From Spirochaetota bacterium (lineage in GTDB: Bacteria > Spirochaetota > UBA4802 > UBA5550), in assembly GCA_963664815.2 (NCBI GenBank), contig CAXXHB010000003.1, forward strand, positions 3,136,001 to 3,200,000: DNA of 64,000 nt, given 5' to 3'. The translations under genes were made by a program, and so were the position numbers. Shown one piece after another: positions 1 through 64,000 of the stretch (the first letter of the stretch is position 1; every line of letters starts with the position of its first letter). The notes below the pieces were generated by a model. It did not search any database and was not told the origin of the DNA. It saw only the letters and a list, made by a program, of their open reading frames with translations.

Positions 1-91
1 TATAAGCTTTCTGTGCCAATCAACAGAATATAACCATATTGTCAGTATTTCGTTCATCAACTATTCTCCATTGTTATCAGATTTGCAAATA

Positions 92-1858
92 TCAAATATT
101 CAGCTGGTTTCCTGTAATCTGTTTTAAAAGTTCCATTGCCGCTTCTTCCGGGCCGTTCATTTCATAACCCGAAATTCCAAGCCTCGTTCTGATCTGTCCG
201 ACAAAAACATCTCCGGCAAAAAATGCATCAAAGAATCTCACAGCAAGTTTATCGTGAAGATCCCTGTACTGCGGTGGCCCGAATATATTCGCAAAGTATG
301 AATGAACTATCCCGGTTGAAGTGGTTGTCCCCTTGCTCATAACCATCCCTTCCCTGAAAACATGGAAAGCATGATCAACTGATGTAAACCTTTCGATTAT
401 CGGATGATATTCATCAACCTGTTCGTAATTGTTTGCATAGAGAACCATATCAATTTTATATCCTTTTATCACAGCAGCATATGTTGTGACCGGGAGTATT
501 ATCCTCGCATTTACTTTCGTGGCACTCATGAGAATCGATCTGTCTATCTGTCCAAAGGCGTATCCCGGTTTGAGATCGTCAATACGCAGGAATGCGCCTA
601 TTTCAGTTCCGCAGGCAACTACATCTCCGTTTTCCTTAAGTTCGAGGGAACCCATATCATCGGCAACTACAATCATATCCCGCATGTACTCACGTCCGGC
701 ATTACGGAATGCTTCAAGTGTTTCAGACTTCCCCGCACCCGTATCGCCCATAAGAAGAATTGTGGATTCTTTATCACCCTTCAGCAGTACTTTGACAAGC
801 GCTCCATGAAACGGAAGTCTCCCTCTTTTCATCATAATAGCATTATGAAGAGTCAATACCATCTTTTTCAGATATCCGAAATAACCGAACATATCACGGT
901 TGGGACATGCTCCGACCATAATTCCCTCTTTTTCATCATCAAAGAATACAACCGGAATTTCATCAAATCTGTCAAGTTTATCACCCGGCACACCAAAAAG
1001 GAAAATAGCATCCGGTTTAATCGAAAGATCGGCATCATCAGCAAGTTCAAAAAGATTACACAGGGAAAAGCCCAGTTCATAGAATGATTCATGAAAGTAT
1101 ATATTTACCACGAGTTCCCCAACTTTCGCAGGGTAGCATATCCACTCAATACTGTTTATCCCAATCAGGTCGAGCGGATTCTCTTCTATTTTAATAAAGC
1201 TCCCGGATCTCTTATTACTCCTTGGTTCAAGAATCACAGGAGGATTAAGAAGTATCTGCCGTATAATCCTTATATCTGAAAGCTTTTCAAAGGAACCTTC
1301 AGGGTATGGTACCTTCCAGGGAATCCCTATAGCGGCAATACCGGCACCAGCGGATAACTGTCTGTATATCCGGGGATGAGTACCGGTAATATTCTCCTGT
1401 ATGTCACGGTATGCACCCATTACAAGATCATTAAGTTTTTCAACAGTCTGGTTGAATGTCCGGTATGGTCTCCTGTCAAGATTATCCCCTTCAGAATCGC
1501 ATATCACATAACGTTCAAAGCTCCTCCAGTAATTATAAAGATTTTCTATAAAATCATTCAGCAGCTGTATATCCCGGAGGAACATGGCCGATTCGGGAAT
1601 TATTTTCGGGATATAGCTTCCATCAAGCCTTATAAGGTTCTTCAGGGTTATATGCAGTATATGTATCTTTTCTTCAGTAATTTCCCCTTCAAAGATATTC
1701 AGAAATCTCGACTGATGTCCATCAAGCTCTTTAATAAACCTGTTGAGTATCCTTACAAAAAGTTCACTCTGCAGCAACTCTTCTCTTGTCTCGCACAAGC
1801 GTCCCTTTGTATGGATAATAATCTTGTTTTCTATTTCCCTGTAACTTGTTATAGCCAT
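92..1858 (-). CDS. Phosphoenolpyruvate carboxykinase-like P-loop protein
   Basis: 588 aa with PEPCK-type motifs GYLKK, PFHG, Walker A GDTGAGKSET and ADD; SD AAGGAG upstream. Confidence 0.7.
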   Translation of the reverse strand: MAITSYREIENKIIIHTKGRLCETREELLQSELFVRILNRFIKELDGHQSRFLNIFEGEITEEKIHILHITLKNLIRLDGSYIPKIIPESAMFLRDIQLLNDFIENLYNYWRSFERYVICDSEGDNLDRRPYRTFNQTVEKLNDLVMGAYRDIQENITGTHPRIYRQLSAGAGIAAIGIPWKVPYPEGSFEKLSDIRIIRQILLNPPVILEPRSNKRSGSFIKIEENPLDLIGINSIEWICYPAKVGELVVNIYFHESFYELGFSLCNLFELADDADLSIKPDAIFLFGVPGDKLDRFDEIPVVFFDDEKEGIMVGACPNRDMFGYFGYLKKMVLTLHNAIMMKRGRLPFHGALVKVLLKGDKESTILLMGDTGAGKSETLEAFRNAGREYMRDMIVVADDMGSLELKENGDVVACGTEIGAFLRIDDLKPGYAFGQIDRSILMSATKVNARIILPVTTYAAVIKGYKIDMVLYANNYEQVDEYHPIIERFTSVDHAFHVFREGMVMSKGTTTSTGIVHSYFANIFGPPQYRDLHDKLAVRFFDAFFAGDVFVGQIRTRLGISGYEMNGPEEAAMELLKQITGNQLNI

Positions 1859-1879
1859 TTTTATCTCTCCTTTAAAAAC

Positions 1880-2045
1880 AGGGTTGCCGGGAATTCCAAC
1901 CGGTACGATGTTTTTTATTCCCGAAAAAACGAAAAAAGCCGGCGCTTATGCAACCCGCTTCATTACTCCGTGTATTCATTACACCGGATAACAGAAAAAG
2001 AAGGCAACATAAAAGCCGGCTTACCATCAACTGCCCCGAGGGCCT
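1880..2045 (-). promoter_or_regulatory. Structured 5' leader with terminator-like hairpin (candidate attenuator) upstream of the PEPCK-like gene
   Basis: Minus strand AAGCCGGCTTTTATG (2022-2008) pairs with CATAAGCGCCGGCTT, followed by a T run (1950-1932); preceded by GATGGT. Confidence 0.6.
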
Positions 2046-2166
2046 TTGATAAATCTTCCGTGTTTAATTTTTAATTAAGAGCGATAAAAACACCATCACT
2101 AAAACGGTCAACCATTTTTTTAGTTCACCCGGATTTTTTAAAATTAACTTGTTTCTTCGGACTTTA

Positions 2167-2541
2167 TTATTTTTTACATTTATCTTCAAAATTCTGCTCA
2201 AGCGTAAAAAGAATAATCCGTTCATCTGCTTCAGTGCTCAAATCAGTATAAAGGCTTTTCACTTTAAGCCCGGTAATATCAAAAATAATCGCTTCAAGCA
2301 AAGGCTTTGCATTTTCAAGAAGCATAATACGAACCTGCTTTATCAGCGAATGCCCTTCGTCATTTTTTGTAAGCTGCTCCTCTGCTTTTGTCAGAACACC
2401 CTTTAATCTGACGACAATCATGTCATCAATGATGTATGATTTAGTCTCCACGGGACCACGCCCCATGTACTCCTTTTCAAATCTAATCATTGCTGCACAA
2501 ATCTCGGCCTCAATCATACCCTTTGTTTTTACCTGTATCAT
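2167..2541 (-). CDS. DUF2294 / MpsC-family protein
   Basis: Signature EKEYMGRGP...IVVRLKGVLTKAE...LIKQVR...ITGLKVKSLYTDLS...ERIILFTL. Confidence 0.85.
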   Translation of the reverse strand: MIQVKTKGMIEAEICAAMIRFEKEYMGRGPVETKSYIIDDMIVVRLKGVLTKAEEQLTKNDEGHSLIKQVRIMLLENAKPLLEAIIFDITGLKVKSLYTDLSTEADERIILFTLEQNFEDKCKK

Positions 2542-2691
2542 TAAAACAGTTCTCTCTTATTTATCATTAATTTCTGCAAATTACGCGAACTCCGGTTCTG
2601 TCGGCATGGTGTCTCATATTGAATCAATAATGGGGTTGAAGGTCAAATCTCCAGCAAACCCTGATCATCACCCACATAGTGTACGCAGGAA

Positions 2692-3624
2692 TCACAAAGC
2701 GGTCATCATATCATAACTCCTGAAAATGTTTTTAAGCATCGGATCTGTCACTACCGCAAGTACTACGCTCTTTTCCAAGTCATCCATGAAAACCTTTTCT
2801 CCGGCAAAGTATTCGACAGCCTTCACCGGATCTGGGAGATCCCTCACCATATTCACAAGGAATGACAGTCTCTGCATGTCCCTCTTCTCAAAAGGCAAAC
2901 CTTTCTCCCTGTTAAAATCTGTTCTTTCCCTGTACTGTTTAAGTATATCGCTGAGTTTACCGAACTGCTGAAGATCAAGCCTGTACTTTTCAATGAAATC
3001 CATCGTAAGAGCCTCGCCGGTATCAACTTCCGCCATCATAAGAATAATATACTGAAAGAGATGATAGTTTCTTGATATAATAGATCTTAAGATTTCATCC
3101 GGAAGTTTGATGAATGAGCCGATAAATGATTTCATACCTTTTATCTTCAGGAAATATGTATTCAGCATCTCATTATCAAACTTTGTAAGTATCATAAACA
3201 GCAAAAGTTTATCATTGTTTATATAAGTCGAATTAAGCGCAAGATCAAGAAGTCTCTTATTATCAAGGAAAAAAAGTATTTCATCAAGTACCCTGTCAAT
3301 GGAATTATCATACATCATGCAGTATCCGAATACAAACATTATCAGCCGTTCAAGTTTATCGAGTGTAAATTTTTCGGAATTAATATACTTTTGAAGATGT
3401 TCCATGTCGCGGAACAGCATAAGAAAATATATAAACTGCTGGTTCACCTCATAATCATCAGAAGCAAACACATTATCCACAAGCTCCAGAAATTCATCGA
3501 GTGTTATATTTTCAAAAATCGGTTTGACCTTGTTGATCTGCGGAAAAGATGAATCACTCATGATCGCTTCAATATAAAAAAGCTGATATCTGCTAACCTC
3601 GCCTTCTCTGACTTCTGTATCCAT
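2692..3624 (-). CDS. Hypothetical protein
   Basis: 310 aa ORF co-oriented with its neighbour; no recognised motif. Confidence 0.6.
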   Translation of the reverse strand: MDTEVREGEVSRYQLFYIEAIMSDSSFPQINKVKPIFENITLDEFLELVDNVFASDDYEVNQQFIYFLMLFRDMEHLQKYINSEKFTLDKLERLIMFVFGYCMMYDNSIDRVLDEILFFLDNKRLLDLALNSTYINNDKLLLFMILTKFDNEMLNTYFLKIKGMKSFIGSFIKLPDEILRSIISRNYHLFQYIILMMAEVDTGEALTMDFIEKYRLDLQQFGKLSDILKQYRERTDFNREKGLPFEKRDMQRLSFLVNMVRDLPDPVKAVEYFAGEKVFMDDLEKSVVLAVVTDPMLKNIFRSYDMMTAL

Positions 3625-3638
3625 CCGGTTTTACACTC

Positions 3639-4202
3639 TCATTTAATCTTTTGAAGTTTATCAACAGCAAGCCAGAAATTCCGGTTATCTATGCCGTTTT
3701 TCAGATAAGCTGTAATAAGGTTCCTGATATCGGGAGAAAAGGCATCCCAGTATATTCGGGCCCATCCTTCAGGTAGTTGTGCCTGGTCTTTTTTTGACAT
3801 CGTTCCGGTACTGTAACTAATAAACTGTACAATCATGCTTTTAAGAATTTCAGGGGGAATTATTTTGGATATATTCTTCTTTTTTTCAGGAACCATCTGT
3901 TTTATTATAGCAGCTAGTTCTTTCTGTGTTATATCAGGCTTATACTGATACGCAAGCTGCACTACAAGGTCCTTTGCCATCTTCTTGATGTTAATATCCG
4001 CCATTCCAAGTTGTTCATTTATCTGCCGTGACATGTTCCTGGCGAGCTTGTTGACATCCATATTAAATCCGCCTGTTTTAAAATCTTCCATACACACTTT
4101 CTGCCGCGATTTAAGCAGGTCATTTAACTCTCTTCTCTCTTCGGGAGTGGCGTTCTTTAAATAATCTTCCAGGATTTGTCTTTTTTTATCATCAAAGCTC
4201 AT
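3639..4202 (-). CDS. Hypothetical protein
   Basis: 187 aa ORF with GGGG SD. Confidence 0.6.
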   Translation of the reverse strand: MSFDDKKRQILEDYLKNATPEERRELNDLLKSRQKVCMEDFKTGGFNMDVNKLARNMSRQINEQLGMADINIKKMAKDLVVQLAYQYKPDITQKELAAIIKQMVPEKKKNISKIIPPEILKSMIVQFISYSTGTMSKKDQAQLPEGWARIYWDAFSPDIRNLITAYLKNGIDNRNFWLAVDKLQKIK

Positions 4203-4538
4203 AATAAACTATCCCCAATAGTTAAGCATTCTTCACCCATCATTTTCTGCGAATTAAAACGCCAGAATACCATTGATCCCTTTTTCACTGCGCCTGTGAC
4301 AATGTAAAATTTCCTTAAAAGATTTTTTAAGTAATTAAAAGTATAGTAATTATTCGTTATACAAAAGCAATTATTTTTTATTAAAGAGCGACGAATCGGC
4401 CGGAATTGTTCAGATGGTTCGATCAGAGATGGACAGCATTTTCTCTACTCCGGTTTAAAATCCGGTAATTTTCGGAACATTTATCCCGATATTCCCACTG
4501 GTGATTACATTATATCGTATCTATAACAACTGAAGCTG

Positions 4539-4979
4539 TTAAAAAAATGTGTTCCATCCTCCAAGTATTCCACCCATTATTGTAAAAGACAATGTAGCGT
4601 AACCGCAATCAATAAAGTAGAGTGCCGCAGGCCTTCGTTCGAAAGTGTATATTATTGATATAAACATGCTGACCCAGAAAAATCCTGTTCCAAATCCCGA
4701 AATAAGTCCATGGGTAAATGTCGGCTGCGCGGTAATGAACATTCCCAGGAGAAATGCTGCAATAAAATTCATCAGTATTGTAACAATATAAACTGCATAA
4801 GTATTTCTCTTCCTGAGTAACCTTCCGGTAAGATGGCTATCCTTTGTCCATCTTTCGCCGAATAAAAATGGTGAATACCATAATGCCATAAAAAAATATG
4901 ATACAACAGTTGCGGTAATAACAGATCTTAAACTCAATGATTGAAACGCTGCAACAAATTCCATATAGTCCTCTCTCAT
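4539..4979 (-). CDS. DUF1761-family membrane protein
   Basis: ALWYSPFLFGERW...FERRP..LYFID.GY pattern; four hydrophobic segments. Confidence 0.8.
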   Translation of the reverse strand: MREDYMEFVAAFQSLSLRSVITATVVSYFFMALWYSPFLFGERWTKDSHLTGRLLRKRNTYAVYIVTILMNFIAAFLLGMFITAQPTFTHGLISGFGTGFFWVSMFISIIYTFERRPAALYFIDCGYATLSFTIMGGILGGWNTFF

Positions 4980-5132
4980 GCCGCAGTCATTTCACAAATC
5001 AATACCACGGCAATTGTTTTATAATTATAGTATACCGCTTTTAAGAGAAACTATCTATAATTATTTTTAATACTTAAATTTAGGAACTGTCGGCATTATT
5101 TTGAAAATGAATGGAAGAACTATATTCTGTTT

Positions 5133-5176
5133 TGTTTTCACTCCTCCGGAATTTGAACCGGAATGGAGTGAAAACT
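5133..5176 (-). terminator. Hairpin, probable terminator of the small lysine-rich ORF
   Basis: GTTTTCACTCC...CCGG / CCGG...GGAGTGAAAAC inverted repeat. Confidence 0.6.
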
Positions 5177-5216
5177 TTATCAGACAGTATTACCTGAAGC
5201 AGTAAATGCGCTAAAA

Positions 5217-5324
5217 TTATTCTTTTTTAGCTTTCTTTTCCTTTTTCTCTAACCGCTTTTCCTTAATGGACTTTTCCGGTTTTTTCTTCTCTTCGGTTTT
5301 TGTCTTGTCTTTGCCTTTTCCCAT
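5217..5324 (-). CDS. Small lysine-rich protein, 35 aa (not in the ORF track)
   Basis: MGKGKDKTKTEEKKKPEKSIKEKRLEKKEKKAKKE*; SD AGGGGG 6 nt before ATG; downstream hairpin. Confidence 0.75.
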   Translation of the reverse strand: MGKGKDKTKTEEKKKPEKSIKEKRLEKKEKKAKKE

Positions 5325-5571
5325 TACAGACCCCCTGTCCGATTATATTAAATTATAAAAATATTAAATATAAACTGTTCATTCTATGATAATCAAATCG
5401 TAAAATTTGTCCAGAATATTAATTCATTTTTTTAAAAAGCTTAATGCTCCGCCAGCAGGATATACTGCAATATGAAAAAATTTTTTAACACATCTGATCT
5501 TTATAATAGCCATTATACTCAATAACAGATCAGGATCTGATGTTTCTATAATATTCTCACTTCATAATAAT

Positions 5572-8500
5572 TTGTTGATTTATTCTACAATTGTTTTACC
5601 TTTAATACATGATTCTTTCAGAATCATGGGAGAAATCTTTGTGACAGGGATCATTTCAGGACTGACTTCAACATTTTTTTTAACCCAGCTCTCCGTCGGT
5701 TCAATTATACTGACAGTATTTGGACTTTCGGCTGCGGTTTTTTTTCTGCGTCCCGGCAATAAAACACCAGCAACATCGCATTTGGGCCTTGCATTTCTGT
5801 TTTTTGCTGTATTTCATTTTGCCTATTTTTTTGCCTTCAGTTTTTATCATCCATTTACTGCATTTCACAGGTGGCTTACCGTAACATTTGTGCTGCTTAA
5901 CGAGATACACATGACTCGTTACATTTTATGCTTCCCCGATGACAGAAACAGCAAACTGGCCAATATTGTATTACTTATACAATATATAATATCAATCCCG
6001 ATAATACTGTTTTTTTTCATGTCCACATACTCCGCATATCCTGTATTCCGTTTTGATGGTCACTATTGGGATTTCAATGCCGGTTTTTCTAGCAGCCTTG
6101 TCGGTCTTCTCATAGTTCTCAACAATATTACCTATATCATCTTTTTTGCATTCAGACTTATTCAGCTGAAAAAAAAAGAATTCAACTGGATGCTTTTTAC
6201 GGGAGCAGTTTTCATTATCGGTTCAATTATACCCGCTTTTTTAAACACAATGAATCTTCACGGTTATATCATGAGGGAGTCTTTTCAGACCATTACCAAT
6301 ATGTCACATCTTTTCATGTTTACCCTCCTGGCTTTAGCACATCTCAGCATGACTAAAGACCGTTTTACTTTTATGGGTAAAATCGCAGGGATCACCACCG
6401 TGACCTTTTTCACAATTTTCATAGTAAATGCACATTTTACTTTCATCGAGATGGAGAATACTTTCACAAAATTAAAATACTACGACTTAAAGATTGGTCT
6501 TCACGATGAAACGAACAAAGGGAATTTGATGTTTTTAAACTGCTACTCATTCAGGACTAACAACTTTCTCAATTGTGACAGCATTTTTAAAAACAGGGAT
6601 AAATCATTATCACCGGATTTCTACAGCAGATCTGAATACTTCAACACTGCCGTCTACGAAAAGATAAAAAACCTTCCGGATAATAACTTCGATGAAAATC
6701 TTAACTCAATAATGTCGAAGGGTGACGAATATTTTTCATGCTATAAAAGATTTATACTCTCAGTCAATAAATCACTGCCTGAAAATATCAAAAACAGGGG
6801 CGGTATAATATGCCGCAGGATAGACTCTATACAGGGCTACCTGCAGTACAACTACAACCATATACGCCATCTTCCTGAAAACGGTTTCCGCAGAGCCCTC
6901 CTGCTTCACCTGAAAAAAACATCGCCGGATTTCAGCGATTTCAGCAGCACAATCATTTCATATATTGAAACCTCCCCTGTTACAGATAATGAAAGCCTGA
7001 GGCATAATGTTCTCCATTTTATTGAAAATATGCAGCCTTCCGGTTCACAAAGGTTCAGAGAAATCCAGAACGAGACACATCTTGTATCCTCATTCTTTTA
7101 CGATGCACAATCAGGTTTAGTTTATGAAGGCATGTTCAGCTACCTGTCATACAGAGAATTCATGCATGGACCAGCACTCAGGATGATTCTGCTGATGATC
7201 GGAGTCATGCTCTTCATTGTTCTTGTATATCCATTCTTCTTTTTATGGTCGGTTTATATCCCGCTTAATGCTCTTCTCGGAGGAGTAAAAAAAGTTATTG
7301 ATGACGATCTCGATTTTACTGCCCCGGTATATTCCGAAGATGAAATAGGTTTTATAACCGGATCATTCAACAACATGGTTACCAGATTGAAGGAGAACAG
7401 AGATACAATTTCCAGATCCGAGACTAGGTTCAGGGAACTCAATGATCTCCTACCTGACATTATTTACGAAACAGACATGAACCTTAATATAATTTACATG
7501 AATAAAGCAGGATTTAACCGGACTGGATACACTGATGACGACATATCAAACGGGCTTTCATTCCGTCAGCTGCTTAATAAAGATGAAATAAACCTGCTTG
7601 AACAATTCATAAATAATAATTCAGTCCAATGTACAGGGATATTCAGCCGCACACATGATCTTTTAACTAAAAACGGCAACATTTTCAAGGGAGAAACCCG
7701 CGCGGTATTTATCTGCAATAACACAATACCATCGGGGCTTCGCGGTATAATCCGTGATGTTACAGACAAGCTCAGAACCGAAGACGCGCTGCTGCAGCTT
7801 CAGAAAATGGAAACGATCGGAACACTGATTGCCGGGCTCACTCATGATTTCAACAATATTCTTGGCGGGATAACCGGGCCACTGTCTCTCCTTATGTTTT
7901 CAATTCAGAAAAAAGGAGCAGTTTCTTCCGAGAAGCTTGATATGCACCTGAATACAATGAATGAATCGGTTAAAAGGGCCACAGAACTTGTACAGCAGCT
8001 TGTCTTCCTTTCCAGGAAGGAAGATACCAATCTTACACCTGTAGATATAAAATCGTCTATAGAACATATTACACGAATCTGTTCAAGCGCATTTGACAAG
8101 AATATTGAAATAATTAAACATATCCCGGATGAAGAGATTACCGTCAGGGCAGACCCTACACAGATTGAGCAAATGCTTCTTAATATCTGTATAAACGCAA
8201 GTCATGCAATGACTATCATGCGCGGATCAGATGAACAGTATGGCGGCAAGCTGATTATATCTCTTGACAGAATCAATGCCGATGAACATTTCAGGGTAAC
8301 ACATCCTGATGCCGCAGATGAACTCTACTGGAAAATATCTATAACAGATACCGGTGTCGGTATGGACAGCAATACTATATCAAAAATCTTTATTCCTTTC
8401 TATACTACAAAAGAAAGAGGAACCGGTACAGGTCTGGGACTTGCCATGGCTTATAACATAGTCAGGCATCACCGCGGATTTATTGATGTGTACTCCGAAC

Positions 8501-8967
8501 CCGGATCAGGAACAACCTTTAACATCTATCTCCCGATCCAGTCCGGTGGAAACCGTATGTCATCAGCGGGAGTTGAAACATTTATACCACGTGGTGAAGG
8601 TAAAATCCTTATCGCTGATGATGAAGAATCAATACTGCTTACCTCAAGATTAATGCTCGAACGATGCGGTTATACTGTCCTGAGTGCCTGTGACGGCGCC
8701 GAGGCTTTAAAAATTTACAGTGAAAATTCTGATGAAATAAAAGCAGTTGTACTTGATTTTGTAATGCCGAAAATGTCCGGCGAACAGGTTTACCGGAAAT
8801 TGATAAAAATCAATCCCGATGTCAAAGTATTACTGGCATCGGGAATGTTGAACGATGACAGAATTGAAAGGCTGTCAATCAGCCGCGGATGTCTTTTTAT
8901 TCAGAAGCCTTACACTTTTGAAAATCTGGCCGTGGCAATATTTAAGTTACTCAACAATATCTGCTGA
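5572..8967 (+). CDS. Membrane hybrid sensor histidine kinase (multi-TM, HAMP, PAS, HisKA, HATPase, REC)
   Basis: HAMP DEIGFITGSFNNM; H-box HDFNNIL; DTGVGM, GTGLGL; C-terminal REC; true start possibly 5626-5641. Confidence 0.9.
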   Translation: MLIYSTIVLPLIHDSFRIMGEIFVTGIISGLTSTFFLTQLSVGSIILTVFGLSAAVFFLRPGNKTPATSHLGLAFLFFAVFHFAYFFAFSFYHPFTAFHRWLTVTFVLLNEIHMTRYILCFPDDRNSKLANIVLLIQYIISIPIILFFFMSTYSAYPVFRFDGHYWDFNAGFSSSLVGLLIVLNNITYIIFFAFRLIQLKKKEFNWMLFTGAVFIIGSIIPAFLNTMNLHGYIMRESFQTITNMSHLFMFTLLALAHLSMTKDRFTFMGKIAGITTVTFFTIFIVNAHFTFIEMENTFTKLKYYDLKIGLHDETNKGNLMFLNCYSFRTNNFLNCDSIFKNRDKSLSPDFYSRSEYFNTAVYEKIKNLPDNNFDENLNSIMSKGDEYFSCYKRFILSVNKSLPENIKNRGGIICRRIDSIQGYLQYNYNHIRHLPENGFRRALLLHLKKTSPDFSDFSSTIISYIETSPVTDNESLRHNVLHFIENMQPSGSQRFREIQNETHLVSSFFYDAQSGLVYEGMFSYLSYREFMHGPALRMILLMIGVMLFIVLVYPFFFLWSVYIPLNALLGGVKKVIDDDLDFTAPVYSEDEIGFITGSFNNMVTRLKENRDTISRSETRFRELNDLLPDIIYETDMNLNIIYMNKAGFNRTGYTDDDISNGLSFRQLLNKDEINLLEQFINNNSVQCTGIFSRTHDLLTKNGNIFKGETRAVFICNNTIPSGLRGIIRDVTDKLRTEDALLQLQKMETIGTLIAGLTHDFNNILGGITGPLSLLMFSIQKKGAVSSEKLDMHLNTMNESVKRATELVQQLVFLSRKEDTNLTPVDIKSSIEHITRICSSAFDKNIEIIKHIPDEEITVRADPTQIEQMLLNICINASHAMTIMRGSDEQYGGKLIISLDRINADEHFRVTHPDAADELYWKISITDTGVGMDSNTISKIFIPFYTTKERGTGTGLGLAMAYNIVRHHRGFIDVYSEPGSGTTFNIYLPIQSGGNRMSSAGVETFIPRGEGKILIADDEESILLTSRLMLERCGYTVLSACDGAEALKIYSENSDEIKAVVLDFVMPKMSGEQVYRKLIKINPDVKVLLASGMLNDDRIERLSISRGCLFIQKPYTFENLAVAIFKLLNNIC

Positions 8968-9061
8968 AAAAAATTAATTCTCCGGTTGAAATCGCTTTCA
9001 GCTTATCATAAAATGAATCTGCCAGGAACTGTAACTGCCACCTCATCCTGAAGCTCATATT

Positions 9062-9874
9062 TTAAAAACTGCTTTTTTTCAAAACATCAATATCCCGTTC
9101 AATCTTCGCAAGGTGAGCTGTCAGTTTATCAAGCGCTTTTTCAACTCTGTCTTTTTCTGACTCAAGGTATGACAATCGGCTGGTAAACTCCGCCCTGGGA
9201 TTAATTTCAGCCTTTATCATATCAGGACTTCTCTGATCCATGAACGCCTCCTGAACCCCATGCCTCAAACCTTCATCTTTAATACGGGCCACGGTTTTCA
9301 TATTTTCATACCCTATCTCCGGTTTTATATCCAGAGTATATGTTTTCATTATCGTCCTGGCTTCGTTTCGATGAAGACAGAGAACCCTGTCAACGTAATC
9401 TTCAAAGCTTGCGTGGTACCTCTGACAAAGTTCCCGTGCTTTAAGCAGCAGACTGCCGAACTCTTTCATCAAATGACCGTTTCGTGACATATACTCTTCA
9501 CGAAGCCTGGCAGTCAGATCTTTAAACTCGTCGTTAATCTCAAAGATATTATTATATATACCAAGATCTTCAGCACGAAAAAGCAAAGTATGAAAAATAT
9601 TCCAGAAGTCTGATGAATGCGCCCTCGCTGTTACAGGGACAGAGGTTTGTGTAAATTGCACATGATGAGCAAACTCATGAATAGCTGTATACATCAGCTG
9701 GTTATCATCAACAAAATTCTGATTATGAATAATTATTTCCCGTTTATCCGGGTAATAAAGTCCGTCAACCTTCTTACTGTTTTTACCGGAAAATGTCACC
9801 ATAAAATCTGTTTTAACCTGTTCCAGCTGCAGCAGTCTCTCTTTAACCTGATCCTGATTCATTTTATAATCCAT
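9062..9874 (-). CDS. Conserved protein with N-terminal HExxH (SprT-like) zinc metallopeptidase motif
   Basis: TAIHEFAHHVQ...AHSSDFW; C-terminal coiled coil. Confidence 0.6.
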   Translation of the reverse strand: MDYKMNQDQVKERLLQLEQVKTDFMVTFSGKNSKKVDGLYYPDKREIIIHNQNFVDDNQLMYTAIHEFAHHVQFTQTSVPVTARAHSSDFWNIFHTLLFRAEDLGIYNNIFEINDEFKDLTARLREEYMSRNGHLMKEFGSLLLKARELCQRYHASFEDYVDRVLCLHRNEARTIMKTYTLDIKPEIGYENMKTVARIKDEGLRHGVQEAFMDQRSPDMIKAEINPRAEFTSRLSYLESEKDRVEKALDKLTAHLAKIERDIDVLKKSSF

Positions 9875-10445
9875 TTAAATATTCTATCATATCATCGGGC
9901 GATAATACAAGACCCGCACCACCGCGAACTATAGCTTCCCTGTTCATCCCGAAAACTACAGATGAATCCTTATCCTGAGCAATAGTCAGAAAACCTTTGC
10001 CCCGCATTTCAACCATGGAAGATACTCCGTCATCACACATGCCAGTAAGAATGATTGCAATTATTCGTTCAGGATCGTGGCTTAACGCTGAGGAAAAAAG
10101 CACATCAATAGAAGGCCTGAACCTGTTAACCGGCGGTTCGGAGGTAATGGTCAGAAGCGGATTTACATGTTCACTGAGATACATATGCCTGTTACCGGGT
10201 GCTATATAGGCATTACCATGTTTAACCAGTTCGCCATCAATACCCTCTTTAACAGTAAATGGAGTGTTACTGTCGAGTCTTTGAGCCCACATCCCGGTAA
10301 AACCTTCCGGCATATGCTGTGCTATAAGTATCGCATACTTATTTTTATCAACACCCGTTAAAAGCGATTCAATTACAGGGAGTCCTCCGGTTGATGAACC
10401 GATTAGTAGAATTTTAAATTTTAAATTTATTGATTCTATCATCAC
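9864..10445 (-). CDS. Stand-alone CheB methylesterase domain (no receiver)
   Basis: GSSTGG, QHMP, RPSIDVLF, LTGMCDDG, VVFGM. Confidence 0.85.
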   Translation of the reverse strand: MMIESINLKFKILLIGSSTGGLPVIESLLTGVDKNKYAILIAQHMPEGFTGMWAQRLDSNTPFTVKEGIDGELVKHGNAYIAPGNRHMYLSEHVNPLLTITSEPPVNRFRPSIDVLFSSALSHDPERIIAIILTGMCDDGVSSMVEMRGKGFLTIAQDKDSSVVFGMNREAIVRGGAGLVLSPDDMIEYLNGL

Positions 10446-10463
10446 TCAACCGGGTTTAAACTT

Positions 10464-10955
10464 TCAGTTCATTCTCCCCATTGCACTTTCCATATTAATC
10501 ACGGAGTAAGGTATAGCGCTTGCCATGACTGTGCTGTCCTTTTCCCCTTTTACTGTTTCAAAATTAACCAGCATAAAATCATACTGCCAGAACCCCTTAT
10601 TCTTTCTGAGAGAAAGACTATTTACAATAGTATACATCTGGTTTCTTTTCTCTCCATCGAATTGTTCATTATTCAGTATAAATCTGTCAAGAGCATCTTT
10701 TCTCTCGTCACCCTCTTTAAAATATGAAAAATTCCATGCTATCGCGGCAAAATAAAGCATCATCCTGAACTGAAGTGTATTGGAAGCATCAACATTGGCA
10801 ATTAAAGGAGATGCAAACTCGAGGAATATATTTGAAACTCTCCTTCCCTGAAATTCATGAATAATCAGATTTTCCGGAAATACATCGTAAGGGAGAAGGT
10901 CAACTCTCTGACTATCAATTTCCCTTCGTCTTTTTCTAAAATTACCCTTTGTCAT
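10464..10955 (-). CDS. Hypothetical protein
   Basis: 163 aa ORF, first gene of an apparent three-gene operon. Confidence 0.6.
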   Translation of the reverse strand: MTKGNFRKRRREIDSQRVDLLPYDVFPENLIIHEFQGRRVSNIFLEFASPLIANVDASNTLQFRMMLYFAAIAWNFSYFKEGDERKDALDRFILNNEQFDGEKRNQMYTIVNSLSLRKNKGFWQYDFMLVNFETVKGEKDSTVMASAIPYSVINMESAMGRMN

Positions 10956-11454
10956 AAATTCAACCTGTATCTAAATTTTATATTTCTCATGCCGGATAGC
11001 CTGAACCGGCATATATCAGAAACACCCATTTTTTAAACATAACTCCCTTTTGTAAAGCATTATAGCACCATCGCCCCCATGTCTTTATTTTAATATATTA
11101 AAATAAAGACAAAATATAAATATTAAATTTACTGCTTATTTTAAAAAATGAATTGAATCATTTTTCCAGGCTGCTGAAATATCATTGTACTATAGGTAAT
11201 ATTATATCTGAACAGAGAAAAAACCACAAATATAAAATAAATTTATTCACAATAATTCCTTAACATATATTTTATTATAAAAAAAACGAATATCTCTCTC
11301 CGCCGCCAAAGGCGGCGAAGAATATAGAACATTTTAAGCTATAATAAATTACAGTAATTATTATTGAAATTTATTATATAATAATTACTGTAATATCCGT
11401 TTCTTATTACCTTATTATTAATTCTTAAATCATCAGACATTATGGAGAAATTTA

Positions 11455-12135
11455 ATGAAAGCAGTTCTGTTCGACATAGATGGAACCATATTAAACTGCA
11501 ACAGCGCCGGCAGAGCGGCCCTTCTCAAAGCTACACTTGAAATTTTCGGAACAACCGGAAAAATGGAAAAAATCGATTTTCAGGGGAAAACAGATCCTCT
11601 CATCCTGAAAGAGTCCCTGTTTATGATGGGATTTTCAGAAAAAGACATTGAAGATAAATCCGATTTACTTAAAGAAAAATATTTCATCTATCTTCGTGAG
11701 AAAATTAAAACTCATGACGTTACAATATATCCAGGCATAAGGGATATTCTTCTAACTCTTTCAGAAAGAAAAGACATTATCCTCGGCTTGCTGACCGGAA
11801 ATTTTACTGAAAGCGCTAAAATCAAACTTGAAAGTCAAGATCTTAACAAATACTTTAAATTCGGCGTTTTCGGTGACGATGCACCGATAAGAAACCTTCT
11901 TCCCGCAAAGGCCCGGGAAAAAATGATAGAACTTTTTGGATTACAGATAGATTTTAAGGATACAATCATCATTGGCGATACAATATATGATGTGAGATGT
12001 GCCAAGTATTCCGGGGCCGTTTCAATAGCAGTGGGAACAGGATGGAGTACAAGGGATATACTTGAAAATGAAAATCCGGATTTTTACTTCGACGATCTCG
12101 GAAATATTACTGAATTCATGAAAATAATATCTTAA
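11455..12135 (+). CDS. HAD-family hydrolase (phosphoglycolate phosphatase-like)
   Basis: LFDIDGT motif I, LLTGN, IIGDTIYD motif IV. Confidence 0.9.
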   Translation: MKAVLFDIDGTILNCNSAGRAALLKATLEIFGTTGKMEKIDFQGKTDPLILKESLFMMGFSEKDIEDKSDLLKEKYFIYLREKIKTHDVTIYPGIRDILLTLSERKDIILGLLTGNFTESAKIKLESQDLNKYFKFGVFGDDAPIRNLLPAKAREKMIELFGLQIDFKDTIIIGDTIYDVRCAKYSGAVSIAVGTGWSTRDILENENPDFYFDDLGNITEFMKIIS

Positions 12136-13682
12136 GCAAGTCTGCTCTTAATCTTTCCTGCTAAATAGATAATCTCCTCAGAACGGAGTATGTAACACAT
12201 AACAAAATAGACAACTGATCCGGTAAAAACAATTACTGTCAGAAAAATACATTTAGTCAGCATTGAACCATGCTGCCAGTCGGCGAATGAACCTATCCAG
12301 AGAATCAGCGCTGTCATTACTAATGACGCAGTAGTAAACTTTATCAGTGATTTAATAATTCTATTCATTTCTATACCACCGGCTTTTTTATTCAGCAGTG
12401 CGAGGAGAATTCCCATCTGAACAATTGCCGAGATAGTATTTGCCAGAGTCAGACCCGCATGCTTCAGCGGTGTATGCATCAATGTATATCCCGCAATAAC
12501 ATTAACTACAAATGAAACTGCTGCTGATATAACCGGAGATTTTGTGTCTTTCATCGCATAAAATGCCGGAGTAGTAATCCTCAGCACCGCAATAAAAATA
12601 ATACCTGAACTTGCCGATACCAGTGAATAGTATGTCAGCACAACATCATTATAGTCGAATCTGCCATGCATAAATATTACTGATATAATCGGTATACCGG
12701 CAGCGATGAGTGCAGCAGTAGCCGGAACTGCAAGAAATAAAGCCGACGAGACTGAATCGGAAAATAACTTATTGAATTTCTTTCTGTCATCAAGAGCGTT
12801 GAGCCTCGACATCTCCGGAAGAATAACATTTCCAATAGAAACAATAAAAATGCCAAGTACAAGTTCAGTAAGCCTGTTTGTGTAATATATATATGACACA
12901 CTACCTTCGTGAATCATTGTGGCAAGCATATAGCTGACAAGCGTATTTATCTGGTAAATAGCAATCCCGAATAATGCGGGTGTCAGCATTTTAAATATTT
13001 TCTTTATTCCCGGATGTCTGAAATCAACAGAGATCTTAAAAACAAATCCTTCCTTAATCATATAAGGAATCTGGATAATGAGCTGAAGCAATCCTCCGAT
13101 CAATACGCCGGCAGCAACACCATAAATCGGATCTTTAAAAAAACGGCCGATGTAATATATACCTGAAATCATTCCTATATTCAGAAGAACAGGTGCAATG
13201 GCAGGAGAAAAAAAACGTCTGTGAGAATTAAGATATCCCATGGCAAAAGCTACAAAGCCGGCGAAAAAAAGATAAGGAAACATTATCTGTGTAAGATTGA
13301 CAGAAAGCAAAAATATTGCGGCAGAATCATTTCTTCCGAAAAACAATTTCATAAACTGCGGTGAAAAGAGTACACCAACAGATATAATTACCAGCATCAC
13401 AACCGCCTGCACAGACATAACTTTCTGGGCAAGCTTCATTGATTCATCTTTCCCGTCATTGATCAATGTCTCAGTGTAAACAGGTATAAATGATATTGTC
13501 AGTGCTCCTTCGGCGACAAGACGTCTGAAAAGATTCGGTATCATAAACGACACATAAAAAACATCAGCCGTTCTCGCTGCTCCGAAATATGCAGCCATAA
13601 GCACATCCCTTATAAGTCCGAGTATCCTGCTGCAAAAAGTTGAAAAAGCGACAATCCCGAAAGACCGCATAATAGAAGACAT
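12132..13682 (-). CDS. murJ: Lipid II flippase MurJ
   Basis: SRILGLIRD, IPNLFRRLVAEGAL, FIPV; start set at MSSIMRSFG (13682) rather than 13769. Confidence 0.92.
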   Translation of the reverse strand: MSSIMRSFGIVAFSTFCSRILGLIRDVLMAAYFGAARTADVFYVSFMIPNLFRRLVAEGALTISFIPVYTETLINDGKDESMKLAQKVMSVQAVVMLVIISVGVLFSPQFMKLFFGRNDSAAIFLLSVNLTQIMFPYLFFAGFVAFAMGYLNSHRRFFSPAIAPVLLNIGMISGIYYIGRFFKDPIYGVAAGVLIGGLLQLIIQIPYMIKEGFVFKISVDFRHPGIKKIFKMLTPALFGIAIYQINTLVSYMLATMIHEGSVSYIYYTNRLTELVLGIFIVSIGNVILPEMSRLNALDDRKKFNKLFSDSVSSALFLAVPATAALIAAGIPIISVIFMHGRFDYNDVVLTYYSLVSASSGIIFIAVLRITTPAFYAMKDTKSPVISAAVSFVVNVIAGYTLMHTPLKHAGLTLANTISAIVQMGILLALLNKKAGGIEMNRIIKSLIKFTTASLVMTALILWIGSFADWQHGSMLTKCIFLTVIVFTGSVVYFVMCYILRSEEIIYLAGKIKSRLA

Positions 13683-13935
13683 TGGAATCTCCTGACAGTC
13701 AAATTGTTCTAAAGATATAATTCCCTTAATTATGTCAAATAATTCATAATTAATTGCTCCCGAATACAATTTTATTTATTAGTCTAAAATAAATATTGAC
13801 ACATACTTATTACTATCTTTATTGAAATAGAGTATCATCGTTTTTTTTCGATGAAATCCAGGATTATTTAATAACTGCTCATATTCCAATTGATACCGGA
13901 AGGCTCATCTCTCCCGGTGTCAAAATTTTTAACCA

Positions 13936-15438
13936 ATGAAAAAAGAAAGCCAAACATTAAATAAAATAACAAGCAACATCAAACTGTGTTCAATACTGCT
14001 TCTGTTGCCTATCTTCTTATATTCCGGATGTAAACTTTCATACAGTGATATTTCTTTCAGCGATATGGCAAACACATCCGGAGAACTTCAGGGTTTTTCT
14101 CAGGATAATTACGGATATCTTGTATATGATCTGGAAAATAAAAAAATTGTCAAAGGTCACAATATTAATAAAGAATTTATACCCTCATCTGTCACAAAAC
14201 TATTCACCACATTATTCGCTTCGGAAATACTCGGAAATGAATATGCCTTCTCCACAACTTTACTTTATAATGGGAATATTTCAGAAGGTATCCTTACTGG
14301 AAATCTTTACCTGAAAGGTTCCAGTGATCCCGAGCTATCCCTTGACGAACTTCTGACTCTTACTGAAGGCTTGAAATCAAAGGGTATAAAAGAAGTAAAG
14401 GGCAATTTCTTTTATGATGAATCACTCTTTGCTACACGAGATATGCTTGATCAGGAGATGCCTTCTGATGCATTTTACAATGCCGGGATCGGACCTCTTT
14501 CTTTTAACAGCAATACCATCTTTGTGCTTCAGAGAAGAGACAAAGATGGAAAAATTTCTTCCGCCGACCTTCTCCCGTCATTACCCGGTTTTGAATCACA
14601 TATTTATAATAATAATATATCCTATCCCTATATAAGATTCAAGTCATCCGGAAACAGGGAAATATGGGAATTCCCGGACAAATACCTGTGGGACAACAGA
14701 CAACAGCTCCCGGTTAAGCATCCAGGTCTATATACTTCACTGGTATTTCAGAAACTCTGTGCTATTCATGGCATAAAACTCACTCACCCTTCAAAGAGAA
14801 AAGCTGAATCGTCCATAAAAACTATTTGCATAGTTAAAAGCAAAACGCTCCCGGCAGTTATAAAAAATATGCTTTTTTCAAGCAACAATATAACCGCAGA
14901 GCTGATCTACAAAACAACCTCAACAGAATACCGGGGGAAAAATGATTTAAACACCGGAAGATTATCTGATATGGAAAATTTTTATAAAACCGGGTTCAAG
15001 GGGATAAACTGGAGTAATTTCAGAATTGTAAACGCATCCGGTTTAACACCGCTTAACAGGGCAACACCTGCTCAGACTGCAGCGGTTCTTCTTTTCATTG
15101 AAAAGAGCAACAAAACAGATTTCAGGCTTGAAAATATACTCCCTCTTTCAGGATGGGATGGGACAATGAAATCAAGACTTGATCAGCCCGAAGCTGCTTT
15201 CAGAGTTTACGGTAAAACCGGGAGCATATTTTATTCTGCAGGCCTGGCCGGAATCTTCTACGCAAAATCAGGAAAAAGATATATATACTCCATATTTATA
15301 AATGATATGGCAGAAAGAGAAGAATACGACAGGAAAAAAGTTAAAAGTTCGGATGATATAAATCGCGGTGGCTCCTGGTCGAAGAAAGCATCATCCGCAA
15401 TAGATAACTTTATAATTAAGCAGCTTAATGAGCTCTAA
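13936..15438 (+). CDS. dacB: D-alanyl-D-alanine carboxypeptidase/endopeptidase (PBP4, S13)
   Basis: SxxK (PSSVTK), SxN (SSNN), KTG motifs. Confidence 0.88.
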   Translation: MKKESQTLNKITSNIKLCSILLLLPIFLYSGCKLSYSDISFSDMANTSGELQGFSQDNYGYLVYDLENKKIVKGHNINKEFIPSSVTKLFTTLFASEILGNEYAFSTTLLYNGNISEGILTGNLYLKGSSDPELSLDELLTLTEGLKSKGIKEVKGNFFYDESLFATRDMLDQEMPSDAFYNAGIGPLSFNSNTIFVLQRRDKDGKISSADLLPSLPGFESHIYNNNISYPYIRFKSSGNREIWEFPDKYLWDNRQQLPVKHPGLYTSLVFQKLCAIHGIKLTHPSKRKAESSIKTICIVKSKTLPAVIKNMLFSSNNITAELIYKTTSTEYRGKNDLNTGRLSDMENFYKTGFKGINWSNFRIVNASGLTPLNRATPAQTAAVLLFIEKSNKTDFRLENILPLSGWDGTMKSRLDQPEAAFRVYGKTGSIFYSAGLAGIFYAKSGKRYIYSIFINDMAEREEYDRKKVKSSDDINRGGSWSKKASSAIDNFIIKQLNEL

Positions 15439-15483
15439 ATTATTCAATCCAATATACTTGACAAAAGTAAAAAAATTTTTATC

Positions 15484-17010
15484 ATGTTAAAACCTAGAAA
15501 AGATTATATAATGAAAAAAATACTACTGACAATTTTTATATCAATAACCGCATATTCAGCGTCTTTTGCTGCAAATTACCACGGCATGGGATGCAATGCC
15601 TATGCTCATCATAATTTTAATAAAGCTCGTGAATATTTTCTGCTGGATGTAAAAGATAACCCCAACAGAGGAGATTCTTATTATTTTCTCGGCGAAATTG
15701 AAAAAACTTTAAAGAACTATGATGAAGCCTTAAAATACTTTCAGATTGCAGTTACCAGAAGTACTACCAGAAAATATCTGGTAAACGCATACTGGAACCT
15801 TATTCTTCTTTACGAAGAAAAGGGCGATTATAACAATCTTGTTAAATACTGCAGGGAGATGTGGTTTCATACCGGAGACAGTTCAGCAAAAAGGAAGATT
15901 GAAACAATTGTGAACAAAATACTCTGGACAGATAATGAGCAGGCAATAGAAAAATTTAACCAGGCAAATGAACTATCCAGGAAAGGAGATAAAACAGCTG
16001 CTGCACAACTTTACAGGGAGTCATTGAACATTGACGGATCGTTCCTGGCACCAAGATTTGAACTTGGCATGATGGCATATAACTCCGGCAATGAAAATGA
16101 GGCTCTGACACAGCTAAATTATATAGGAGAGCGAATTCCATTCTACGCAGAAGTACACCTTATACTCGGTGGAATCAATTTCAATAAAAAAAATTACAAT
16201 GCAGCAGCAAACAATTTCTCATCTGTTATTAACTACGGTTTTATTGATAAAAGCACTGAATATAATACACATCTAAAAAGAGGAATATGCTTTTATCATA
16301 TGAACAACTTTGATGAAGCTGAAAAAGACATAGCTTCATCCCTTGATTATATTAAAAATGACAGCGAACCGATGATTATACTCTCTGCAATTTATATTAA
16401 AAAGAAAAACTACGACGATGCACTGAAAATTTTAAACAAGGCTGAATCAATCTCGAATAATGATCCTGTTATTCTTTTCCAGATCGGCAGTTTGTATTAT
16501 CACAGGAAAGACTTAAAATACATTTCATATTTTGACAGGCTTTATGATATAACAAAGTCTGCAAACGACGGAATCAGGCAATATCTCAGAGCGTTCATTC
16601 TGCTGCTAAACAGCCATTTTGAAAATAAGAATTATTCCCGATCGCTTGAAATAGCGGAATCGATAAATAAAATCCAAAGCGATTCTGATGTGATTGGTAT
16701 TGCGGCAAAATCGAGTTATTATCTTCAGCAATACGGAAAATCGATTGCACTGTTTGAAAAAATACCGCTTAATTCCGGTTCAAAGCTCATGCTCGCTACA
16801 GCTTATGCCCGTAACTCCAACAAAAATAAATCTGTCGAATTATTAAAAAATATTATTACTGACGAATCATTAAAAAAAGAAGCTATGAAAGATTCGCAGC
16901 TTAATTCCTACATCCAGGAAATTGAAAAAGAGAGAGCTGAAGAACTTAAAAAGAAACAGAATAATACTACAAATAACACTGTAAACAACTCAAGTAATTT
17001 AAAGAAATAA
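15484..17010 (+). CDS. Secreted tetratricopeptide-repeat protein
   Basis: Signal peptide MKKILL...SFA (likely start 15511); multiple TPRs. Confidence 0.8.
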   Translation: MLKPRKDYIMKKILLTIFISITAYSASFAANYHGMGCNAYAHHNFNKAREYFLLDVKDNPNRGDSYYFLGEIEKTLKNYDEALKYFQIAVTRSTTRKYLVNAYWNLILLYEEKGDYNNLVKYCREMWFHTGDSSAKRKIETIVNKILWTDNEQAIEKFNQANELSRKGDKTAAAQLYRESLNIDGSFLAPRFELGMMAYNSGNENEALTQLNYIGERIPFYAEVHLILGGINFNKKNYNAAANNFSSVINYGFIDKSTEYNTHLKRGICFYHMNNFDEAEKDIASSLDYIKNDSEPMIILSAIYIKKKNYDDALKILNKAESISNNDPVILFQIGSLYYHRKDLKYISYFDRLYDITKSANDGIRQYLRAFILLLNSHFENKNYSRSLEIAESINKIQSDSDVIGIAAKSSYYLQQYGKSIALFEKIPLNSGSKLMLATAYARNSNKNKSVELLKNIITDESLKKEAMKDSQLNSYIQEIEKERAEELKKKQNNTTNNTVNNSSNLKK

Positions 17011-17086
17011 GCCGACCTTCCTGTGATTTAACAGGTTTCTCGCTCCAGCTAAAATCTATTTAAAATACAATAAAGGTATAAACCGG

Positions 17087-17863
17087 ATGTTATCAGTTAC
17101 CAATCTTACATTTAAAGTTCATAATAAAATAATATTTAACAACATATCCTCAATATTCAATAATGGTGAAATTATCGGTATTACCGGCGCTGCCGGTTCA
17201 GGCAAAAGAACCTTTATCAATTTACTATGCAGTAAAAAAAGGAAATACCAGGGCATTATATCAATTGATGATTGTAATATTGAAAATATTTCAAAAAGAA
17301 ATTATAATAAACTCGTTTCTCATTACTCATCATCACAGGAAACTATTAATCCTGAAGCAGTAGTGAAAGAATGGATTCTGGGCGGAAGGATTATTCACAA
17401 AAGAATACTGAGCCCATATACTGATCTTGACAGAGAAATCGCTTACAGGGAGATGATAAATTTTGGTCTGGAAGAATTCGCCGAAACAAGGCTCAAGATG
17501 ATTTCAGAAACATCAAGACAAATGGCTTCAATGGCAAGGGTTCATTCCGCCCAATCCGGAATTTTACTTCTTGAAAAACCTGAAGCCGGATTAAATATTA
17601 ATCAGAAAGTACTGCTCACCAATGCCTTAAAAAAGTATACATTATCCGGGAATAACATTGTAATACTGACATCTGCAGATTTAAATTTTCTATCTGCATC
17701 CTGTGACAGAATAATAATCCTTGCAGATAAAACAATTGCCGAATCCGGTTCTCACAGGATGATTACCAGTGATTTAATTAAGAAATATTTTAATACAGAG
17801 GCTATTGTTACTAAAAATATATACACTGGTCTTCCGGAGATTCAGATAATTGAAGAAAATTAA
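17087..17863 (+). CDS. ABC ATP-binding-like protein (FepC-like) with degenerate catalytic motifs
   Basis: GAAGSGKR; ISETSRQ at the LSGGQ position; LLLEKPE at the LLLDEPT position; no H-loop His. Confidence 0.75.
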   Translation: MLSVTNLTFKVHNKIIFNNISSIFNNGEIIGITGAAGSGKRTFINLLCSKKRKYQGIISIDDCNIENISKRNYNKLVSHYSSSQETINPEAVVKEWILGGRIIHKRILSPYTDLDREIAYREMINFGLEEFAETRLKMISETSRQMASMARVHSAQSGILLLEKPEAGLNINQKVLLTNALKKYTLSGNNIVILTSADLNFLSASCDRIIILADKTIAESGSHRMITSDLIKKYFNTEAIVTKNIYTGLPEIQIIEEN

Positions 17864-17864
17864 A

Positions 17865-18218
17865 TCAGGTATAAAACTCAATTTTCGTCTTTCCTTCTTC
17901 AGGACTGTCTGCAAAAATAAGATGACTGTAAAAATCTACAAACTCGATAAGATCCATCACATCTGCATCAGGACTCATCAGTATAATACGATGACCTTTC
18001 TCTCTCGCATAATAGGATACGTCAATAAGAGCGTTTAATCCTGAGGCAGTAATAAAATTAAGGTTCTTCATATCGATGATCAGGCTTCCTCTTTCCGTTA
18101 AATTATAAACTACAGAAATAAAAGCATCGGAGGTATGAATAGTAAGAGAGCCTGAAAGATTGAGAATGTTGAAACCATTAAAATCGCTCAGAGAATAGTT
18201 TAATCCTGAAGAAATCAC
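17865..18218 (-). CDS. STAS-domain anti-anti-sigma factor
   Basis: LIIDMKNLNFITASGLNAL. Confidence 0.8.
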   Translation of the reverse strand: MISSGLNYSLSDFNGFNILNLSGSLTIHTSDAFISVVYNLTERGSLIIDMKNLNFITASGLNALIDVSYYAREKGHRIILMSPDADVMDLIEFVDFYSHLIFADSPEEGKTKIEFYT

Positions 18219-18226
18219 AGCAAATC

Positions 18227-18679
18227 CTATTTATCCTTCCACAATTTTCCTATATATTTACCGCTTGCTCCATTATCCATTATTGCTATTAACTCTTTAT
18301 TTATAGGTGGAAATAATTTTATCTCAGTGATTTCATCCCTTTTAAAAAAATTAAAATCATGAAGCCTGCCTTCTGTACCAAGAATATATTCTCCACCGGA
18401 ATGTTTGCACAGGAAACATATATTTACGACATGTCTGTTCCCCGAAGGATCAATAGAATCTGAAATAAAAGCAAGATCACTGACTGTTATATCAATATTA
18501 AGCTCTTCAAAAAATTCACGAACAAGAGCTTCGCTTAATGATTCGCCGTAATCGACACCTCCCCCGGGTAAAAGCCAGTATACATCATCATTCTTTTTGT
18601 GAGCAATCAGCAGAACTCCGTCACCGTTTATTAATATTCCGGCAACTCTGACTCTGACGTCTCCTTCCTGCTCTGTCAA
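18227..18679 (-). CDS. NUDIX hydrolase
   Basis: Nudix box GGGVDYGESLSEALVREFFEE. Confidence 0.9.
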   Translation of the reverse strand: MTEQEGDVRVRVAGILINGDGVLLIAHKKNDDVYWLLPGGGVDYGESLSEALVREFFEELNIDITVSDLAFISDSIDPSGNRHVVNICFLCKHSGGEYILGTEGRLHDFNFFKRDEITEIKLFPPINKELIAIMDNGASGKYIGKLWKDK

Positions 18680-19437
18680 AATTCAGCCATTCCTTTATCA
18701 ATTTTTTTAAGTATATGTTCCGCCGCCGTCATTTCAGCTTTTCTTTTACTGCTCCCAGTTCCTCTGGAAACTTCAACTCCATTTATTATAAGCCGTACTA
18801 TGAATTCCTTCTTATGATCCGGGCCCTTCTCCTCCACAACTTCGTACACAGGTCTCTCTTTATATTTTTTCTGCACATATTCCTGAAGAGTTGTTTTAGG
18901 ATCTCTTAAATATGTCATTCTGTCAATTCTTTCAATATCTTTTTTAAGTAATGATAATATGAAATTTCTGCACTCCTTTAAACCCTGATCCAGATAAACA
19001 GCTCCAATAAGAGCTTCAAATGAATTCGCAAGAATTGAAGAGCGATCTCTCCCGCCGCTTAATTCCTCCCCTTTCCCCATTAATAAAAAATTTCCAAGCT
19101 TGATATCGCGCGCTACTTTTGCAAGTGTAGGTTCGGAAACAACTGCGGATTTTATCTTTGCAAGATCCCCTTCAGGATATTCCTCAAAACGTTTAAACAG
19201 GTATTCATTTACAATCAGGCCAAGAACAGAATCACCAAGATACTCCAGTCTTTCATTATCTTTTATCTTTCCAGTCGAGAATTCATTAACATACGACCTG
19301 TGAATGAGAGCTCTGTTTAAAAGATTTTTATCTTTAAATTTTACATTTATCAGATTTTGAACTATGCTAAGCTGCTTGAAACGTACCCTTTGACTGTCCG
19401 ATTCTGTTTTTTCCTGTTTCTTTTTATTGATATTCAT
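18676..19437 (-). CDS. rnc: Ribonuclease III
   Basis: NERLEYLGDSVL signature plus dsRBD. Confidence 0.97.
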   Translation of the reverse strand: MNINKKKQEKTESDSQRVRFKQLSIVQNLINVKFKDKNLLNRALIHRSYVNEFSTGKIKDNERLEYLGDSVLGLIVNEYLFKRFEEYPEGDLAKIKSAVVSEPTLAKVARDIKLGNFLLMGKGEELSGGRDRSSILANSFEALIGAVYLDQGLKECRNFILSLLKKDIERIDRMTYLRDPKTTLQEYVQKKYKERPVYEVVEEKGPDHKKEFIVRLIINGVEVSRGTGSSKRKAEMTAAEHILKKIDKGMAEF

Positions 19438-19446
19438 ATAATAAAA

Positions 19447-19686
19447 TTATTTTACAATTCTGCTCTCAACATATGTATAAATATCCTTAAGGCTGAAAAG
19501 TTTTTCAGCATCCTCTTCAGATATTTCAATGTCAAATTCCACTTCAAAAGCTATTACAAGTTCAACAGTATCTATTGAGTCAGCTCCCAAATCTTTAAAA
19601 AGTGTCGCCTCATCAGTAAGCATATCCTCTTCAACTTCAAGTTGATTGGCAATTATGCGTTTTACCCTAGTTCTAATATCATTCAT
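19447..19686 (-). CDS. acpP: Acyl carrier protein
   Basis: DLGADSIDTVEL; start set at MNDIRTRVK (upstream ATG at 19743 possible). Confidence 0.9.
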   Translation of the reverse strand: MNDIRTRVKRIIANQLEVEEDMLTDEATLFKDLGADSIDTVELVIAFEVEFDIEISEEDAEKLFSLKDIYTYVESRIVK

Positions 19687-19841
19687 AAGTTTTAAATCCG
19701 GAAATAATATTTTTTTCTGATTAAAAGCTTTAATATACATCATCCTCCTGAGTATTAATTAAGGTGGATAGATGTATTCATTTCAATTATAAGATTATCA
19801 GTTCATTTATACTAAAAAAAACATACCTGTCAAGACTTAAT

Positions 19842-19876
19842 AAAAAAAGGGTTACCATCTGGAACCCTTTTTTTTT
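19842..19876. terminator. Bidirectional intrinsic terminator after rpmF
   Basis: A-run, GGGTT..AACCC hairpin, T-run. Confidence 0.7.
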
Positions 19877-19895
19877 AAAACTGATTTCAAAAAAA

Positions 19896-20087
19896 TCAAT
19901 CACTTATTTTTACTTTTTTTTCAACAACAAGTACATCTTTATAATATCCACACTCAGAACAAACTCTGTGTGGCATTACATACGCACGGCATTTCGGACA
20001 GGGTCTTAAATTTGGAACTCCTATCGCTTCATGAGCTCTTCTCATTCTCGATTTCGACTTTGATTTTCTTCGCTTTGGAACTGGCAC
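19896..20087 (-). CDS. rpmF: 50S ribosomal protein L32
   Basis: [11 protein letters not shown]...CPKC...PHRVC..CGYY. Confidence 0.97.
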
Positions 20088-20235
20088 TTTAGTACTCCAT
20101 ATATTCTCAAATTTTAAACCCAGAATTTAACTTTAAATAAAGGGATATTTTATTCTAACAACTTTAGAATTCAGTATTATAAACTTAAATAAAACTATCG
20201 ACATTCATGTCAAGATATATTTCAAGCTAAAATAA

Positions 20236-20928
20236 TTATTTCACTACGGACAACAAAAGAAGCCTCTCTTTTGATCGTTCAGTATAAACAGAATCAGGAT
20301 ATTTTGAAATAACATTATTAAAATATTCCCTTGATTTAATCTGGTTGTTCTTCAAATAATAAAATCTTGCAAGATTATAATATATCTGATCAATGACAAT
20401 ATTTTCAGAATTTTCTTCCTCAAACTTACTTAAGAGTGTAATGGCCTCATCAATTTTACCCTGTTCTTCAAGGCATATTGCAGCTTTGTTTACAGCTATT
20501 GGAATGAAAACTTCATTATCTGATGATTTTTTAATAAATAACTCAAACATACTGTATGCTTCACTATACTTTTTTTCTGAATAATAAATATTCCCGAGGA
20601 AATAATGGCTCATTTCATGCGCAAATCCGAATTTTGTATCAGAAATCAGTTTAAGTAATTCAGAAACGGTCTTCTCTTTTGTCTCATTATTTGTTGGATC
20701 TGACTTATAATTATCAATAATTTGTTCAAACCGTATCATTTCTTTTTCAGAAGATCCCGTAAACACTATATGAGCAGCTAATAAAGCGGAAATTAACAAT
20801 AGTAGCAACAAAGACACCGTTACAACTTTCTTTCTGTTATTTTTTGTAAAATCCTTAACAGACATAAGAAATTTTTCTATAGGATTTCTTTCAATTTTAA
20901 TAACACTTTTTTTCTTAATATTAGCCAT
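20236..20928 (-). CDS. Membrane-anchored TPR protein (YfgM-like)
   Basis: N-terminal TM helix plus TPRs. Confidence 0.7.
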   Translation of the reverse strand: MANIKKKSVIKIERNPIEKFLMSVKDFTKNNRKKVVTVSLLLLLLISALLAAHIVFTGSSEKEMIRFEQIIDNYKSDPTNNETKEKTVSELLKLISDTKFGFAHEMSHYFLGNIYYSEKKYSEAYSMFELFIKKSSDNEVFIPIAVNKAAICLEEQGKIDEAITLLSKFEEENSENIVIDQIYYNLARFYYLKNNQIKSREYFNNVISKYPDSVYTERSKERLLLLSVVK

Positions 20929-20930
20929 TA

Positions 20931-22604
20931 TTATTTTTTATCTCCAAGCTCAATGTTAATCATATCTCCCAACGTTACCCTGTTTGGGCTTGTCTGCTTC
21001 AATATCTTGGACACTTCCTCTTTTTCAGACATTATCTCATAATGCTTTATGCTGAGAGACAGTCTTTTTTTCTCAATATCTACATCAAGGACTACGGCCT
21101 CAACCGGATCACCCACCTTAAAATATTCATCAAGATTCTCTATTCTGTTTCTTGACACTTCAGATATATGAACTAATCCCTCCACATCGTCTTCAAGTTT
21201 TACAAAAATACCGAAAGCTGTTATACCTGAAATTTTCCCGCGAACCTTCGTTCTTGGGGGATATTTTTCCTTAACAGCCTCCCAAGGAGATTTCATCAGT
21301 TGTTTCATTCCGCAGGAAATTTTCATTTCCCTTTTATTGATATCAAGGATTTTTATTTCAACCTCCTGACCATTTTTAAAGTTTCTGGTAAGATCTTTTA
21401 CATTATCATCCCATGAAATATCAGAGATATGAACCAATCCATCAATACCATCTTCAAGTTCAACAAATAGTCCGAATTTGACAATTTTCTTGATTTTTTT
21501 CCTGTTAACTGCACCCACAGGGAATCTTTCATCAATAGTATCCCATGGATTAGGCATTAACTGTTTATAACCGAGATTTATCTTCTTATCTTCATGATTT
21601 ATATCAAGTATTCTGAAATCAGCTTCAGCGCCTTTTTCAAAATAATCTTTCACATTCGCATTATTCTTTATCCATGAAAGTTCTGAGTTACTGAGAAAAC
21701 CTTCAACATCTTCATCGATCTGTATAAAAGCTCCTACAGATGTAATTGTAACAACTTTCCCTTTTATTTTATCCCCGACATTGTATTTCTGAGCAATATC
21801 AAGCCATGGATCATTTTTAAGTTGTTTCAATCCCAGTGAGATTTTTCTGTCTTCTTTATTAATATTGAGAATGATAAAATCTCTGACCTCGCCCTGCCTT
21901 AAAAGTTTTCTCTGTTTAAAAACTTTCTTCCATGACATATCATTTCTATGCAGGAGAGCATCCAGTCCGCCAACTCTTATAAAAGCTCCGAACTCAACAA
22001 ATTTTAACACTTCACCCTGAACTATATCACCCTCTTTGTAATTTTGAATAAAATCATTCCAGTTCTTTTTATTCTGATCATCAAGGAAATCTTTTCTGGA
22101 AACTATTACTGATTTTTTTGAAAAATCAACCGTCTTAATTGTGAAAGTATATTCATCATCCGATTGTGAAATACCTTTCAAGTCTGCTGTCAGAGAATAA
22201 GGAAGAAACGTATTAACTCCCGAGCAGTTAACAATTTTACCTTTTGGACTAGCAGAGATAATTTTTCCTCTGATTTCACGTTTTCCGTCGTTATAAGATT
22301 GAATAAAATCCTTCCATCCCTTTTCCATCTCGGCTGCTTTTCTGGAAAAATGGTAAACGCCATCAACAAGTTTTTTATTCATGAGTTTAACATTAAAAAC
22401 CTCCCCCACTTTAGGGATGGTTTCAAACTCCTCAAGGGCAACCCGTCCATCTGATTTTGTTCCGACATTAACATAAGCAAATCCGGAATCAACTGTTACA
22501 ACTTCTCCTCTAACTATCATACCGGCTTCAAGCTCGTCAAGAGCGGAATCCGCAACCGATTCCATATCGATAGCATCGAAGTTATCATCTGTAATTGGGG
22601 TCAT
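20931..22604 (-). CDS. rpsA: 30S ribosomal protein S1
   Basis: Six S1 repeats (FGAFI, GLVHISD/E); follows cmk. Confidence 0.95.
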   Translation of the reverse strand: MTPITDDNFDAIDMESVADSALDELEAGMIVRGEVVTVDSGFAYVNVGTKSDGRVALEEFETIPKVGEVFNVKLMNKKLVDGVYHFSRKAAEMEKGWKDFIQSYNDGKREIRGKIISASPKGKIVNCSGVNTFLPYSLTADLKGISQSDDEYTFTIKTVDFSKKSVIVSRKDFLDDQNKKNWNDFIQNYKEGDIVQGEVLKFVEFGAFIRVGGLDALLHRNDMSWKKVFKQRKLLRQGEVRDFIILNINKEDRKISLGLKQLKNDPWLDIAQKYNVGDKIKGKVVTITSVGAFIQIDEDVEGFLSNSELSWIKNNANVKDYFEKGAEADFRILDINHEDKKINLGYKQLMPNPWDTIDERFPVGAVNRKKIKKIVKFGLFVELEDGIDGLVHISDISWDDNVKDLTRNFKNGQEVEIKILDINKREMKISCGMKQLMKSPWEAVKEKYPPRTKVRGKISGITAFGIFVKLEDDVEGLVHISEVSRNRIENLDEYFKVGDPVEAVVLDVDIEKKRLSLSIKHYEIMSEKEEVSKILKQTSPNRVTLGDMINIELGDKK

Positions 22605-22630
22605 ACTTGCACCTTACTTTTATATCATAT

Positions 22631-23326
22631 TCATTTAATTGACTTTATCAATTCTTTAAGCTTCACAATTACATCATCAAATGGCATATTTGAAGTATCT
22701 AAATAAACTGAATCCTCTGCCTTTTTTAAAGGTCCGAATTCCCTGCTTTCATCTTTAGAATCCCGCTGTATAATCTGATTTCTGATAGAATTTTCGTCAA
22801 CATTTTTTCCCATATCAATATATTCTTTAACCCTTCTTGCAGTTCTTACATCAACTGAAGCATCAAGATATATCTTCAAATCTGCATCCGGAAAAACAAC
22901 TGTACCGATATCCCTTCCATCCATTATTATTGAATTTTCACCCGCCCATTTCCTCAACAATGAACTCACATAATCCCTTACTTCTCTATTATCTGAAAAA
23001 ATACTTATATTCCCTGCAACTTTCTCCTCTCTTATTAACATGGAAATATCTTTTCCGTTTAATAAAGTCTTCACCTTACTGTTTGATTCAAAAACCTGTT
23101 CTATTACTACATTTTTCAATTCATTAACAGGATCAATTACCGACAGATTTTCACCATACTTATCCATAAAAAACCATGTTATAGCCCTGTAAATAGCTCC
23201 AGAATCGATATACTGTACTCCGGATTCAAGCGCTGTTTTCCGGCAGACACTGCTTTTTCCGGAACCGGCAGGCCCATCCACGGCTACTATTACTTTTCTG
23301 TTATTGTTCACTTTATTCACTATCAA
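22631..23326 (-). CDS. cmk: Cytidylate kinase
   Basis: DGPAGSGKS, DSGAIYR, DGRDIGTVVFPDA. Confidence 0.95.
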   Translation of the reverse strand: MIVNKVNNNRKVIVAVDGPAGSGKSSVCRKTALESGVQYIDSGAIYRAITWFFMDKYGENLSVIDPVNELKNVVIEQVFESNSKVKTLLNGKDISMLIREEKVAGNISIFSDNREVRDYVSSLLRKWAGENSIIMDGRDIGTVVFPDADLKIYLDASVDVRTARRVKEYIDMGKNVDENSIRNQIIQRDSKDESREFGPLKKAEDSVYLDTSNMPFDDVIVKLKELIKSIK

Positions 23327-23933
23327 TTGAAAATTCTTTTATTTCCGATAGCTTCGGAAGATCTGAAAGTTTATTAAGGCCGAAATATCGTAAAAATTCA
23401 TCAGTAGTACCATATGCAAGAGGTCTTCCCGGAAGATCTTTTCTTCCGACAGGCTTTACAAGATTGCGCTTCATAAGATTCGCAACCATCATTCTTGAAG
23501 AAGCGCCGCGTAATTCATCGACATCAGCTAGCACCAGAGGTTGTTTATAGGCGATTATCGCAAGGGTTTCGAGCATTCCCCTGGAAAGACTCTCTCTTCT
23601 TCTGAGACCAAGAGCATGCCTCAACTGCTCGGCAAACCTGGCATTAGTCACAAACTGATAACCATTGGAAAGTTCGGCAAGTCTTATCCCGCCATCTCTT
23701 TCTTCATACTCATCAACAAGCGAATCGATGATTATTTTAGCCTGAGTAGGATCTATCATAAAGTTTTTTACAAAAAAACTGATAGGTACAGGCTCATTGC
23801 TGAGGAAAAAAACCGCTTCAAAAAGACTTTTAAGATCATGTTCCCTGTCGATCTCATCTTCAACAATTTCATCTACATCATTTTCAGGTATTACTTCATT
23901 GTTGATCTGGCTGTTATTTTCTGATTCACCCAT
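23313..23933 (-). CDS. scpB: SMC-Scp complex subunit ScpB
   Basis: LETLAIIAYKQP, GRPLAYGTTDEFLRYFGL; start uncertain (23933-23969). Confidence 0.92.
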   Translation of the reverse strand: MGESENNSQINNEVIPENDVDEIVEDEIDREHDLKSLFEAVFFLSNEPVPISFFVKNFMIDPTQAKIIIDSLVDEYEERDGGIRLAELSNGYQFVTNARFAEQLRHALGLRRRESLSRGMLETLAIIAYKQPLVLADVDELRGASSRMMVANLMKRNLVKPVGRKDLPGRPLAYGTTDEFLRYFGLNKLSDLPKLSEIKEFSIDSE

Positions 23934-24135
23934 AATTAATCCGTTAGATTTATAATTATAGCTCTGCACTGAAAGACTGGTAATTTAATATGTTATTCAA
24001 TAGCCCCGAAGCCTGTTTTAATGATTTTAATATGTTTTTAATTAAAAAACATGAATACTGACACTGTTGAAGTTCATAATAGTATTGTATTAATCAATTT
24101 CAAACCGCATAATGAAATTATATACCAGTTATTAA

Positions 24136-24906
24136 TCAGCTATCAAGCCTTTCAAGAGAAAAATTACGAAGTATTCTTATATCTCCGAAAACTCTATGCT
24201 GCTGAACTTTTATCATACAGGTTTTTGACATTTCAAGAATTGCCAGAAATGAAGCTATAATTTCTGCTTTTGAAGGTTTTTTTGAAAAAATTTCATTAAA
24301 AATTATTGATTCATTTTCTTTTAATAATTCAGTAATAAACTCAATTCTGTCACTGACAAGTATTTCGTCAAATATTATTTCCTGTACATCTACAGCCGCT
24401 GTAGAGTTTAACACACTTGAGAAAGCTTTTAAAAGCTCATACAATGATACCTCAAGATATAGTTCCTCTTCACCAAGATCTTCACTTATATTATTTCTGA
24501 TAAATACATTATTCTGAACTTCATACATCTGTTTTAATTCATCAGAAACCTGTTGATATTTTTTATATTCAAGCAGTTTCTGGATAAGCTCAGGGGGAAG
24601 CGGCTGGGTAAAGTATTCATCTTCAACTTCACCTGTCGGCAACAGTACTCTGCTTTTATAATAAATAAGCTCTGAAGCCATGAGAATAAAATCAGAAGCA
24701 ACTTTTACATCCATTTCTTCCATCATTTTAAGAAAAGCGATATACTGTTCTGTAATTTGAGATATTGATATTTCAGTAATATCAATTTTTGATTTTTTTA
24801 TCAATTCCCATAAAACATCAAGAGGGCCGCTATATTTTTCAATGTTAACTATATAAGAGTTCTCCTTTTCGGATACATCAGGATTTATTATTTCATTCTC
24901 TGTCAT
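24136..24906 (-). CDS. scpA: Segregation and condensation protein ScpA
   Basis: GPLDVL, YKSRVLLP, FLAILE. Confidence 0.92.
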   Translation of the reverse strand: MTENEIINPDVSEKENSYIVNIEKYSGPLDVLWELIKKSKIDITEISISQITEQYIAFLKMMEEMDVKVASDFILMASELIYYKSRVLLPTGEVEDEYFTQPLPPELIQKLLEYKKYQQVSDELKQMYEVQNNVFIRNNISEDLGEEELYLEVSLYELLKAFSSVLNSTAAVDVQEIIFDEILVSDRIEFITELLKENESIIFNEIFSKKPSKAEIIASFLAILEMSKTCMIKVQQHRVFGDIRILRNFSLERLDS

Positions 24907-25008
24907 GATATTTTCTTGTTTTTTGTTAATTTGATAAAAATAGCCCCTTAATAAATTAAGGGGTTTGAGGGTTCTCTAATGTAAGAGAAAAACAATTACT
25001 AAACGATA

Positions 25009-25371
25009 TTAAGATAAAGCCTTTTCTGCTGCTTTCTGGAGCCTTTCCGGTGGAAATGGTTTTACAACAAAATCTTTTACTCCCAGTTTAATCGCTTTAG
25101 TAAGAAGACTTTCCTGCCCAAGAGCAGTCACCATAATTATTCTCGCAGAAGAATCTGAAGAAAGAATCTCCCCTGCCGCTTCTATACCATCTTTCTCTCT
25201 CATGGTTATATCCATCGTCACGAGATCGGGCTTGAGTTTCTTATATAATTCAACTGCCTCATTTCCGTTTTCAGCTTCACCGACTATTTCATGTCCCGCA
25301 GGAACGAGAGCGTCTTTCACAAGGGTTCTCATAAATTTTGCATCATCTACAATCAAAACTCTTGCCATCAC
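25009..25371 (-). CDS. cheY: Chemotaxis response regulator CheY
   Basis: Single REC domain (VDDAKFMR, MDITM, KPF) inside the che operon. Confidence 0.88.
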   Translation of the reverse strand: MMARVLIVDDAKFMRTLVKDALVPAGHEIVGEAENGNEAVELYKKLKPDLVTMDITMREKDGIEAAGEILSSDSSARIIMVTALGQESLLTKAIKLGVKDFVVKPFPPERLQKAAEKALS

Positions 25372-25497
25372 AATACTCCATTCTATTTTATTTAAGTATA
25401 GATATTAATAATTATTATGTCAATCTATTATAATAAAAAAATTCAATTCATAAAAACAAACATTATTTTCGCCTTTCAGGAAATCAATTACAAATTT

Positions 25498-26550
25498 TTA
25501 AATATTTTTAACAATTTTGTCCGTAATCTCTGACAGAGTAACAATTTCATTAACTGCACCTATTTCAACAGCCACCCTGTTCATTCCGTAAACAACTGAA
25601 GTTTCCTCATTCTGCGCTATTGTGTGCCCGCCCTTTTCCTTTATTTTCAGCAGACCCTCTGATCCATCCTTACCCATGCCGGTCATAATAACACCAACTG
25701 ACCTGTTCCCGGCATTTTCAGCAACCGATTTAAATAAAACATCAATTGAAGGCATATGACCAGAAACCTTTTCCCCCTTGAAAACCTTTAACTTATAATT
25801 ATCACCCTTTTTCACAACGCTCATATGAGAATGACCCGGGGCAACATATCCATGACCTGGCAGAACATCATCCCCATCTTCCGCTTCCTTGACTTCAAGA
25901 TTTGAACTGTCATTAAGCCTTTTTGAAAATGCAGTTGTGAATCCCTCAGGCATATGCTGTACAACCAGAACAGGGGAGGGGAATTTTTCAGGAAATTTTT
26001 TAAAAACATTTATTAAAGCTGAAGGTCCACCTGTTGATGTACCGATAGCCACTATTTTATCAGATACTGTTTTAAGCAGAGTCCTGGTATCTGATCCGGA
26101 AGCAGGAGATTTAACTTTTTCTTCTTCAATCCTGTTTATATTAAGCTTTGATCTGGATACAGATTTTACCTTTCTTACCAGTAATTCTCCAATCTCCTCA
26201 ACCGACATAGACATAAGAGTGGAAGGTTTTGGAATAAAATCAACAGCTCCCAGTTCAAGTGCTTTGAAAGTCGCCTCCGCGCCATGCTGAGTCAGCACGC
26301 TCATCATAATAACAGGTTTCGGCTTTGTTGACATTATCTGTTTAAGTGTTGCCAGTCCATCAAGTATAGGCATCTCAATGTCCATGGTTATTACATCAGG
26401 ATCCAGTTCCTGATTCTTAAAAAGCGCCGTTTTTCCGTTATTGGCAGTCCCGATAACTTTTATTTCAGGATCCTTTTCAAGAATATCAGTTACAATTTTC
26501 CTGACCAGCGAGGAATCGTCCACAACCAGAACCTTAATCTGCTCTGACAT
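25498..26550 (-). CDS. cheB: Chemotaxis methylesterase CheB (REC plus methylesterase)
   Basis: REC followed by GTSTGG, QHMP, TGMGKDG. Confidence 0.95.
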   Translation of the reverse strand: MSEQIKVLVVDDSSLVRKIVTDILEKDPEIKVIGTANNGKTALFKNQELDPDVITMDIEMPILDGLATLKQIMSTKPKPVIMMSVLTQHGAEATFKALELGAVDFIPKPSTLMSMSVEEIGELLVRKVKSVSRSKLNINRIEEEKVKSPASGSDTRTLLKTVSDKIVAIGTSTGGPSALINVFKKFPEKFPSPVLVVQHMPEGFTTAFSKRLNDSSNLEVKEAEDGDDVLPGHGYVAPGHSHMSVVKKGDNYKLKVFKGEKVSGHMPSIDVLFKSVAENAGNRSVGVIMTGMGKDGSEGLLKIKEKGGHTIAQNEETSVVYGMNRVAVEIGAVNEIVTLSEITDKIVKNI

Positions 26551-29500
26551 TGCTTTTAAATCCTTTTACAAGTACTTTCAAAGAATGAGTTTCCGGAAGA
26601 AGCATCAGATTGCCCATAACCTGATCATTTTCAAAATAAAATGCCGTTTCCATTACTATTGCGTAATCGTGTTCAATATTATGCATGATGAGTACTGTAT
26701 CCATAACAGACTGCAGATAGTCATGCACAAAAACCGGAACATTAGGCTTGACCACCATATTTGATTTTTCAGCATATATGTTCAGTATAGAAGCACCTAT
26801 AATATTAGTTAACTCTTTCAATGCAGATACTCCATCCTCACTCAGTTCTTTTACCCCGCTTGAATCAGTTCCATAAAGCATATCAATAAGCTCAAATCCG
26901 ATCTTTTCCTCAAGCAAGAGCAGCAATGTACCATTTATTTCACCTTCAATTCCAAGCATAACACCCATATATGGTTCATTCAGATTGCCGAAAAAGTCCG
27001 GAATTTTTTCAACCGGCGTCAATTTAACTTCGGGGATAGAAAGATCTATTCTTTTGTTCAGTATTTTTGAGATAGACTCAGCTGCATTTGCCGCCCCCAT
27101 GTTGGACAGCAGATTGAATTCGTTCAATTCGTCTTTGCTTATATCCAGCTCGGCAGTTATGTGTGAATCAGGTATTCCGGAGCGTACAACATCACTTATA
27201 TTCTGTTTAAGTTCATCTCTGAATTCCGACAGAGCATCCTTTACCTTCGATTCCACATCATTATTATCTGCTGATGGTACTTCAACCTGTTTAATCTGAT
27301 CTTCATTTTTCTTTATTTCAGTTCCGTCAGATACAGGAACGGAAGAGATACTATCAGATACAACTGCTTTCACAGCGTCCTCTTTTATTACTACTGCCTC
27401 TGTCTCAGCAGCTTCTGTTTTTTCAGTTTCATTAACCTTTTTTGATTCGCCCTCACTTATCTCATCATCAAAGAGAAAAACATCAGATATATAATTGGGG
27501 CTCCCCTCCATTTCCGATGTCCCTCCAACACCTCTGTTCTTGCCGGGTGTTCCTATATCTGAAAAAACAACTTTATCCTCTTCTTCAAAAAAACCTGATG
27601 TTTTTGTTTCAGGCTCCACTTCTTCCTCGTCCAGGTCATCCGAATCAATCATGCGTGACTTCATGATATTAAGCCGCTCTTCCTGTGTAAGCTTATCCTG
27701 TCTGGAAATAACCTTATTTATCATTGTCTGAATATCAAGAATAAGACAGATACTTCCATCTCCAAGTATCGAAGCTCCTGCAAGACCCTCAACATTAGTG
27801 TAATTATGTTCAAGGGATTTAATTACAATCTCCATTTTCCCTTCAAGGAAATCAACGATAAGACCTATTTTTCTGTTACCGTAACCGACTACAACAACCG
27901 GTATTTTCTGGCTTCCGGACAACGCACTTCTCAACCCGACAAATTCATTCAGCCTCAGCAGTGAAAGTATTTCACCTCTGAGATTTATCACTTCATGTCC
28001 TTCAATTGTTGCAATATCTGATTGTGAAATTTTAATAGTTTCAATTACATCCGACAGCGGAATGGCATATACCTCTTTTCTGACCTTTACCATTATGGCG
28101 GGAATAATAGCCAGGGTAAGAGGAAAAGTCAGAACAAATCTGGTTCCCATACTTCTCTCTGTTTCAATACTCACATTGCCATTAAGCTCATTCACTGTCT
28201 CCTTGACAACATTCATCCCTACACCACGACCGGATATATCAGTAATTTTTTTAGCCGTTGAAAAACCGGGTATAAAAATATAATTATAAATATCAGCATC
28301 ATCCATATTGGCAAGTATTTCAGCTGTAGATATTTTTTTCTCAATCACCTTTTCTTTAATAGCCTCTAAATCAAGTCCTCTCCCGTCGTCACTGATCTCG
28401 ACAAAAATCTGGTTCCCCCCCTGGTAAGCATTAAGTGTTATAGTGGCCATTTCAGATTTACCGAGTTTAGCCCTCTCTTCAGGAGATTCAATACCATGAT
28501 CAACGGCATTCCTTATCAAATGAAGGAGAGGCTCACCTATTACATCTATAACCTTTTTATCAAGTTCGGTTTCCTCCCCCTTGATTATCAGCTCAAGATT
28601 TTTATTGTGTTCCTTGGCAAGATCACGAACAAGTCTGTTGAACCTTGAGAACACCTGCCCTACAGGAACCATTCTTGTTTTCATGATCCCGGTCTGAAGA
28701 TCTTTAGCAATCCTTGACATCTGCTCCATACGGTTTTTAAATTCACTGGAAATTGCCTTATTTCCGGCATATTTCCGGATCTCCTCATAAAGCCTGTAGA
28801 ATCCGGAGTTAGCAATAACAAGCTCACCGACATTATTAAGGAGAAGATCAAGCTTATCGACTGAAACTTTAACAGTCTTGAGCATTGGTGTCTTTCTCCT
28901 TTCCTGATCTACATGTTTTTCGCCTTTTCTTCTTTCAAATATATCTTCATCCGGTTCATCTGTATCAGATGTGAATTCTGATAAAAAATCACTGGTATAG
29001 GTTTTATCCTCAGTTTTTGCGTCTACGCTGCTTATGATTTTTTCATCTCTGGTTTCTGCTGTTTCATTTATCTGTTTATTGGTTTGAAGGGTTGACCCGA
29101 TTTTAAGTAAAAGTTTATCATCTTTCTTCACTGCGGTTATGCTTCTGATATCAATTTTTTCTATCTGATCAATATCGCAGCCCCTGTATATATGCTGCAG
29201 ATTTCCGGAGGTCAGCAGTATAATCTTTATTGTGGAAATTGTTTCATCACTGCTCATATCATCCAGCGATGGTATTGTTTTTACAATATGTCCATCTTTC
29301 TCAAGATTAGCAACAATAAGCTGCCCCTTTACCCACTTCATCTGTGCAGATTCTTCAATTACAATCGTTATTTCATAACAATCAAAACCGTCAGATAACG
29401 CTTTTTTAATCTCATTATTTTCAGAAGATGAAAAGGCAGTTTTTATAGAGGTAACAACACCGGTTTTGCCACCTTGCTCTTTTTTGCCGGCTGATGCAGC

Positions 29501-29902
29501 TTCACCTTTTATCTTTGAGTTGTCATTTACTGTATTGATTCTGTCAATCAGGGGACGCAGATTCTGGTGAGGTTCAACACCGGAAGAGACAAGATCGATC
29601 ACTTCATTTATAGTATCGAAGCACTTGAATACAACATCCACAACCTCGGGAGTAATTGCATTGGTTTTATCCCTGATTCCCTGCAGCAGATTCTCCATTC
29701 TGTGTGCAAGATCGCTTAAATCATTCAATCCTACAAACGCAGCCGAACTCTTCAGCGAATGAGCAGCCCTGAAAATGTTATTAATTATCTCTTCATCATC
29801 AGGATTCTTTTCCAGCTCTAAAAGATTCTTGTTAAGCTCCTGAAGCAATTCATCAGCTTCTTCTAAAAAAATATCCTGATATTCACCGAGGGAAAAGGAC
29901 AT
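26534..29902 (-). CDS. cheA: Chemotaxis kinase CheA with acidic linker and C-terminal CheC-like phosphatase domain
   Basis: Hpt AAHSLKS, dimerisation domain, HATPase (RNAVDHG, SGRGVGM), CheW domain, then NMGAANAA...SALKELTNII. Confidence 0.93.
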   Translation of the reverse strand: MSFSLGEYQDIFLEEADELLQELNKNLLELEKNPDDEEIINNIFRAAHSLKSSAAFVGLNDLSDLAHRMENLLQGIRDKTNAITPEVVDVVFKCFDTINEVIDLVSSGVEPHQNLRPLIDRINTVNDNSKIKGEAASAGKKEQGGKTGVVTSIKTAFSSSENNEIKKALSDGFDCYEITIVIEESAQMKWVKGQLIVANLEKDGHIVKTIPSLDDMSSDETISTIKIILLTSGNLQHIYRGCDIDQIEKIDIRSITAVKKDDKLLLKIGSTLQTNKQINETAETRDEKIISSVDAKTEDKTYTSDFLSEFTSDTDEPDEDIFERRKGEKHVDQERRKTPMLKTVKVSVDKLDLLLNNVGELVIANSGFYRLYEEIRKYAGNKAISSEFKNRMEQMSRIAKDLQTGIMKTRMVPVGQVFSRFNRLVRDLAKEHNKNLELIIKGEETELDKKVIDVIGEPLLHLIRNAVDHGIESPEERAKLGKSEMATITLNAYQGGNQIFVEISDDGRGLDLEAIKEKVIEKKISTAEILANMDDADIYNYIFIPGFSTAKKITDISGRGVGMNVVKETVNELNGNVSIETERSMGTRFVLTFPLTLAIIPAIMVKVRKEVYAIPLSDVIETIKISQSDIATIEGHEVINLRGEILSLLRLNEFVGLRSALSGSQKIPVVVVGYGNRKIGLIVDFLEGKMEIVIKSLEHNYTNVEGLAGASILGDGSICLILDIQTMINKVISRQDKLTQEERLNIMKSRMIDSDDLDEEEVEPETKTSGFFEEEDKVVFSDIGTPGKNRGVGGTSEMEGSPNYISDVFLFDDEISEGESKKVNETEKTEAAETEAVVIKEDAVKAVVSDSISSVPVSDGTEIKKNEDQIKQVEVPSADNNDVESKVKDALSEFRDELKQNISDVVRSGIPDSHITAELDISKDELNEFNLLSNMGAANAAESISKILNKRIDLSIPEVKLTPVEKIPDFFGNLNEPYMGVMLGIEGEINGTLLLLLEEKIGFELIDMLYGTDSSGVKELSEDGVSALKELTNIIGASILNIYAEKSNMVVKPNVPVFVHDYLQSVMDTVLIMHNIEHDYAIVMETAFYFENDQVMGNLMLLPETHSLKVLVKGFKSNVRAD

Positions 29903-29920
29903 AATAATCTACCCCAACAT

Positions 29921-30475
29921 TTATTGATTATCTGAAGAAAAGTAAGATTGATCTTTGTCTATCTCTTTTTCTTCAAGAAATATTATATGAGACATATTCA
30001 GCAACACAATAAGTCTGTCTTTAAGTCTTCCTATACCGGAAATAAACTCTTCAGAAACGCCTACCATAAGTTCTGACGGAGGGTCAACATTTACGACTGG
30101 AATTCTTACAACCTGGTAAACATTATCTACAAGCAAACCGACATGTTTACCACCTGTTTCAACTACAATTATCCTTGTCAGATCAGTAATCTTACCTTTG
30201 GGGAATCCGAATCGAATTCTAACATCAACTACAGGTATTACATTTCCCCTGAGATTAATAACTCCCTTTATAAAATTCGGAGTATTAGGTAGCCTCGTTA
30301 ATTCGGGATACCTGAGTATTTCATGAACAGCAAGAATATCAACACCATATTCTACTTCATCGAGCATAAAGCTGACAAGCTGTATCACTTCTCCATCTGC
30401 AACATCTTCCGTCACTGAATTGGCATTTGCCGCTTTTTCGCCTTTGGTTGACTGCAATAATTTATTAATATCCAT
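29921..30475 (-). CDS. cheW: Chemotaxis adaptor CheW
   Basis: GVINLRGNVIPVVD. Confidence 0.95.
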   Translation of the reverse strand: MDINKLLQSTKGEKAANANSVTEDVADGEVIQLVSFMLDEVEYGVDILAVHEILRYPELTRLPNTPNFIKGVINLRGNVIPVVDVRIRFGFPKGKITDLTRIIVVETGGKHVGLLVDNVYQVVRIPVVNVDPPSELMVGVSEEFISGIGRLKDRLIVLLNMSHIIFLEEKEIDKDQSYFSSDNQ

Positions 30476-30713
30476 TTAACTTACCTGCGAATCAAATCTA
30501 TTAAACTGCTTATCTGTAAAATCAAGTAATAAAATCATCTATAATAAGCCATATTAAATACATAATTAAATACATAATAATAATTCAATTAAAATAATTA
30601 CTATCAGTTACTTTTTATTAAAGATCAGGATGTCAAACATCGAGCCCAGGGAAATAAAAAACTCTATTTTAACAGATATATCCGTCAGATCCTCTTTAAA
30701 AAAAACAAAACAA

Positions 30714-31040
30714 TCAGGAATCAGACCTTAGCTCACCAGTACCAGGAAAAATATCACCTATCAACCCTTCCTCAAGAAGAGATATTATCTCCTTAGTCTT
30801 ATCTTCAATGGCTCCCTCAATTCCGTTACTGATTTTTTTAACCTGAAAATATTCATCAGCAATATTCAAAGAAGCAAGTATGGCAAGCTGAAGAGGATTC
30901 CCTCCGGGAACATTATTCCCTATCTCCTCAATTTTCTGATTTACATAATCGGCCAGCTGAATAATATACTCTGGAGAAGTATCTCCTTTTATATTGTATG
31001 TCTGCCCAAGAATGTTTACCTTTACTTTGCCTGTTTCCAT
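30714..31040 (-). CDS. zapA: Cell division protein ZapA
   Basis: VNILGQTY...LADYVN...AILASLNIADE. Confidence 0.88.
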   Translation of the reverse strand: METGKVKVNILGQTYNIKGDTSPEYIIQLADYVNQKIEEIGNNVPGGNPLQLAILASLNIADEYFQVKKISNGIEGAIEDKTKEIISLLEEGLIGDIFPGTGELRSDS

Positions 31041-31052
31041 GGTGCACCTGAA

Positions 31053-31790
31053 TTATTTTTCGTCATCTTCTATAATAATAATATCATCATCTTCGAATTC
31101 AGCTTTTTTTGAAGGTTTTTTTACATCATCATCAATAATAATATCGCTGCTGTCAACATCTTCAATGATAATTTCATCTTCATCATCAAGAAGAATTATT
31201 TCGTCATCATCCACTATTGATGTTTTTGCCTTTGTCTGTTTCTTCTCCAGAATTTCGTCTTCGTCATCAATTATTATTATATCATCATCCTCTTCAATGG
31301 CATGGCTCTCTGAAGGTTCAACAGACTCAACTTTTAATTCATCATCAATTGCATGAGCCGCCACCTTATCTTCAACTATAACAACATTTTCAGATTCAAC
31401 TATAAGATCTCTGTCATCCGGAGTAATGGATGGTGAGACTCCGGAAGGCTTCTCTGTTACGACTTCAGGTGATTTCGCTGATGTGGGCTGGACAGACACC
31501 CCACCCTGAAGAATATCGAGTTTGCCTAGAAGTCCTATTATTTTCTTTTCAAGTATCTCCTCTTTTTCTGTAAGCTCTTTGAGCTCAAGAGTTGTAGCAT
31601 CGAGTTCTTTTTTTATTTTTTCAATCTCCTGCTCTTTCTCCTCCAGTGTCAGCTTTACTTCTTCAACCTCTCCTTTCAGAGATTCATTCTCATTTTCAAG
31701 CTTGGAATTTTCAGTTCTTAAATCTCCAATAAGGTGTAACGCTTTTATTACCCGGCTTTCGAGTTCTTCAAGCTGCTGCATAGTAATCAT
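31053..31790 (-). CDS. ZapB-like coiled-coil protein with acidic DDDIII-repeat tail
   Basis: LEELESRVIKAL..I..LR.EN coiled coil, directly upstream of zapA. Confidence 0.65.
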   Translation of the reverse strand: MITMQQLEELESRVIKALHLIGDLRTENSKLENENESLKGEVEEVKLTLEEKEQEIEKIKKELDATTLELKELTEKEEILEKKIIGLLGKLDILQGGVSVQPTSAKSPEVVTEKPSGVSPSITPDDRDLIVESENVVIVEDKVAAHAIDDELKVESVEPSESHAIEEDDDIIIIDDEDEILEKKQTKAKTSIVDDDEIILLDDEDEIIIEDVDSSDIIIDDDVKKPSKKAEFEDDDIIIIEDDEK

Positions 31791-32245
31791 ATATTACCTC
31801 CGGTTTTTTCCTTCAACAGACTAACACAAAACTTTTTTTATACAGTAATCGCTATATTATGTTATCGGAATAAATATTCAAACTCATTAATTCATAAGCA
31901 ATAATACTTTATGGCAGTCATAAAAACTCATTTTCAGTACAACAGTTATTCAGCGTTGTTGGGCTAAATACATCGCAACTGATCTTATAAAGAATTTACC
32001 GTCTATCAAACCCTTTAAAAGAGTCATTTTGGCTACACTTAAAATAAGGCAATAAAACTCAACTTCAGTTGTTGATACAATAAACCACTAAAATCCGGGA
32101 AAATGTTCCCAATATATACTACTTAATCAGTTTTCAATACTGCCTTCTGATTTTATTACCAGATTCAGATGTATTAAACCAATCCGCCCTATTATAATAT
32201 ACCCAAAAAGCAGCCACGTCAAGCAGAATGATAAAAGTATTATAA

Positions 32246-33151
32246 TTAAAAAAAGATATTCAACCCGAATTCCGCTGTATTTTTTATATAACCATCTTCC
32301 CCTATTAAAGTGAAAATATCAGATATCTGAAAGAAAAAAGAACTAGAAAAAAAATATTTTCCCCCCACAGATAGTAGAAACGGACTAACCCTGTCCCCCT
32401 CAATGCTTATATTCATCAAATCTTCTTTTCCTCTGTACAGTCTTGATGAATAATAAAGCTCTATAAAAAAAACAGATGGATACAATCTTGAAGTTATTGC
32501 CCCTGCAGAAATTGATGCATAATCATTTTTAAGACGTTTCCCTTCGAGAAAAGAGCCCTGGTAGAAAGGATTTAAACCTAAACATGATTTATAGGTCTCC
32601 CTGTTCAATGGATTTACTCTAAACCCGCTATAGAGATTTTCACCTGATGCCTCCCTGAAAGTATAACCCGGATTTAACAGCAAAATCTCCCGGCTTGAAA
32701 CATTGAATGAAAATACCGGAGTAAACTTCAGTTCGCTGTTTCCGAAAGAGAGATTCCGGCACTTTTCATCATTATATGCATTCTGGCCTGTGGGAATTCT
32801 CACTACAACACTTAATCCGGTTTCAAAAGCACCATCAAAATAACTTCCCGTGAAATGCCATAAATTGAAAAGAATATCACCAGGTTTGTTCTCTCCTACC
32901 TTGAGGGAATCATAATTGATCAGAGAAAAATCAAATCCGATTGAACTATTTGATGGCATACCAAGATTAAATGAATAATTATCTTTTCTGTTCATGCTGT
33001 CAATGTAAATGAATTCCTCTTTCAGCAGCATATCAATTTTATTTTCAGAAGGGGTATAGCAGGTTTTTGTAAGTGGAAGGGATTTAATATCTGAAAAACA
33101 AAACAGCACCATAGCAATGGTGCTGTTCATTATAATAAGAATTTTTTTCAT
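32246..33151 (-). CDS. Hypothetical exported, probably outer-membrane protein
   Basis: Signal peptide, amphipathic strands, C-terminal Phe. Confidence 0.55.
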   Translation of the reverse strand: MKKILIIMNSTIAMVLFCFSDIKSLPLTKTCYTPSENKIDMLLKEEFIYIDSMNRKDNYSFNLGMPSNSSIGFDFSLINYDSLKVGENKPGDILFNLWHFTGSYFDGAFETGLSVVVRIPTGQNAYNDEKCRNLSFGNSELKFTPVFSFNVSSREILLLNPGYTFREASGENLYSGFRVNPLNRETYKSCLGLNPFYQGSFLEGKRLKNDYASISAGAITSRLYPSVFFIELYYSSRLYRGKEDLMNISIEGDRVSPFLLSVGGKYFFSSSFFFQISDIFTLIGEDGYIKNTAEFGLNIFF

Positions 33152-33167
33152 TCAGATATAATACGGA

Positions 33168-33521
33168 TTATGCTACCTTTTTTACATTTTCAACTATTTT
33201 TCTGAAAGCATCCATATCTCTAACAGCAATCTCTGCAAGCATTTTTCTGTTGATATCTACTTTGTTATCTTTTAATGCTCCAATCAGTTTACTATATGAT
33301 GTACCGCATGCTCTCGCTGCCGCATTTATTCTCATTATCCATAAAGAACGGAAATCTCTTTTCTTCAATCTTCTGTGTTTATATGAATTCTGAAGCGCTC
33401 TTCTCCTTGCATCTTTAGCTGTTCTGAAAAGTTTACTTCTTGCACCTCTGAACCCTTTAGTATCTTTAAGAACTCTTCTTTTTCTCTTCTGATGGATTCT
33501 TCCTGTTGTAGCTCTGGCCAT
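33168..33521 (-). CDS. rplT: 50S ribosomal protein L20
   Basis: KKRDFRSLWIMRINAAAR, INRKMLAEIA. Confidence 0.98.
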   Translation of the reverse strand: MARATTGRIHQKRKRRVLKDTKGFRGARSKLFRTAKDARRRALQNSYKHRRLKKRDFRSLWIMRINAAARACGTSYSKLIGALKDNKVDINRKMLAEIAVRDMDAFRKIVENVKKVA

Positions 33522-33554
33522 TTTTACCCTCTTCTTTAATTACTGAAAATATTA

Positions 33555-33752
33555 TTATGCGTATGGGAGCATTCTCTTGACTTTTGCAGCTTCCGCTTCT
33601 GATGCCACAGTTGTGCCCCTCAGCCGTCTTTTCTGTTTTGGTGATTTATGTTCAAGAATGTGGCGGGCATAAGCATGAGCACATTTCACCTTTCCATTTT
33701 TCGTTATAGAAAATCTTTTTTTTGCACCGCTGTTGCTTTTAATCTTAGGCAT
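33555..33752 (-). CDS. rpmI: 50S ribosomal protein L35
   Basis: MPKIKSNSGAKKRF. Confidence 0.98.
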   Translation of the reverse strand: MPKIKSNSGAKKRFSITKNGKVKCAHAYARHILEHKSPKQKRRLRGTTVASEAEAAKVKRMLPYA

Positions 33753-33811
33753 ATCGTTTCCCCTTATTCATCCTTAATTGTCATAGTTTCAGTTTATATA
33801 TATCAGCATCT

Positions 33812-34357
33812 TTACTTGGAAACCGGCGTCATATACATTGTTATATTTCTCCCTTCCTGGATAGGTTTTTTTTCAACAACACCAACATCTTTCAATACTT
33901 CCAGAACCTTTTCCATTACCTCAAAACCGAGTTCAGGATGAACCATTTCTCTGCCCCTGAACATCAATGTAAACTTTACCTTATCCCCCTTTTCAAGAAA
34001 ATCTTTCGCCCTGTTTACTTTGTGTGTGAAATCATTATCATCAATGGCCGGTCTCATCTTTATTTCTTTAACATGAACGACCTTCTGTTTTTTCTTTGCC
34101 TCTTTGGCTTTTTTTACCTGGTCAAATTTGAACTTACTGTAATCTACAATCCTTACTACCGGAAGCTCCTGGTTTGCGGTAATCTCAACAAGGTCTAAAT
34201 TTTTCTCCCTGGCAATTGCAAGAGCCGCACTTACTGAAATTATTACGGGCTCACCCTCTTCTCCAACCAGTCTGACATTATCAGCAATAATTTCTTCATT
34301 TACCCTGAATTTGTCAAATTTATCCTTGCCGGCACCCTTACCTTTATTCTGCAAAAT
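33812..34357 (-). CDS. infC: Translation initiation factor IF-3, probable ATT start
   Basis: LDLVEI, KEIKMRP.ID.ND, FRGRE; in-frame ATT at 34357 lies 7 nt after a GGGGG SD. Confidence 0.95.
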   Translation of the reverse strand: MLQNKGKGAGKDKFDKFRVNEEIIADNVRLVGEEGEPVIISVSAALAIAREKNLDLVEITANQELPVVRIVDYSKFKFDQVKKAKEAKKKQKVVHVKEIKMRPAIDDNDFTHKVNRAKDFLEKGDKVKFTLMFRGREMVHPELGFEVMEKVLEVLKDVGVVEKKPIQEGRNITMYMTPVSK

Positions 34358-34613
34358 TGTCACACCCCCGGAAAATAAAAATATCTTTAAAGTCAGAATG
34401 AATGAACAGTAGTATTAAAATCAATAAAAAATTCATTCCGTGAGATATTTTTTCGGTATTTGGACAATAATTATACAGTTTGACTGTTTATGGCAGTCAA
34501 CTCATGAAATCGGAACCTCATAAATCCCCTTTGACTTCACCATCATTTATAGATCGGGTGTCGCATGATTAATAGAGGGGAGAGGGGAAATTTCATAATA
34601 AATATAGTTATTT

Positions 34614-36533
34614 TTATCTTTTATTAACTATATCCTCCTTTAAAAGCTTATAAAACTCATCCAGTTTCATTGTTACAGAATCTTTTTCACCCCGCTTCCT
34701 TACAGAAACCGAACCGTTTTCAACCTCATTTTTACCGAAGACGCAAACATAGGGGGCTTTCTGTGAAACAGCTTCACGTATTTTATATCCCATTGATTCA
34801 TTACGAATATCGACATGTGGACGGAGTTCCATATCTATCATATCAGATTTTACTCTGTTTACAAATTCCACCTGCTCTTCCGAAACATTGATTAAAATAG
34901 CCTGTACTGGAGCAATCCATGCGGGAAACCTCCCTGCGTAATGCTCTACAAGTATCCCCACAAACCTTTCTATTGAACCAAGGAGTGCACGGTGAACCAT
35001 ATATGGCCTGTGTTTCTGGCCGTCTTCTCCAACATAATACATATCGAATCTTTCCGGCATGTTAAAATCAAACTGAATTGTTGTCATCTGCCATTCACGG
35101 CCAATTGCATCACGGACTTTGAGATCAATTTTCGGTCCATAAAATGCTCCACCACCTTCATCCATTTCAACTTTAAGGTTAGCAGATTCAATGGCTTTTC
35201 TGAGAGATTCCTGAGCTGTTTCCCATCTCGATGCCTCGCCTACGCTCCCTTCAGGCTTTGTTGCAAGGTAGGCCTTTATATCTGTGAAACCGAGTGTCTT
35301 CCACATCCAGAGCGAAAATCGCAGTACTTCTTTCACTTCATCTTCTATTTGTTCAGGAGTACAGAATATATGAGCATCATCCTGTGTGAATCCCCTTACA
35401 CGGAGAAGACCGTGAAGCACTCCTGATTTTTCATATCTGTAAACTGTTCCAAGCTCCGCCCATCGAAGAGGGAGATCCCTGTATGAATGAAGCGATGTCT
35501 GATATATCTTTATATGGAACGGGCAGTTCATCGGCTTTATATAGTAATCCTGCTCGTCAATCTCCATGGGTGAATACATGTTCTGTTTGTAAAATCCAAG
35601 GTGGCCGGAGGTTTCCCACAAATGAGCTCGCCCGATATGTGGAGTATAGAGAATATCATAACCATTTTTAAAATGCTCTTTCCTCCACCACTCTTCAAGT
35701 ACATTTCTAAGCCTTGCACCGTTAGGGTGCCAGTAGACCAGCCCCCCTCCTACATCTTCATGAGTGCTGAAAAGATCGAGTTCCTTTCCAAGCTTACGGT
35801 GATCTCTCTTTTTCACCTCTTCGAGAAATTCCAGGTGTTTGTTGAGAGCCTTCTGGTCCGTGAACGCTATTCCGTATATACGCTGAAGCATTTTATTCTT
35901 CTCATCACCGCGCCAGTACGCGCCGGCTATTGAGAGAAGTTTGACTGATTTTAAAATTTCAGTATTCATAACATGCGGCCCGCGGCAGAGATCGGCGAAC
36001 TCTCCCTGCCGGTAAAGCGAAACGTTCCCCTCCGGGAGATCGTTAAGCAGCTCAATCTTATATACTTCATTTATTTTTGTAAAATAATTTAATGCATCAG
36101 AACGTGACATCTCTTCTCTTTTAATATCAAGCTTCTCTTCCACTATTTTTATCATCTCTGCTTCAATAGCAGTGAGGTCTTCAGGAACGAGTGATTTCTT
36201 CATATCTATGTCATAATAAAAACCGTTATCTATCGCTGGTCCAATTGCAAATTTTGCATCGGGAAAAAGCCGCTTAACAGCCTGGGCCATCAGATGAGAG
36301 GCAGAATGCCAGAAGATGTTCTTCCCTTTCTCTGAATCAAATGTTATTATGTTTATTTCACTATCGCTGTTAACCGGGGTTGAAAGATCAACAGCAATAC
36401 CATTAATCTCAGCAGCAAGAGCGGCCTTCTGAAGCCCTTTACCTATCTGACCGGTAAAATCATACAAAGTAGTCCCTTTTTCAACTTCTCTTACGCTTTT
36501 ATCAGGTAGTATTACTTTAATCATATTGCTCAC
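34614..36533 (-). CDS. thrS: Threonine--tRNA ligase
   Basis: TGS domain, HSASHL, DLCRGPH, RDHRKLG, KPMNCP, GAFYGPK. Confidence 0.98.
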   Translation of the reverse strand: MSNMIKVILPDKSVREVEKGTTLYDFTGQIGKGLQKAALAAEINGIAVDLSTPVNSDSEINIITFDSEKGKNIFWHSASHLMAQAVKRLFPDAKFAIGPAIDNGFYYDIDMKKSLVPEDLTAIEAEMIKIVEEKLDIKREEMSRSDALNYFTKINEVYKIELLNDLPEGNVSLYRQGEFADLCRGPHVMNTEILKSVKLLSIAGAYWRGDEKNKMLQRIYGIAFTDQKALNKHLEFLEEVKKRDHRKLGKELDLFSTHEDVGGGLVYWHPNGARLRNVLEEWWRKEHFKNGYDILYTPHIGRAHLWETSGHLGFYKQNMYSPMEIDEQDYYIKPMNCPFHIKIYQTSLHSYRDLPLRWAELGTVYRYEKSGVLHGLLRVRGFTQDDAHIFCTPEQIEDEVKEVLRFSLWMWKTLGFTDIKAYLATKPEGSVGEASRWETAQESLRKAIESANLKVEMDEGGGAFYGPKIDLKVRDAIGREWQMTTIQFDFNMPERFDMYYVGEDGQKHRPYMVHRALLGSIERFVGILVEHYAGRFPAWIAPVQAILINVSEEQVEFVNRVKSDMIDMELRPHVDIRNESMGYKIREAVSQKAPYVCVFGKNEVENGSVSVRKRGEKDSVTMKLDEFYKLLKEDIVNKR

Positions 36534-36603
36534 TTGAGTGTCTCCAGGTGTAAATTTGCTTTTCTGCAGGATTACCTATTTTAAAATGTCAGTGAAGGAA
36601 CTC

Positions 36604-36677
36604 TGGGTGATACTGGAATCGAACCAGTGACCTCCTGCATGTCGAGCAGGCACTCTAACCAGCTGAGCTAATCACCC
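36604..36677 (-). tRNA. tRNA-Val(GAC), CCA not encoded
   Basis: GGGTGATTAGCTCAGCTGGTTAGAGTG-CCTGC-TCGACAT-GCAGG-AGGTCACTGGTTCGATTCCAGTATCACCCA folds as a cloverleaf. Confidence 0.95.
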
Positions 36678-36997
36678 TATTCTGCTGAATATTGAATCAA
36701 TATTTTCAGGAGAAGTTCATTGTCAACTTTTTTTTAAAGAAAACATTACAGCCTTCTTTCATATGCTCAAAAACTCTCCCGGATTATCCAATACTGGATT
36801 TATATATAATTTGTTAAGAATCGCAACACCCTGCAAGTCTTTTTCAGGATATGCTGCGATATTTTACCACAGCATAAAGCATAAAAAGAATGACTGAGTT
36901 TCTTTTGAAATCCATTAAGGACAGACAATATTGCAGAAGTTATCTGTTTTGAAGATTCAGAGGATTATAGAACCGATAAATGTATAGAATACTTAAA

Positions 36998-37027
36998 GCC
37001 GGAGAGATTCGAATGAATCTCTCCGGC
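36998..37027. terminator. Strong hairpin downstream of the Spy/CpxP-like gene
   Basis: GCCGGAGAGATTC-GAAT-GAATCTCTCCGGC, perfect 13-bp stem. Confidence 0.7.
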
Positions 37028-37072
37028 ATGTCTTTTTAAAAAATTTTCCGTTTTGTCATTTTTATATATTTC

Positions 37073-37561
37073 TTACTTTTCCCATATGCCCTCAATACGG
37101 CGTTTATTATGCTGCTCAAGCATTTCAGCTAATTTATCTCTCTGCTTAGAAGTTAACATCTTATGGAATTCAACAAATTGATCTATAAGTAAATCTCTGA
37201 ATTCTTTATTAGCTGCCTCCCTTGCTTCTTTCTTCTTCAACAGAAGTTCAGTCAGCCTTGTTTTATCAATTTTATCACTCCTGATATAATTAATTACTTC
37301 AGCATTTGACGGCGGCTGTTCATCCTTCTGTAATTTTTTCTTTTGAACAATCCGGGATTTGATATCATCCAGTTTTGCCTTCTGTACATCAGTTAACGAC
37401 AGTTTCTTTGTTATTTCATCCGCAACCTTGTCTGCCCTTTTTTCAAAACTGACTTTTTTATGGCCACCTTCACTATTTGCAGCGAAAAGCCCGGCAGAAA
37501 AAAGGGTCATGAGCACAATTGATAAAACTGATTTTGAAAAAAATAAACGGATCACTTTCAT
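37073..37561 (-). CDS. Spy/CpxP-family periplasmic protein
   Basis: Signal peptide and two LTxxQ motifs (LTDVQ, LTSKQ). Confidence 0.8.
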   Translation of the reverse strand: MKVIRLFFSKSVLSIVLMTLFSAGLFAANSEGGHKKVSFEKRADKVADEITKKLSLTDVQKAKLDDIKSRIVQKKKLQKDEQPPSNAEVINYIRSDKIDKTRLTELLLKKKEAREAANKEFRDLLIDQFVEFHKMLTSKQRDKLAEMLEQHNKRRIEGIWEK

Positions 37562-37688
37562 TTTAATCTCCTTATTTTATTATTAATCAGTTAACCTCAG
37601 ATATGGGAGTTCGGTTCCAAAAAAAATTATAAACTGTAATAGAAATTAAACCTTTCACATGGAATAAAAAATCCGCCGTCTTTTGTAA

Positions 37689-39539
37689 TTATAAATCATT
37701 TATTGTAAACACTGCCATGAATCCATTCAGTTCCTGAGCCTGGTTTGCCATCTCCTCGCTTGCTGCGGCGGTCTCTTCCACAAGCGCGGCATTCTGCTGA
37801 GTCATTGAATCCAGTTCAGAAACAGCTTTATTTATCTGGTTTATACCCTGCTTTTGTTCATTACTTGCCGATGCCATCTCTGATATCAATCGGCTGACTT
37901 TTTTTACAGACTCAATTATTTCAGTAAGAGACTGACCGCTCAAATTGGCCTGCTGTGTTCCATAACCGATTTTTTCGCCCGATTCTTTGATAAGTGAACT
38001 TATCTCTTTTGCCGCATTTCCTGATCTCTGTGCCAGATTTCTAACCTCTCCCGCAACAACGGCAAAACCTCTCCCCTGCTCACCGGCGCGTGCGGCCTCT
38101 ACGGCAGCATTCAGAGCCAGAAGATTTGTCTGAAACGCTATATCATTTATGACAGTAATTATCTCACTGATTTTTTTACTGAATTCATAAATCTCATTAA
38201 TGGAATCCACTGCACCGGAAACCATATTGCCGCCGCTCACAGCCATGTCAGCAGACTTTTGAGCCAGATTATTTGCTTCTATCGAATTGTCGGCATTCAG
38301 ATTAATATTCTGTGCAGTCTCTTCAATGGTTGAAGCTATCTCTTCCAATGCTGCAGCCTGTTCGCTTGTCCGCTGCGACAGATTCTGATTCCCGCTTGCA
38401 ATTTCCTGTACCGCCTGTGTCAGGTTCTGGGATGACATTTTTATATTAAATATTAATTTCTCAAACTGATCAAGAGCATTGTTCATGCCGGATGCAATTT
38501 CACTTATTTCATCGCCGGAATTCTTACCGGTATACCTTATATTCAGCTTACCCATAGCCATAGCGTTCATGACATTTTTACATTCTTCAAGCGGATTAAG
38601 CCTTTTAGCTATGACATAATAAATGATTCCTCCGAACACAAAAATTCCTGCAATACCTACCAGTATCATTATAACAGCCATCTCGTTGACCTTTTCATTT
38701 ATATCTGAAACATAAATTGTAACACATGTAATAAACTTATACTTATCATTTCTCAGATAAGAAAGGATTTTCGGTTTACCCTGAAAGCTGTATTCAATAA
38801 CATCGCTCTCCATTTTTTTTTCAAAAATCTTTTTTCCCCATTCCTCTTTGCTCATATCAAGTTTGTATATAAATTCACTTTTAGGATGGGCGAAAACCAA
38901 TCCTTTAAGTGTGGTAATAAATGGATATCCCGTTTTACCAATCAGAGTATTACCCACAAGGTTGTTTGAAAATGTTCCTATATCGCATGCCAGCCCCATA
39001 ATGCCCCTTACTTTACCGTTAATTACTATCGGATTGGTTATAAGAACAACCCCTTTACCATTAATCGGGGATTTATATGGTTCACTTATATGAATATTGC
39101 CTTTAAGCGCTTCATTAAGATTGTCATCAAAACCTGTTCCCTTCCAGTGCAATCCTACAGATTTCCCCCCCATGCCGTCCGCCACAAGCACGGCATCATC
39201 CTCAGCGGTTGAAATAAAGACATTTTCATATAGTTTAATTTCATTAAAATAAGTTGTCATCATATCCGTGGCAACCCCATATTTACCGGAAGCAACAGCC
39301 TCTTTTATATCTTTTGACGCAGCCAGATACCGGCAGTTGTTCATCTGTTGTTCATAGAAATTAACAAGCTGTCTGCTGAAATCGCTGTTAAAATTGCTGA
39401 GCTGATTGAGATACGAGATTTTAACAGCATTGTATGCTATTAAGTATGAACCGGCAATAAGTGAAACAGTTAAAATTATTATAATGCAGGCTACCGTTAA
39501 AGAAAGCACAACTTTAAGACTTTTCATATTGATATTCAT
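37689..39539 (-). CDS. Methyl-accepting chemotaxis protein (Cache sensor, HAMP)
   Basis: [30 protein letters not shown]. Confidence 0.95.
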
Positions 39540-39809
39540 CTGATTTAACCCCTACTTCAGTTCTGTTGTATTATTGAATCAATAATAGCTGTTTTTTTTG
39601 TCAGAATCAAATTTTCATCAGATTCATTTGTCTTTGCTGTTCTTATATTTTTTTTATTGCATGATAAGTCATTCCGGGGAAATTGCAGATAAAATAGGGT
39701 TATTTGATATTTATAAATTATTGTTTATTAAATAAAAAAACTTACTGAAAACATTGACGTGCTGATCATATTTTAGTATATTATTAAATATTAAATCTTA
39801 CAACCCGAG

Positions 39810-39998
39810 GTGAATATAATGTGGGCAATACCTGATAAATATATAACTAAATGCTACCTGAAAGATACCGGTGAGCTTGTAACTGAACATGTCTATGAGG
39901 CAATAAATAAAGACGAAGCAGAAACGCGGGCTTTTCTTAATTGCATAATAGCCAACAACAGAAAAACTAATGTACGTGTAGATGTAAAAAAACTGTAA
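39810..39998 (+). CDS. Small hypothetical protein
   Basis: SD GAGGTG before ATG 39819; TTGACG..TATATT promoter-like sequence upstream; hairpin at about 40033-40068 downstream. Confidence 0.55.
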   Translation: MNIMWAIPDKYITKCYLKDTGELVTEHVYEAINKDEAETRAFLNCIIANNRKTNVRVDVKKL

Positions 39999-40175
39999 AA
40001 GAAATATAGTGTATTACTTTCATTCTATTATTCTATCCGGAAAATAAAAATTTTATTTCCCGGATAGAGTTTTTTTATAATATAAAGAGGTTTAACAATT
40101 CCGTAAAAAATAAAAAAGATTGATATATGTTTCCAGGTATTTCAGACTAAATTACTTACATATAAGGAAATAATG

Positions 40176-40835
40176 ATGTGCGGAAGATTTGCCCTTTCTA
40201 TTCCTTTAAATAAAATAGCCGAATATTTTCAGGCCATCAATACAAGCAACCTCCAGGCAAGTTATAATATTGCTCCCGGCCAGGAAATTGCAGCTGTCAT
40301 AAATGATACCTGCAGAAAAATAATTAATCTTAAATGGGGATTTATACCTACATGGGCAAAAGACCCGGCTATTGGCTATAGAATGATTAATGCAAAATCG
40401 GAAACTCTGGCTGAAAAACCGAGTTTCAGGGAGGCTCTGAAAAAACGGAGGTGCATTATACCTGCAACCGGTTTTTTCGAATGGAATAAATCGGGTAAGG
40501 AAAAAACTCCCTTCTATATTCACATGAAAGATGATTCTTTTTTCTCTTTTGCCGGATTATATGAATACTGGCAGGACCGGGAAGGTAAAACTTTATCCAC
40601 CTGCACCATAATAACAACCTGTTCCAACACGTTAATCAATACTATTCATAACAGGATGCCTGTTATTTTATCAGAGGAACAGGCCCTTTCGTGGATCGAT
40701 ATGTCTTTAGACATATCCGATGTTCTCCCTTTATTAATACCATATAACCCTGATGAGATCCTGATGGAGGAGGTATCCCTGCTTGTAAATTCACCGCGAA
40801 ATAATTCTCCTGAATGCATAAAATCTGTAAAATAA
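40176..40835 (+). CDS. SOS response-associated peptidase (SRAP/YedK/HMCES family)
   Basis: N-terminal M-CGRF, NAKSET, GFFEW, IHNRMP. Confidence 0.93.
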   Translation: MCGRFALSIPLNKIAEYFQAINTSNLQASYNIAPGQEIAAVINDTCRKIINLKWGFIPTWAKDPAIGYRMINAKSETLAEKPSFREALKKRRCIIPATGFFEWNKSGKEKTPFYIHMKDDSFFSFAGLYEYWQDREGKTLSTCTIITTCSNTLINTIHNRMPVILSEEQALSWIDMSLDISDVLPLLIPYNPDEILMEEVSLLVNSPRNNSPECIKSVK

Positions 40836-40896
40836 TACTAAACATTTGTTGACTATTACAATATATAATAATATCCTGCCTGTATGAGGTATTATT

Positions 40897-41325
40897 ATGC
40901 TGCATGTAATAAAAATAGCCGGACTGAAAGCTGTAACGGGCTTCAAGTTGCCATTTTTCGTTCAATCAGTCCAGGCCGGTTTTCCGTCTCCTGCTGATGA
41001 CTATATTGAAAAGCAGCTGGATTTCAACGAATTGCTTATACAGCATCCGGCAGCAACATTCTGCGTCAGGGTTTCCGGAGATTCCATGATTAATGCGGGA
41101 ATTTCTGCAGGAGATATCCTTGTTGTCGATAAAGCATTGATTCCAAAAAATAATTCCATCGTAATAGCCATTCTTAACGGAGAGTTCACGGTGAAGAGAA
41201 TACAGTTTAATCATAACCAGGTATTGTTAATTCCGGAAAACCCTGCCTTCAGCCCGGTGATTGTGAGCAATGATAGCTTTGAAGTATGGGGTGTTGTAAC
41301 ATATGTCATCCATAAAGCCAGATAA
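40897..41325 (+). CDS. umuD: Error-prone DNA polymerase V subunit UmuD
   Basis: AGFPSPA cleavage site, GDSM, TVKR. Confidence 0.93.
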   Translation: MLHVIKIAGLKAVTGFKLPFFVQSVQAGFPSPADDYIEKQLDFNELLIQHPAATFCVRVSGDSMINAGISAGDILVVDKALIPKNNSIVIAILNGEFTVKRIQFNHNQVLLIPENPAFSPVIVSNDSFEVWGVVTYVIHKAR

Positions 41326-42583
41326 CGTTGTGGCAATTGTTGACTGCAACTCCTTCTATGCCTCATGTGAAAAAGTATTTAATCCTCAACTCAACAATAG
41401 GCCTGTTGTTGTCCTCAGCAATAATGACGGCTGTGTTGTAGCCTGTTCACAGGAGGCAAAAAATCTCGGCATAAAGATTGGAACTCCGGTATTTAAATGT
41501 GAGAGATTACTGAAAATACATGGCGGAGAAATTTTCTCTTCAAATTACACCCTGTACGGAGACATGTCAAAAAGGGTTATGGAGATACTTTCCGGATTCA
41601 GCCCTGACATGGAAATCTACTCAATTGATGAGGCCTTCCTGTCCCTTGAAGGGATGGCACATTTTGACCTGTCGGAATACGGTAAAGAGATAATATCCAC
41701 TGTGAAACAGTGGACCGGGTTACCTGTATCAGTAGGGATTGCGGAGACTAAAACTCTGGCTAAAATCGGCAACAGATTCAGCAAACGCGATCCGAGTCTT
41801 AATGGCGTCTGCAATCTTGTAAATAACAGTCACATAGAATATATTCTTGAAGGTACCGATGTAAGCGACGTATGGGGAGTAGGCGATCAATATACAAAAC
41901 GCCTGAAACAATACGGGATAACCAATGCACTGCAGCTCAGAGATGCCGATGAAAAATGGATAAAAAATAAAATGACTATTACCGGATTAAGAACCGTAAT
42001 GGAATTACGCGGAAAGCCATGTATCGGGCTTGAGGAAGCCCCGCTGACAAAAAAAGGAATTATGAGCTCCAAATCCTTCGGCAAACCGGTAGAGTCTTTA
42101 GATGAGATGATGGAAGCCATTTCCGTCTATACTTCTGTCGCGGCTGTAAAACTCAGGAGGCAGAGATCAGTTACCCCGGTTATAACCGTATTTATTATGA
42201 CAGACCGGTTCAGGAAAGATCAGCCGCAATATGGCAATTCATGCACAATAAGGCTCCCGGAAGCAACGTCGTATACTCCTGACCTTATTCGTTTTGCACG
42301 GCAGGGTATTGAAAGTATTTACTGCACCGGTTATCTTTACAAAAAATCCGGAGTTTTCTTCGGTGATATATTCTCAGAAGATGACTTTCAGCCTGACCTG
42401 TTTGCCGGAGGCAGCATGCATAAAATCCCTCTTATGCATGCTATCGATAAAATTAATAAAAAATATGGTGCGACTACAATCCGAACAGCTGCCGAAGGAA
42501 TCAATAACCCCTGGCAAATGAAAAGAGGCAGACTATCAAAAAAATATACTACACGATGGGATGAGCTGCTGAATATTTCATGA
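41303..42583 (+). CDS. umuC: Y-family DNA polymerase V subunit UmuC
   Basis: DCNSFYASCE, SNNDGC, YSIDEAF, WQMKR..LS..YTT.W. Confidence 0.95.
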   Translation: MSSIKPDNVVAIVDCNSFYASCEKVFNPQLNNRPVVVLSNNDGCVVACSQEAKNLGIKIGTPVFKCERLLKIHGGEIFSSNYTLYGDMSKRVMEILSGFSPDMEIYSIDEAFLSLEGMAHFDLSEYGKEIISTVKQWTGLPVSVGIAETKTLAKIGNRFSKRDPSLNGVCNLVNNSHIEYILEGTDVSDVWGVGDQYTKRLKQYGITNALQLRDADEKWIKNKMTITGLRTVMELRGKPCIGLEEAPLTKKGIMSSKSFGKPVESLDEMMEAISVYTSVAAVKLRRQRSVTPVITVFIMTDRFRKDQPQYGNSCTIRLPEATSYTPDLIRFARQGIESIYCTGYLYKKSGVFFGDIFSEDDFQPDLFAGGSMHKIPLMHAIDKINKKYGATTIRTAAEGINNPWQMKRGRLSKKYTTRWDELLNIS

Positions 42584-43276
42584 CTTGCGTATTCCATCGA
42601 CGTTTTTATTCATTGAATGCCTGATAATATTCCTGTAAAAGAAACGCTTGATAACATTTATATTCTGACTGTGTTTTATGAAGAAAGAATCGGGATCATC
42701 GAATATTCCCAGGTCTTTTTTTATTCCATCTTTCTGTATGTAGGTATCATTCTCATCCCAATGAACAGGGGGACTGGAAAAATTGTCAGTTGCAACTCCG
42801 TACCCGCAAAAATTACCCCTGCACTCCCTGAAGCTGCTCTGTAAAGCGGATAGGTATTCCATATCGAGAATAAAACCCTCAATATTTAACCAATTGTTAT
42901 TATAGTAAATTTCAACCCAGCTGTGCACAAGTTCAGCTGGAGTAATAGCATACCAGAAACCTGTAATAGCCCCTTTCTGCAATACTTTGTCAATAGTAAA
43001 TCCGTGAAAACGGCAGGGAATGCCAACTCCCCTCAGCAGGGTCATAAAGAGTATCCCCTTGGTATTACATTGCCCGTACCCGTCATTGAGTATAACTGAT
43101 GCGGGGATTTTATCATCGGTATTATATCCGAATTTAATATCATCCCGGACATAATTGTAAATACTCAGAATTCTGTCTTTCTCAGATAAGTTTTTCCAGC
43201 CTTTGTTATGAATCAGGCTTTGAATTGAATTATCATTATAATTCAACAGCCCGGTTTCTTTAAGATAATTATTCAT
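42578..43276 (-). CDS. Transglutaminase-like protein
   Basis: GQCNTK...HSWVE catalytic Cys/His. Confidence 0.85.
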   Translation of the reverse strand: MNNYLKETGLLNYNDNSIQSLIHNKGWKNLSEKDRILSIYNYVRDDIKFGYNTDDKIPASVILNDGYGQCNTKGILFMTLLRGVGIPCRFHGFTIDKVLQKGAITGFWYAITPAELVHSWVEIYYNNNWLNIEGFILDMEYLSALQSSFRECRGNFCGYGVATDNFSSPPVHWDENDTYIQKDGIKKDLGIFDDPDSFFIKHSQNINVIKRFFYRNIIRHSMNKNVDGIRKS

Positions 43277-43318
43277 CTCCGTTCTCCTGCGGTAAATGTC
43301 AGTGATATCAGAAGCATA

Positions 43319-44086
43319 TCAGCTTTTGCAGAAGAATACTTGTATGGACCTGCTATTATGAAAAATTTCCCGTAAATTTATACCGAACATTTCTTTGAAT
43401 ACCCTGCTCATATGGGCGGAATCTGAAAAGCCCGCTTCGTAAGATGCAAAGGTAAAATCCCTGCCCTCTGTAATTATAATGATTCCGTCGATCAGTCTTT
43501 TCCATTGTAAATACTGTTTAATGGAAATACCGACAATGGATTTAAAAAGATGCTGCAGCCGGCTTTCAGAGAGTGAAACATAACCGGCTAAATATGAAAC
43601 TGTTGCTTTCCTTTCATCAATAGTTTCAATCAGTTCAACAATCCTATTAATTCTGTCATCATTACCCGGGCAGATATCTGACTTAATCCCGAGGTGAGTG
43701 ACAATTTTTTCAACCATACTTAAGATATTCAGGCTTTTGATCATTTCAGATTCAATTGTCTTAATGATGCTCAGATCAAAATCCAGGTTTTGATACGGTT
43801 TATTCCCAAGATATGTCTGAAATATCTTCCCGTAAACCGATTCCGGTTCTATTAAAAGCAGAACCTGTGTGCCATCTCTGCCTATAAGTTTATGTCTGCA
43901 TTTAAGGTTAAGCAGTATTGATTTTGTGCGTATGCTTTCACCTTCAATATCGATTATAAAATCATTATCGGTGGCAAATGTAATCTGCAGAGCGTGATGG
44001 TTATGAAATTCTGTATCCATTACCGTGCCGATATAAAGGAATAATCCTTTTGTTATAAAAAGTTTTGAGTGTTTTGTTAATTTCAT
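43319..44086 (-). CDS. AraC-family transcriptional regulator
   Basis: HNHHALQI cupin motif; LSESRLQHLF, GFSDSAHMSR. Confidence 0.9.
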   Translation of the reverse strand: MKLTKHSKLFITKGLFLYIGTVMDTEFHNHHALQITFATDNDFIIDIEGESIRTKSILLNLKCRHKLIGRDGTQVLLLIEPESVYGKIFQTYLGNKPYQNLDFDLSIIKTIESEMIKSLNILSMVEKIVTHLGIKSDICPGNDDRINRIVELIETIDERKATVSYLAGYVSLSESRLQHLFKSIVGISIKQYLQWKRLIDGIIIITEGRDFTFASYEAGFSDSAHMSRVFKEMFGINLREIFHNSRSIQVFFCKS

Positions 44087-44149
44087 AAATATTTTTTACC
44101 GGGACTTGCGGGATATAATAGATATCAGTATCAGCTCTGCAATAATTAT

Positions 44150-44719
44150 TTACTTTAATTCCTTACGGGCAGTCATTACAGCTTTTTTTATAAATTCAGA
44201 TTTCCCGCTCGTATACAATTCTCTGTTATTTTTATACAATCTGCTTAATTCAATTTTTAGTGATTCATATTCTTTTGCCAGGTTGTGATTTACTTTTAAA
44301 TATTCACAAAAGTATATTTCGTCCCAATCACCTTCATATCTTACATGGACATGAAAGGCCTGTCCTTTAAAACCATCAATGGTATATCCCTTTGTGAACA
44401 TCATATGCGGCTCCGGATTTTCAGGTTGAGCTGTATAATTATATCCTTCATCCTTCATATTATTGATTAGATTATCCAGATCAGTTTCACCTGTTATTTC
44501 CAGTAAAATATCGATTGTTGGTTTTGAGATTATTCCCGGAACAGCAGTGCTCCCGATATGGCTTATACGAATAATATTATTTTTACCAATAATTTTCCGC
44601 AGAATTTTTTTCTCACTCAGATACAGTGAGTTCCAGTTATCCTGATGTTCCACAAGATAAATCGGGAACAGGTTTCCCAATTCATCAATGCTTAATTCAT
44701 GTAATAATTTCTTTTTCAT
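44150..44719 (-). CDS. GrpB/UPF0157-family nucleotidyltransferase-like protein
   Basis: HIGSTAVPG..SKPTIDI, YT..KSEFI. Confidence 0.9.
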   Translation of the reverse strand: MKKKLLHELSIDELGNLFPIYLVEHQDNWNSLYLSEKKILRKIIGKNNIIRISHIGSTAVPGIISKPTIDILLEITGETDLDNLINNMKDEGYNYTAQPENPEPHMMFTKGYTIDGFKGQAFHVHVRYEGDWDEIYFCEYLKVNHNLAKEYESLKIELSRLYKNNRELYTSGKSEFIKKAVMTARKELK

Positions 44720-44739
44720 AACAATAAATAACCTGAATT

Positions 44740-45138
44740 TTAATTACCGGTATGCTTTACCATGGGAATTTTGTTTTTTTTAAAATAATTGTTAAGTATC
44801 GAAATAAGATCTTCCGCAATAACAGGTTTTATTATATATGCAACCGGGTTAAACAGGCGTGCCTCTGTGATTATCGATTCATCAGAATAACCTGACATGA
44901 ATATAACCGGGACATCAGAACTTTTCCTGATTTCCCTGACAGCCTCAATTCCGTTCATTTTACCGGCCAGTCTTATATCCATGATAACCATACCAGGTTC
45001 AAGTTCAGCAGCATATTTCACTGCACCCTCGCCGGTTGGTACGCTTTTAATGACACTATATCCCGCATGATTGAGTATAGTGCGGATCAACATTGCGGTA
45101 ATCGCCTCATCCTCAGCTATCAGTATTGTTCTGTTCAT
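44740..45138 (-). CDS. Single-domain response regulator
   Basis: AEDE, MDI.L, KP. Confidence 0.88.
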   Translation of the reverse strand: MNRTILIAEDEAITAMLIRTILNHAGYSVIKSVPTGEGAVKYAAELEPGMVIMDIRLAGKMNGIEAVREIRKSSDVPVIFMSGYSDESIITEARLFNPVAYIIKPVIAEDLISILNNYFKKNKIPMVKHTGN

Positions 45139-45156
45139 AATGCTCCGGCCCGATGC

Positions 45157-48100
45157 TCAGACCCGTTCCTCATATTTATTATCCTGAAAAAGGATTTTCC
45201 ATCTGACTCCTGGATTTTTTTCAACTGTTATTGTTCCGTTAAGCTGGTATTCAACAATATTAAAGACAATCTGTAAACCAAGATTATTTTCACCCGACGG
45301 ATTACAGCTTTCATTAAAACCAATTCCGTTATCGTAAACAATTAATTCAATAATCCCGCTGTTCTTTCCGGAGAGTATAATCCCTATTTCCCCTTCTGAG
45401 TCCCCCGGAAAAGCATGTTTATAGGAATTTGTAACAAGCTCATTTACAACAAGCCCGCAGGGGACTGCACTGTCAATGAGAACCGGCATGGACTCCAGTT
45501 CAATGATAATATTTATTCTTTTTTTCCCGTCATCAAAGCCTGTTTTGATCTGTTTTATCAGATCGGTGATATAATCTTTCAGGTCTATATGGGAAATACT
45601 CCCGGACAGGTAAAGCCTTTCATATACAAGCGACATAGCCATGACCCTTGATTCCATATCCCTGCAGATACGTATGGACTCACTGCTCCTTGCGTAGAAA
45701 GCCTGAAGTGAAAGCATTGATAAAATTACCTGCAGGCTGTTTTTTGTCCTGTGCTGGATTTCACGTATAAGCTCTGTTTTCTGTTTCAGCGATAACTGCA
45801 GACCGGCTTCGGCTGTCTTTCTCTCTGTAATATCCTCCGAAAAAATAACTATACCTCCGATTTTACCTCCGGCATTAAACCATGGACGTACTTCCCATCG
45901 TAACCACTGAAGTGTGCCATCCAATCTCCGGTAAAAATCCTCGTCATTTTTTATAACTTCACCTGCAAGTCCCCTGCGATGAATAACTTTCAGGTCTTCA
46001 GTAATCTGCGGAAAGATATCATAATGGGACCGGCCTGTTATATTCTCATTTTCGAGACTATAATCTGACAGCCAGCGGTTACTTGCCTGAATATATTTCA
46101 TATTATTGTCAAACATTGCCAGCGCAGCGGGGGCATGCTCTATAAAAAGCCGCAGTTTCTCCTCATTCTCCTTAAGCCTGTTTTCTGCATGCATGCGTTC
46201 GGTTATTTCGATGGAAAGAATGAATATACCTTCAGGCGCAGGTTGTATACTCAGTTCGAACCAGCCCTTCAGACCCGAAGGATACGTAAACTCATTAACC
46301 ATTCTGTGAGAAAAACGTTCATCCATACAGCGTTTAAGATAAAAAAACATCTCCGTCTTTTCAATACCGGGATACATCTCCATCATTGTATACCCTGTCA
46401 GTTTGTTTTTGTCCATATGTCCATGAATTGCCGCTGCTTCATTAACATAAATATACTTCCAGTCAAATCCGACAATCTGGCAGCCTTCCAGCATGGAATC
46501 AAGAATTCCATGGTACCGGTTTTCACTCTCCAGAAGTTTATCTTCGGCTATTTTCTTTAAATTAATATCCTCAATAACAGAGATAAAGTAATCAGGGGTA
46601 CCGTCCTGATTCCATACAAGTGAAACAGTGAGTTTTATCCAGATGAAGCTGCCGTCCTTTCGTATATAACGTTTCTCAACATTATAGTTTCCTTTCTCAT
46701 GATAAAGCATTGCCCGTATAGATTTCATTTCAGGATCAAGATCATCAGGATGAGTAATATCCTGAAACGTGCAGTTTAAAAGCTCAACTTCACTGTAACC
46801 GGTAATATCACAGAGCTTCCGGTTAACGCGGAGCCAGTGCCCGTCCGGCGCAACATGGGCAATTCCCACTGCAGCCTGCTCAAAAGTAGATTTAAAGCGT
46901 ACCTCACTTTCACGCAGAAGTTCTTTTGCTCTCCTGCTTTCAGCTATAATCCCGTTTATGCGCGCAAGCAGTTCATCTGTACTGAAAGGTTTAACTATAA
47001 AATCCCGGACGCCTGACTGAAGCAGCCCTATACGCAGTTCATCATCTGCCCTGGCAGTGAGCATAACCAGAGGTATATCTGACATTTCAGGAAGTTTCCC
47101 GAGAGCAAGAGCCAGCTCATCACCGCTCATGACAGGCATCATTACATCAGACAGTATAAGGTCAGGACGCAGTAAAACCGCCTGTTCAAGTCCCTCTGCC
47201 CCGTTCTTTACATGTACAACCCTGTAATGCCCCGCCAGGACACCAGTGAGGTATTCCGCCATATCGGCATTGTCCTCTACAACCAGAATCAGCGGATCAT
47301 AGCGGGCAGCAGAATTACTGAAGAATTCCTTATCTGAGGGAAAAAGTTCCTCTACAACCTGATGTTCAAGAAGGTCATCCGTTTTATACCCATCTTCCCG
47401 GTTCTTCAGGTCATACTTTTCACATCTTTCAAGCGGCAGAGTGATTCTGAAAACTGCTCCTCCGCCCGGGACATCAGAGACAGATGCATATCCTCCGAGA
47501 ATTTCACTGAACTGCTTTACAATGGCAAGACCAAGGCCTGTACCGCCATACCTGCGCCTTGAGCTTCCATCAACCTGGCGGAAAGGCTCAAAAATCTCTC
47601 CGCGAAGATTCTCCGGCACACCAGGGCCATTATCCTCTACGCCAAGTATGACATTATCCTCTTTTTCTTCAACTGTGACACGAACCATTCCACCTTCAGG
47701 AGAAAACTTGAATGAATTTGACAGCAGGTTAAGGAGTATCCGCTGAACCTTCTCCGCATCTGTCATGACATATAGTGAATCCGGGATTTCAACCTCCAGC
47801 CGGATATTTCTTGACCTTGCGAGGTTCTCAAAATTTGACACCGTTCCCCGTGTTAACCGCGAAAGATTCTCAGCCTTAAGTGAAAGCGGCATTTTACCGG
47901 ATTCCATACGGGCAACATCCAGCAGGTCTGTCACATGGCGATAAAGGAGCCGTGCATTTCTTCCGACAATTTCAAGATCACGTCTCAGTTCAGGATCAAG
48001 GTTCTTCCCTGCCAGATAATCTGACACAGGATTGAGGATAAGCGTTAGCGGCGTACGAAGCTCATGGCTGACATTTGCGAAGAACTGTGTCTTCAGTTCA

Positions 48101-48495
48101 TCAAGCTCACGCGTACGTTCATATAAACGCGTTATCTCAATATTTGCAGCACGTGTCTCTTTCAGCGCTTTTTCGGTTTCATTTTGTGCCCTTTCAAGAC
48201 GCTGCTGCGCCTGACTTACAAGGTAGCCCACAAAAAGAAAAAGACCTACTGACCAGAAATTTGAAGGATTATTCACTCTCCATGAGAACTGAGGAGGGAT
48301 AAAGAAATACCAGACAATCCCTGCGGAGAGTATGGAGCTTATCATTCCCCCTCTGAAACTTCCCAGCCTTGCACTAAAAAATACTGTGGGGAAAAAAAGG
48401 AACCACACGAAGGGTGAAATCCACTTCCAGAGAACCCACTGAACACCCAGCGCGATAAAAGGAAATAAAATTGAAATCAGCAGCCGGACTGACAT
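45157..48495 (-). CDS. Hybrid sensor with two kinase modules (DUF4118-HisKA-HATPase-REC-3xPAS-HisKA_2-HATPase)
   Basis: SHELRTPL and GGTGLGL; REC; PAS repeats; EIQHRTKNSLQ and NELVTNSYKHAF. Confidence 0.9.
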   Translation of the reverse strand: MSVRLLISILFPFIALGVQWVLWKWISPFVWFLFFPTVFFSARLGSFRGGMISSILSAGIVWYFFIPPQFSWRVNNPSNFWSVGLFLFVGYLVSQAQQRLERAQNETEKALKETRAANIEITRLYERTRELDELKTQFFANVSHELRTPLTLILNPVSDYLAGKNLDPELRRDLEIVGRNARLLYRHVTDLLDVARMESGKMPLSLKAENLSRLTRGTVSNFENLARSRNIRLEVEIPDSLYVMTDAEKVQRILLNLLSNSFKFSPEGGMVRVTVEEKEDNVILGVEDNGPGVPENLRGEIFEPFRQVDGSSRRRYGGTGLGLAIVKQFSEILGGYASVSDVPGGGAVFRITLPLERCEKYDLKNREDGYKTDDLLEHQVVEELFPSDKEFFSNSAARYDPLILVVEDNADMAEYLTGVLAGHYRVVHVKNGAEGLEQAVLLRPDLILSDVMMPVMSGDELALALGKLPEMSDIPLVMLTARADDELRIGLLQSGVRDFIVKPFSTDELLARINGIIAESRRAKELLRESEVRFKSTFEQAAVGIAHVAPDGHWLRVNRKLCDITGYSEVELLNCTFQDITHPDDLDPEMKSIRAMLYHEKGNYNVEKRYIRKDGSFIWIKLTVSLVWNQDGTPDYFISVIEDINLKKIAEDKLLESENRYHGILDSMLEGCQIVGFDWKYIYVNEAAAIHGHMDKNKLTGYTMMEMYPGIEKTEMFFYLKRCMDERFSHRMVNEFTYPSGLKGWFELSIQPAPEGIFILSIEITERMHAENRLKENEEKLRLFIEHAPAALAMFDNNMKYIQASNRWLSDYSLENENITGRSHYDIFPQITEDLKVIHRRGLAGEVIKNDEDFYRRLDGTLQWLRWEVRPWFNAGGKIGGIVIFSEDITERKTAEAGLQLSLKQKTELIREIQHRTKNSLQVILSMLSLQAFYARSSESIRICRDMESRVMAMSLVYERLYLSGSISHIDLKDYITDLIKQIKTGFDDGKKRINIIIELESMPVLIDSAVPCGLVVNELVTNSYKHAFPGDSEGEIGIILSGKNSGIIELIVYDNGIGFNESCNPSGENNLGLQIVFNIVEYQLNGTITVEKNPGVRWKILFQDNKYEERV

Positions 48496-49024
48496 ATTTT
48501 CACCAGACTAAAGGTTATTTCCGCAAACCTGGATAACTGTATCTGCGTAAATAATACTTTTCCCGGCAGAATTATAATAATAGCTCATTGTTTACCCCCC
48601 GTTATACTTTTCTTATATTATAAAAAGTATTGCAGCAGGATTCAAAATTAATTATTAAATGAATTATTGATATATCCGGGAGAATTCACTGGTTTAATGA
48701 ATTTATATACTAAAGATACCTTTTCTCGATGAACTGAAGAAGTTTAATACTCTCCAGGATTCCATGATTTCAATATTATGTTCAACTTCACGCAGGCGGT
48801 ATATGAATGGTCAGCAGAATATAAATTACCGGGTTTCCAGCTGCAGCGCCGGTTTATTAATTATATATTGATTTCAGAAATTCAACAATTTCCTGCTTTG
48901 CTATGTATATAATTGCGAATGAAAATAATATGGTAAAGGCATTCACAACCTTATTATTCTTTACTATTATATTTTTCAGGAGTTTCCCCTGTATTACTGA
49001 TACAGATTCCGGAGGCAGGAAATA

Positions 49025-49474
49025 TCACTCCCCCCCTCTTTTCTTCCTGATACACTTCATATCCTTCAATCCACTGCAGATTATCTCTTCAGCTCTCTCC
49101 CTTTCTGCCTGATTTAATATTATGCTTGATATTCTGTTCAGCATCTCTTCGTTTTTAATTGAGCAGAAGGCTGCGATAACCTCTTTCTGCATCTTCGACA
49201 GGTTGTTGAACAGTTCACCGGATGAAACCCTCACCTGAGTCTTTTTATTATCTGCCCGGGAATTGATAAACATCTCACCCTCACCGGTAAGCAGCCATGC
49301 CGGATTAATATTATAAACAGCCTTGATAGCCAGGGCCTCCTGTTTATCAATCTTATAAAGTCCCTTTAATTGCCTGTCTAACTTTGACTCCGCAATTCCT
49401 ATACTACCGGCAAAATCAGCACGGTTCAAACAGAGAGTATTAAGTACAGAATTTAATCTTTCATTCATATCCAT
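49025..49474 (-). CDS. XRE/CI-like HTH transcriptional regulator
   Basis: HTH followed by NINPAWLLTGEGEMF; no peptidase domain. Confidence 0.8.
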   Translation of the reverse strand: MDMNERLNSVLNTLCLNRADFAGSIGIAESKLDRQLKGLYKIDKQEALAIKAVYNINPAWLLTGEGEMFINSRADNKKTQVRVSSGELFNNLSKMQKEVIAAFCSIKNEEMLNRISSIILNQAERERAEEIICSGLKDMKCIRKKRGGE

Positions 49475-49786
49475 TTTTCACCCATAAATATACACATTGC
49501 ATATTATAGTATTTATATGATTAATAATAAAAGCTGATTCAGAATATCTCAATCGTATCATAAACATTAATAATTGCAACATAAAAACTTTAATAAAGAG
49601 GCGAGCTTATAAAATTTGGATTTAAAAAAAGCTGATTGTTGCAGAATATAGACTAAGGAACATACTTAAAAAACAGAATTCTTTGATGACACCAAACGGA
49701 CTGTGAAACTGACGTTCCGTTACAACCTGTACAAAACAACAGATTGCTCTGAATTTTCCAGGAAGGGAGTTTTATCTTTTGCATAT

Positions 49787-50110
49787 CTATATCATATAAT
49801 GCCCGGCAACGGTTATTAATGTTCCAAGTATAACTGACATTGCAGCCATTATCAGCGGCGCTTTTCTGTCACTCTCATCTCCTGATACAATTAATATAAC
49901 CGGAAGCGCCAGGCAGAGTGAAATGATTCCACCCTTTAACCACCATGAAAGGAATGGCAGGTTTATATTCAGAATAACAATTGATACGAAAAAATATTGT
50001 ATAAATGCTGAAACTGTTGATCTTTTATCGAGCTTCTGAATGATCATCGGTAAAATATCAATTACGCCTGCTATTACACCAACACCCATTGAAATCAGTA
50101 ATGTTTTCAT
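49787..50110 (-). CDS. Small four-TM membrane protein
   Basis: Hydrophobic ORF with AGGAG SD. Confidence 0.7.
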   Translation of the reverse strand: MKTLLISMGVGVIAGVIDILPMIIQKLDKRSTVSAFIQYFFVSIVILNINLPFLSWWLKGGIISLCLALPVILIVSGDESDRKAPLIMAAMSVILGTLITVAGHYMI

Positions 50111-50243
50111 ATTTACTCCTTAAATTTGTATTTATCTTGCAGGCCGGGGAGCCTGCACTCCCAGGTATTCTTTAATAACTCTGAATTTTTATTTAAAAGT
50201 AACTCTTGCTTCAGTCTCGTTGAGCGTCGTTGTCTACTGTTAA

Positions 50244-50813
50244 TTATACAGCCTTTCTAATATTACTATAATAGTTTTTTATTATTTCAATATCACTAAA
50301 TACGACTTTACAGCCATCCCCTAACGGAGATTGACAAGATAATCCAATTTTGATTTTATTTTTTAATTCAAACTTGAAATATCGTACCATTTTCCAATTA
50401 ATTTTATCATTTGAATAATGCAAACACCAGTTATTGCCTTTACGGACAATTTGCAGATAAATTCTTTGATCTTCTATTCTTTCACCATTGCAATCATCAG
50501 AACAACCATTTGTTATAACCGAAACCACAGAAGAGTAACCAAGATCTGTCTTTTCAAAAGCAAATTTAATCCATCTATCTTCAGACTCATAAGCTAATAA
50601 ACAACCGGCATCATAAACATTTGTAAAGGCTGGTTTAATTGAGCAGCGAAAAATAAAATCGTTTTCTATATTTGTATTATAGAATGGTGCATTATGTTGT
50701 TTATAATCACTGCAAACATCAATAAAAAAATCAGTTTTCCCGGGTGCTGTTATTTCAACTGTTCTTTCATTATTTGAAACTGATTCAGCCCGATTTAATA
50801 ATTCATATTTCAT
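50244..50813 (-). CDS. DUF1349-family protein (probable cassette gene)
   Basis: APGKTDFF, WIKFAFE, SVIT.G.SDDCN, MVRYF, QSP.G; R''-like GTAGACAAC just after the stop. Confidence 0.8.
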   Translation of the reverse strand: MKYELLNRAESVSNNERTVEITAPGKTDFFIDVCSDYKQHNAPFYNTNIENDFIFRCSIKPAFTNVYDAGCLLAYESEDRWIKFAFEKTDLGYSSVVSVITNGCSDDCNGERIEDQRIYLQIVRKGNNWCLHYSNDKINWKMVRYFKFELKNKIKIGLSCQSPLGDGCKVVFSDIEIIKNYYSNIRKAV

Positions 50814-50899
50814 AACATCTTTTTCCAGTATAAAATTATATAGCAATGAAGTACAACGATAAGAACATTATCATAAAAAATATTCAATCTGCGGGATGC

Positions 50900-51218
50900 C
50901 GGCAGACTGTTGCTGAATATCGATTTAATCTCATCCTTTATATCACGGACAAATGATGCAATCGAAGTAAAATCTGGTGCTATCCGCTGATAATGCACTG
51001 AATACAATATTTTCACGGCGCGCGTCCATTATCTTCCTTGATGATACAATCCCGCAGGAATACGACAGCGGGATAATCTGCTTTGTAAAATCAACCGGAA
51101 TCATTATACCCTGCTCATATTAATACTACTTATACCGCGCTATGAATACCTCCCATAGCTTTATACACAGCATAACTATTATGAAATTACGATTAATTTA
51201 TAATTTTTCTACGGACAC
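50900..51218 (-). mobile_element. IS1182-like transposase remnant with one terminal end, abutting the vapBC cassette R'' box
   Basis: Degenerate MIPVDFTKQII..GIVSSRKI...RENIVFSALSAD / PDFTSIASFV; end GTGTCCGTAGAAAAA follows directly after GCAGATAAC. Confidence 0.6.
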
Positions 51219-51235
51219 GTTATCTGCAGTACCCG

Positions 51236-51649
51236 TTATTTTTTTATTTTTTTTGACCAGTTTTCTATTTTTAAACTTTTCACTTTTTCAAATTCTTTTG
51301 TATTATTTGTTACAAGAATGCCGTTTTTAGCTAAAACTGTTGCAGCAATCATATAATCATTTGGTCCTATACTTGTTCCTTTCAATTCCATTGCCGAACG
51401 AATTTTAGAATAAACAATTGAACAATCATCATCAAATGGTATTATTTCAAAAGGTTCGAGAAATCGATTGATATTAGTTAAATTTTTAGCTTTATGCTGA
51501 CTTTTTTCTGCGCCATAAAGAAGCCCGGTTTTTACAATTGAAGGAATTTTAATATTATTCGGATTTATATTTTGTATATTTTCCATTATAGAAGGATATA
51601 AGCCTTTAAGAAAGTACACACATATATTTGAATCAAGATAATAAATCAT
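51236..51649 (-). CDS. vapC: VapC-family PIN toxin
   Basis: YLDSNIC, IGPNDYMIAA, LVTNNTKEF; the conserved Glu position reads G (VKTGLLYG). Confidence 0.9.
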   Translation of the reverse strand: MIYYLDSNICVYFLKGLYPSIMENIQNINPNNIKIPSIVKTGLLYGAEKSQHKAKNLTNINRFLEPFEIIPFDDDCSIVYSKIRSAMELKGTSIGPNDYMIAATVLAKNGILVTNNTKEFEKVKSLKIENWSKKIKK

Positions 51650-51873
51650 AAGCTTTCTCTTTTCAAATCTTGCTCAAATGATAAATTCTTAATTTCAAAC
51701 GATTTATCTGTTATTGAACCAAATAAATCAAAATATCCCCGGGGATAATCTTCTTTTATTACTTTCTTTATATTGTTGCCTACCCATTTTGAGATTGAAA
51801 TACGTTCTTCAGCTGCGGCTTTTTCAATCTTAGCTAAGGTATCTTTGTCGATATATAATGATATTTGCGGCAT
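51646..51873 (-). CDS. RHH/CopG-type antitoxin
   Basis: MPQISLYID..SISKWV..LFGSI; ATGA overlap with vapC. Confidence 0.85.
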   Translation of the reverse strand: MPQISLYIDKDTLAKIEKAAAEERISISKWVGNNIKKVIKEDYPRGYFDLFGSITDKSFEIKNLSFEQDLKRESL

Positions 51874-51951
51874 ATAAAATCTCCTATAAGGAAAAAAATA
51901 AACGAACAGGTAAAAATCAAGTATATTTGCAAGTATATTTTAAGTGCAATG

Positions 51952-52078
51952 GCCGATAACACTGTTCGATGACTGCCCTATGCGCTTAGCTTGTCTAAGC
52001 AAGCCCGAACGACTGCCAGGGAGTTAAGCGCATAAGCTTTATATGAAGGCAATATGTCGTAAACATAAGTTTTTAAAT
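51952..52078 (-). repeat. attC-like site
   Basis: Imperfect long hairpin (TATGCGCTTA/TAAGCGCATA, TGCC/GGCA) ending in GTTATCGGC, which complements the GCAGATAAC after vapC. Confidence 0.65.
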
Positions 52079-52082
52079 GAAC

Positions 52083-52502
52083 CTATCTAAATCTTTTTTT
52101 ATTATGTCGATATGAAGACGGTAAATTCCCGGTCCACTTTTTAAATGCATGATAAAAGTTAGCTGTATCACTATACCCTAGTTTTTCAGCAATTTTTTCT
52201 ATAGTTAATTCTGTTGTAGTTAAAAAATCGATTGCCTTATTTTTAAGCACATTCGAAAGAATGGTCTGGTAAGTTATCCCTTCATCATAGAGATACCGCC
52301 TGAGTGTACGTGATGAAATATTCATATTACTGGCAATTTCGGCCATTGGTACTATTGCTTCTTCATGATAATATAATTCGTTATAAATTCTTTCAGTAAC
52401 AGTTTGGGATTCATTAAGTCTTAAATATAAAATGCGACATTCTTCTTCATATTTTTTCTTCATCAGAGGATTTGCTTTCGCCTGAAGGAATTCATAAACC
52501 AC
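52083..52502 (-). pseudogene. AraC-family regulator, C-terminal fragment
   Basis: SSRTLRR, LGYSDTANFYHAFKKWTG; N-terminal domain missing. Confidence 0.75.
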
Positions 52503-53301
52503 CTGTCATAATAATGGCACATGGACTGTGCACCCAGAAAAATTTTGGACTCATGGATTATACAGAACGATTTGTTAAAAAATGTATGGCCGTATTTCTT
52601 TTTGATTACCGCAGCTGGGGTAAGAGTGATGGTGTGAACCGCGTCAGATAGCTGAACCATCCCGCTATCTTGATGACTGGAGAGCGGCAATTGCACATGT
52701 TCGAGGCCTCCCCGAAGTTGATATAGACATGATCGCTCTTTGGGGCTCCTCTTTTTCGGGTGGCCATGTACTCTATATCGCCTCAGAGTACCATGGTATA
52801 AAAGCTGTTATAGCACAGGTACCTTTCATGAGCGGTTTTTCTTCAATATCAACCAAGAGTTTTTCGGATATAATAAAATCAACATTCTACGGGTGTTACG
52901 ATATTTTCAGGAGTGTTTTAAACCTCTCTCCTCACTATTCACCGGAAATAGGCAGACCCGGAACTTTTGCAGCAATGAATAGTGAAGAATCTTATGATGG
53001 CTATATGTCCATTGTCGGTGATGATAAAATATGGCAGAATAAAGTAGCTTCGCGTCTTTTTATAAAAATGTCGATGTACAGTCCATCTTCCAGAGCAAAA
53101 AAAAATTAAGGCAATGTTTTAATCTTGGCCGGGAAGAATGATTCACTAATTCCGGTTAAAGACGTGGAAAAATGTGCCATGAGGATATCTCATCGCCGAC
53201 TTGTTATAATGGACTGCAACCATTTTTAACCTTACACGGGGGATACTTTTAAAAATATCATTGATAAACATATTAAATTTCTGGAAGAATACCTGAAATG
53301 A
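52499..53301 (+). pseudogene. Alpha/beta hydrolase pseudogene
   Basis: PVIIMAHG...FDYRSWGKSDG...WGSSFSGGH; several frameshifts and a stop; 5' truncated. Confidence 0.8.
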
Positions 53302-53375
53302 ACACAGAGACTCATTGATGAGGTAATAGGAAATATTGAAAACTACTAAAAAATAGTAAATAATGGAGATAGATT

Positions 53376-53915
53376 ATGGCTGATAAACCAATAAAGACAT
53401 TCAGAGAAGACTGGTTTAGACGTTTTCAAAAGCATCTGTTTATTATAGTATTTATACCTGGAGGTTTATTTGTACAAAAATCACTAATCGGTCAAATTCA
53501 ATTTGAATATAATAGATCAGATTATTTCAGTATCATCTTCTGGAGTATACTTTTTCTGGGAATGTTTTGGCTTGAATATATATCTATTATCTATATGCAA
53601 ACAATAAAAACTGCAGCGGCAACAGTAGATGTATATGAGGATAGAATTGTAGGGCATGCACAGTATAAAAAAAACATATGGGTATTGAAATATGTTGATA
53701 TTAAAAAAATATATCCAAAACCTGGAGCTGTAAGACCTTATTTTGTCTTTGAAGATAAAAATGGAGACAAGTATAACATATCCATATTAATGGATTATCT
53801 CAAGGAATGCATGGAGTATATACAATATCAATCAGTCAATCTTGAAGTATACAAACTGGGGACTGTGCCTAAAAATGATATTGAATGGAAAAAATCAGAT
53901 GATCCAATTATATAG
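53376..53915 (+). CDS. Two-TM hypothetical protein, possible orphan immunity protein
   Basis: Intact ORF with GGAG SD, directly before an Rhs core remnant. Confidence 0.55.
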   Translation: MADKPIKTFREDWFRRFQKHLFIIVFIPGGLFVQKSLIGQIQFEYNRSDYFSIIFWSILFLGMFWLEYISIIYMQTIKTAAATVDVYEDRIVGHAQYKKNIWVLKYVDIKKIYPKPGAVRPYFVFEDKNGDKYNISILMDYLKECMEYIQYQSVNLEVYKLGTVPKNDIEWKKSDDPII

Positions 53916-55422
53916 CCCTACCACACCATAGACCATTCTGGACAAACCGGTTCCTTAAATGGAACCGTAGTATTCCGGTACATCCGGTTTATTCTCTTAT
54001 ACTTGAAAGAGTAATAAATAAACTGGAGCAATATTTTTAAAATAAAGCAATAGTTCCTTGAAAGCAGAAAATATTCATGACAGAACCGCGTCATGGAGGC
54101 GGAGGGTTTAGCCCGCAGTGCCGGAGCGATAACGGAGCCCGGAGCATCACGACTATAATCAACCGCACAGCTATCCATATAATGTATGACAAAAGGAGGA
54201 TTGCAGCGGTGCATAACTGGTCAGTGGATACAGGGAACCGGGAAGTTAATTCTTCGGCTGATCTGAAAACCAACAAAATAAGGTATCAGTACGGGAATCA
54301 CCTGGATAGCGCTTTACTGGAACTTGATAATTTGGGAAACATCATCAGTTACGAGGAGTATTTTCCTCATGGTGATACAAGCTTTATGGCTGGTAGTAAC
54401 CAGAAGGAAGTTAAGCTCAAAGAGTACAGATAAACAGGGAAAGAAAAGTATGATGCTACGGGATTGTACTACTTCAGGGCTCGGTATTATGCTTCATGGG
54501 TTGCTAGATGGCTATCTGCCGACCCACTGTTCAGGGAGAACCCAGCAGTTTATGAGGGACCAAAACCTAAAGATAAGGATGAGGCGAAGAAGCAGGAAGA
54601 GGATTACAGGCAGAAACTTTATTCTGAGGGATTGAACCTGTATGGGTATGTGAAGGGGAATCCGGTGAGGTTTAGTGATAAAGTGGGTAATCCTGCTTCT
54701 GCAGCTACTTTATCCGAAACTTTAGTAGAGTATGGAGCAGCTGCAGCAGAGGGTACAAAAAGTGCTGCGGAATATAATCCAGTATTATTAGCTTTAGCAA
54801 TAATATGTACACCATGGAATAATACAGACTATCCTGATATAGGAGGAATATGGAATGAACCATGGATAACTAATGAAGCTGAAGAAAAAATAGAAAGAGC
54901 AATCGTAATACAGGGATTAATTAGTGAATATGCAAAAGTAGAATATGAAAAAGAATTAAATGTATCAGTATATAATGCGCCACCAGCCAAAAAAGGTGCG
55001 TTTGAAGGTTTTTTAAAACAATTATTAAACATGGAGCAAGTATAATAGATTTAGGAATATCAGACCCTAAAAATAGATTTGGACAAGCTTTCTATGTCTC
55101 TGAAGATGAATATACAGCAAGATTGGAAACTGATAACTGGGTAACACCTGTTTTTAGGTTTACAATGAAAAATGCAAGGATATTGGATTTAACTGATCCA
55201 AAAACAGCTGAAATGTTTGGATATAAGGATGGAATGGAGCGCGAAGATGTTTTATCATTGTTAAAAGATAAAAATTTTACGGATATAACTCAAATTGATG
55301 CTATAAAGTATAAAAGTGTGAAAACTGGACGGATCAATTATGCTATAAAAAATCCAGCTATATTGGAATTTAAAGGTATAACAATGGGTGGTATAGATAT
55401 AAAAAATTGGATTAGACCATAA
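53916..55422 (+). pseudogene. Orphan Rhs/TcC-type core remnant with RES-like toxin tip
   Basis: RYQYGNHLDS.LLELD, SYEEYFP.G, YYFRARYY, GLNLYGYVKGNP; tip NRFGQAFYVSE..TARLE..ILDLTD..DAIKYKS; in-frame stop and frameshift. Confidence 0.8.
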
Positions 55423-55434
55423 AAGGAGGATAAA

Positions 55435-55872
55435 ATGTCAGGTGGGGATTTTGGAGTTGATATATACGTATTGGAATGTAGTAATTGCAAAACAAGATTT
55501 GAGAATGAATTTTCTAATAGTGACATGGCAACAAATTTTATTTTATTTTTAAAATGTATGACAGATGGAAAATTGTATTGTGTTGATACTATGTCAGATA
55601 ATGTTTTTAAAAAAATATATAATGAAATAAAAATGAAGTCTACTGAAGAAGTTATATTGGAAAGTAGAGCTTTTAAAGAAAAATTTGAAAGCATATGCAA
55701 ACCATGTAGCTGTGGAGGTAATTATATTTTTGATTATGCCTATGTCTGTCCAAAGTGTGGTAATGCAAGCAAACAAAACTTTGTATTAATAAATAAATAT
55801 TCATCTAGTATATATGTCCAGGATGTACAATACCAGGATGAATATAATATACCTGATGATATTGAGGATTAG
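55435..55872 (+). CDS. Cys-rich putative immunity protein
   Basis: AGGAGG SD, 12 nt after the toxin stop; CxxC, CxC, CPxC motifs. Confidence 0.65.
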   Translation: MSGGDFGVDIYVLECSNCKTRFENEFSNSDMATNFILFLKCMTDGKLYCVDTMSDNVFKKIYNEIKMKSTEEVILESRAFKEKFESICKPCSCGGNYIFDYAYVCPKCGNASKQNFVLINKYSSSIYVQDVQYQDEYNIPDDIED

Positions 55873-55888
55873 GACTGCCACTGCCACA

Positions 55889-57237
55889 ATGCCACACCCT
55901 AGACCATTCTGGACAAACCGGTTCCTTAAATGGAACCGCATATTCCGGGTACATCCGGTTTATGCTCTGACACCTCATCTCTGGAAGGAATGGAATGAGG
56001 CGCTGACACTGAAAGTGAGGTGAACTGGAACTACAGGGATAACATAAGCTCTGCTGTTCTTTTAAAACGAGATAGCAACATAAACGACGCAGAGTACTAC
56101 GTGTATGACGCGGCAGGTCAGCGCATCAGGAAAGTACGGGAGACGCTCACCAACAGCAACAATAACAGTGTTGAAATTGAAGAGAAGATATATTTAAGTG
56201 CTGTTGAAATAAAGAAGATACGCACTGTTCAGGGGAATAACAGCACTGATATATTGAACAGGTCAACTCTCCATGTTATGGATGACAAGAGGAGAATTGC
56301 GACTGTCCATAACTGGTCACAGGATAGCAATAACCGTGAGGTGAATTCATCCAGCGATCTCAACACAAACAGGATAAGATACCAGTATGGAAATCATCTT
56401 GATTCAGCTTCGCTGGAACTGGACAGTATAGGGCAGATCATCTCCTATGAGGAATATGACGCCACAGGATGTGGCTAATGCAAAGCGCGACAGGATGTCA
56501 AAAAAGCGCTTTGCCTTTCCGTATGGCGACACTTCTTTCATAGCAGGCACTAACCAGAAAGAGGTGAAACTCAAGGAGTACAGGTACACAGTGAAGGAGA
56601 AGGACGATGCCACAGGATTATACTATTACGGGGCACGCTACTACGCTTCATGGCTTGCTAGATGGCTATCTGCCGACCCACTGTTCAGGGAGAACCCAGC
56701 AGTTTATGAGGGACCAAAACCTAAAGATAAGGATGAGGCGAAGAAGCAGGAAGAGGATTACAGGCAGAAACTTTATTCTGAGGGATTGAACCTGTATGGG
56801 TATGTGAAGGGGAATCCGGTAAACCATAATGATCCGACGGGTATGGAAGAAAAGTATAATCCAAGTTGTCATCAAAGTTATATCCCTAGTGTCGGAGAAG
56901 CTGTAGAGTCACGACTTAAAAGAGAAAACAATGAGACAGTCAAAGCAGTAAAAAACTTTTCTTTTTGAAAGTAAGATTAATGCATTATCATCTGATAATC
57001 CACTACCGCTACCAATGCCAAAGGTATTAATAGGAAATGATTATTACTATTTATTGCGTTATATTGACGCTGAAAATAGAGGGTTAAATCCACCGGATTA
57101 TTATCTTGATTATGGTAATAAATATATGAATAAATTTAAATATGAAACTGGGCCTAGCTTATCAACTAGCGGACAAGAATGTTGCCGTTATACTTTATAC
57201 TATTTACAAGCAAATATGGAAAATATTCTATTATTAA
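55889..57237 (+). pseudogene. Second orphan Rhs core remnant with truncated C-terminal tip
   Basis: YYVYDAAGQRIRK, SYEEY, ATGLYYYGARYY, NPVNHNDPTG; 58-bp insertion; cut by the IS91-like end. Confidence 0.8.
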
Positions 57238-57476
57238 ACAGTCTATCAGATAACTGTAGAAATAATTATTTTACGGGATTATTATTTTTTCCGGTAAAAT
57301 CACCGGATTTTTACTGTATGTTATTTCAAAGATCGGGAGAAAATGGGATTCGAATTCCTATGACTGTTCTGAGTATTTTCAAAGCATGCACTGTCCGATG
57401 TCAGTGATTTCGTCCAACAAAAGTCTTAACATAGCTGCTGTCTGAAGATTGAAATTATCTGTTCAATGTTTTTATA
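57238..57476 (+). repeat. IS91-like element downstream end plus hairpin arm, copy 1
   Basis: Clearly homologous to 63039-63252, which follows the IS91-like transposase fragment. Confidence 0.8.
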
Positions 57477-57538
57477 CCGCTAATAAAGATTAGCGGTTTT
57501 TTTGGGGCAGCTACGTTAAGACTTCTATAAGTTAGATG
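57412..57538 (-). repeat. attC-like hairpin
   Basis: Minus strand CATCTAAC..AAGTCTTAACGTAGCTGC...GCAGCTATGTTAAGACTT..GTTGGAC; fits RYYYAAC/GTTRRRY. Confidence 0.75.
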
Positions 57539-57553
57539 ATGGTTGTGAAACTT

Positions 57554-58531
57554 TTAATAAGAATCAATATGTCTAATTTTATCAATATACCATTTATTTT
57601 CTATTTTTGTTAAATACACATTACATGAGACAAACTCTTTTACTATCTGTTTTTGTGTAAAAGTTTTATCAACATCAATATTAAATCCTTCTTTCGATTT
57701 AGTTTTCAACAGCCAAGCTAATTTTGATGAATTTGTTGGCGAAATTAGCTGAAATAAAATCAAATTATCAAATACATCAACATCATAGTTATGTTCTTTT
57801 AGTTCGTTTTTAAAGGAATCAAATATTTTTATAATATTACTTAAATCTTTGACTTTTTTCTTATAAATTTGATCAATACAATCAAATAATGGAGCATCAG
57901 TTTTATCAGTATAATTTACAAATATTTCTGCAGATGCTGCATCAACTTTGGTTTTACGAATACTTAAATCTACAATTGAATCTGTATAGATATAACCTTC
58001 TTTAAAAGAAGATAAATTATTATTCCATCGTTGTTTTCTAAAATCAGAGCTAAGAAGTTTAAATGCATTCTCATAATTTTTATGTGATAAATGAGTATAA
58101 AAATATTTTACACAAGCATATGCAGAACCATGCTCATCCATTAAGTTCTTAATAAATTTTTTCACTCTATCACGCAGATTGTCTAATGATTCAGGTGTGA
58201 AATCATAAAAAACTTGTCTTAATCCAGTAACATCAAATGGAATTTTATCATCATTATTATATCTTGTAACAATTACATTATTAAAAGACAATGCATGAGC
58301 ATAACCTAATTCATAAAAAACATTGGGATTATTAGAACTAATATCTGCAATAATCATATCAGCGCTTTTTATATTATTTAAAACATCTTCCATAATTTGA
58401 CCGGGTTGTGCAATTTCATCAACTCTTATACATTTAACATCTAATTCATCACATATACTTTTGTATACATTGTTATACACATCTTCATACTTTGAAAATG
58501 GCATAATAACAAAACAATTTTTTTTATCCAT
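57554..58531 (-). CDS. Cassette gene: TIR-like/nucleoside 2-deoxyribosyltransferase-like domain fused to a C-terminal NTF2-like domain
   Basis: CFVIMPF...RVDE...ADIS..NPNVFYELGYAHA; flanked by complementary ends GTTGATATGATAGTTGTGAA / TTCACAACCATCATCTAAC. Confidence 0.75.
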   Translation of the reverse strand: MDKKNCFVIMPFSKYEDVYNNVYKSICDELDVKCIRVDEIAQPGQIMEDVLNNIKSADMIIADISSNNPNVFYELGYAHALSFNNVIVTRYNNDDKIPFDVTGLRQVFYDFTPESLDNLRDRVKKFIKNLMDEHGSAYACVKYFYTHLSHKNYENAFKLLSSDFRKQRWNNNLSSFKEGYIYTDSIVDLSIRKTKVDAASAEIFVNYTDKTDAPLFDCIDQIYKKKVKDLSNIIKIFDSFKNELKEHNYDVDVFDNLILFQLISPTNSSKLAWLLKTKSKEGFNIDVDKTFTQKQIVKEFVSCNVYLTKIENKWYIDKIRHIDSY

Positions 58532-58617
58532 TTAAAACTCCATAATATAAATTATTTTTAAATTCACAACTATCATATCAACGTCTTGGCTATACGACGT
58601 TGCGCGGTCTTTTGCGC

Positions 58618-60451
58618 GTCGAGTGGCGCGAAGGAACTTCCCCTCCGCGCTCTCACGGAACCAGACGTGAATCTCTCAATTCATCCGGCTCTTATTGTTC
58701 AGCCTTTACAGTAAAGAAGACCCCAATGCGTGAAAAGTTTCGGCTCTTTCATTGCTATGCGCTCTATCCAGTGCCTTGCTCTGCGCTTATGACCCCTTAA
58801 CCTTTTATATTTCTTCATTGCCCATTTTGTCAGTATTAAATCAAACAGCCTTAGTGTCGGATACATCGCCGACCGGTAAAAGGCATAGTAATAATTTATC
58901 CATCCTCTGATTCTGGCATTGAACATGCGGGATATCTCCTCAAGTGTCTGGCTGCTCCGAAGATGAACCTTCCACACTTTCATAGTTTCCCTTATATTTT
59001 TCATAGCCTTATCACTGGCGGCAGGACTGAAATTGACAAAGTATTTCCCATGTTTTGTTTTCGACATTCTGGCCTTAAAAGTAAATCCCAGAAAATCAAA
59101 ATTTACTACAGGATATCTCTGCTTTCTCTTGTCATCCCTGCAATAAACAATCTTTGTCTTCTCCGGATGAAGTTCAAGTTTACACTCATTCATCCTTTCT
59201 TCAAGTGCATGCTTCAACTGTATAGCCTGTTCTTCAGTGCTGCAATGACAGATACAGTCGTCTGCGTACCTTTCAAAAGGTATTGACGGATAGTTTCTCA
59301 CCATCCATGCGTCAAATGCGTAATGAAGATAAAGATTCGCAAGCAGCGGGCTTATTACTCCCCCCTGTGGCGTCCCTTTTGTTCTCTCCTCAAGACTGCC
59401 ATCCGGCATTTTCACCGGAGCTTTCAGCCAGCGTTCAATATACAGTATAACCCATCTGCTTTTTGTATGCTTACACACCGCCTTCATCATCAGATCATGA
59501 TCTATTGTATCAAAGAATCCTTTGATATCAAGGTCGATTACCCAGTCATATTTCCAGCAGTGTCTTCGGGCTCTTTCAACTGCATCTTTAGCCGAACGCC
59601 CTGGCCGATAGCCGTATGAATTTTGATGAAATACCTTTTCAAGTTCAGGCTCAAGCATACGCTTGACCACCGTCTGGGCTATCCTGTCAGATACTGCAGG
59701 TATTCCCAGTGATCTTTTCTTCCCGTCACTTTTCGGAATTTCAACACGTAATACCGGCGGAGGCAAATAACTTCCGGATGACATACGGTTCCAGATTTTA
59801 AACAGGTTATTTTTTAAATCTGATTCAAAATCTTTTAGCTTTACTCCGTCTGCTCCGGATGCTCCTCTGTTCGCTTTTACCTGTTTGTAACTATCCCATA
59901 CTTCCTGTCTGGATATTTGAAACGGCTTTGCCTTATCCAATCAATTCCTCCCGTTACCGGTTGATTAATCTCTAAAGCTGAACAATGTGCCCCCTTTGCT
60001 CCATCTCCATTACAGAGACTTCTTCACTACTACGGGACACTCCGCCCCTGTGCTTTGCCTCGGTACTCTCATCCTTGCGGGGCCACCGCTTGAAATTCTC
60101 CCTTATCATCAAAGCGACTTACTTCTCACATTGAACATAAAAGCCAGCTGTAAAGTCACACCATCTTTATGCCGGAAGCCGTCCGGACAGTAAACAGGTC
60201 TCCTCCGGACTTATCCCGGAATCCACATTACACCCCGGTTTTGACTTCAACTGTAGCCTCTTTCGACACCTCAACGATGATTCACTTTCGTTTGTCTCCT
60301 TACAACACACCTGACGTGTTTATCACGCCTTTTCCTTAACGCTCACCACAGTAGCTCTTTACCAATGCAGCTTAAGGTGGTTTGAAGCCTGTACCTGTAT
60401 ACCGGCTCCGAAGGGCCCTCCTTCATCTTTTACACTCCTTCCGTGACACAC
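58618..60451 (-). mobile_element. Full-length group II intron (bacterial class D, RmInt1-like), 1834 bp
   Basis: 5' GTGTG; domain V GAGCCGGATGAATTGAGAGATTCACGTCTGGTTC; domain VI ending ACTCGAC; EBS1 AATGTGG complements IBS1 CCACATT. Confidence 0.92.
58699..59940 (-). CDS. ltrA: Group II intron reverse transcriptase/maturase, no endonuclease domain
   Basis: KPFQI..V..YK.VKANRGA.G.DG, GTPQGGVISPLLANL, YADD, RGWINYY; TTG start with GGAGG SD. Confidence 0.95.
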   Translation of the reverse strand: MDKAKPFQISRQEVWDSYKQVKANRGASGADGVKLKDFESDLKNNLFKIWNRMSSGSYLPPPVLRVEIPKSDGKKRSLGIPAVSDRIAQTVVKRMLEPELEKVFHQNSYGYRPGRSAKDAVERARRHCWKYDWVIDLDIKGFFDTIDHDLMMKAVCKHTKSRWVILYIERWLKAPVKMPDGSLEERTKGTPQGGVISPLLANLYLHYAFDAWMVRNYPSIPFERYADDCICHCSTEEQAIQLKHALEERMNECKLELHPEKTKIVYCRDDKRKQRYPVVNFDFLGFTFKARMSKTKHGKYFVNFSPAASDKAMKNIRETMKVWKVHLRSSQTLEEISRMFNARIRGWINYYYAFYRSAMYPTLRLFDLILTKWAMKKYKRLRGHKRRARHWIERIAMKEPKLFTHWGLLYCKG

Positions 60452-60542
60452 AATGTGGCAAAGCCCAAGTGAGGTACTCTGAACTCTGCGGGTAAGCTTT
60501 GTTGTATGCCGTAAGCGAATTTTGGATTTAATTTATTTTTAT

Positions 60543-61868
60543 TCAAAAAGCAAAAAATTCCGTAATGCATGTATCCTCAAATTTAATCCCAGGGTAAACA
60601 TCTTTTATTGTTATACGAATTTTTGTAATTTCGTAATCGCAATCAAAATCTTCCGGGGCAATAAGAATACTTGTCACATTTATCTCTTTATTGACACCTT
60701 CAAAATCATCTTCGCCCCAATTCAGCAATGCAAAATATTTCGTTTTCAAGTCATCTATGGTTATAGTTTTACTAAATGAAAAAGAGCTTCCATCTGCTCC
60801 TTTCTTGTTACCCTGAATATCACATTGTACTTTTTTAATTCTAGAATTATTTGTAAACAATTTGCTGGATCTCATAAAACCATTCGCAATTGCAATATTT
60901 TTTACACCCTCTTTAAAATCGACTTCAATCCACTCTCCAATCCCATTTCCATCTGCACCTTCCGCCCATGCCGTTTTGAATGTCCCGTCGATAAGATTTT
61001 TAACCGAATAAGGCCCTTTAAGACTGCTCGAAGCGGATATGTTTTTTACTAACAAAGATGTTTTATTTTTCAACACCTGACTGCGGTATTTTTTATAATA
61101 TTTTTCAAGATCATATGCAATTTCAAGATCTCTTAATTTTGAAAAATTTACCTTTTCTATGATTACGCTCTGATTATAATTTTGTTTTTGAAAGCCTTTA
61201 ATCCCATTAATTTTAAAATCAATTTTTTTCATATCTAATACAAAGGTATCTATAACGATTTCTAATTTATCAACAACACCTTTACCCCAGCCAGCTGCAG
61301 GTTTAAAATTATATACGAAAGTTCTTATCCTGTCGCTCCCTTCATCACCGTTATAACTTGATCTTGCTAAATAATTAATTTGAATAATGTTTATCCCTTT
61401 GTTTAGTTTTATCTTTGACAAATACCACTTAATTTCATCATCTTCATCAGATTCAAAAAAATCTTCTCTTTTAATTTTATTTATTTTTTGAGTCAGTGTA
61501 ACATCAGAATTATTTATTGTCATCTTAAAATATTTAATAGAATCATTATCACTATTTTTAAAAGACTGGAAATCTACAAGCCCTACATGCTTGTTATAAA
61601 ATGGAAATCCGAAATCTACAGTTTTATTATCATCTCTACAGTTCAGTTCATATATTAACTGAATATTGACATAATCATCAATAGGTCTGATGAATAGCTT
61701 TTCAGATAAAAGATCAACATTTTCAAATTTTTTTAATTGGACATTACCTGTTGATACAAGTGTTGAACCCTCAATTGGGCCTCCGTTTGATTGAAGTGGA
61801 AATGAGTAGAATATGCTTACTGAAAAAAATAATAAACCAAGAATAGATTCTCTAACTATTTTCATCAC
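60543..61868 (-). CDS. Cassette gene: secreted protein with DUF4424-like N-terminus and discoidin/glycan-binding-like C-terminal domain
   Basis: Signal peptide; SASSSL...NLIDG..KTAWAEG..GNGIGEWI...DTCITE; flanks TAAGCGAATT / AATTCGCTTA are complementary. Confidence 0.7.
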   Translation of the reverse strand: MMKIVRESILGLLFFSVSIFYSFPLQSNGGPIEGSTLVSTGNVQLKKFENVDLLSEKLFIRPIDDYVNIQLIYELNCRDDNKTVDFGFPFYNKHVGLVDFQSFKNSDNDSIKYFKMTINNSDVTLTQKINKIKREDFFESDEDDEIKWYLSKIKLNKGINIIQINYLARSSYNGDEGSDRIRTFVYNFKPAAGWGKGVVDKLEIVIDTFVLDMKKIDFKINGIKGFQKQNYNQSVIIEKVNFSKLRDLEIAYDLEKYYKKYRSQVLKNKTSLLVKNISASSSLKGPYSVKNLIDGTFKTAWAEGADGNGIGEWIEVDFKEGVKNIAIANGFMRSSKLFTNNSRIKKVQCDIQGNKKGADGSSFSFSKTITIDDLKTKYFALLNWGEDDFEGVNKEINVTSILIAPEDFDCDYEITKIRITIKDVYPGIKFEDTCITEFFAF

Positions 61869-61966
61869 AAACCTCTTTGAGTTTTATTATCAAAAATCTG
61901 CTATGAATTAACAGTATTTTGTATAAGAAAATATATAGTTAATAAAAAAAGTTCAATTCGCTTATA

Positions 61967-62365
61967 GTCTGGTAGGTCAGGAAGCTCGCACCTCCTTTCC
62001 CCCATAAGAACCGTACGTGGAAGTTTTTACCACAGGCACTTCCTCCGGTCGCCTTCACACGGCTCAAGCCGTCTAAAGCTGATTTTACAACCAGCCGCTG
62101 TTATCTGTTTGTATTCCCATTTTTCTATAGTAGAAATAATCAGAATCTACTTTTAGAAATGGGTTCCTGTCAAGACTTATCATTCTGTGCCGTACAATTT
62201 TAATGTGTCCCGCAGTAATGAGAATCTCCTCATCAGAGCAGAAAGTTTAAGTACCGGTTTTTAAGCCATAAAGAATTTTTCATCGGGTGTCTGAATCTGC
62301 CCCATATCCATAGAGCCTGAAAAAGAACAGTATCGAGTTTTAAAGGCTACCTTTGACATTCATGA
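61967..62365 (-). mobile_element. 3' remnant of a second, different group II intron
   Basis: Degenerate domain X (WIWGRFRHP...IKIVRHRMISLDRNPFL); domain V GAGCCGTGTGAAGG..CACGTACGGTTC; domain VI ending CCTACCAGAC. Confidence 0.8.
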
Positions 62366-62939
62366 AAATGCTTTTATTCCACCTCGGCAAAGAACTTAAA
62401 AACGGTTCTTTAAAGACACCTGACGGCATTGAAGATACAGAAAAGCTTTTTAATCAGCTTGCGTATATTCCATAGGTTGTAAACTCCCAGCCTCCCGGCA
62501 AAGGTAAAAAGAAACCGGTAAACATAGTCCGCTATCTTTCGAGATACGTTGCTAAAAGTGCAGTCAGTGATAAACGGATACAGAAAGCGGAGAATGGAAA
62601 TGTTTACATCCGCTATTACAATAGAAAAAGGAAGCAGAGTAAAATGGAGGTTGTTACAGAGATTCAATTTATGAAACGGCTGGTACTGCATATTCTTCCT
62701 AAAGGATTTAAAAAGTCCGGTTCTTCGGGTTTATGGCAAACCATAACAGGGCAAACAATCTTGCCCTTTGCCGGATGTTTCTTGGTCAGCCCCTGGCGGA
62801 GCAGGATGAGCGGAGCAAAGAGCTTCTTGAGGATACAGCTTTCCTGTTCTGGAAATATTTCAGGATTGATATAACTCTCTGCAGGGAGTGCGAAAAGGGA
62901 CACATTCATTATATCCATGGCCTGTCGACTTACGGTTAG
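62366..62939 (+). pseudogene. IS91-family (Y2) transposase C-terminal fragment
   Basis: YLSRYVAKSAVSDKRI, FMKRLVLHILPKGFKK, C-terminal CxxC; internal TAG and frameshift. Confidence 0.85.
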
Positions 62940-63038
62940 CTGTTATAAAGAAGTATATCCGCACAGATTTAAAAAACTGTTTTATAGAGAGGATAAGTAT
63001 GTCCGGAGCATTTGAGATTTTTCATAAAATCGCCATTC

Positions 63039-63252
63039 ACAGTCTATCAGATAACTGTAGAAATAATTATTTTACGGAATTATTATTTTTTCCGGTAAGA
63101 TCATCGGATTTTTACTGTATGTTATTTCAAAGATCGGGAGAAAACGGTATTCAAATTCCTAAATATACTGTTCGATCCCAGTGGTTTCGTCCAACAGAGT
63201 CTTAACATAGCTGCTACCTGAAGATTAAAATTATCTGTTTAATGTTTTTATA
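63039..63252 (+). repeat. IS91-like element downstream end plus hairpin arm, copy 2
   Basis: Homologous to 57238-57476; contains GTTTCGTCCAAC. Confidence 0.8.
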
Positions 63253-63324
63253 AGTTTTTCAAAATATCCCCCATGCTCTTTTTCCACACCGAAGCGCATG
63301 GACGCGCGAAGGTTATTTAAAAAA

Positions 63325-64000
63325 TCATTGATTAACTGCTTCTCGCATGGAGTCTCTTTTGGATAATTCTCGTAATTGCAAATCTATTGATTTTATAACA
63401 ACTACGTCAGATTGAAATGGAAAAAGTCGATTTTCTTTAATTTCTTTTGTTTGAACAACTATTTTTAGCGGATAATTTTTTCCTACTGATGCTTTTTCTA
63501 ACTTTTCAATGGTTTCTTCAACTGTATCATATTCACCTTGAATTTTTACAGGTACAGGAAAGCCATTATGGTGCTCTTTTAAAAAACCATCTATGCCAGT
63601 ATTTCTTTGAACTGGTAATGCATTAATACTTGCAAGTATTGATAATTCATAATCATTTTTAACTAAATAATCTGATGTTCCTTTTTTTAAGAGATTAGAT
63701 TGAGTTATTACCATCTCATCAAGACGAGAATTTGAAAGATTTACAGCATCTATAGAAATATCAATCCCAATATATTTTCTGTTTAGTAGTTTTGCAGAAA
63801 CACAAGTTGTCCCACTACCACAAAATGGGTCTAAAACAATATCACCCTCATCAGTTGAAATATTTATAATTTGATTTAAAAGTAAAACCGGTTTTTGAGT
63901 TGGATAACCAGTTCTTTCTTTTGCTTTAGGATTAAGGTATGGAATTTCCCATACATCTGATAACGGGACACCTTTCTTTTCTTTTCCAATTACTATTTTT
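63325..64000 (-). CDS. N4/N6 DNA methyltransferase (beta-class order), 5' part outside the window
   Basis: Frame is open to the window edge: SDVWEIPYLNP.AKERTGYPTQKP...DIVLDPFCGSGTT; R''-like AAATAAC after the stop. Confidence 0.88.
   Translation of the reverse strand, partial: KIVIGKEKKGVPLSDVWEIPYLNPKAKERTGYPTQKPVLLLNQIINISTDEGDIVLDPFCGSGTTCVSAKLLNRKYIGIDISIDAVNLSNSRLDEMVITQSNLLKKGTSDYLVKNDYELSILASINALPVQRNTGIDGFLKEHHNGFPVPVKIQGEYDTVEETIEKLEKASVGKNYPLKIVVQTKEIKENRLFPFQSDVVVIKSIDLQLRELSKRDSMREAVNQ

What the first reader, a model, noticed from the sequence alone, without database searches (positions are those of the whole stretch)
50900..63320. Four different mobile elements converge on attC-like junctions
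Seen: an IS1182-like end begins exactly after an R'' AAC (51218). IS91-like ends abut R'-like GTTGGAC (57412, 63189). A class D intron sits mid-attC (60451), and a second intron ends at an R' position (61967). None of these four junctions falls inside a cassette ORF. Known: IS1111-attC elements and IIC-attC introns use attC sites as safe havens. Inference: a wider guild of attC parasites that progressively immobilises the array.
Basis: partly seen in the sequence, partly recalled or inferred. Interest (0 to 1): 0.7.

Follow-up and report, generated by a model that had tools for sequence, protein, structure and literature searches.

The report
Mobile elements clustered at integron-like recombination sites

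Summary
Largely real, with corrections. Window 50.9-63.3 kb is the distal part of one of 6-7 co-oriented cassette arrays in this genome. Each array is headed by a conserved unit: recombinase gene, then an attI-like junction ending in GTTAYRYG. The recombinase resembles integron integrases but lacks their specific extra domain.

- **IS1182-family end (51218):** confirmed. In 12 of 13 left ends from 6 genomes, each with a different flank, the element starts right after an R''-type ...AAC.
- **Intron (58618-60451):** confirmed mid-attC. All 3 copies in 2 genomes sit at the same nucleotide of one attC family. Orientation is the same as the cassettes, unlike IIC-attC introns. Class D is untested.
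- **IS91-like ends (57412, 63189):** the junctions exist. However, the 150-nt attC-like palindrome beyond them travels with the IS91 element, also in another genus. Its outer end abuts GTTR in 26 of 27 parsed copies, which fits both the IS91 tetranucleotide rule and the complement of an R'' box.
- **Second intron (61967):** a genuine 3' remnant fused to the IS91 fragment, forming one composite repeat (about 20 copies). No R' box is recognisable there.

Progressive immobilisation is untested.

The parts
50860..51218 (-). 5' remnant of an IS1182-family element. It holds the left terminal repeat (plus 51204-51218), a leader of about 115 nt, and a frameshifted N-terminal transposase fragment.
   Evidence: weak DUF772, E 0.084; 50-68% aa identity to the 490-aa G006 protein that scores NF033551 IS1182 at 278 against a cut-off of 270
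51219..51226 (-). R''-type box CAGATAAC of the RHH/PIN cassette. The IS1182-family end starts immediately after its AAC.
   Evidence: 12 of 13 left ends follow AAC
51236..51873 (-). Toxin-antitoxin cassette (PIN 51236-51649, RHH 51646-51873)
51956..52050 (-). Degenerate S-family attC following the AraC-like fragment (52083-52502). Its R' is GTTATCG at plus 51954-51960.
   Evidence: partial nhmmer hit; covariance model 28.9 bits, E 2e-5, full length; weak fold, z -1.5
53918..57237 (+). Block of duplicated Rhs C-terminal tip and putative immunity modules on the opposite strand. It interrupts the array and is not a cassette series.
   Evidence: (repeat families D1, D2, D4)
57238..57411 (+). 3' untranslated end of an IS91-family element ('IS91-B'), ending ...GTGATTTC
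   Evidence: homologous to the end of an intact IS91-B-like element in another genus and to the end of the intact IS91-X of this genome
57412..57530 (+). 150-nt family 'A': an attC-like palindromic module (GTCCAAC ... long stem with an internal terminator-like hairpin ... CTTCTATAA). It is always linked to the IS91-B end and always antisense to the cassettes.
   Evidence: 34 nhmmer hits; z -5.7 / -7.0
57531..57538 (+). GTTAGATG, the complement of the R'' box of the TIR-like cassette. It lies 15 nt from that gene's stop codon and is the outer junction of the IS91-B unit.
   Evidence: (26 of 27 parsed A ends are followed by GTTR)
57554..58531 (-). Cassette gene with weak nucleoside deoxyribosyltransferase / TIR-like matches
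58574..58617 (-). 3' half of an S-family attC (L' arm, with R' GTTGATA at plus 58576-58582)
58618..60451 (-). Complete group II intron. IEP at 58699-59940 (RT plus maturase, no endonuclease domain); domain V/VI at 58618-58693; D1-D4 match at 60309-60424.
   Evidence: (TIGR04416 at 436.8 bits)
60452..60509 (-). 5' half of the same S-family attC (R'' ATACAAC at plus 60501-60507, L'' arm), following the 441-aa gene
60543..61868 (-). Cassette gene (NADase_transloc / F5_F8 type C domain protein)
61967..62355 (-). 'L': the 3'-terminal approximately 389 nt of a second group II intron (IEP C-terminus, then domain V with a 28-nt insert, then domain VI). It is the left part of the composite repeat.
   Evidence: (40 bits, equal to the gathering score)
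62356..63002 (+). 'T': frameshifted C-terminal half of the IS91-B Y2 transposase gene
   Evidence: PF04986, E 2e-17
63003..63252 (+). IS91-B 3' end, then GTCCAAC (63189-63195), then the first 85 positions of module A. The remainder is replaced, ending at GTTATTT 9 nt from the methylase gene's stop codon.

Best explanation
The region is the distal part of a sedentary, integron-like chromosomal cassette array. The platform reads recombinase gene, then an attI-like site ending in GTTAYRYG, then cassettes in the same direction. For this array the head remnant lies outside the window at contig position 3,212.0-3,212.7 kb and has no recombinase gene.

Several mobile elements that act on single-stranded or hairpin DNA have accumulated at the recombination sites. 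Each gets there by its own specificity.

(a) An IS1182-family element inserts directly after the AAC of the R'' box.

(b) IS91-family rolling-circle elements insert 5' of a GTTN/GTCC tetranucleotide. In these arrays that tetranucleotide is the R' box, or on the other strand the complement of the R'' box. The IS91-B element of the window therefore lies upside-down with its origin end against the R'' box of the preceding cassette. It carries its own attC-like palindrome.

(c) A group II intron retrohomes by sequence into the conserved central loop of one attC family, in the sense orientation.

(d) The 'second intron' is a 3' remnant that became fused to a 5'-truncated IS91-B. The fused unit (L-T-R-A, and deletion forms L-R-A) then multiplied to about 20 copies. 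I infer this happened by rolling-circle mobilisation in trans, with the intron end (GTCT plus hairpins) acting as a surrogate termination end.

Shown: the junction sequences, their recurrence with different flanks, the platform anatomy, and attC stem covariation.

Inferred: the transposition mechanisms, the order of events, and any effect on cassette mobility.
For: **Platform**
- 6-7 arrays share a head region.
- In 5 arrays the conserved sequence ends at ...ACAA|GTTAYRYG, about 70 nt after the recombinase stop codon, and then diverges. The same design is seen in two congeners.
- Genes in the arrays are co-oriented.
- The recombinase's best solved relative is VchIntI4 (156 bits).

**attC sites**
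- The S family (13 nhmmer hits) has R''/L''/L'/R' architecture. 9 L-box pairs are predicted, 2 of them with compensatory changes (CG x5 / UA x4; GC x5 / AU x2 / CG x1).
- The bottom strand folds as R box, asymmetric bulge, then L box (z -3.3).

**IS1182-family element**
- 13 left ends in 6 genomes and 2 genera were found with a pattern that excluded the flank. 12 of 13 are preceded by ...AAC, and all flanks differ.
- One right end in G006 is followed by AAC plus an S-type attC body.

**Shared junction**
- Two paralogous cassettes end ...TTCATATAAC. They are then followed in one case by the IS91-B module and in the other by the IS1182 end, at the same nucleotide.

**IS91-family elements**
- The intact IS91 (287-aa integrase plus 418-aa transposase; NF033538 at 429 bits) sits exactly at the R' of an S attC...GTAAGCAAGGC|GTTGAAC...IS...|GTTAGACG.
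- 26 of 27 parsed A ends abut GTTR (22 GTTA, 4 GTTG), with mostly distinct flanks.
- The family rule of a GTTC/GTCC/CTTG tetranucleotide next to oriIS, with subterminal palindromes, comes from passages of PMC13181058.
- Module A is conserved next to an intact IS91-B-like transposase gene in another genus.
- The R-end variant correlates with the A variant.

**Intron**
- 3 of 3 copies (this genome and 2 in G006) lie after ...GCCACATT of an S-type attC. One G006 copy also has the intact 3' half of the attC.
Against: - The recombinase fails two defining tests of integron integrases: TIGR02249 scores 220.7 against a cut-off of 265, and the region matching IntI4 residues 182-240 is only 17 aa long. 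It is 36% identical to the integrase carried by the intact IS91. The platform may therefore not be an integron in the strict sense.
- For the IS91-B composite, the rest of the interrupted attC (L''...L'-R') is missing beside all 18 L ends examined. A simple insertion into an attC does not explain this.
- No truly empty A site exists: 'solo' A copies keep about 20 nt of the IS91-B end.
- Two generic attC scans of my own did not separate the arrays from background (1.3 against 1.0 hits per kb; 0.29 against 0.17 per kb). Many cassette junctions thus have no attC that I could recognise.
- Nearly all IS1182-family copies are short left-end remnants; only 1 of 12 loci examined by tblastn is full-length. 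Target duplications and right junctions therefore rest on a single case.
- Relatives are kin, so their copies are not fully independent.
Confidence: 0.6

Rival explanations
1. The arrays are built mainly by IS91-type rolling-circle transposition rather than by an integron integrase. On this view the palindromic modules (A, X58, perhaps S) are IS91 origin and termination ends. Each 'cassette' is a one-ended transposition unit [GTTA...gene...L-R-A]. The head recombinase is an IS91-type accessory integrase.
For: - A and X58 have the same frame...GT|CCAAC - palindrome - 5 nt - GTTAYRYG. Each follows an IS91 3' end in the same relative orientation.
- In two relatives the IS91 contigs end right after palindrome + GTT. 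In a third, the left contig end is TGTTGAAC followed by a palindrome.
- A travels with the IS91-B-like transposase gene in another genus.
- Every period of the array begins with GTTAYRYG and ends with A. This also explains why no attC remainder lies beside L.
- The head recombinase is 36% identical to the IS91 integrase and lacks the IntI domain.
Against: - S-type sites follow ordinary genes with no IS91 sequence beside them, and show attC-type R/L box architecture with covariation.
- X58 occurs without any IS91-X sequence in at least 6 copies.
- The attI-like junction beside the recombinase gene is conserved across species.
- Only one intact IS91 transposase gene is present in the genome.
Confidence: 0.2
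2. The recurrences are copies of a few ancestral junctions spread by segmental duplication and homologous recombination among arrays. They are not site-specific insertions, and the resemblance to R boxes is incidental.
For: - Some units are plainly duplicated with their flanks: A plus flank at 3,687,123 and 3,692,530 are 100% identical over 460 nt, and two L copies share one flank.
- The end of R and module A are co-inherited.
Against: - The 13 IS1182-family left ends all have different flanks and come from 6 genomes.
- Most of the A right flanks listed differ from one another beyond the 8-nt motif; one pair is identical.
- The intron occupies the same nucleotide in attCs at unlinked places in two species.
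- Two unrelated elements abut the same nucleotide of paralogous cassettes.
Confidence: 0.08

Closest known systems
IS1111-attC group of insertion sequences (IS110 family; recalled from memory and named in the finding; no text read here beyond term counts in the listing)
   Same: An insertion sequence whose copies sit at a fixed position and orientation in integron attC sites.
   Different: The element here belongs to the IS1182 family: a DDE transposase, with NF033551 met by the full-length G006 homologue. It joins directly after the R'' AAC. Almost all copies are left-end remnants.
Group IIC-attC introns (passages of PMC7923331)
   Same: A group II intron without an endonuclease domain that is specific for attC sites. 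The nearest solved reverse transcriptases are class C (7UIM 173 bits, GsI-IIC 166 bits, against LtrA 117 bits).
   Different: IIC-attC introns insert in the bottom strand at R'' (TTGT/T), opposite to cassette transcription. This one lies in the top strand, in the same direction as the cassettes, in the central loop between L'' and L'. Its class was not determined. Same-orientation cases (a IIB intron just downstream of an attC, and an unusual IIC intron in Enterobacter cloacae) are mentioned in the same paper's passages.
IS91 / ISCR rolling-circle elements (passages of PMC13181058)
   Same: A Y2 HUH transposase, subterminal palindromes, a GTTC/GTCC/CTTG-type tetranucleotide next to the origin end, and nested or one-ended derivatives.
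   Different: These elements carry a tyrosine recombinase gene. Their origin-side palindrome has attC architecture (...AAC - stem - GTT...). Their boundaries coincide with cassette boundaries (G|TT). The window's copies are truncated and fused to a group II intron remnant.
Sedentary chromosomal integrons and CALINs, including the 'inverted integrase' type (orientation recalled from memory)
   Same: The recombinase gene is followed by an attI-like junction ending in GTTRRRY and by long co-oriented cassette arrays with a homogeneous attC family. Several arrays have lost the recombinase gene.
   Different: The recombinase lacks the IntI-specific domain and falls below the TIGR02249 cut-off.

Membership tests
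Integron (IntI + attI + attC cassettes) | Integrase reaching the curated integron-integrase model score | tested here: not met
   TIGR02249 scores 220.7 bits against a cut-off of 265. NF040815 (XerA / integron integrase) scores 235.3 against 220. No match over the cut-off anywhere in the genome.
Integron (IntI + attI + attC cassettes) | IntI-specific additional domain between the catalytic patches | tested here: not met
   The alignment to VchIntI4 (2A3V) is split. IntI4 residues 182-240 correspond to only 17 residues (262-278) of the 357-aa protein.
Integron (IntI + attI + attC cassettes) | attI-type junction next to the integrase gene: conserved up to GTTRRRY, variable beyond | tested here: met
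   5 arrays aligned. The same design is seen in G006 and G007.
Integron (IntI + attC cassettes) | attC sites with R''-L''...L'-R' boxes that pair | tested here: met
   S family: 10 sequences, 9 L-box pairs, 2 with compensatory changes. The bottom-strand fold has an R box and an L box. Not shown for most other cassette junctions.
IS1182 family | IS1182-type DDE transposase | tested here: inconclusive
   The window fragment alone gives only a weak DUF772 match (E 0.084). It is 50-68% identical over two 34-aa pieces to the G006 protein, which meets NF033551 (278 against 270).
IS1111-attC group | IS110-family (DEDD) transposase | tested here: not met
   The homologous full-length protein is IS1182 family. 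The element works like an attC-specific IS but is not a member.
Group IIC-attC introns | Inserted in the attC bottom strand at R'', opposite to the cassettes | tested here: not met
   Same orientation as the cassette genes. The insertion point ...GCCACATT|GCGCAAAAG lies between L'' and L'.
   Only family-level matches are available (RF01999, RF00029, TIGR04416). Among solved RTs the closest are class C. No class D reference was on hand.
IS91 family | Y2 HUH transposase | tested here: met
   Intact copy: NF033538 at 429.5 bits. Window fragment: PF04986, E 2e-17.
IS91 family | Conserved tetranucleotide of the GTTC/GTCC/CTTG type adjacent to the origin end | tested here: met
   Inner junction ...GGTTTC|GTCC AAC. 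Outer junction ...CTTCTATAA|GTTR in 26 of 27 parsed copies. Which of the two is the true end remains open.

The most novel reading that the evidence does not exclude
IS91-family elements that carry a tyrosine recombinase are hybrids of a rolling-circle transposon and an integron cassette. Their origin end is an attC-like palindrome and both their boundaries are the G|TT core. They could therefore move either by the HUH transposase or as cassettes of an integron-like platform whose integrase lacks the IntI-specific domain. On this reading the arrays here are built and remodelled by both enzymes acting on one shared core motif.
Probability: 0.2. Interest if true: 0.85.

Novelty: new variant of a known kind. 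Interest (0 to 1): 0.66.

Why it matters
attC sites are known targets for only two specialised element lineages: IS1111-attC elements and IIC-attC introns. This locus and its relatives add three things:
- an IS1182-family element with a sharply defined R''-AAC junction;
- a sense-oriented intron that homes to the attC centre;
- IS91-family elements whose tetranucleotide rule and origin palindrome coincide with attC cores.

All of this sits in a cassette platform whose recombinase lacks the hallmark IntI domain.

If confirmed, it would widen the set of elements that exploit folded recombination sites. It would also give a concrete link between HUH rolling-circle transposons and cassette arrays, and offer a non-canonical integron-like system for testing what the IntI domain is really needed for.

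Tried and rejected
- **Generic attC scans.** Two scripts of my own searched for AAC - stem - GTT. Neither separated the arrays from background, so I dropped them.
- **Covariance model of the S family.** It recovered only S-type sites: 7 hits in 228 kb, of which 2 are in the window. It gives no map of other attC types.
- **IntI search of the genome.** No match over the cut-off.
- **Right ends of the IS1182-family element in relatives.** 7 extended loci were fetched and scanned together with L116. None of the 7 had a plausible right end; only L116 did. Most copies are truncated.
- **Literature on IS1182 and attC.** A search for 'IS1182' + 'attC' returned 13 papers. The 10 listed, seen as titles and abstract openings only, concern other matters. 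'attC/IS91/group II intron/IS1111' and 'IS91 family/tyrosine recombinase' were also searched. None of the listed titles describes IS1182-family or IS91-family attC targeting, but only listings were seen and no supplements were read.
- **Sequencing runs.** 5 runs from 2 studies hold the stretch, and no RNA holder is listed.
- **Earlier findings of this scan.** There were none for this genome or this sequence. A word search gave one note from another genome.
- **Idea that the whole L-R-A unit is an ORF-less group II intron.** Rejected. No D1-D4 match was found in it, and R is the 3' end of an IS91 transposase gene in another genus.
- **First impression that the recombinase-like hits next to the repeat clusters were all IS91 integrases.** Revised. 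The array heads carry a distinct, longer recombinase with an attI-like junction.

Full report
**What is in the region**

ORF listing and Pfam scans show mostly minus-strand genes from 49 kb to the window's end:
- an RHH/PIN pair (51236-51873);
- an AraC-like fragment (52083-52502);
- a gene with weak TIR-like matches (57554-58531);
- a 441-aa NADase_transloc-domain protein (60543-61868);
- a DNA methylase (63325 onward).

A plus-strand block of duplicated Rhs C-terminal tips (53.9-57.2 kb) interrupts them (repeat families D1, D2, D4).

Rfam finds one complete group II intron on the minus strand: D1-D4 at 60309-60424, domain V/VI at 58618-58693, and the IEP at 58699-59940. In E-value mode it finds a second domain V/VI match at 61967-62067, scoring 40 bits, equal to the gathering score, with a 28-nt insert in domain V.

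**Genome context**

The window is contig 3 positions 3,136,001-3,200,000 of a 5.2-Mb assembly. BLAST and nhmmer against the laid genome show that the repeats of the region occur almost only in 6-7 clusters. These lie on contig 3 at 1.36-1.40, 1.96-1.97, 2.52-2.57, 3.19-3.21, 3.58-3.59 and 3.68-3.70 Mb, with one more on contig 2.

Each cluster has the same head region at one end. Only the 1.97-Mb cluster keeps an intact 357-aa tyrosine recombinase gene. In three others most of the gene is deleted. The window's own array has a head remnant at 3,212,006-3,212,716, outside the window, with no recombinase gene.

In five arrays the head is conserved up to ...GGATAG(T/A)ACAA|GTTAYRYG, about 70 nt after the recombinase stop codon, and diverges right after. 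Orthologues in two congeners (57-60% identity) show the same design, with GTTATCTG and GTTATCGG. Cassette genes run in the same direction as the recombinase gene.

This is the anatomy of an integron with the integrase pointing into the array. However, the protein fails two defining tests:
- TIGR02249 scores 220.7 bits against a cut-off of 265.
- In the alignment to VchIntI4, its best solved relative at 156 bits, IntI4 residues 182-240 correspond to only 17 residues.

In one search, the closest relatives in public genomes match over about 800-810 nt for query residues 85-356. These are Bacteroidota and Ignavibacteriota MAGs at 35-50% identity. More distant hits, largely proteobacterial, match over 900-945 nt. 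That difference is what an extra domain of about 40 aa in those would give. I therefore call the platform integron-like.

**The recombination sites**

One family ('S', about 105 nt; 13 nhmmer hits) is a textbook attC:
CATATAAC - AAA - GCTTACCCG ... CGGGTAAGC - AAAAC - GTTATATG.
- Ten aligned members give 9 L-box pairs, two of them with compensatory changes.
- The bottom strand folds into an R box, an asymmetric bulge and an L box (z -3.3).

Two further palindromic families share the frame ...CCAAC - stem - 5 nt - GTTAYRYG:
- 'X58' (about 62 nt, 14 sites), always in cassette orientation within the arrays.
- 'A' (150 nt, 34 nhmmer hits including partial ones), always in the opposite orientation.

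My own generic attC scans did not discriminate. A covariance model of S found only S-type sites. Many junctions therefore remain without a recognised attC.

**Junction 1: IS1182-family element (51218)**

On the minus strand, the PIN stop codon is followed by CAGATAAC. Then GTGTCCGTAGAAAAA... begins. This is the left end, a leader of about 115 nt, and a frameshifted N-terminal fragment of a transposase.

A full-length homologue in a congener meets the IS1182 model (NF033551, 278 against a cut-off of 270). The window fragment is 50-68% identical to it over two short pieces.

A pattern taken from inside the element end, excluding the flank, found 12 further places in 122 genomes of the order. Together with the window that makes 13 left ends in 6 genomes of 2 genera. 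All 13 have different upstream flanks, and 12 of 13 are immediately preceded by ...AAC. Examples are GCGCACAAC, GCATATAAC and CAGCTAAC; the exception is CACATC.

AAC has frequency 0.016 per position in this genome. Several flanks carry the S-type extension GCGCTT(A/T)CAGCATATAAC. The one right end seen is followed by AAC AAAGGCTAAACGCGGCGCTCGGAGTACCTCGCTTGGCC, which is an S-type attC body.

This junction is confirmed and generalised. Almost all copies are left-end remnants, with 1 of 12 loci full-length by tblastn.

**Junction 3: the complete intron (60451)**

Uninterrupted S sites elsewhere in the genome read ...GCCACAT(T/C)|GCG(G)CAAAAG... at three places. In the window the intron (5' GTGTG ... 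CTCGAC 3') lies exactly there, at 60451..58618 on the minus strand. That is between L'' and L', in the same direction as the cassette genes.

A congener holds two 80%-identical full-length copies. Both follow ...GCCACATT of an S-type attC, and one also has the intact 3' half (...GTAAGCAAGAC GTTGTGCG). So 3 of 3 copies in 2 genomes share one position.

This differs from IIC-attC introns, which lie in the bottom strand at R'' and opposite to the cassettes (passages of PMC7923331). The same passages mention rare same-orientation cases. The IEP has no endonuclease domain, and its nearest solved relatives are class C enzymes. Class D could not be tested.

**Junctions 2 and 4: one composite**

The segment 61967-63252 is a single repeat made of four parts:
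- L: the intron 3' remnant on the minus strand.
- T: the C-terminal half of an IS91 Y2 transposase gene on the plus strand (PF04986).
- R: the transposase gene's 3' untranslated end.
- A: the 150-nt palindromic module.

Four copies have all four parts. Others lack T (L-R-A), or carry a piece of a second IS91 lineage instead of L. The copy at 57238-57530 has only R-A.

L is homologous over its full 389 nt to the end of an intact intron in another genus, which has a 484-aa IEP and a domain V/VI match at 65 bits. L is therefore a genuine intron remnant. In all 18 copies examined its end is followed directly by unique sequence, usually with a ribosome-binding site and a start codon. No R' box is present. 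The first base is T in 14 of 18 copies.

At the other side, similarity to IS91 3' ends stops at ...GGTTTC|GTCCAAC. The same frame is seen in two other places:
- the genome's only intact IS91 (integrase plus transposase)...GGTTCT|GTCCAAC followed by X58;
- an intact IS91-B-like element of another genus...GTGGTTTC|GTCCAAC followed by an A-like module that includes the internal terminator hairpin.

X58 occurs without IS91 sequence, and one R end on contig 2 is followed by a different palindrome.

But A is not an independent host site:
- 'Solo' A copies keep about 20 nt of R.
- R variants correlate with A variants.
- A accompanies the transposase gene across genera.

The outer end of the unit...CTTCTATAA, is followed by GTTA (22 copies) or GTTG (4 copies) in 26 of 27 parsed copies, against a background of 0.0066. 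The flanks are mostly distinct. The motif lies a few nucleotides from the stop codon of the preceding minus-strand gene (15 nt at 57538/57554 in the window, 9 nt at the 63.3-kb copy). It is the complement of that cassette's R'' box.

Two paralogous cassettes show this directly. Both end ...TTCATATAAC. One is followed by A and the other by the IS1182-family end, at the same nucleotide.

The intact IS91 sits the other way round, exactly at the R' of an S attC...GTAAGCAAGGC|GTTGAAC...|GTTAGACG.

According to passages of PMC13181058, IS91-family elements insert next to GTTC, GTCC or CTTG and have subterminal palindromes at the origin end. Both candidate ends here (GTCC and GTTA) fit that rule. Both coincide with RYYYAAC or GTTRRRY.

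**What remains unexplained**

- Beside L there is no remainder of the interrupted attC.
- I cannot say whether the true IS91 end is the inner or the outer junction.

My favoured account is as follows. An upside-down IS91-B lay at an R'' box and an intron lay near the R' of the same site. A deletion fused the two. The fused unit then spread by rolling-circle mobilisation, using the intron end (GTCT plus hairpins) as a termination end. This is inference.

The main rival is that the arrays are largely IS91 transposition-unit arrays, and that the palindromes are IS91 ends rather than attCs. I give it about 0.2. S-site architecture, IS-free X58 copies and the conserved attI-like junction speak against it. 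The missing IntI domain and the 36% identity between the head recombinase and the IS91 integrase speak for it.

**Verdict**

The pattern is real for three element types and goes beyond chance. The fourth 'element' is part of the third's composite. The attC-like site next to the IS91 end belongs to the IS91 unit. Loss of array mobility is plausible, since recombinase genes are deleted in most arrays, but it is untested.

It agrees with this reading but is not independent evidence.

Read-level tests could not be made.

Noticed in passing
window 53918-57237 (+): Two to three tandem orphan Rhs C-terminal tip modules, each with downstream small ORFs (likely immunity genes). The duplications are 71-88% identical (repeat families D1, D2, D4). 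The block lies on the strand opposite to the cassettes and is cut at 57238 by the IS91-B end.
   Followed up: partly
cassette 5' leaders, e.g. contig 3 near 3,206,000, 1,972,000 and 2,559,200; also 3' of a cassette near 3,206,930: A recurrent short hairpin with the loop motif CATCCGTG (GGCCATCCGTGGCC, CCGGGCATCCGTGCCCGG, AATACATCCGTGTATT). It lies 40-60 nt after R' boxes, just upstream of ribosome-binding sites. Its function is unknown.
   Followed up: no
array heads, e.g. contig 3 1,361,060-1,362,090 and 3,700,114-3,700,560: Tandem repeats of about 140 bp upstream of the recombinase gene in every array head.
   Followed up: no
L011:10281-11977 (contig 3 1,970,281-1,971,977): In the only array with an intact recombinase gene, the first unit after the attI-like junction encodes a ParA-like ATPase and a 223-aa protein, followed by an S attC.
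   Followed up: no
L140 (G024 contig 134, 2808-3451): A derivative of the window's intron in another genus that appears to lack the IEP. It matches intron positions 69-517 and 1748-1834 only, and lies in a GC-rich flank unlike an S attC.
   Followed up: no
window 52463-53260: Fragments of an alpha/beta-hydrolase-like gene in several frames next to a truncated AraC-type regulator. They look like decayed cassette content.
   Followed up: no
G006 contig 1, 4.327-4.428 Mb: In the complete congener genome, the recombinase gene (4,426,936-4,428,000, minus strand) lies about 90-100 kb from the IS1182-family copies and one intron copy (4.327-4.337 Mb), on the side expected for one very long array.
   Followed up: no
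window 61967-62067 (-): Domain V of the intron remnant carries a 28-nt insertion in its loop in all copies of this genome. The intact homologue in another genus has a canonical domain V (65 bits).
   Followed up: partly

Follow-up and report, generated by a model that had tools for sequence, protein, structure and literature searches.

A class D group II intron of the RmInt1 type that occupies, and probably homes to, an attC-like cassette repeat in Spirochaetota

Cassette recombination sites are specifically parasitised by mobile elements of the IS1111-attC group, IS110-family DNA transposons with a DEDD transposase; the element described here, by contrast, is a retroelement. Among group II introns, attC targeting has hitherto been the province of a single sub-lineage of class C, whose members read a bottom-strand DNA hairpin. 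These IIC-attC introns (e.g. S.ma.I2) have the cassette recombination site as their home and interrupt cassette arrays, and their insertion is described as being into the bottom strand, opposite to cassette transcription (PMC3001079). Before the CL1 and class E cases, IIC was the only intron class reported with integrons, according to the account of Sonbol and Siam (2021, PMC7923331). In that account, the IIB introns UHB.I2, H.ha.F1 and H.ha.F2 of halophiles lie near integrons, are associated with cassette arrays, belong to class CL1 and class E and are single or truncated copies, with UHB.I2 co-oriented with the cassettes and located immediately after an attC (PMC7923331). RmInt1 of Sinorhizobium meliloti, a IIB3/class D intron, is documented to have a target that reaches 20 nt upstream and a bias toward the lagging-strand template (PMC5894124). 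A literature search found no published case of attC sites serving as the homing target of a class D intron.

Here, a 64,000-nucleotide stretch of a Spirochaetota genome (the window; contig CAXXHB010000003.1, positions 3,136,001 to 3,200,000) was analysed together with a congeneric genome of a sister species. Where handles are needed, these genomes are called G000 and G006, respectively. The relevant features, in coordinates of the window, are as follows.

60543..61868, minus strand: upstream cassette-like gene, 441 aa, with NADase_transloc F5/8 type C domain and DUF4424
60452..60509, minus strand: 5' half of the repeat (R'' ending in ACAAC, spacer AAA, L'' GCTTAC, then IBS2 and IBS1; nhmmer and alignment)
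60452..60458, minus strand: IBS1 CCACATT, the last 7 nt of the 5' exon, the same in all five occupied sites (sequence)
58618..60451, minus strand: full-length group II intron, 1834 nt, 5' GTGTG ... GAC 3' (sequence and Rfam)
60256..60261, minus strand: EBS2 by homology, AGAGGC, intron nt 191-196, in the loop after GUGUCGAA (column scan, weak)
60223..60229, minus strand: EBS1 AATGTGG, in the loop of a 7-bp stem, CCGGGGT/ATTCCGG (sequence, RmInt1 EBS1 columns and IBS1 covariation)
60167, minus strand: EBS3 by homology to G329 of RmInt1, an A at intron nt 285 (alignment column)
58699..59940, minus strand: intron-encoded RT/maturase, 413 aa, an open reading frame with YADD and without a D/En domain (Pfam RVT_1 and GIIM only)
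58658..58691, minus strand: domain V, 34 nt, with the AGC triad at 58690-58688 (sequence, within the RF00029 match)
58621..58655, minus strand: domain VI, in which A-58624, 7 nt before the intron's 3' end, is the candidate bulged branch point (sequence, within the RF00029 match)
58574..58617, minus strand: 3' half of the repeat (3' arm of the inner hairpin, L' GTATAGC, spacer, R' GTTGATA; nhmmer and alignment)
57554..58531, minus strand: downstream co-oriented gene, 325 aa, starting 43 nt past the R' GTT and with only a sub-threshold Nuc_deoxyrib_tr match

The preliminary description of this DNA had proposed an intact group II intron, and this proved correct: the full 1834 nt are present, the RT frame is open, and matches were obtained both to RF01999 (group-II-D1D4-2; 60424-60309, minus strand, 116.6 bits) and to RF00029 (D5/D6; 58693-58618, minus strand, 51.6 bits). 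The GUGYG...AY ends, the AGC triad of domain V and the candidate bulged A of domain VI are those of a ribozyme of the RmInt1 structural type, with A-58624 as the putative branch point. The intron is present in one copy in this genome.

Comparison of the RT with the intron-encoded protein (IEP) of RmInt1 gave 52% identity over 403 aa, in an alignment that extends to residue 406 and includes the C-terminal tail. The two systems share an RT of ∼415 aa, the lack of a D/En domain, a conserved C-tail and the Rfam D1 family of the RNA; RF01999 matches RmInt1 (113.7 bits) as well as each of 12 further related loci. The S. meliloti locus used here (match H3, locus L089) was recognised as RmInt1 by its published marks, namely a length of 1884 nt, IBS1 GATGAGA, EBS1 TTTCGTC, the 3' exon CCTGGACGAAG and an IS630-type host. 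Another S. meliloti match, H1 (62.5% identity), was considered as RmInt1 and rejected, being instead a relative nested in the RT gene of another intron. In a quick maximum-likelihood tree of 78 RTs, the present RT and that of the sister species form a group with a support of 100; this pair is a separate deep branch within a 69-row clade that contains RmInt1 (SH-aLRT 100) and stands apart from nine distant RTs, RmInt1 being the sole labelled class reference in the tree and the other classes having no labelled or curated references. The best PDB matches, which are IIC RTs (7uim, 173 bits; GsI-IIC, 166.5 bits), had suggested a class C identity. Given that, to our knowledge, no class D intron structure is deposited in the PDB, this reading was dropped after the direct comparison with RmInt1 was made. 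Thus, the RmInt1-like, endonuclease-less class D intron of the preliminary description is supported by protein identity, by the common RNA family and, within the limits of its single reference, by the RT phylogeny. No relative of more than 63% amino acid identity was found in public genome and metagenome collections, and the closest ones use other targets.

Pairing of the intron with its exons was analysed by alignment with related introns. EBS1 (AAUGUGG) forms seven of seven pairs with IBS1 (CCACAUU), both in this genome and in the sister species, and shares its alignment columns with the published EBS1 of RmInt1 (UUUCGUC), so that the exact complementarity noted in the preliminary description concerns a homologous EBS1. 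Across the 54 related introns compared, at least six of seven pairs were obtained between these columns and the intron's own 5' exon in 44; the remaining 10 comprise three with cut exons, four with a loop indel (unscored) and three with 3-5 pairs. EBS1 thus covaries with IBS1 among relatives that use unrelated targets. By contrast, the candidate EBS2 proposed earlier, GAAAGT at 60284-60289, had to be abandoned: it is off the homologous EBS2 loop, and it reads GCAAGT in the sister lineage without a compensating change in the exon. At the homologous position, five base pairs, two of them G-U, are possible between the core GAGGC and the exon sequence GCUUU (60460-60464), a weak pairing; the corresponding loop in the sister species, AGAGCC, requires a 1-nt register shift to pair. 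The EBS3 column pairs with the first base of the 3' exon in 44 of 53 introns, and neither in ours, where A faces the IBS3 G at 58617, nor in the aligned copy from the sister species. As the four copies there have a common intron sequence and 3' exons that begin with G or A, the mismatch is A-G or A-A in five of five copies. The intron resembles RmInt1 in having a 7-nt EBS1, an EBS2 and an EBS3 at homologous positions, and differs from it in the sequence of EBS1, in an unmatched EBS3 and in its target, an attC-like repeat instead of an IS630-family element.

The identity of the occupied site was established with a repeat HMM built solely from four uninterrupted copies elsewhere in the same genome. 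Positions 3-67 of this model match the 5' flank and positions 65-105 the 3' flank. Since both matches end at the intron boundaries, excision of 58618-60451 restores a 102-nt member of the repeat family (58574-58617 joined to 60452-60509), as had been anticipated. The anticipated placement in the middle of the repeat and on the cassette strand also holds, the intron sharing its strand with the flanking ORFs and with the R''-to-R' direction of the repeat. The occupied site lies outside any long array; a homologue of the upstream gene (60543..61868), 57% identical, sits within the array of the sister species.

In the sister species, four intron copies were found, with 80% nucleotide identity to the copy in the window. 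All four are in the same repeat family. All five copies of the two species follow GCCACATT, three of them in the short form of the repeat and two in the long form. The 20% nucleotide divergence between the species (dS ∼1.9, dN/dS 0.07) indicates that the site preference is old and that the RT is under selection, and the 99.9-100% identity of the four copies to one another indicates recent spread. Such spread along cassette arrays, suggested in the preliminary description, is seen in the three sister-species copies that fall within ∼18 kb; it does not extend to the single copy of the present genome. Within the family, the intron is present in two of the 15 genomes that have the target motif and occupies five of 83 motif sites. 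Of eight genomes of the genus, five are in 50-410 contigs; G004 and G005 carry 15 and 7 target motifs, respectively. Given that the occupied sites are few and the copies near-identical, the insertions are not independent events. Taken as a whole, the evidence makes it likely that this intact bacterial class D (IIB3, RmInt1-type, endonuclease-less) intron is a member of a lineage that has the top strand of an attC-like cassette repeat as its natural home.

The repeat is ∼110-170 nt long (∼102 nt at the occupied site), lies between gene cassettes in integron-like arrays of one spirochaete family, occurs in short and long forms and is present in 32 of 64 genomes of the family, with 71 copies in the sister species and 11, mostly scattered, in the present genome. 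Its hairpin, of which RNAalifold alone gave only part and which was completed by hand and then tested, has 83% of cells paired, compared with ∼30% when the partners are slid, and its covariation score was reached by none of 500 shuffles. In the 15-copy alignment, the two innermost pairs of the R box AAC/GTT (columns 21-125 and 22-124) are standard in 13 of 15 copies each, and 11 of 15 have a standard outer A-T pair (20-126). Pairing reaches 93% in the L stem, where compensatory changes occur; the spacer (AAA versus AAGAC) is unpaired, and canonical extrahelical bases were not identified. The repeat thus has the R''/R' and L''/L' boxes, the unpaired spacer and the variable apex of an attC-type site. 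An IS110-family element is present in three repeat copies of the sister species, at one position, and is reminiscent of the IS1111-attC group.

Each unit of the arrays holds one or two co-oriented ORFs. At least eight genomes of five genera (G000, G006, G007, G028, G004, G009, G086 and G061) have the repeat immediately downstream of an orthologous tyrosine recombinase gene and on its strand; in the sister species, an array of ∼100 kb ends 300 nt downstream of this gene. The same arrangement, with the array starting immediately after the recombinase gene and sharing its strand, has been described for Treponema integrons (PMC3607928). The integron integrase model TIGR02249 had no match above its cut-off in G000 or G006. 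The neighbouring recombinase itself scores 220.7 bits in two stretches, below the cut-off of 265, and exceeds the cut-off only for NF040815, “XerA / integron integrase.” It aligns to VchIntI4 (2a3v) in two pieces, lacking ∼40 residues of the IntI-specific region, with residues 262-278 in the place of VchIntI4 chain residues 182-240; it thus has neither the additional domain nor the score of the IntI family. Because the neighbouring recombinase is without the IntI-specific insert, the label attC is an architectural one, and the repeat may be regarded as an attC in that sense. The proposal of a class D lineage homing to spirochaete attC sites is accordingly supported as regards EBS1/IBS1 homing in five of five copies, and needs qualification as regards the attC itself and the assigned EBS2.

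Several other readings of these data were weighed. The intron could be as described and the repeat be some other palindromic element, such as a REP- or MITE-like repeat or a Xer-type site, unconnected with integrons. The absence of a TIGR02249 match above cut-off, a recombinase that lacks the IntI insert and passes only NF040815, and the scattered distribution of most of the 11 copies in this genome all agree with such a view. Nonetheless, we think it unlikely in the face of the paired R box, unpaired spacer, compensated L stem and variable apex, the co-oriented ORFs of the arrays, the Treponema-like start of arrays beside the recombinase in eight genomes and five genera (the layout as given in PMC3607928), and the IS110-family element at one position in three copies, as in the IS1111-attC group. 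Alternatively, the intron might recognise the folded hairpin of the repeat in the manner of IIC-attC introns, with the EBS1 match secondary. The site does lie within a conserved hairpin, and the 71 other GCCACATT 8-mers of G000 are empty, yet both RT and RNA are class D instead of IIC, the insertion is in the top strand within the stem instead of in the bottom strand downstream of a stem-loop, and EBS1 and IBS1 covary across relatives with unrelated targets. The additional specificity can be put down to IBS2 together with the distal part of the 5' exon, as in RmInt1. Recognition of the hairpin is considered very improbable. A one-off ectopic insertion at a chance EBS1 match, with no specificity of the lineage, would fit the single copy in G000 and the lack of public relatives above 63% identity with the same target; against the four copies at the homologous repeat position in the sister species, which retain the same EBS1 despite 20% divergence, we give this reading almost no credence.

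The target sites of the sister species are filled asymmetrically, with four of five occupied on the forward strand and none of 39 on the reverse strand. Three of the four forward sites that carry a particular 18-mer are filled, and the identical 18-mer is present in 26 of the 39 empty reverse sites. The dnaA gene lies at 3.87 Mb and, by GC skew, the lagging-strand template in the 4.33-4.43 Mb region is the + strand, replication direction in this genome being taken from dnaA position and coarse GC skew only. Three of the copies lie on the lagging-strand template in array segments flanked by inverted IS pairs, which bracket both filled + segments; present-day skew puts the remaining one, at 2.8087 Mb, on the leading-strand template. 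The copy of G000 is on the lagging-strand template. Lagging-template placement is expected because the intron is endonuclease-less and of the RmInt1 type. The asymmetry might alternatively stem from transcription, from selection against introns in the main array or from rearrangement after insertion. This explanation, which we regard as doubtful but not far-fetched, draws on the one copy of four on the leading-strand template, on the restriction of near-identical copies to filled sites in only three places and on the coarse measure of replication direction. Against it stand the 26 empty reverse sites that share their exact 18-mer with filled forward sites, the inverted IS pairs around the filled segments, the independent lagging-template position of the G000 copy and the bias documented for RmInt1 (as reported in PMC5894124). 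Moreover, all introns of the sister species are in one orientation, and intron-intron recombination was therefore not the source of the inversions.

A mechanism consistent with fork-dependent retrohoming can be proposed. The intron RNA would recognise ...GCUUY G CCACAUU| by base pairing, the bar marking the insertion point, with seven Watson-Crick pairs at EBS1, about five weaker pairs at EBS2 and EBS3 unmatched. Its target lies in the repeat's inner hairpin, within the 5' arm and on the top (cassette-sense) strand, and retrohoming would depend on the replication fork, such that only sites with the top strand as the lagging-strand template become filled; the element may still be active. With 1.8 kb inserted between its two arms, the repeat would probably be disabled as a recombination site and two cassettes welded together, and the intron might thereby block cassette excision. 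Because the intron is in the sense orientation, it could in principle be spliced from the cassette transcript.

The contrast with IIC-attC introns drawn in the preliminary description remains apt. Those introns belong to class C and enter the bottom strand in the opposite orientation (the account in PMC3001079); the intron described here has a class D RT and a non-IIC RNA, is sense-oriented in the top strand at a mid-site position and has a 7-bp EBS1-IBS1 pairing. It shares with the halophile introns a non-IIC identity and an association with cassette arrays, and differs from them in being of class D and in having, across two species, five full copies that all occupy one position inside the attC. 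A class D lineage thus reaches the same niche by another route, pairing to a conserved internal motif on the sense strand. This suggests that introns which target cassette sites come in a second kind, with another mode of action. The sister species in addition provides a natural experiment on the replication-strand dependence of endonuclease-less retrohoming. The finding joins three mobile layers, namely a recombinase with its cassette array, IS-bracketed segments and intron invasion. It also draws attention to a cassette platform that is family-wide in these spirochaetes and has a recombinase other than a canonical IntI. Tentatively, the intron may be an obligate top-strand parasite of cassette sites that needs the lagging-strand template, the same template on which folding of the bottom-strand hairpin would be favoured. 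Arrays oriented for recombination would then be immune, whereas flipped, IS-bracketed segments would be open to invasion and subsequently frozen by the 1.8-kb insertion, and the platform might represent a distinct integron type built on a Xer-like recombinase without the IntI insert.

The intron lies on the minus strand of the window, and its parts were assigned as follows.

60451 to 58618, minus strand: group II intron, 1834 nt, with GTGTG...GAC ends read from the sequence
Near the intron 5' end, minus strand: full-length Rfam match to RF01999 (group-II-D1D4-2), 116.6 bits
60256-60261, minus strand: AGAGGC, loop of exon-binding site 2 (EBS2) by homology, from a column scan
60223-60229 (+ strand coordinates): AATGTGG, EBS1, in alignment columns shared with the EBS1 of RmInt1
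59940-58699, minus strand: open reading frame of 413 aa in domain IV, encoding the reverse transcriptase/maturase (RT)
58691-58658, minus strand: domain V, with an AGC triad
Ending at the last intron base, minus strand: Rfam match to RF00029 (domains V/VI), 51.6 bits

The RT contains RVT_1 and GIIM domains and none besides. A bulged A could be read in domain VI, 7 bases from the 3' end. The intron is present once in the source genome (G000). Direct repeats of ∼240 bp (57238-57476 and 63039-63252; three blocks, 87-95% identical) flank a 5.8-kb stretch comprising two cassette-like genes and the intron, and duplicated RHS/YD-repeat gene fragments lie at 53.9-57 kb.

BLAST searches with the flanks revealed four uninterrupted look-alikes of the rejoined exons elsewhere in G000. 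A hidden Markov model trained solely on these four copies matched the 5' flank at model positions 3-67 and the 3' flank at positions 65-105. Given that both matches stop at the intron borders, the intron occupies one defined position in a repeat of ∼110 nt, which bears out the 102-nt restored site (58574-58617 plus 60452-60509) of the preliminary description. An alignment of 15 copies from two genomes gave the following structure.

R box: ..AAC / GTT..
Spacer: AAA versus AAGAC, asymmetric and unpaired
L stem: 9 bp, GCTTAC-CCG / CGG-GTAAGC
Apex: variable, containing an inner hairpin, TTGCG(G)C...G(C)CGCAA

Standard pairs fill 83% of the cells in this structure, compared with ∼30% after shifting the 3' partners by 1-3 columns. 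Both partners vary in eight pairs, and the observed covariation score was reached in 0 of 500 shuffles. The insertion point lies between bases 2 and 3 of the 5' arm of the inner hairpin, with the intron in sense orientation relative to the flanking genes, in agreement with the mid-site, cassette-strand position proposed previously.

No relative above 63% amino acid identity was found in public genomes and metagenomes, and the relatives at or below this value occupy other targets. The congeneric genome G006, assembled as one contig, carries four copies of the intron.

C1:2808699-2810532: intron copy
C1:4332423-4334256: intron copy
C1:4345968-4347801: intron copy
C1:4348798-4350631: intron copy

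Despite only 80% nucleotide identity to the window intron (77% amino acid identity for the RT), all four are inserted directly after GCCACATT in the repeat, as expected of a lineage that homes to it; two lie in the short repeat form, and the other two, once their exons are rejoined, match a long form of ∼166 nt. The G006 copies are 99.9-100% identical to one another, and comparison of the window and G006 lineages gave a dS of ∼1.9 and a dN/dS of 0.07. Taken together, these values point to an old site preference, purifying selection on the RT and recent spread within G006. Among the 64 genomes of the family, five of eight in the genus being fragmented (50-410 contigs), no further intron copies or junctions were detected. 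The target motif CTTGGGC-N2-8-GCCACATT occurs at 83 sites in 15 of these genomes (reversed control, one match); five of the 83 sites are occupied. The motif is present only once in G000, at the occupied site, and the remaining repeats have the variants CGGCAAATT, CGCCACATC, CGGCACATT or CGCCATATG at the IBS1 position. Since a further 71 GCCACATT 8-mers in G000 are all empty, recognition reaches beyond EBS1.

The assignment of AATGTGG as EBS1 was upheld: its columns pair with the 5' exon at six or more of seven positions in 44 of 54 related introns, irrespective of the target (the remaining 10 comprise three introns with cut exons, four unscored ones with a loop indel, and three with 3-5 pairs). 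EBS2 was located by column scan in the loop that follows the conserved GUGUCGAA, where at least five of six pairs form in 29 of 45 distinct targets. In the window, the EBS2 core can form five pairs with exon GCUUU, two of them G-U; in G006, pairing of loop AGAGCC with exon GGCUUC requires a one-base shift. The EBS2 previously suggested, GAAAGT, was rejected because it lies 28 nt upstream of the homologous loop and differs in G006 without a compensating change. In 44 of 53 introns, the first base of the 3' exon is paired with the column corresponding to EBS3 of RmInt1 (G329). The window intron has A opposite G, and the four G006 copies share their intron sequence and have 3' exons beginning with G or A; thus, none of the five copies has a matched EBS3. 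Such mismatches also occur in a few relatives, and an A-A EBS3-IBS3 mutant of RmInt1 is reported to undergo the second splicing step without defect (PMC4238363).

The best plasmid matches of the RT are from S. meliloti. Extracted locus L089 was identified as RmInt1 from the published features of that intron: a length of 1884 nt, IBS1 GATGAGA, EBS1 TTTCGTC, a 3' exon beginning CCTGGACGAAG, and an IS630-type host split into HTH and DDE_3 halves. RmInt1 is assigned to IIB3/class D (PMC5894124; PMC3001079). The window RT and the RmInt1 protein share 52% identity over 403 residues, extending through the C-terminal tail, and RF01999 matches RmInt1 and 12 of 12 other related loci scanned. In a quick maximum-likelihood tree of 78 RTs, the window and G006 RTs pair with a support of 100 and fall within a 69-row clade with RmInt1 (SH-aLRT 100); the nine distant RTs outside it come from the same spirochaete family and order. 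The class D assignment was therefore retained. Higher PDB scores to IIC RTs, from which a IIC assignment might be drawn, reflect the absence of a class D structure. Of 54 class D relatives (among loci L010-L087, L088 and L090), 27 lie within the RT gene of another group II intron, at its YADD codons; their 5' exons end in GAYGAYN, with TAYGCN before it, and their EBS1 (AGUCGUU) and EBS2 (GCGUA) match; this is a widespread intron-in-intron homing habit in many phyla. Two full copies of one class D relative stand head to tail with zero spacer in a Bryobacterales MAG chromosome (L014 1953-3823 and 3824-5694), which may be a genuine tandem or an artefact of assembly.

Covariance-model searches detected 11 repeat copies in G000 and 71 in G006, and the repeat in 32 of 64 family genomes and 14 of 25 genera (E ≤ 1e-6). 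A weak extra match (24 bits, E 9e-4) lies in the window at 51953-52060 on the minus strand, adjoining a gene (51236-51649) whose DNA is 79% identical to a G006 array cassette beside a repeat. The repeats are associated with a tyrosine recombinase.

G006 4,328,794-4,426,631, minus strand: repeat array of ∼100 kb, from covariance-model copies
G006:C1:4426936-4428000: tyrosine recombinase at the head of the array
G000:C3:1972139-1973209 (L001 1219-2289), minus strand: tyrosine recombinase

Units of the G006 array contain one or two open reading frames, mostly co-oriented, and the array ends ∼300 nt downstream of the recombinase gene, which has the same orientation. The recombinase has orthologues in 26 of 64 family genomes, and in many cases the repeats follow immediately; this same-strand order was seen in G000, G006, G007, G028, G004, G009, G086 and G061, with a looser arrangement in G017. 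Treponema integrons share this layout, their attC sites (115 and 132 bp reported) having the "same orientation as the integrase" (PMC3607928). The source genome is that of a spirochaete, as FlaA gave three matches above cut-off in it and none in 14 control genomes. The best PDB score of the recombinase was to VchIntI4 (2a3v), against which it has 17 residues in place of the 59 of the IntI-specific region (∼40 short), together with an extra N-terminal part of ∼85 aa. NF040815 ("XerA / integron integrase") is the sole model with the recombinase above its cut-off; the TIGR02249 match, split into two stretches, falls below (220.7 versus 265 bits). Judged by sequence, the recombinase is not a canonical IntI. 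The attC identity claimed earlier thus stands for architecture and context but not for the enzyme, and the repeat is termed attC-like rather than attC. The recombinase and repeats may constitute a cassette platform that relies on a non-canonical integrase. Three copies of a 1.54-kb element encoding a 400-aa IS110-family (DEDD) transposase (G006 L183 15102-16637, L183 18689-20224 and L184 17421-18956) each lie inside an attC-like repeat at a similar spot, around model position 59, and bring to mind the IS1111-attC group.

In G006, four of five forward-strand motif sites are filled, compared with none of 39 on the reverse strand, 26 of which carry the exact 18-mer of three filled sites; the one-sided exact probability of this split (5/135,751, hand-computed) overstates the case, as insertions are not independent events. 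Given that dnaA lies at 3.87 Mb and GC skew is positive between 4.2 Mb and 1.35 Mb (across the contig end/start) and negative between 1.6 and ∼3.8 Mb, the + strand is the lagging-strand template at 4.33-4.43 Mb. By GC skew, the three introns there lie on this template, and the target strand of the 39 empty sites is on the leading-strand template. On G000 contig C3, skew is negative at 1.85-4.27 Mb (dnaA is on C2), which likewise places the minus-strand intron at 3.196 Mb on the lagging-strand template. These four copies match the published bias of RmInt1 to that template, the preferred pathway of RmInt1 being reverse splicing into single-stranded DNA at forks (PMC5894124). One copy departs from this pattern, that at 2.8087 Mb in G006, which lies on the leading-strand template by present-day skew; skew in the surrounding 20 kb is slightly positive (+0.018) inside a negative region, which may reflect a recent move. 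The two + oriented stretches holding three introns are each flanked by an inverted IS pair and look like flipped array pieces.

G006 4343174-4345763 and 4351438-4354027 (L183+L184): IS21-like inverted pair, 2590 bp, copies 100% identical
G006 4329613-4330716 and 4338639-4339742 (L183+L184): IS30-like inverted pair, 1104 bp

One IS21-like end abuts a repeat half-site that breaks off directly after GCCACATT, one or two bases at most from the intron insertion point. The repeat bottom strand in the main array is the lagging-strand template by GC skew. The opposite arrangement has been described for Vibrio chromosomal integrons.

The insertion separates the two hairpin halves by 1.8 kb, which should strongly lower folding of the site, and should join the cassettes on either side. 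Given its sense orientation, splicing of the intron from the cassette transcript is conceivable. By contrast, the known attC-targeting introns form a class C sub-lineage inserted in the bottom strand, opposite to the cassettes (PMC3001079), as the preliminary description had noted. A 2021 study reported class E fragments within a CALIN, as well as a CL1 intron directly following an attC, its abstract naming IIC as the sole class previously reported with integrons (PMC7923331). No class D attC-homing lineage was found in the literature searched, the Treponema attC sequences of PMC3607928 being outside the comparison. Beside the known attC-targeting class C introns, the spirochaete introns would represent a new class D lineage that homes to attC-like sites.
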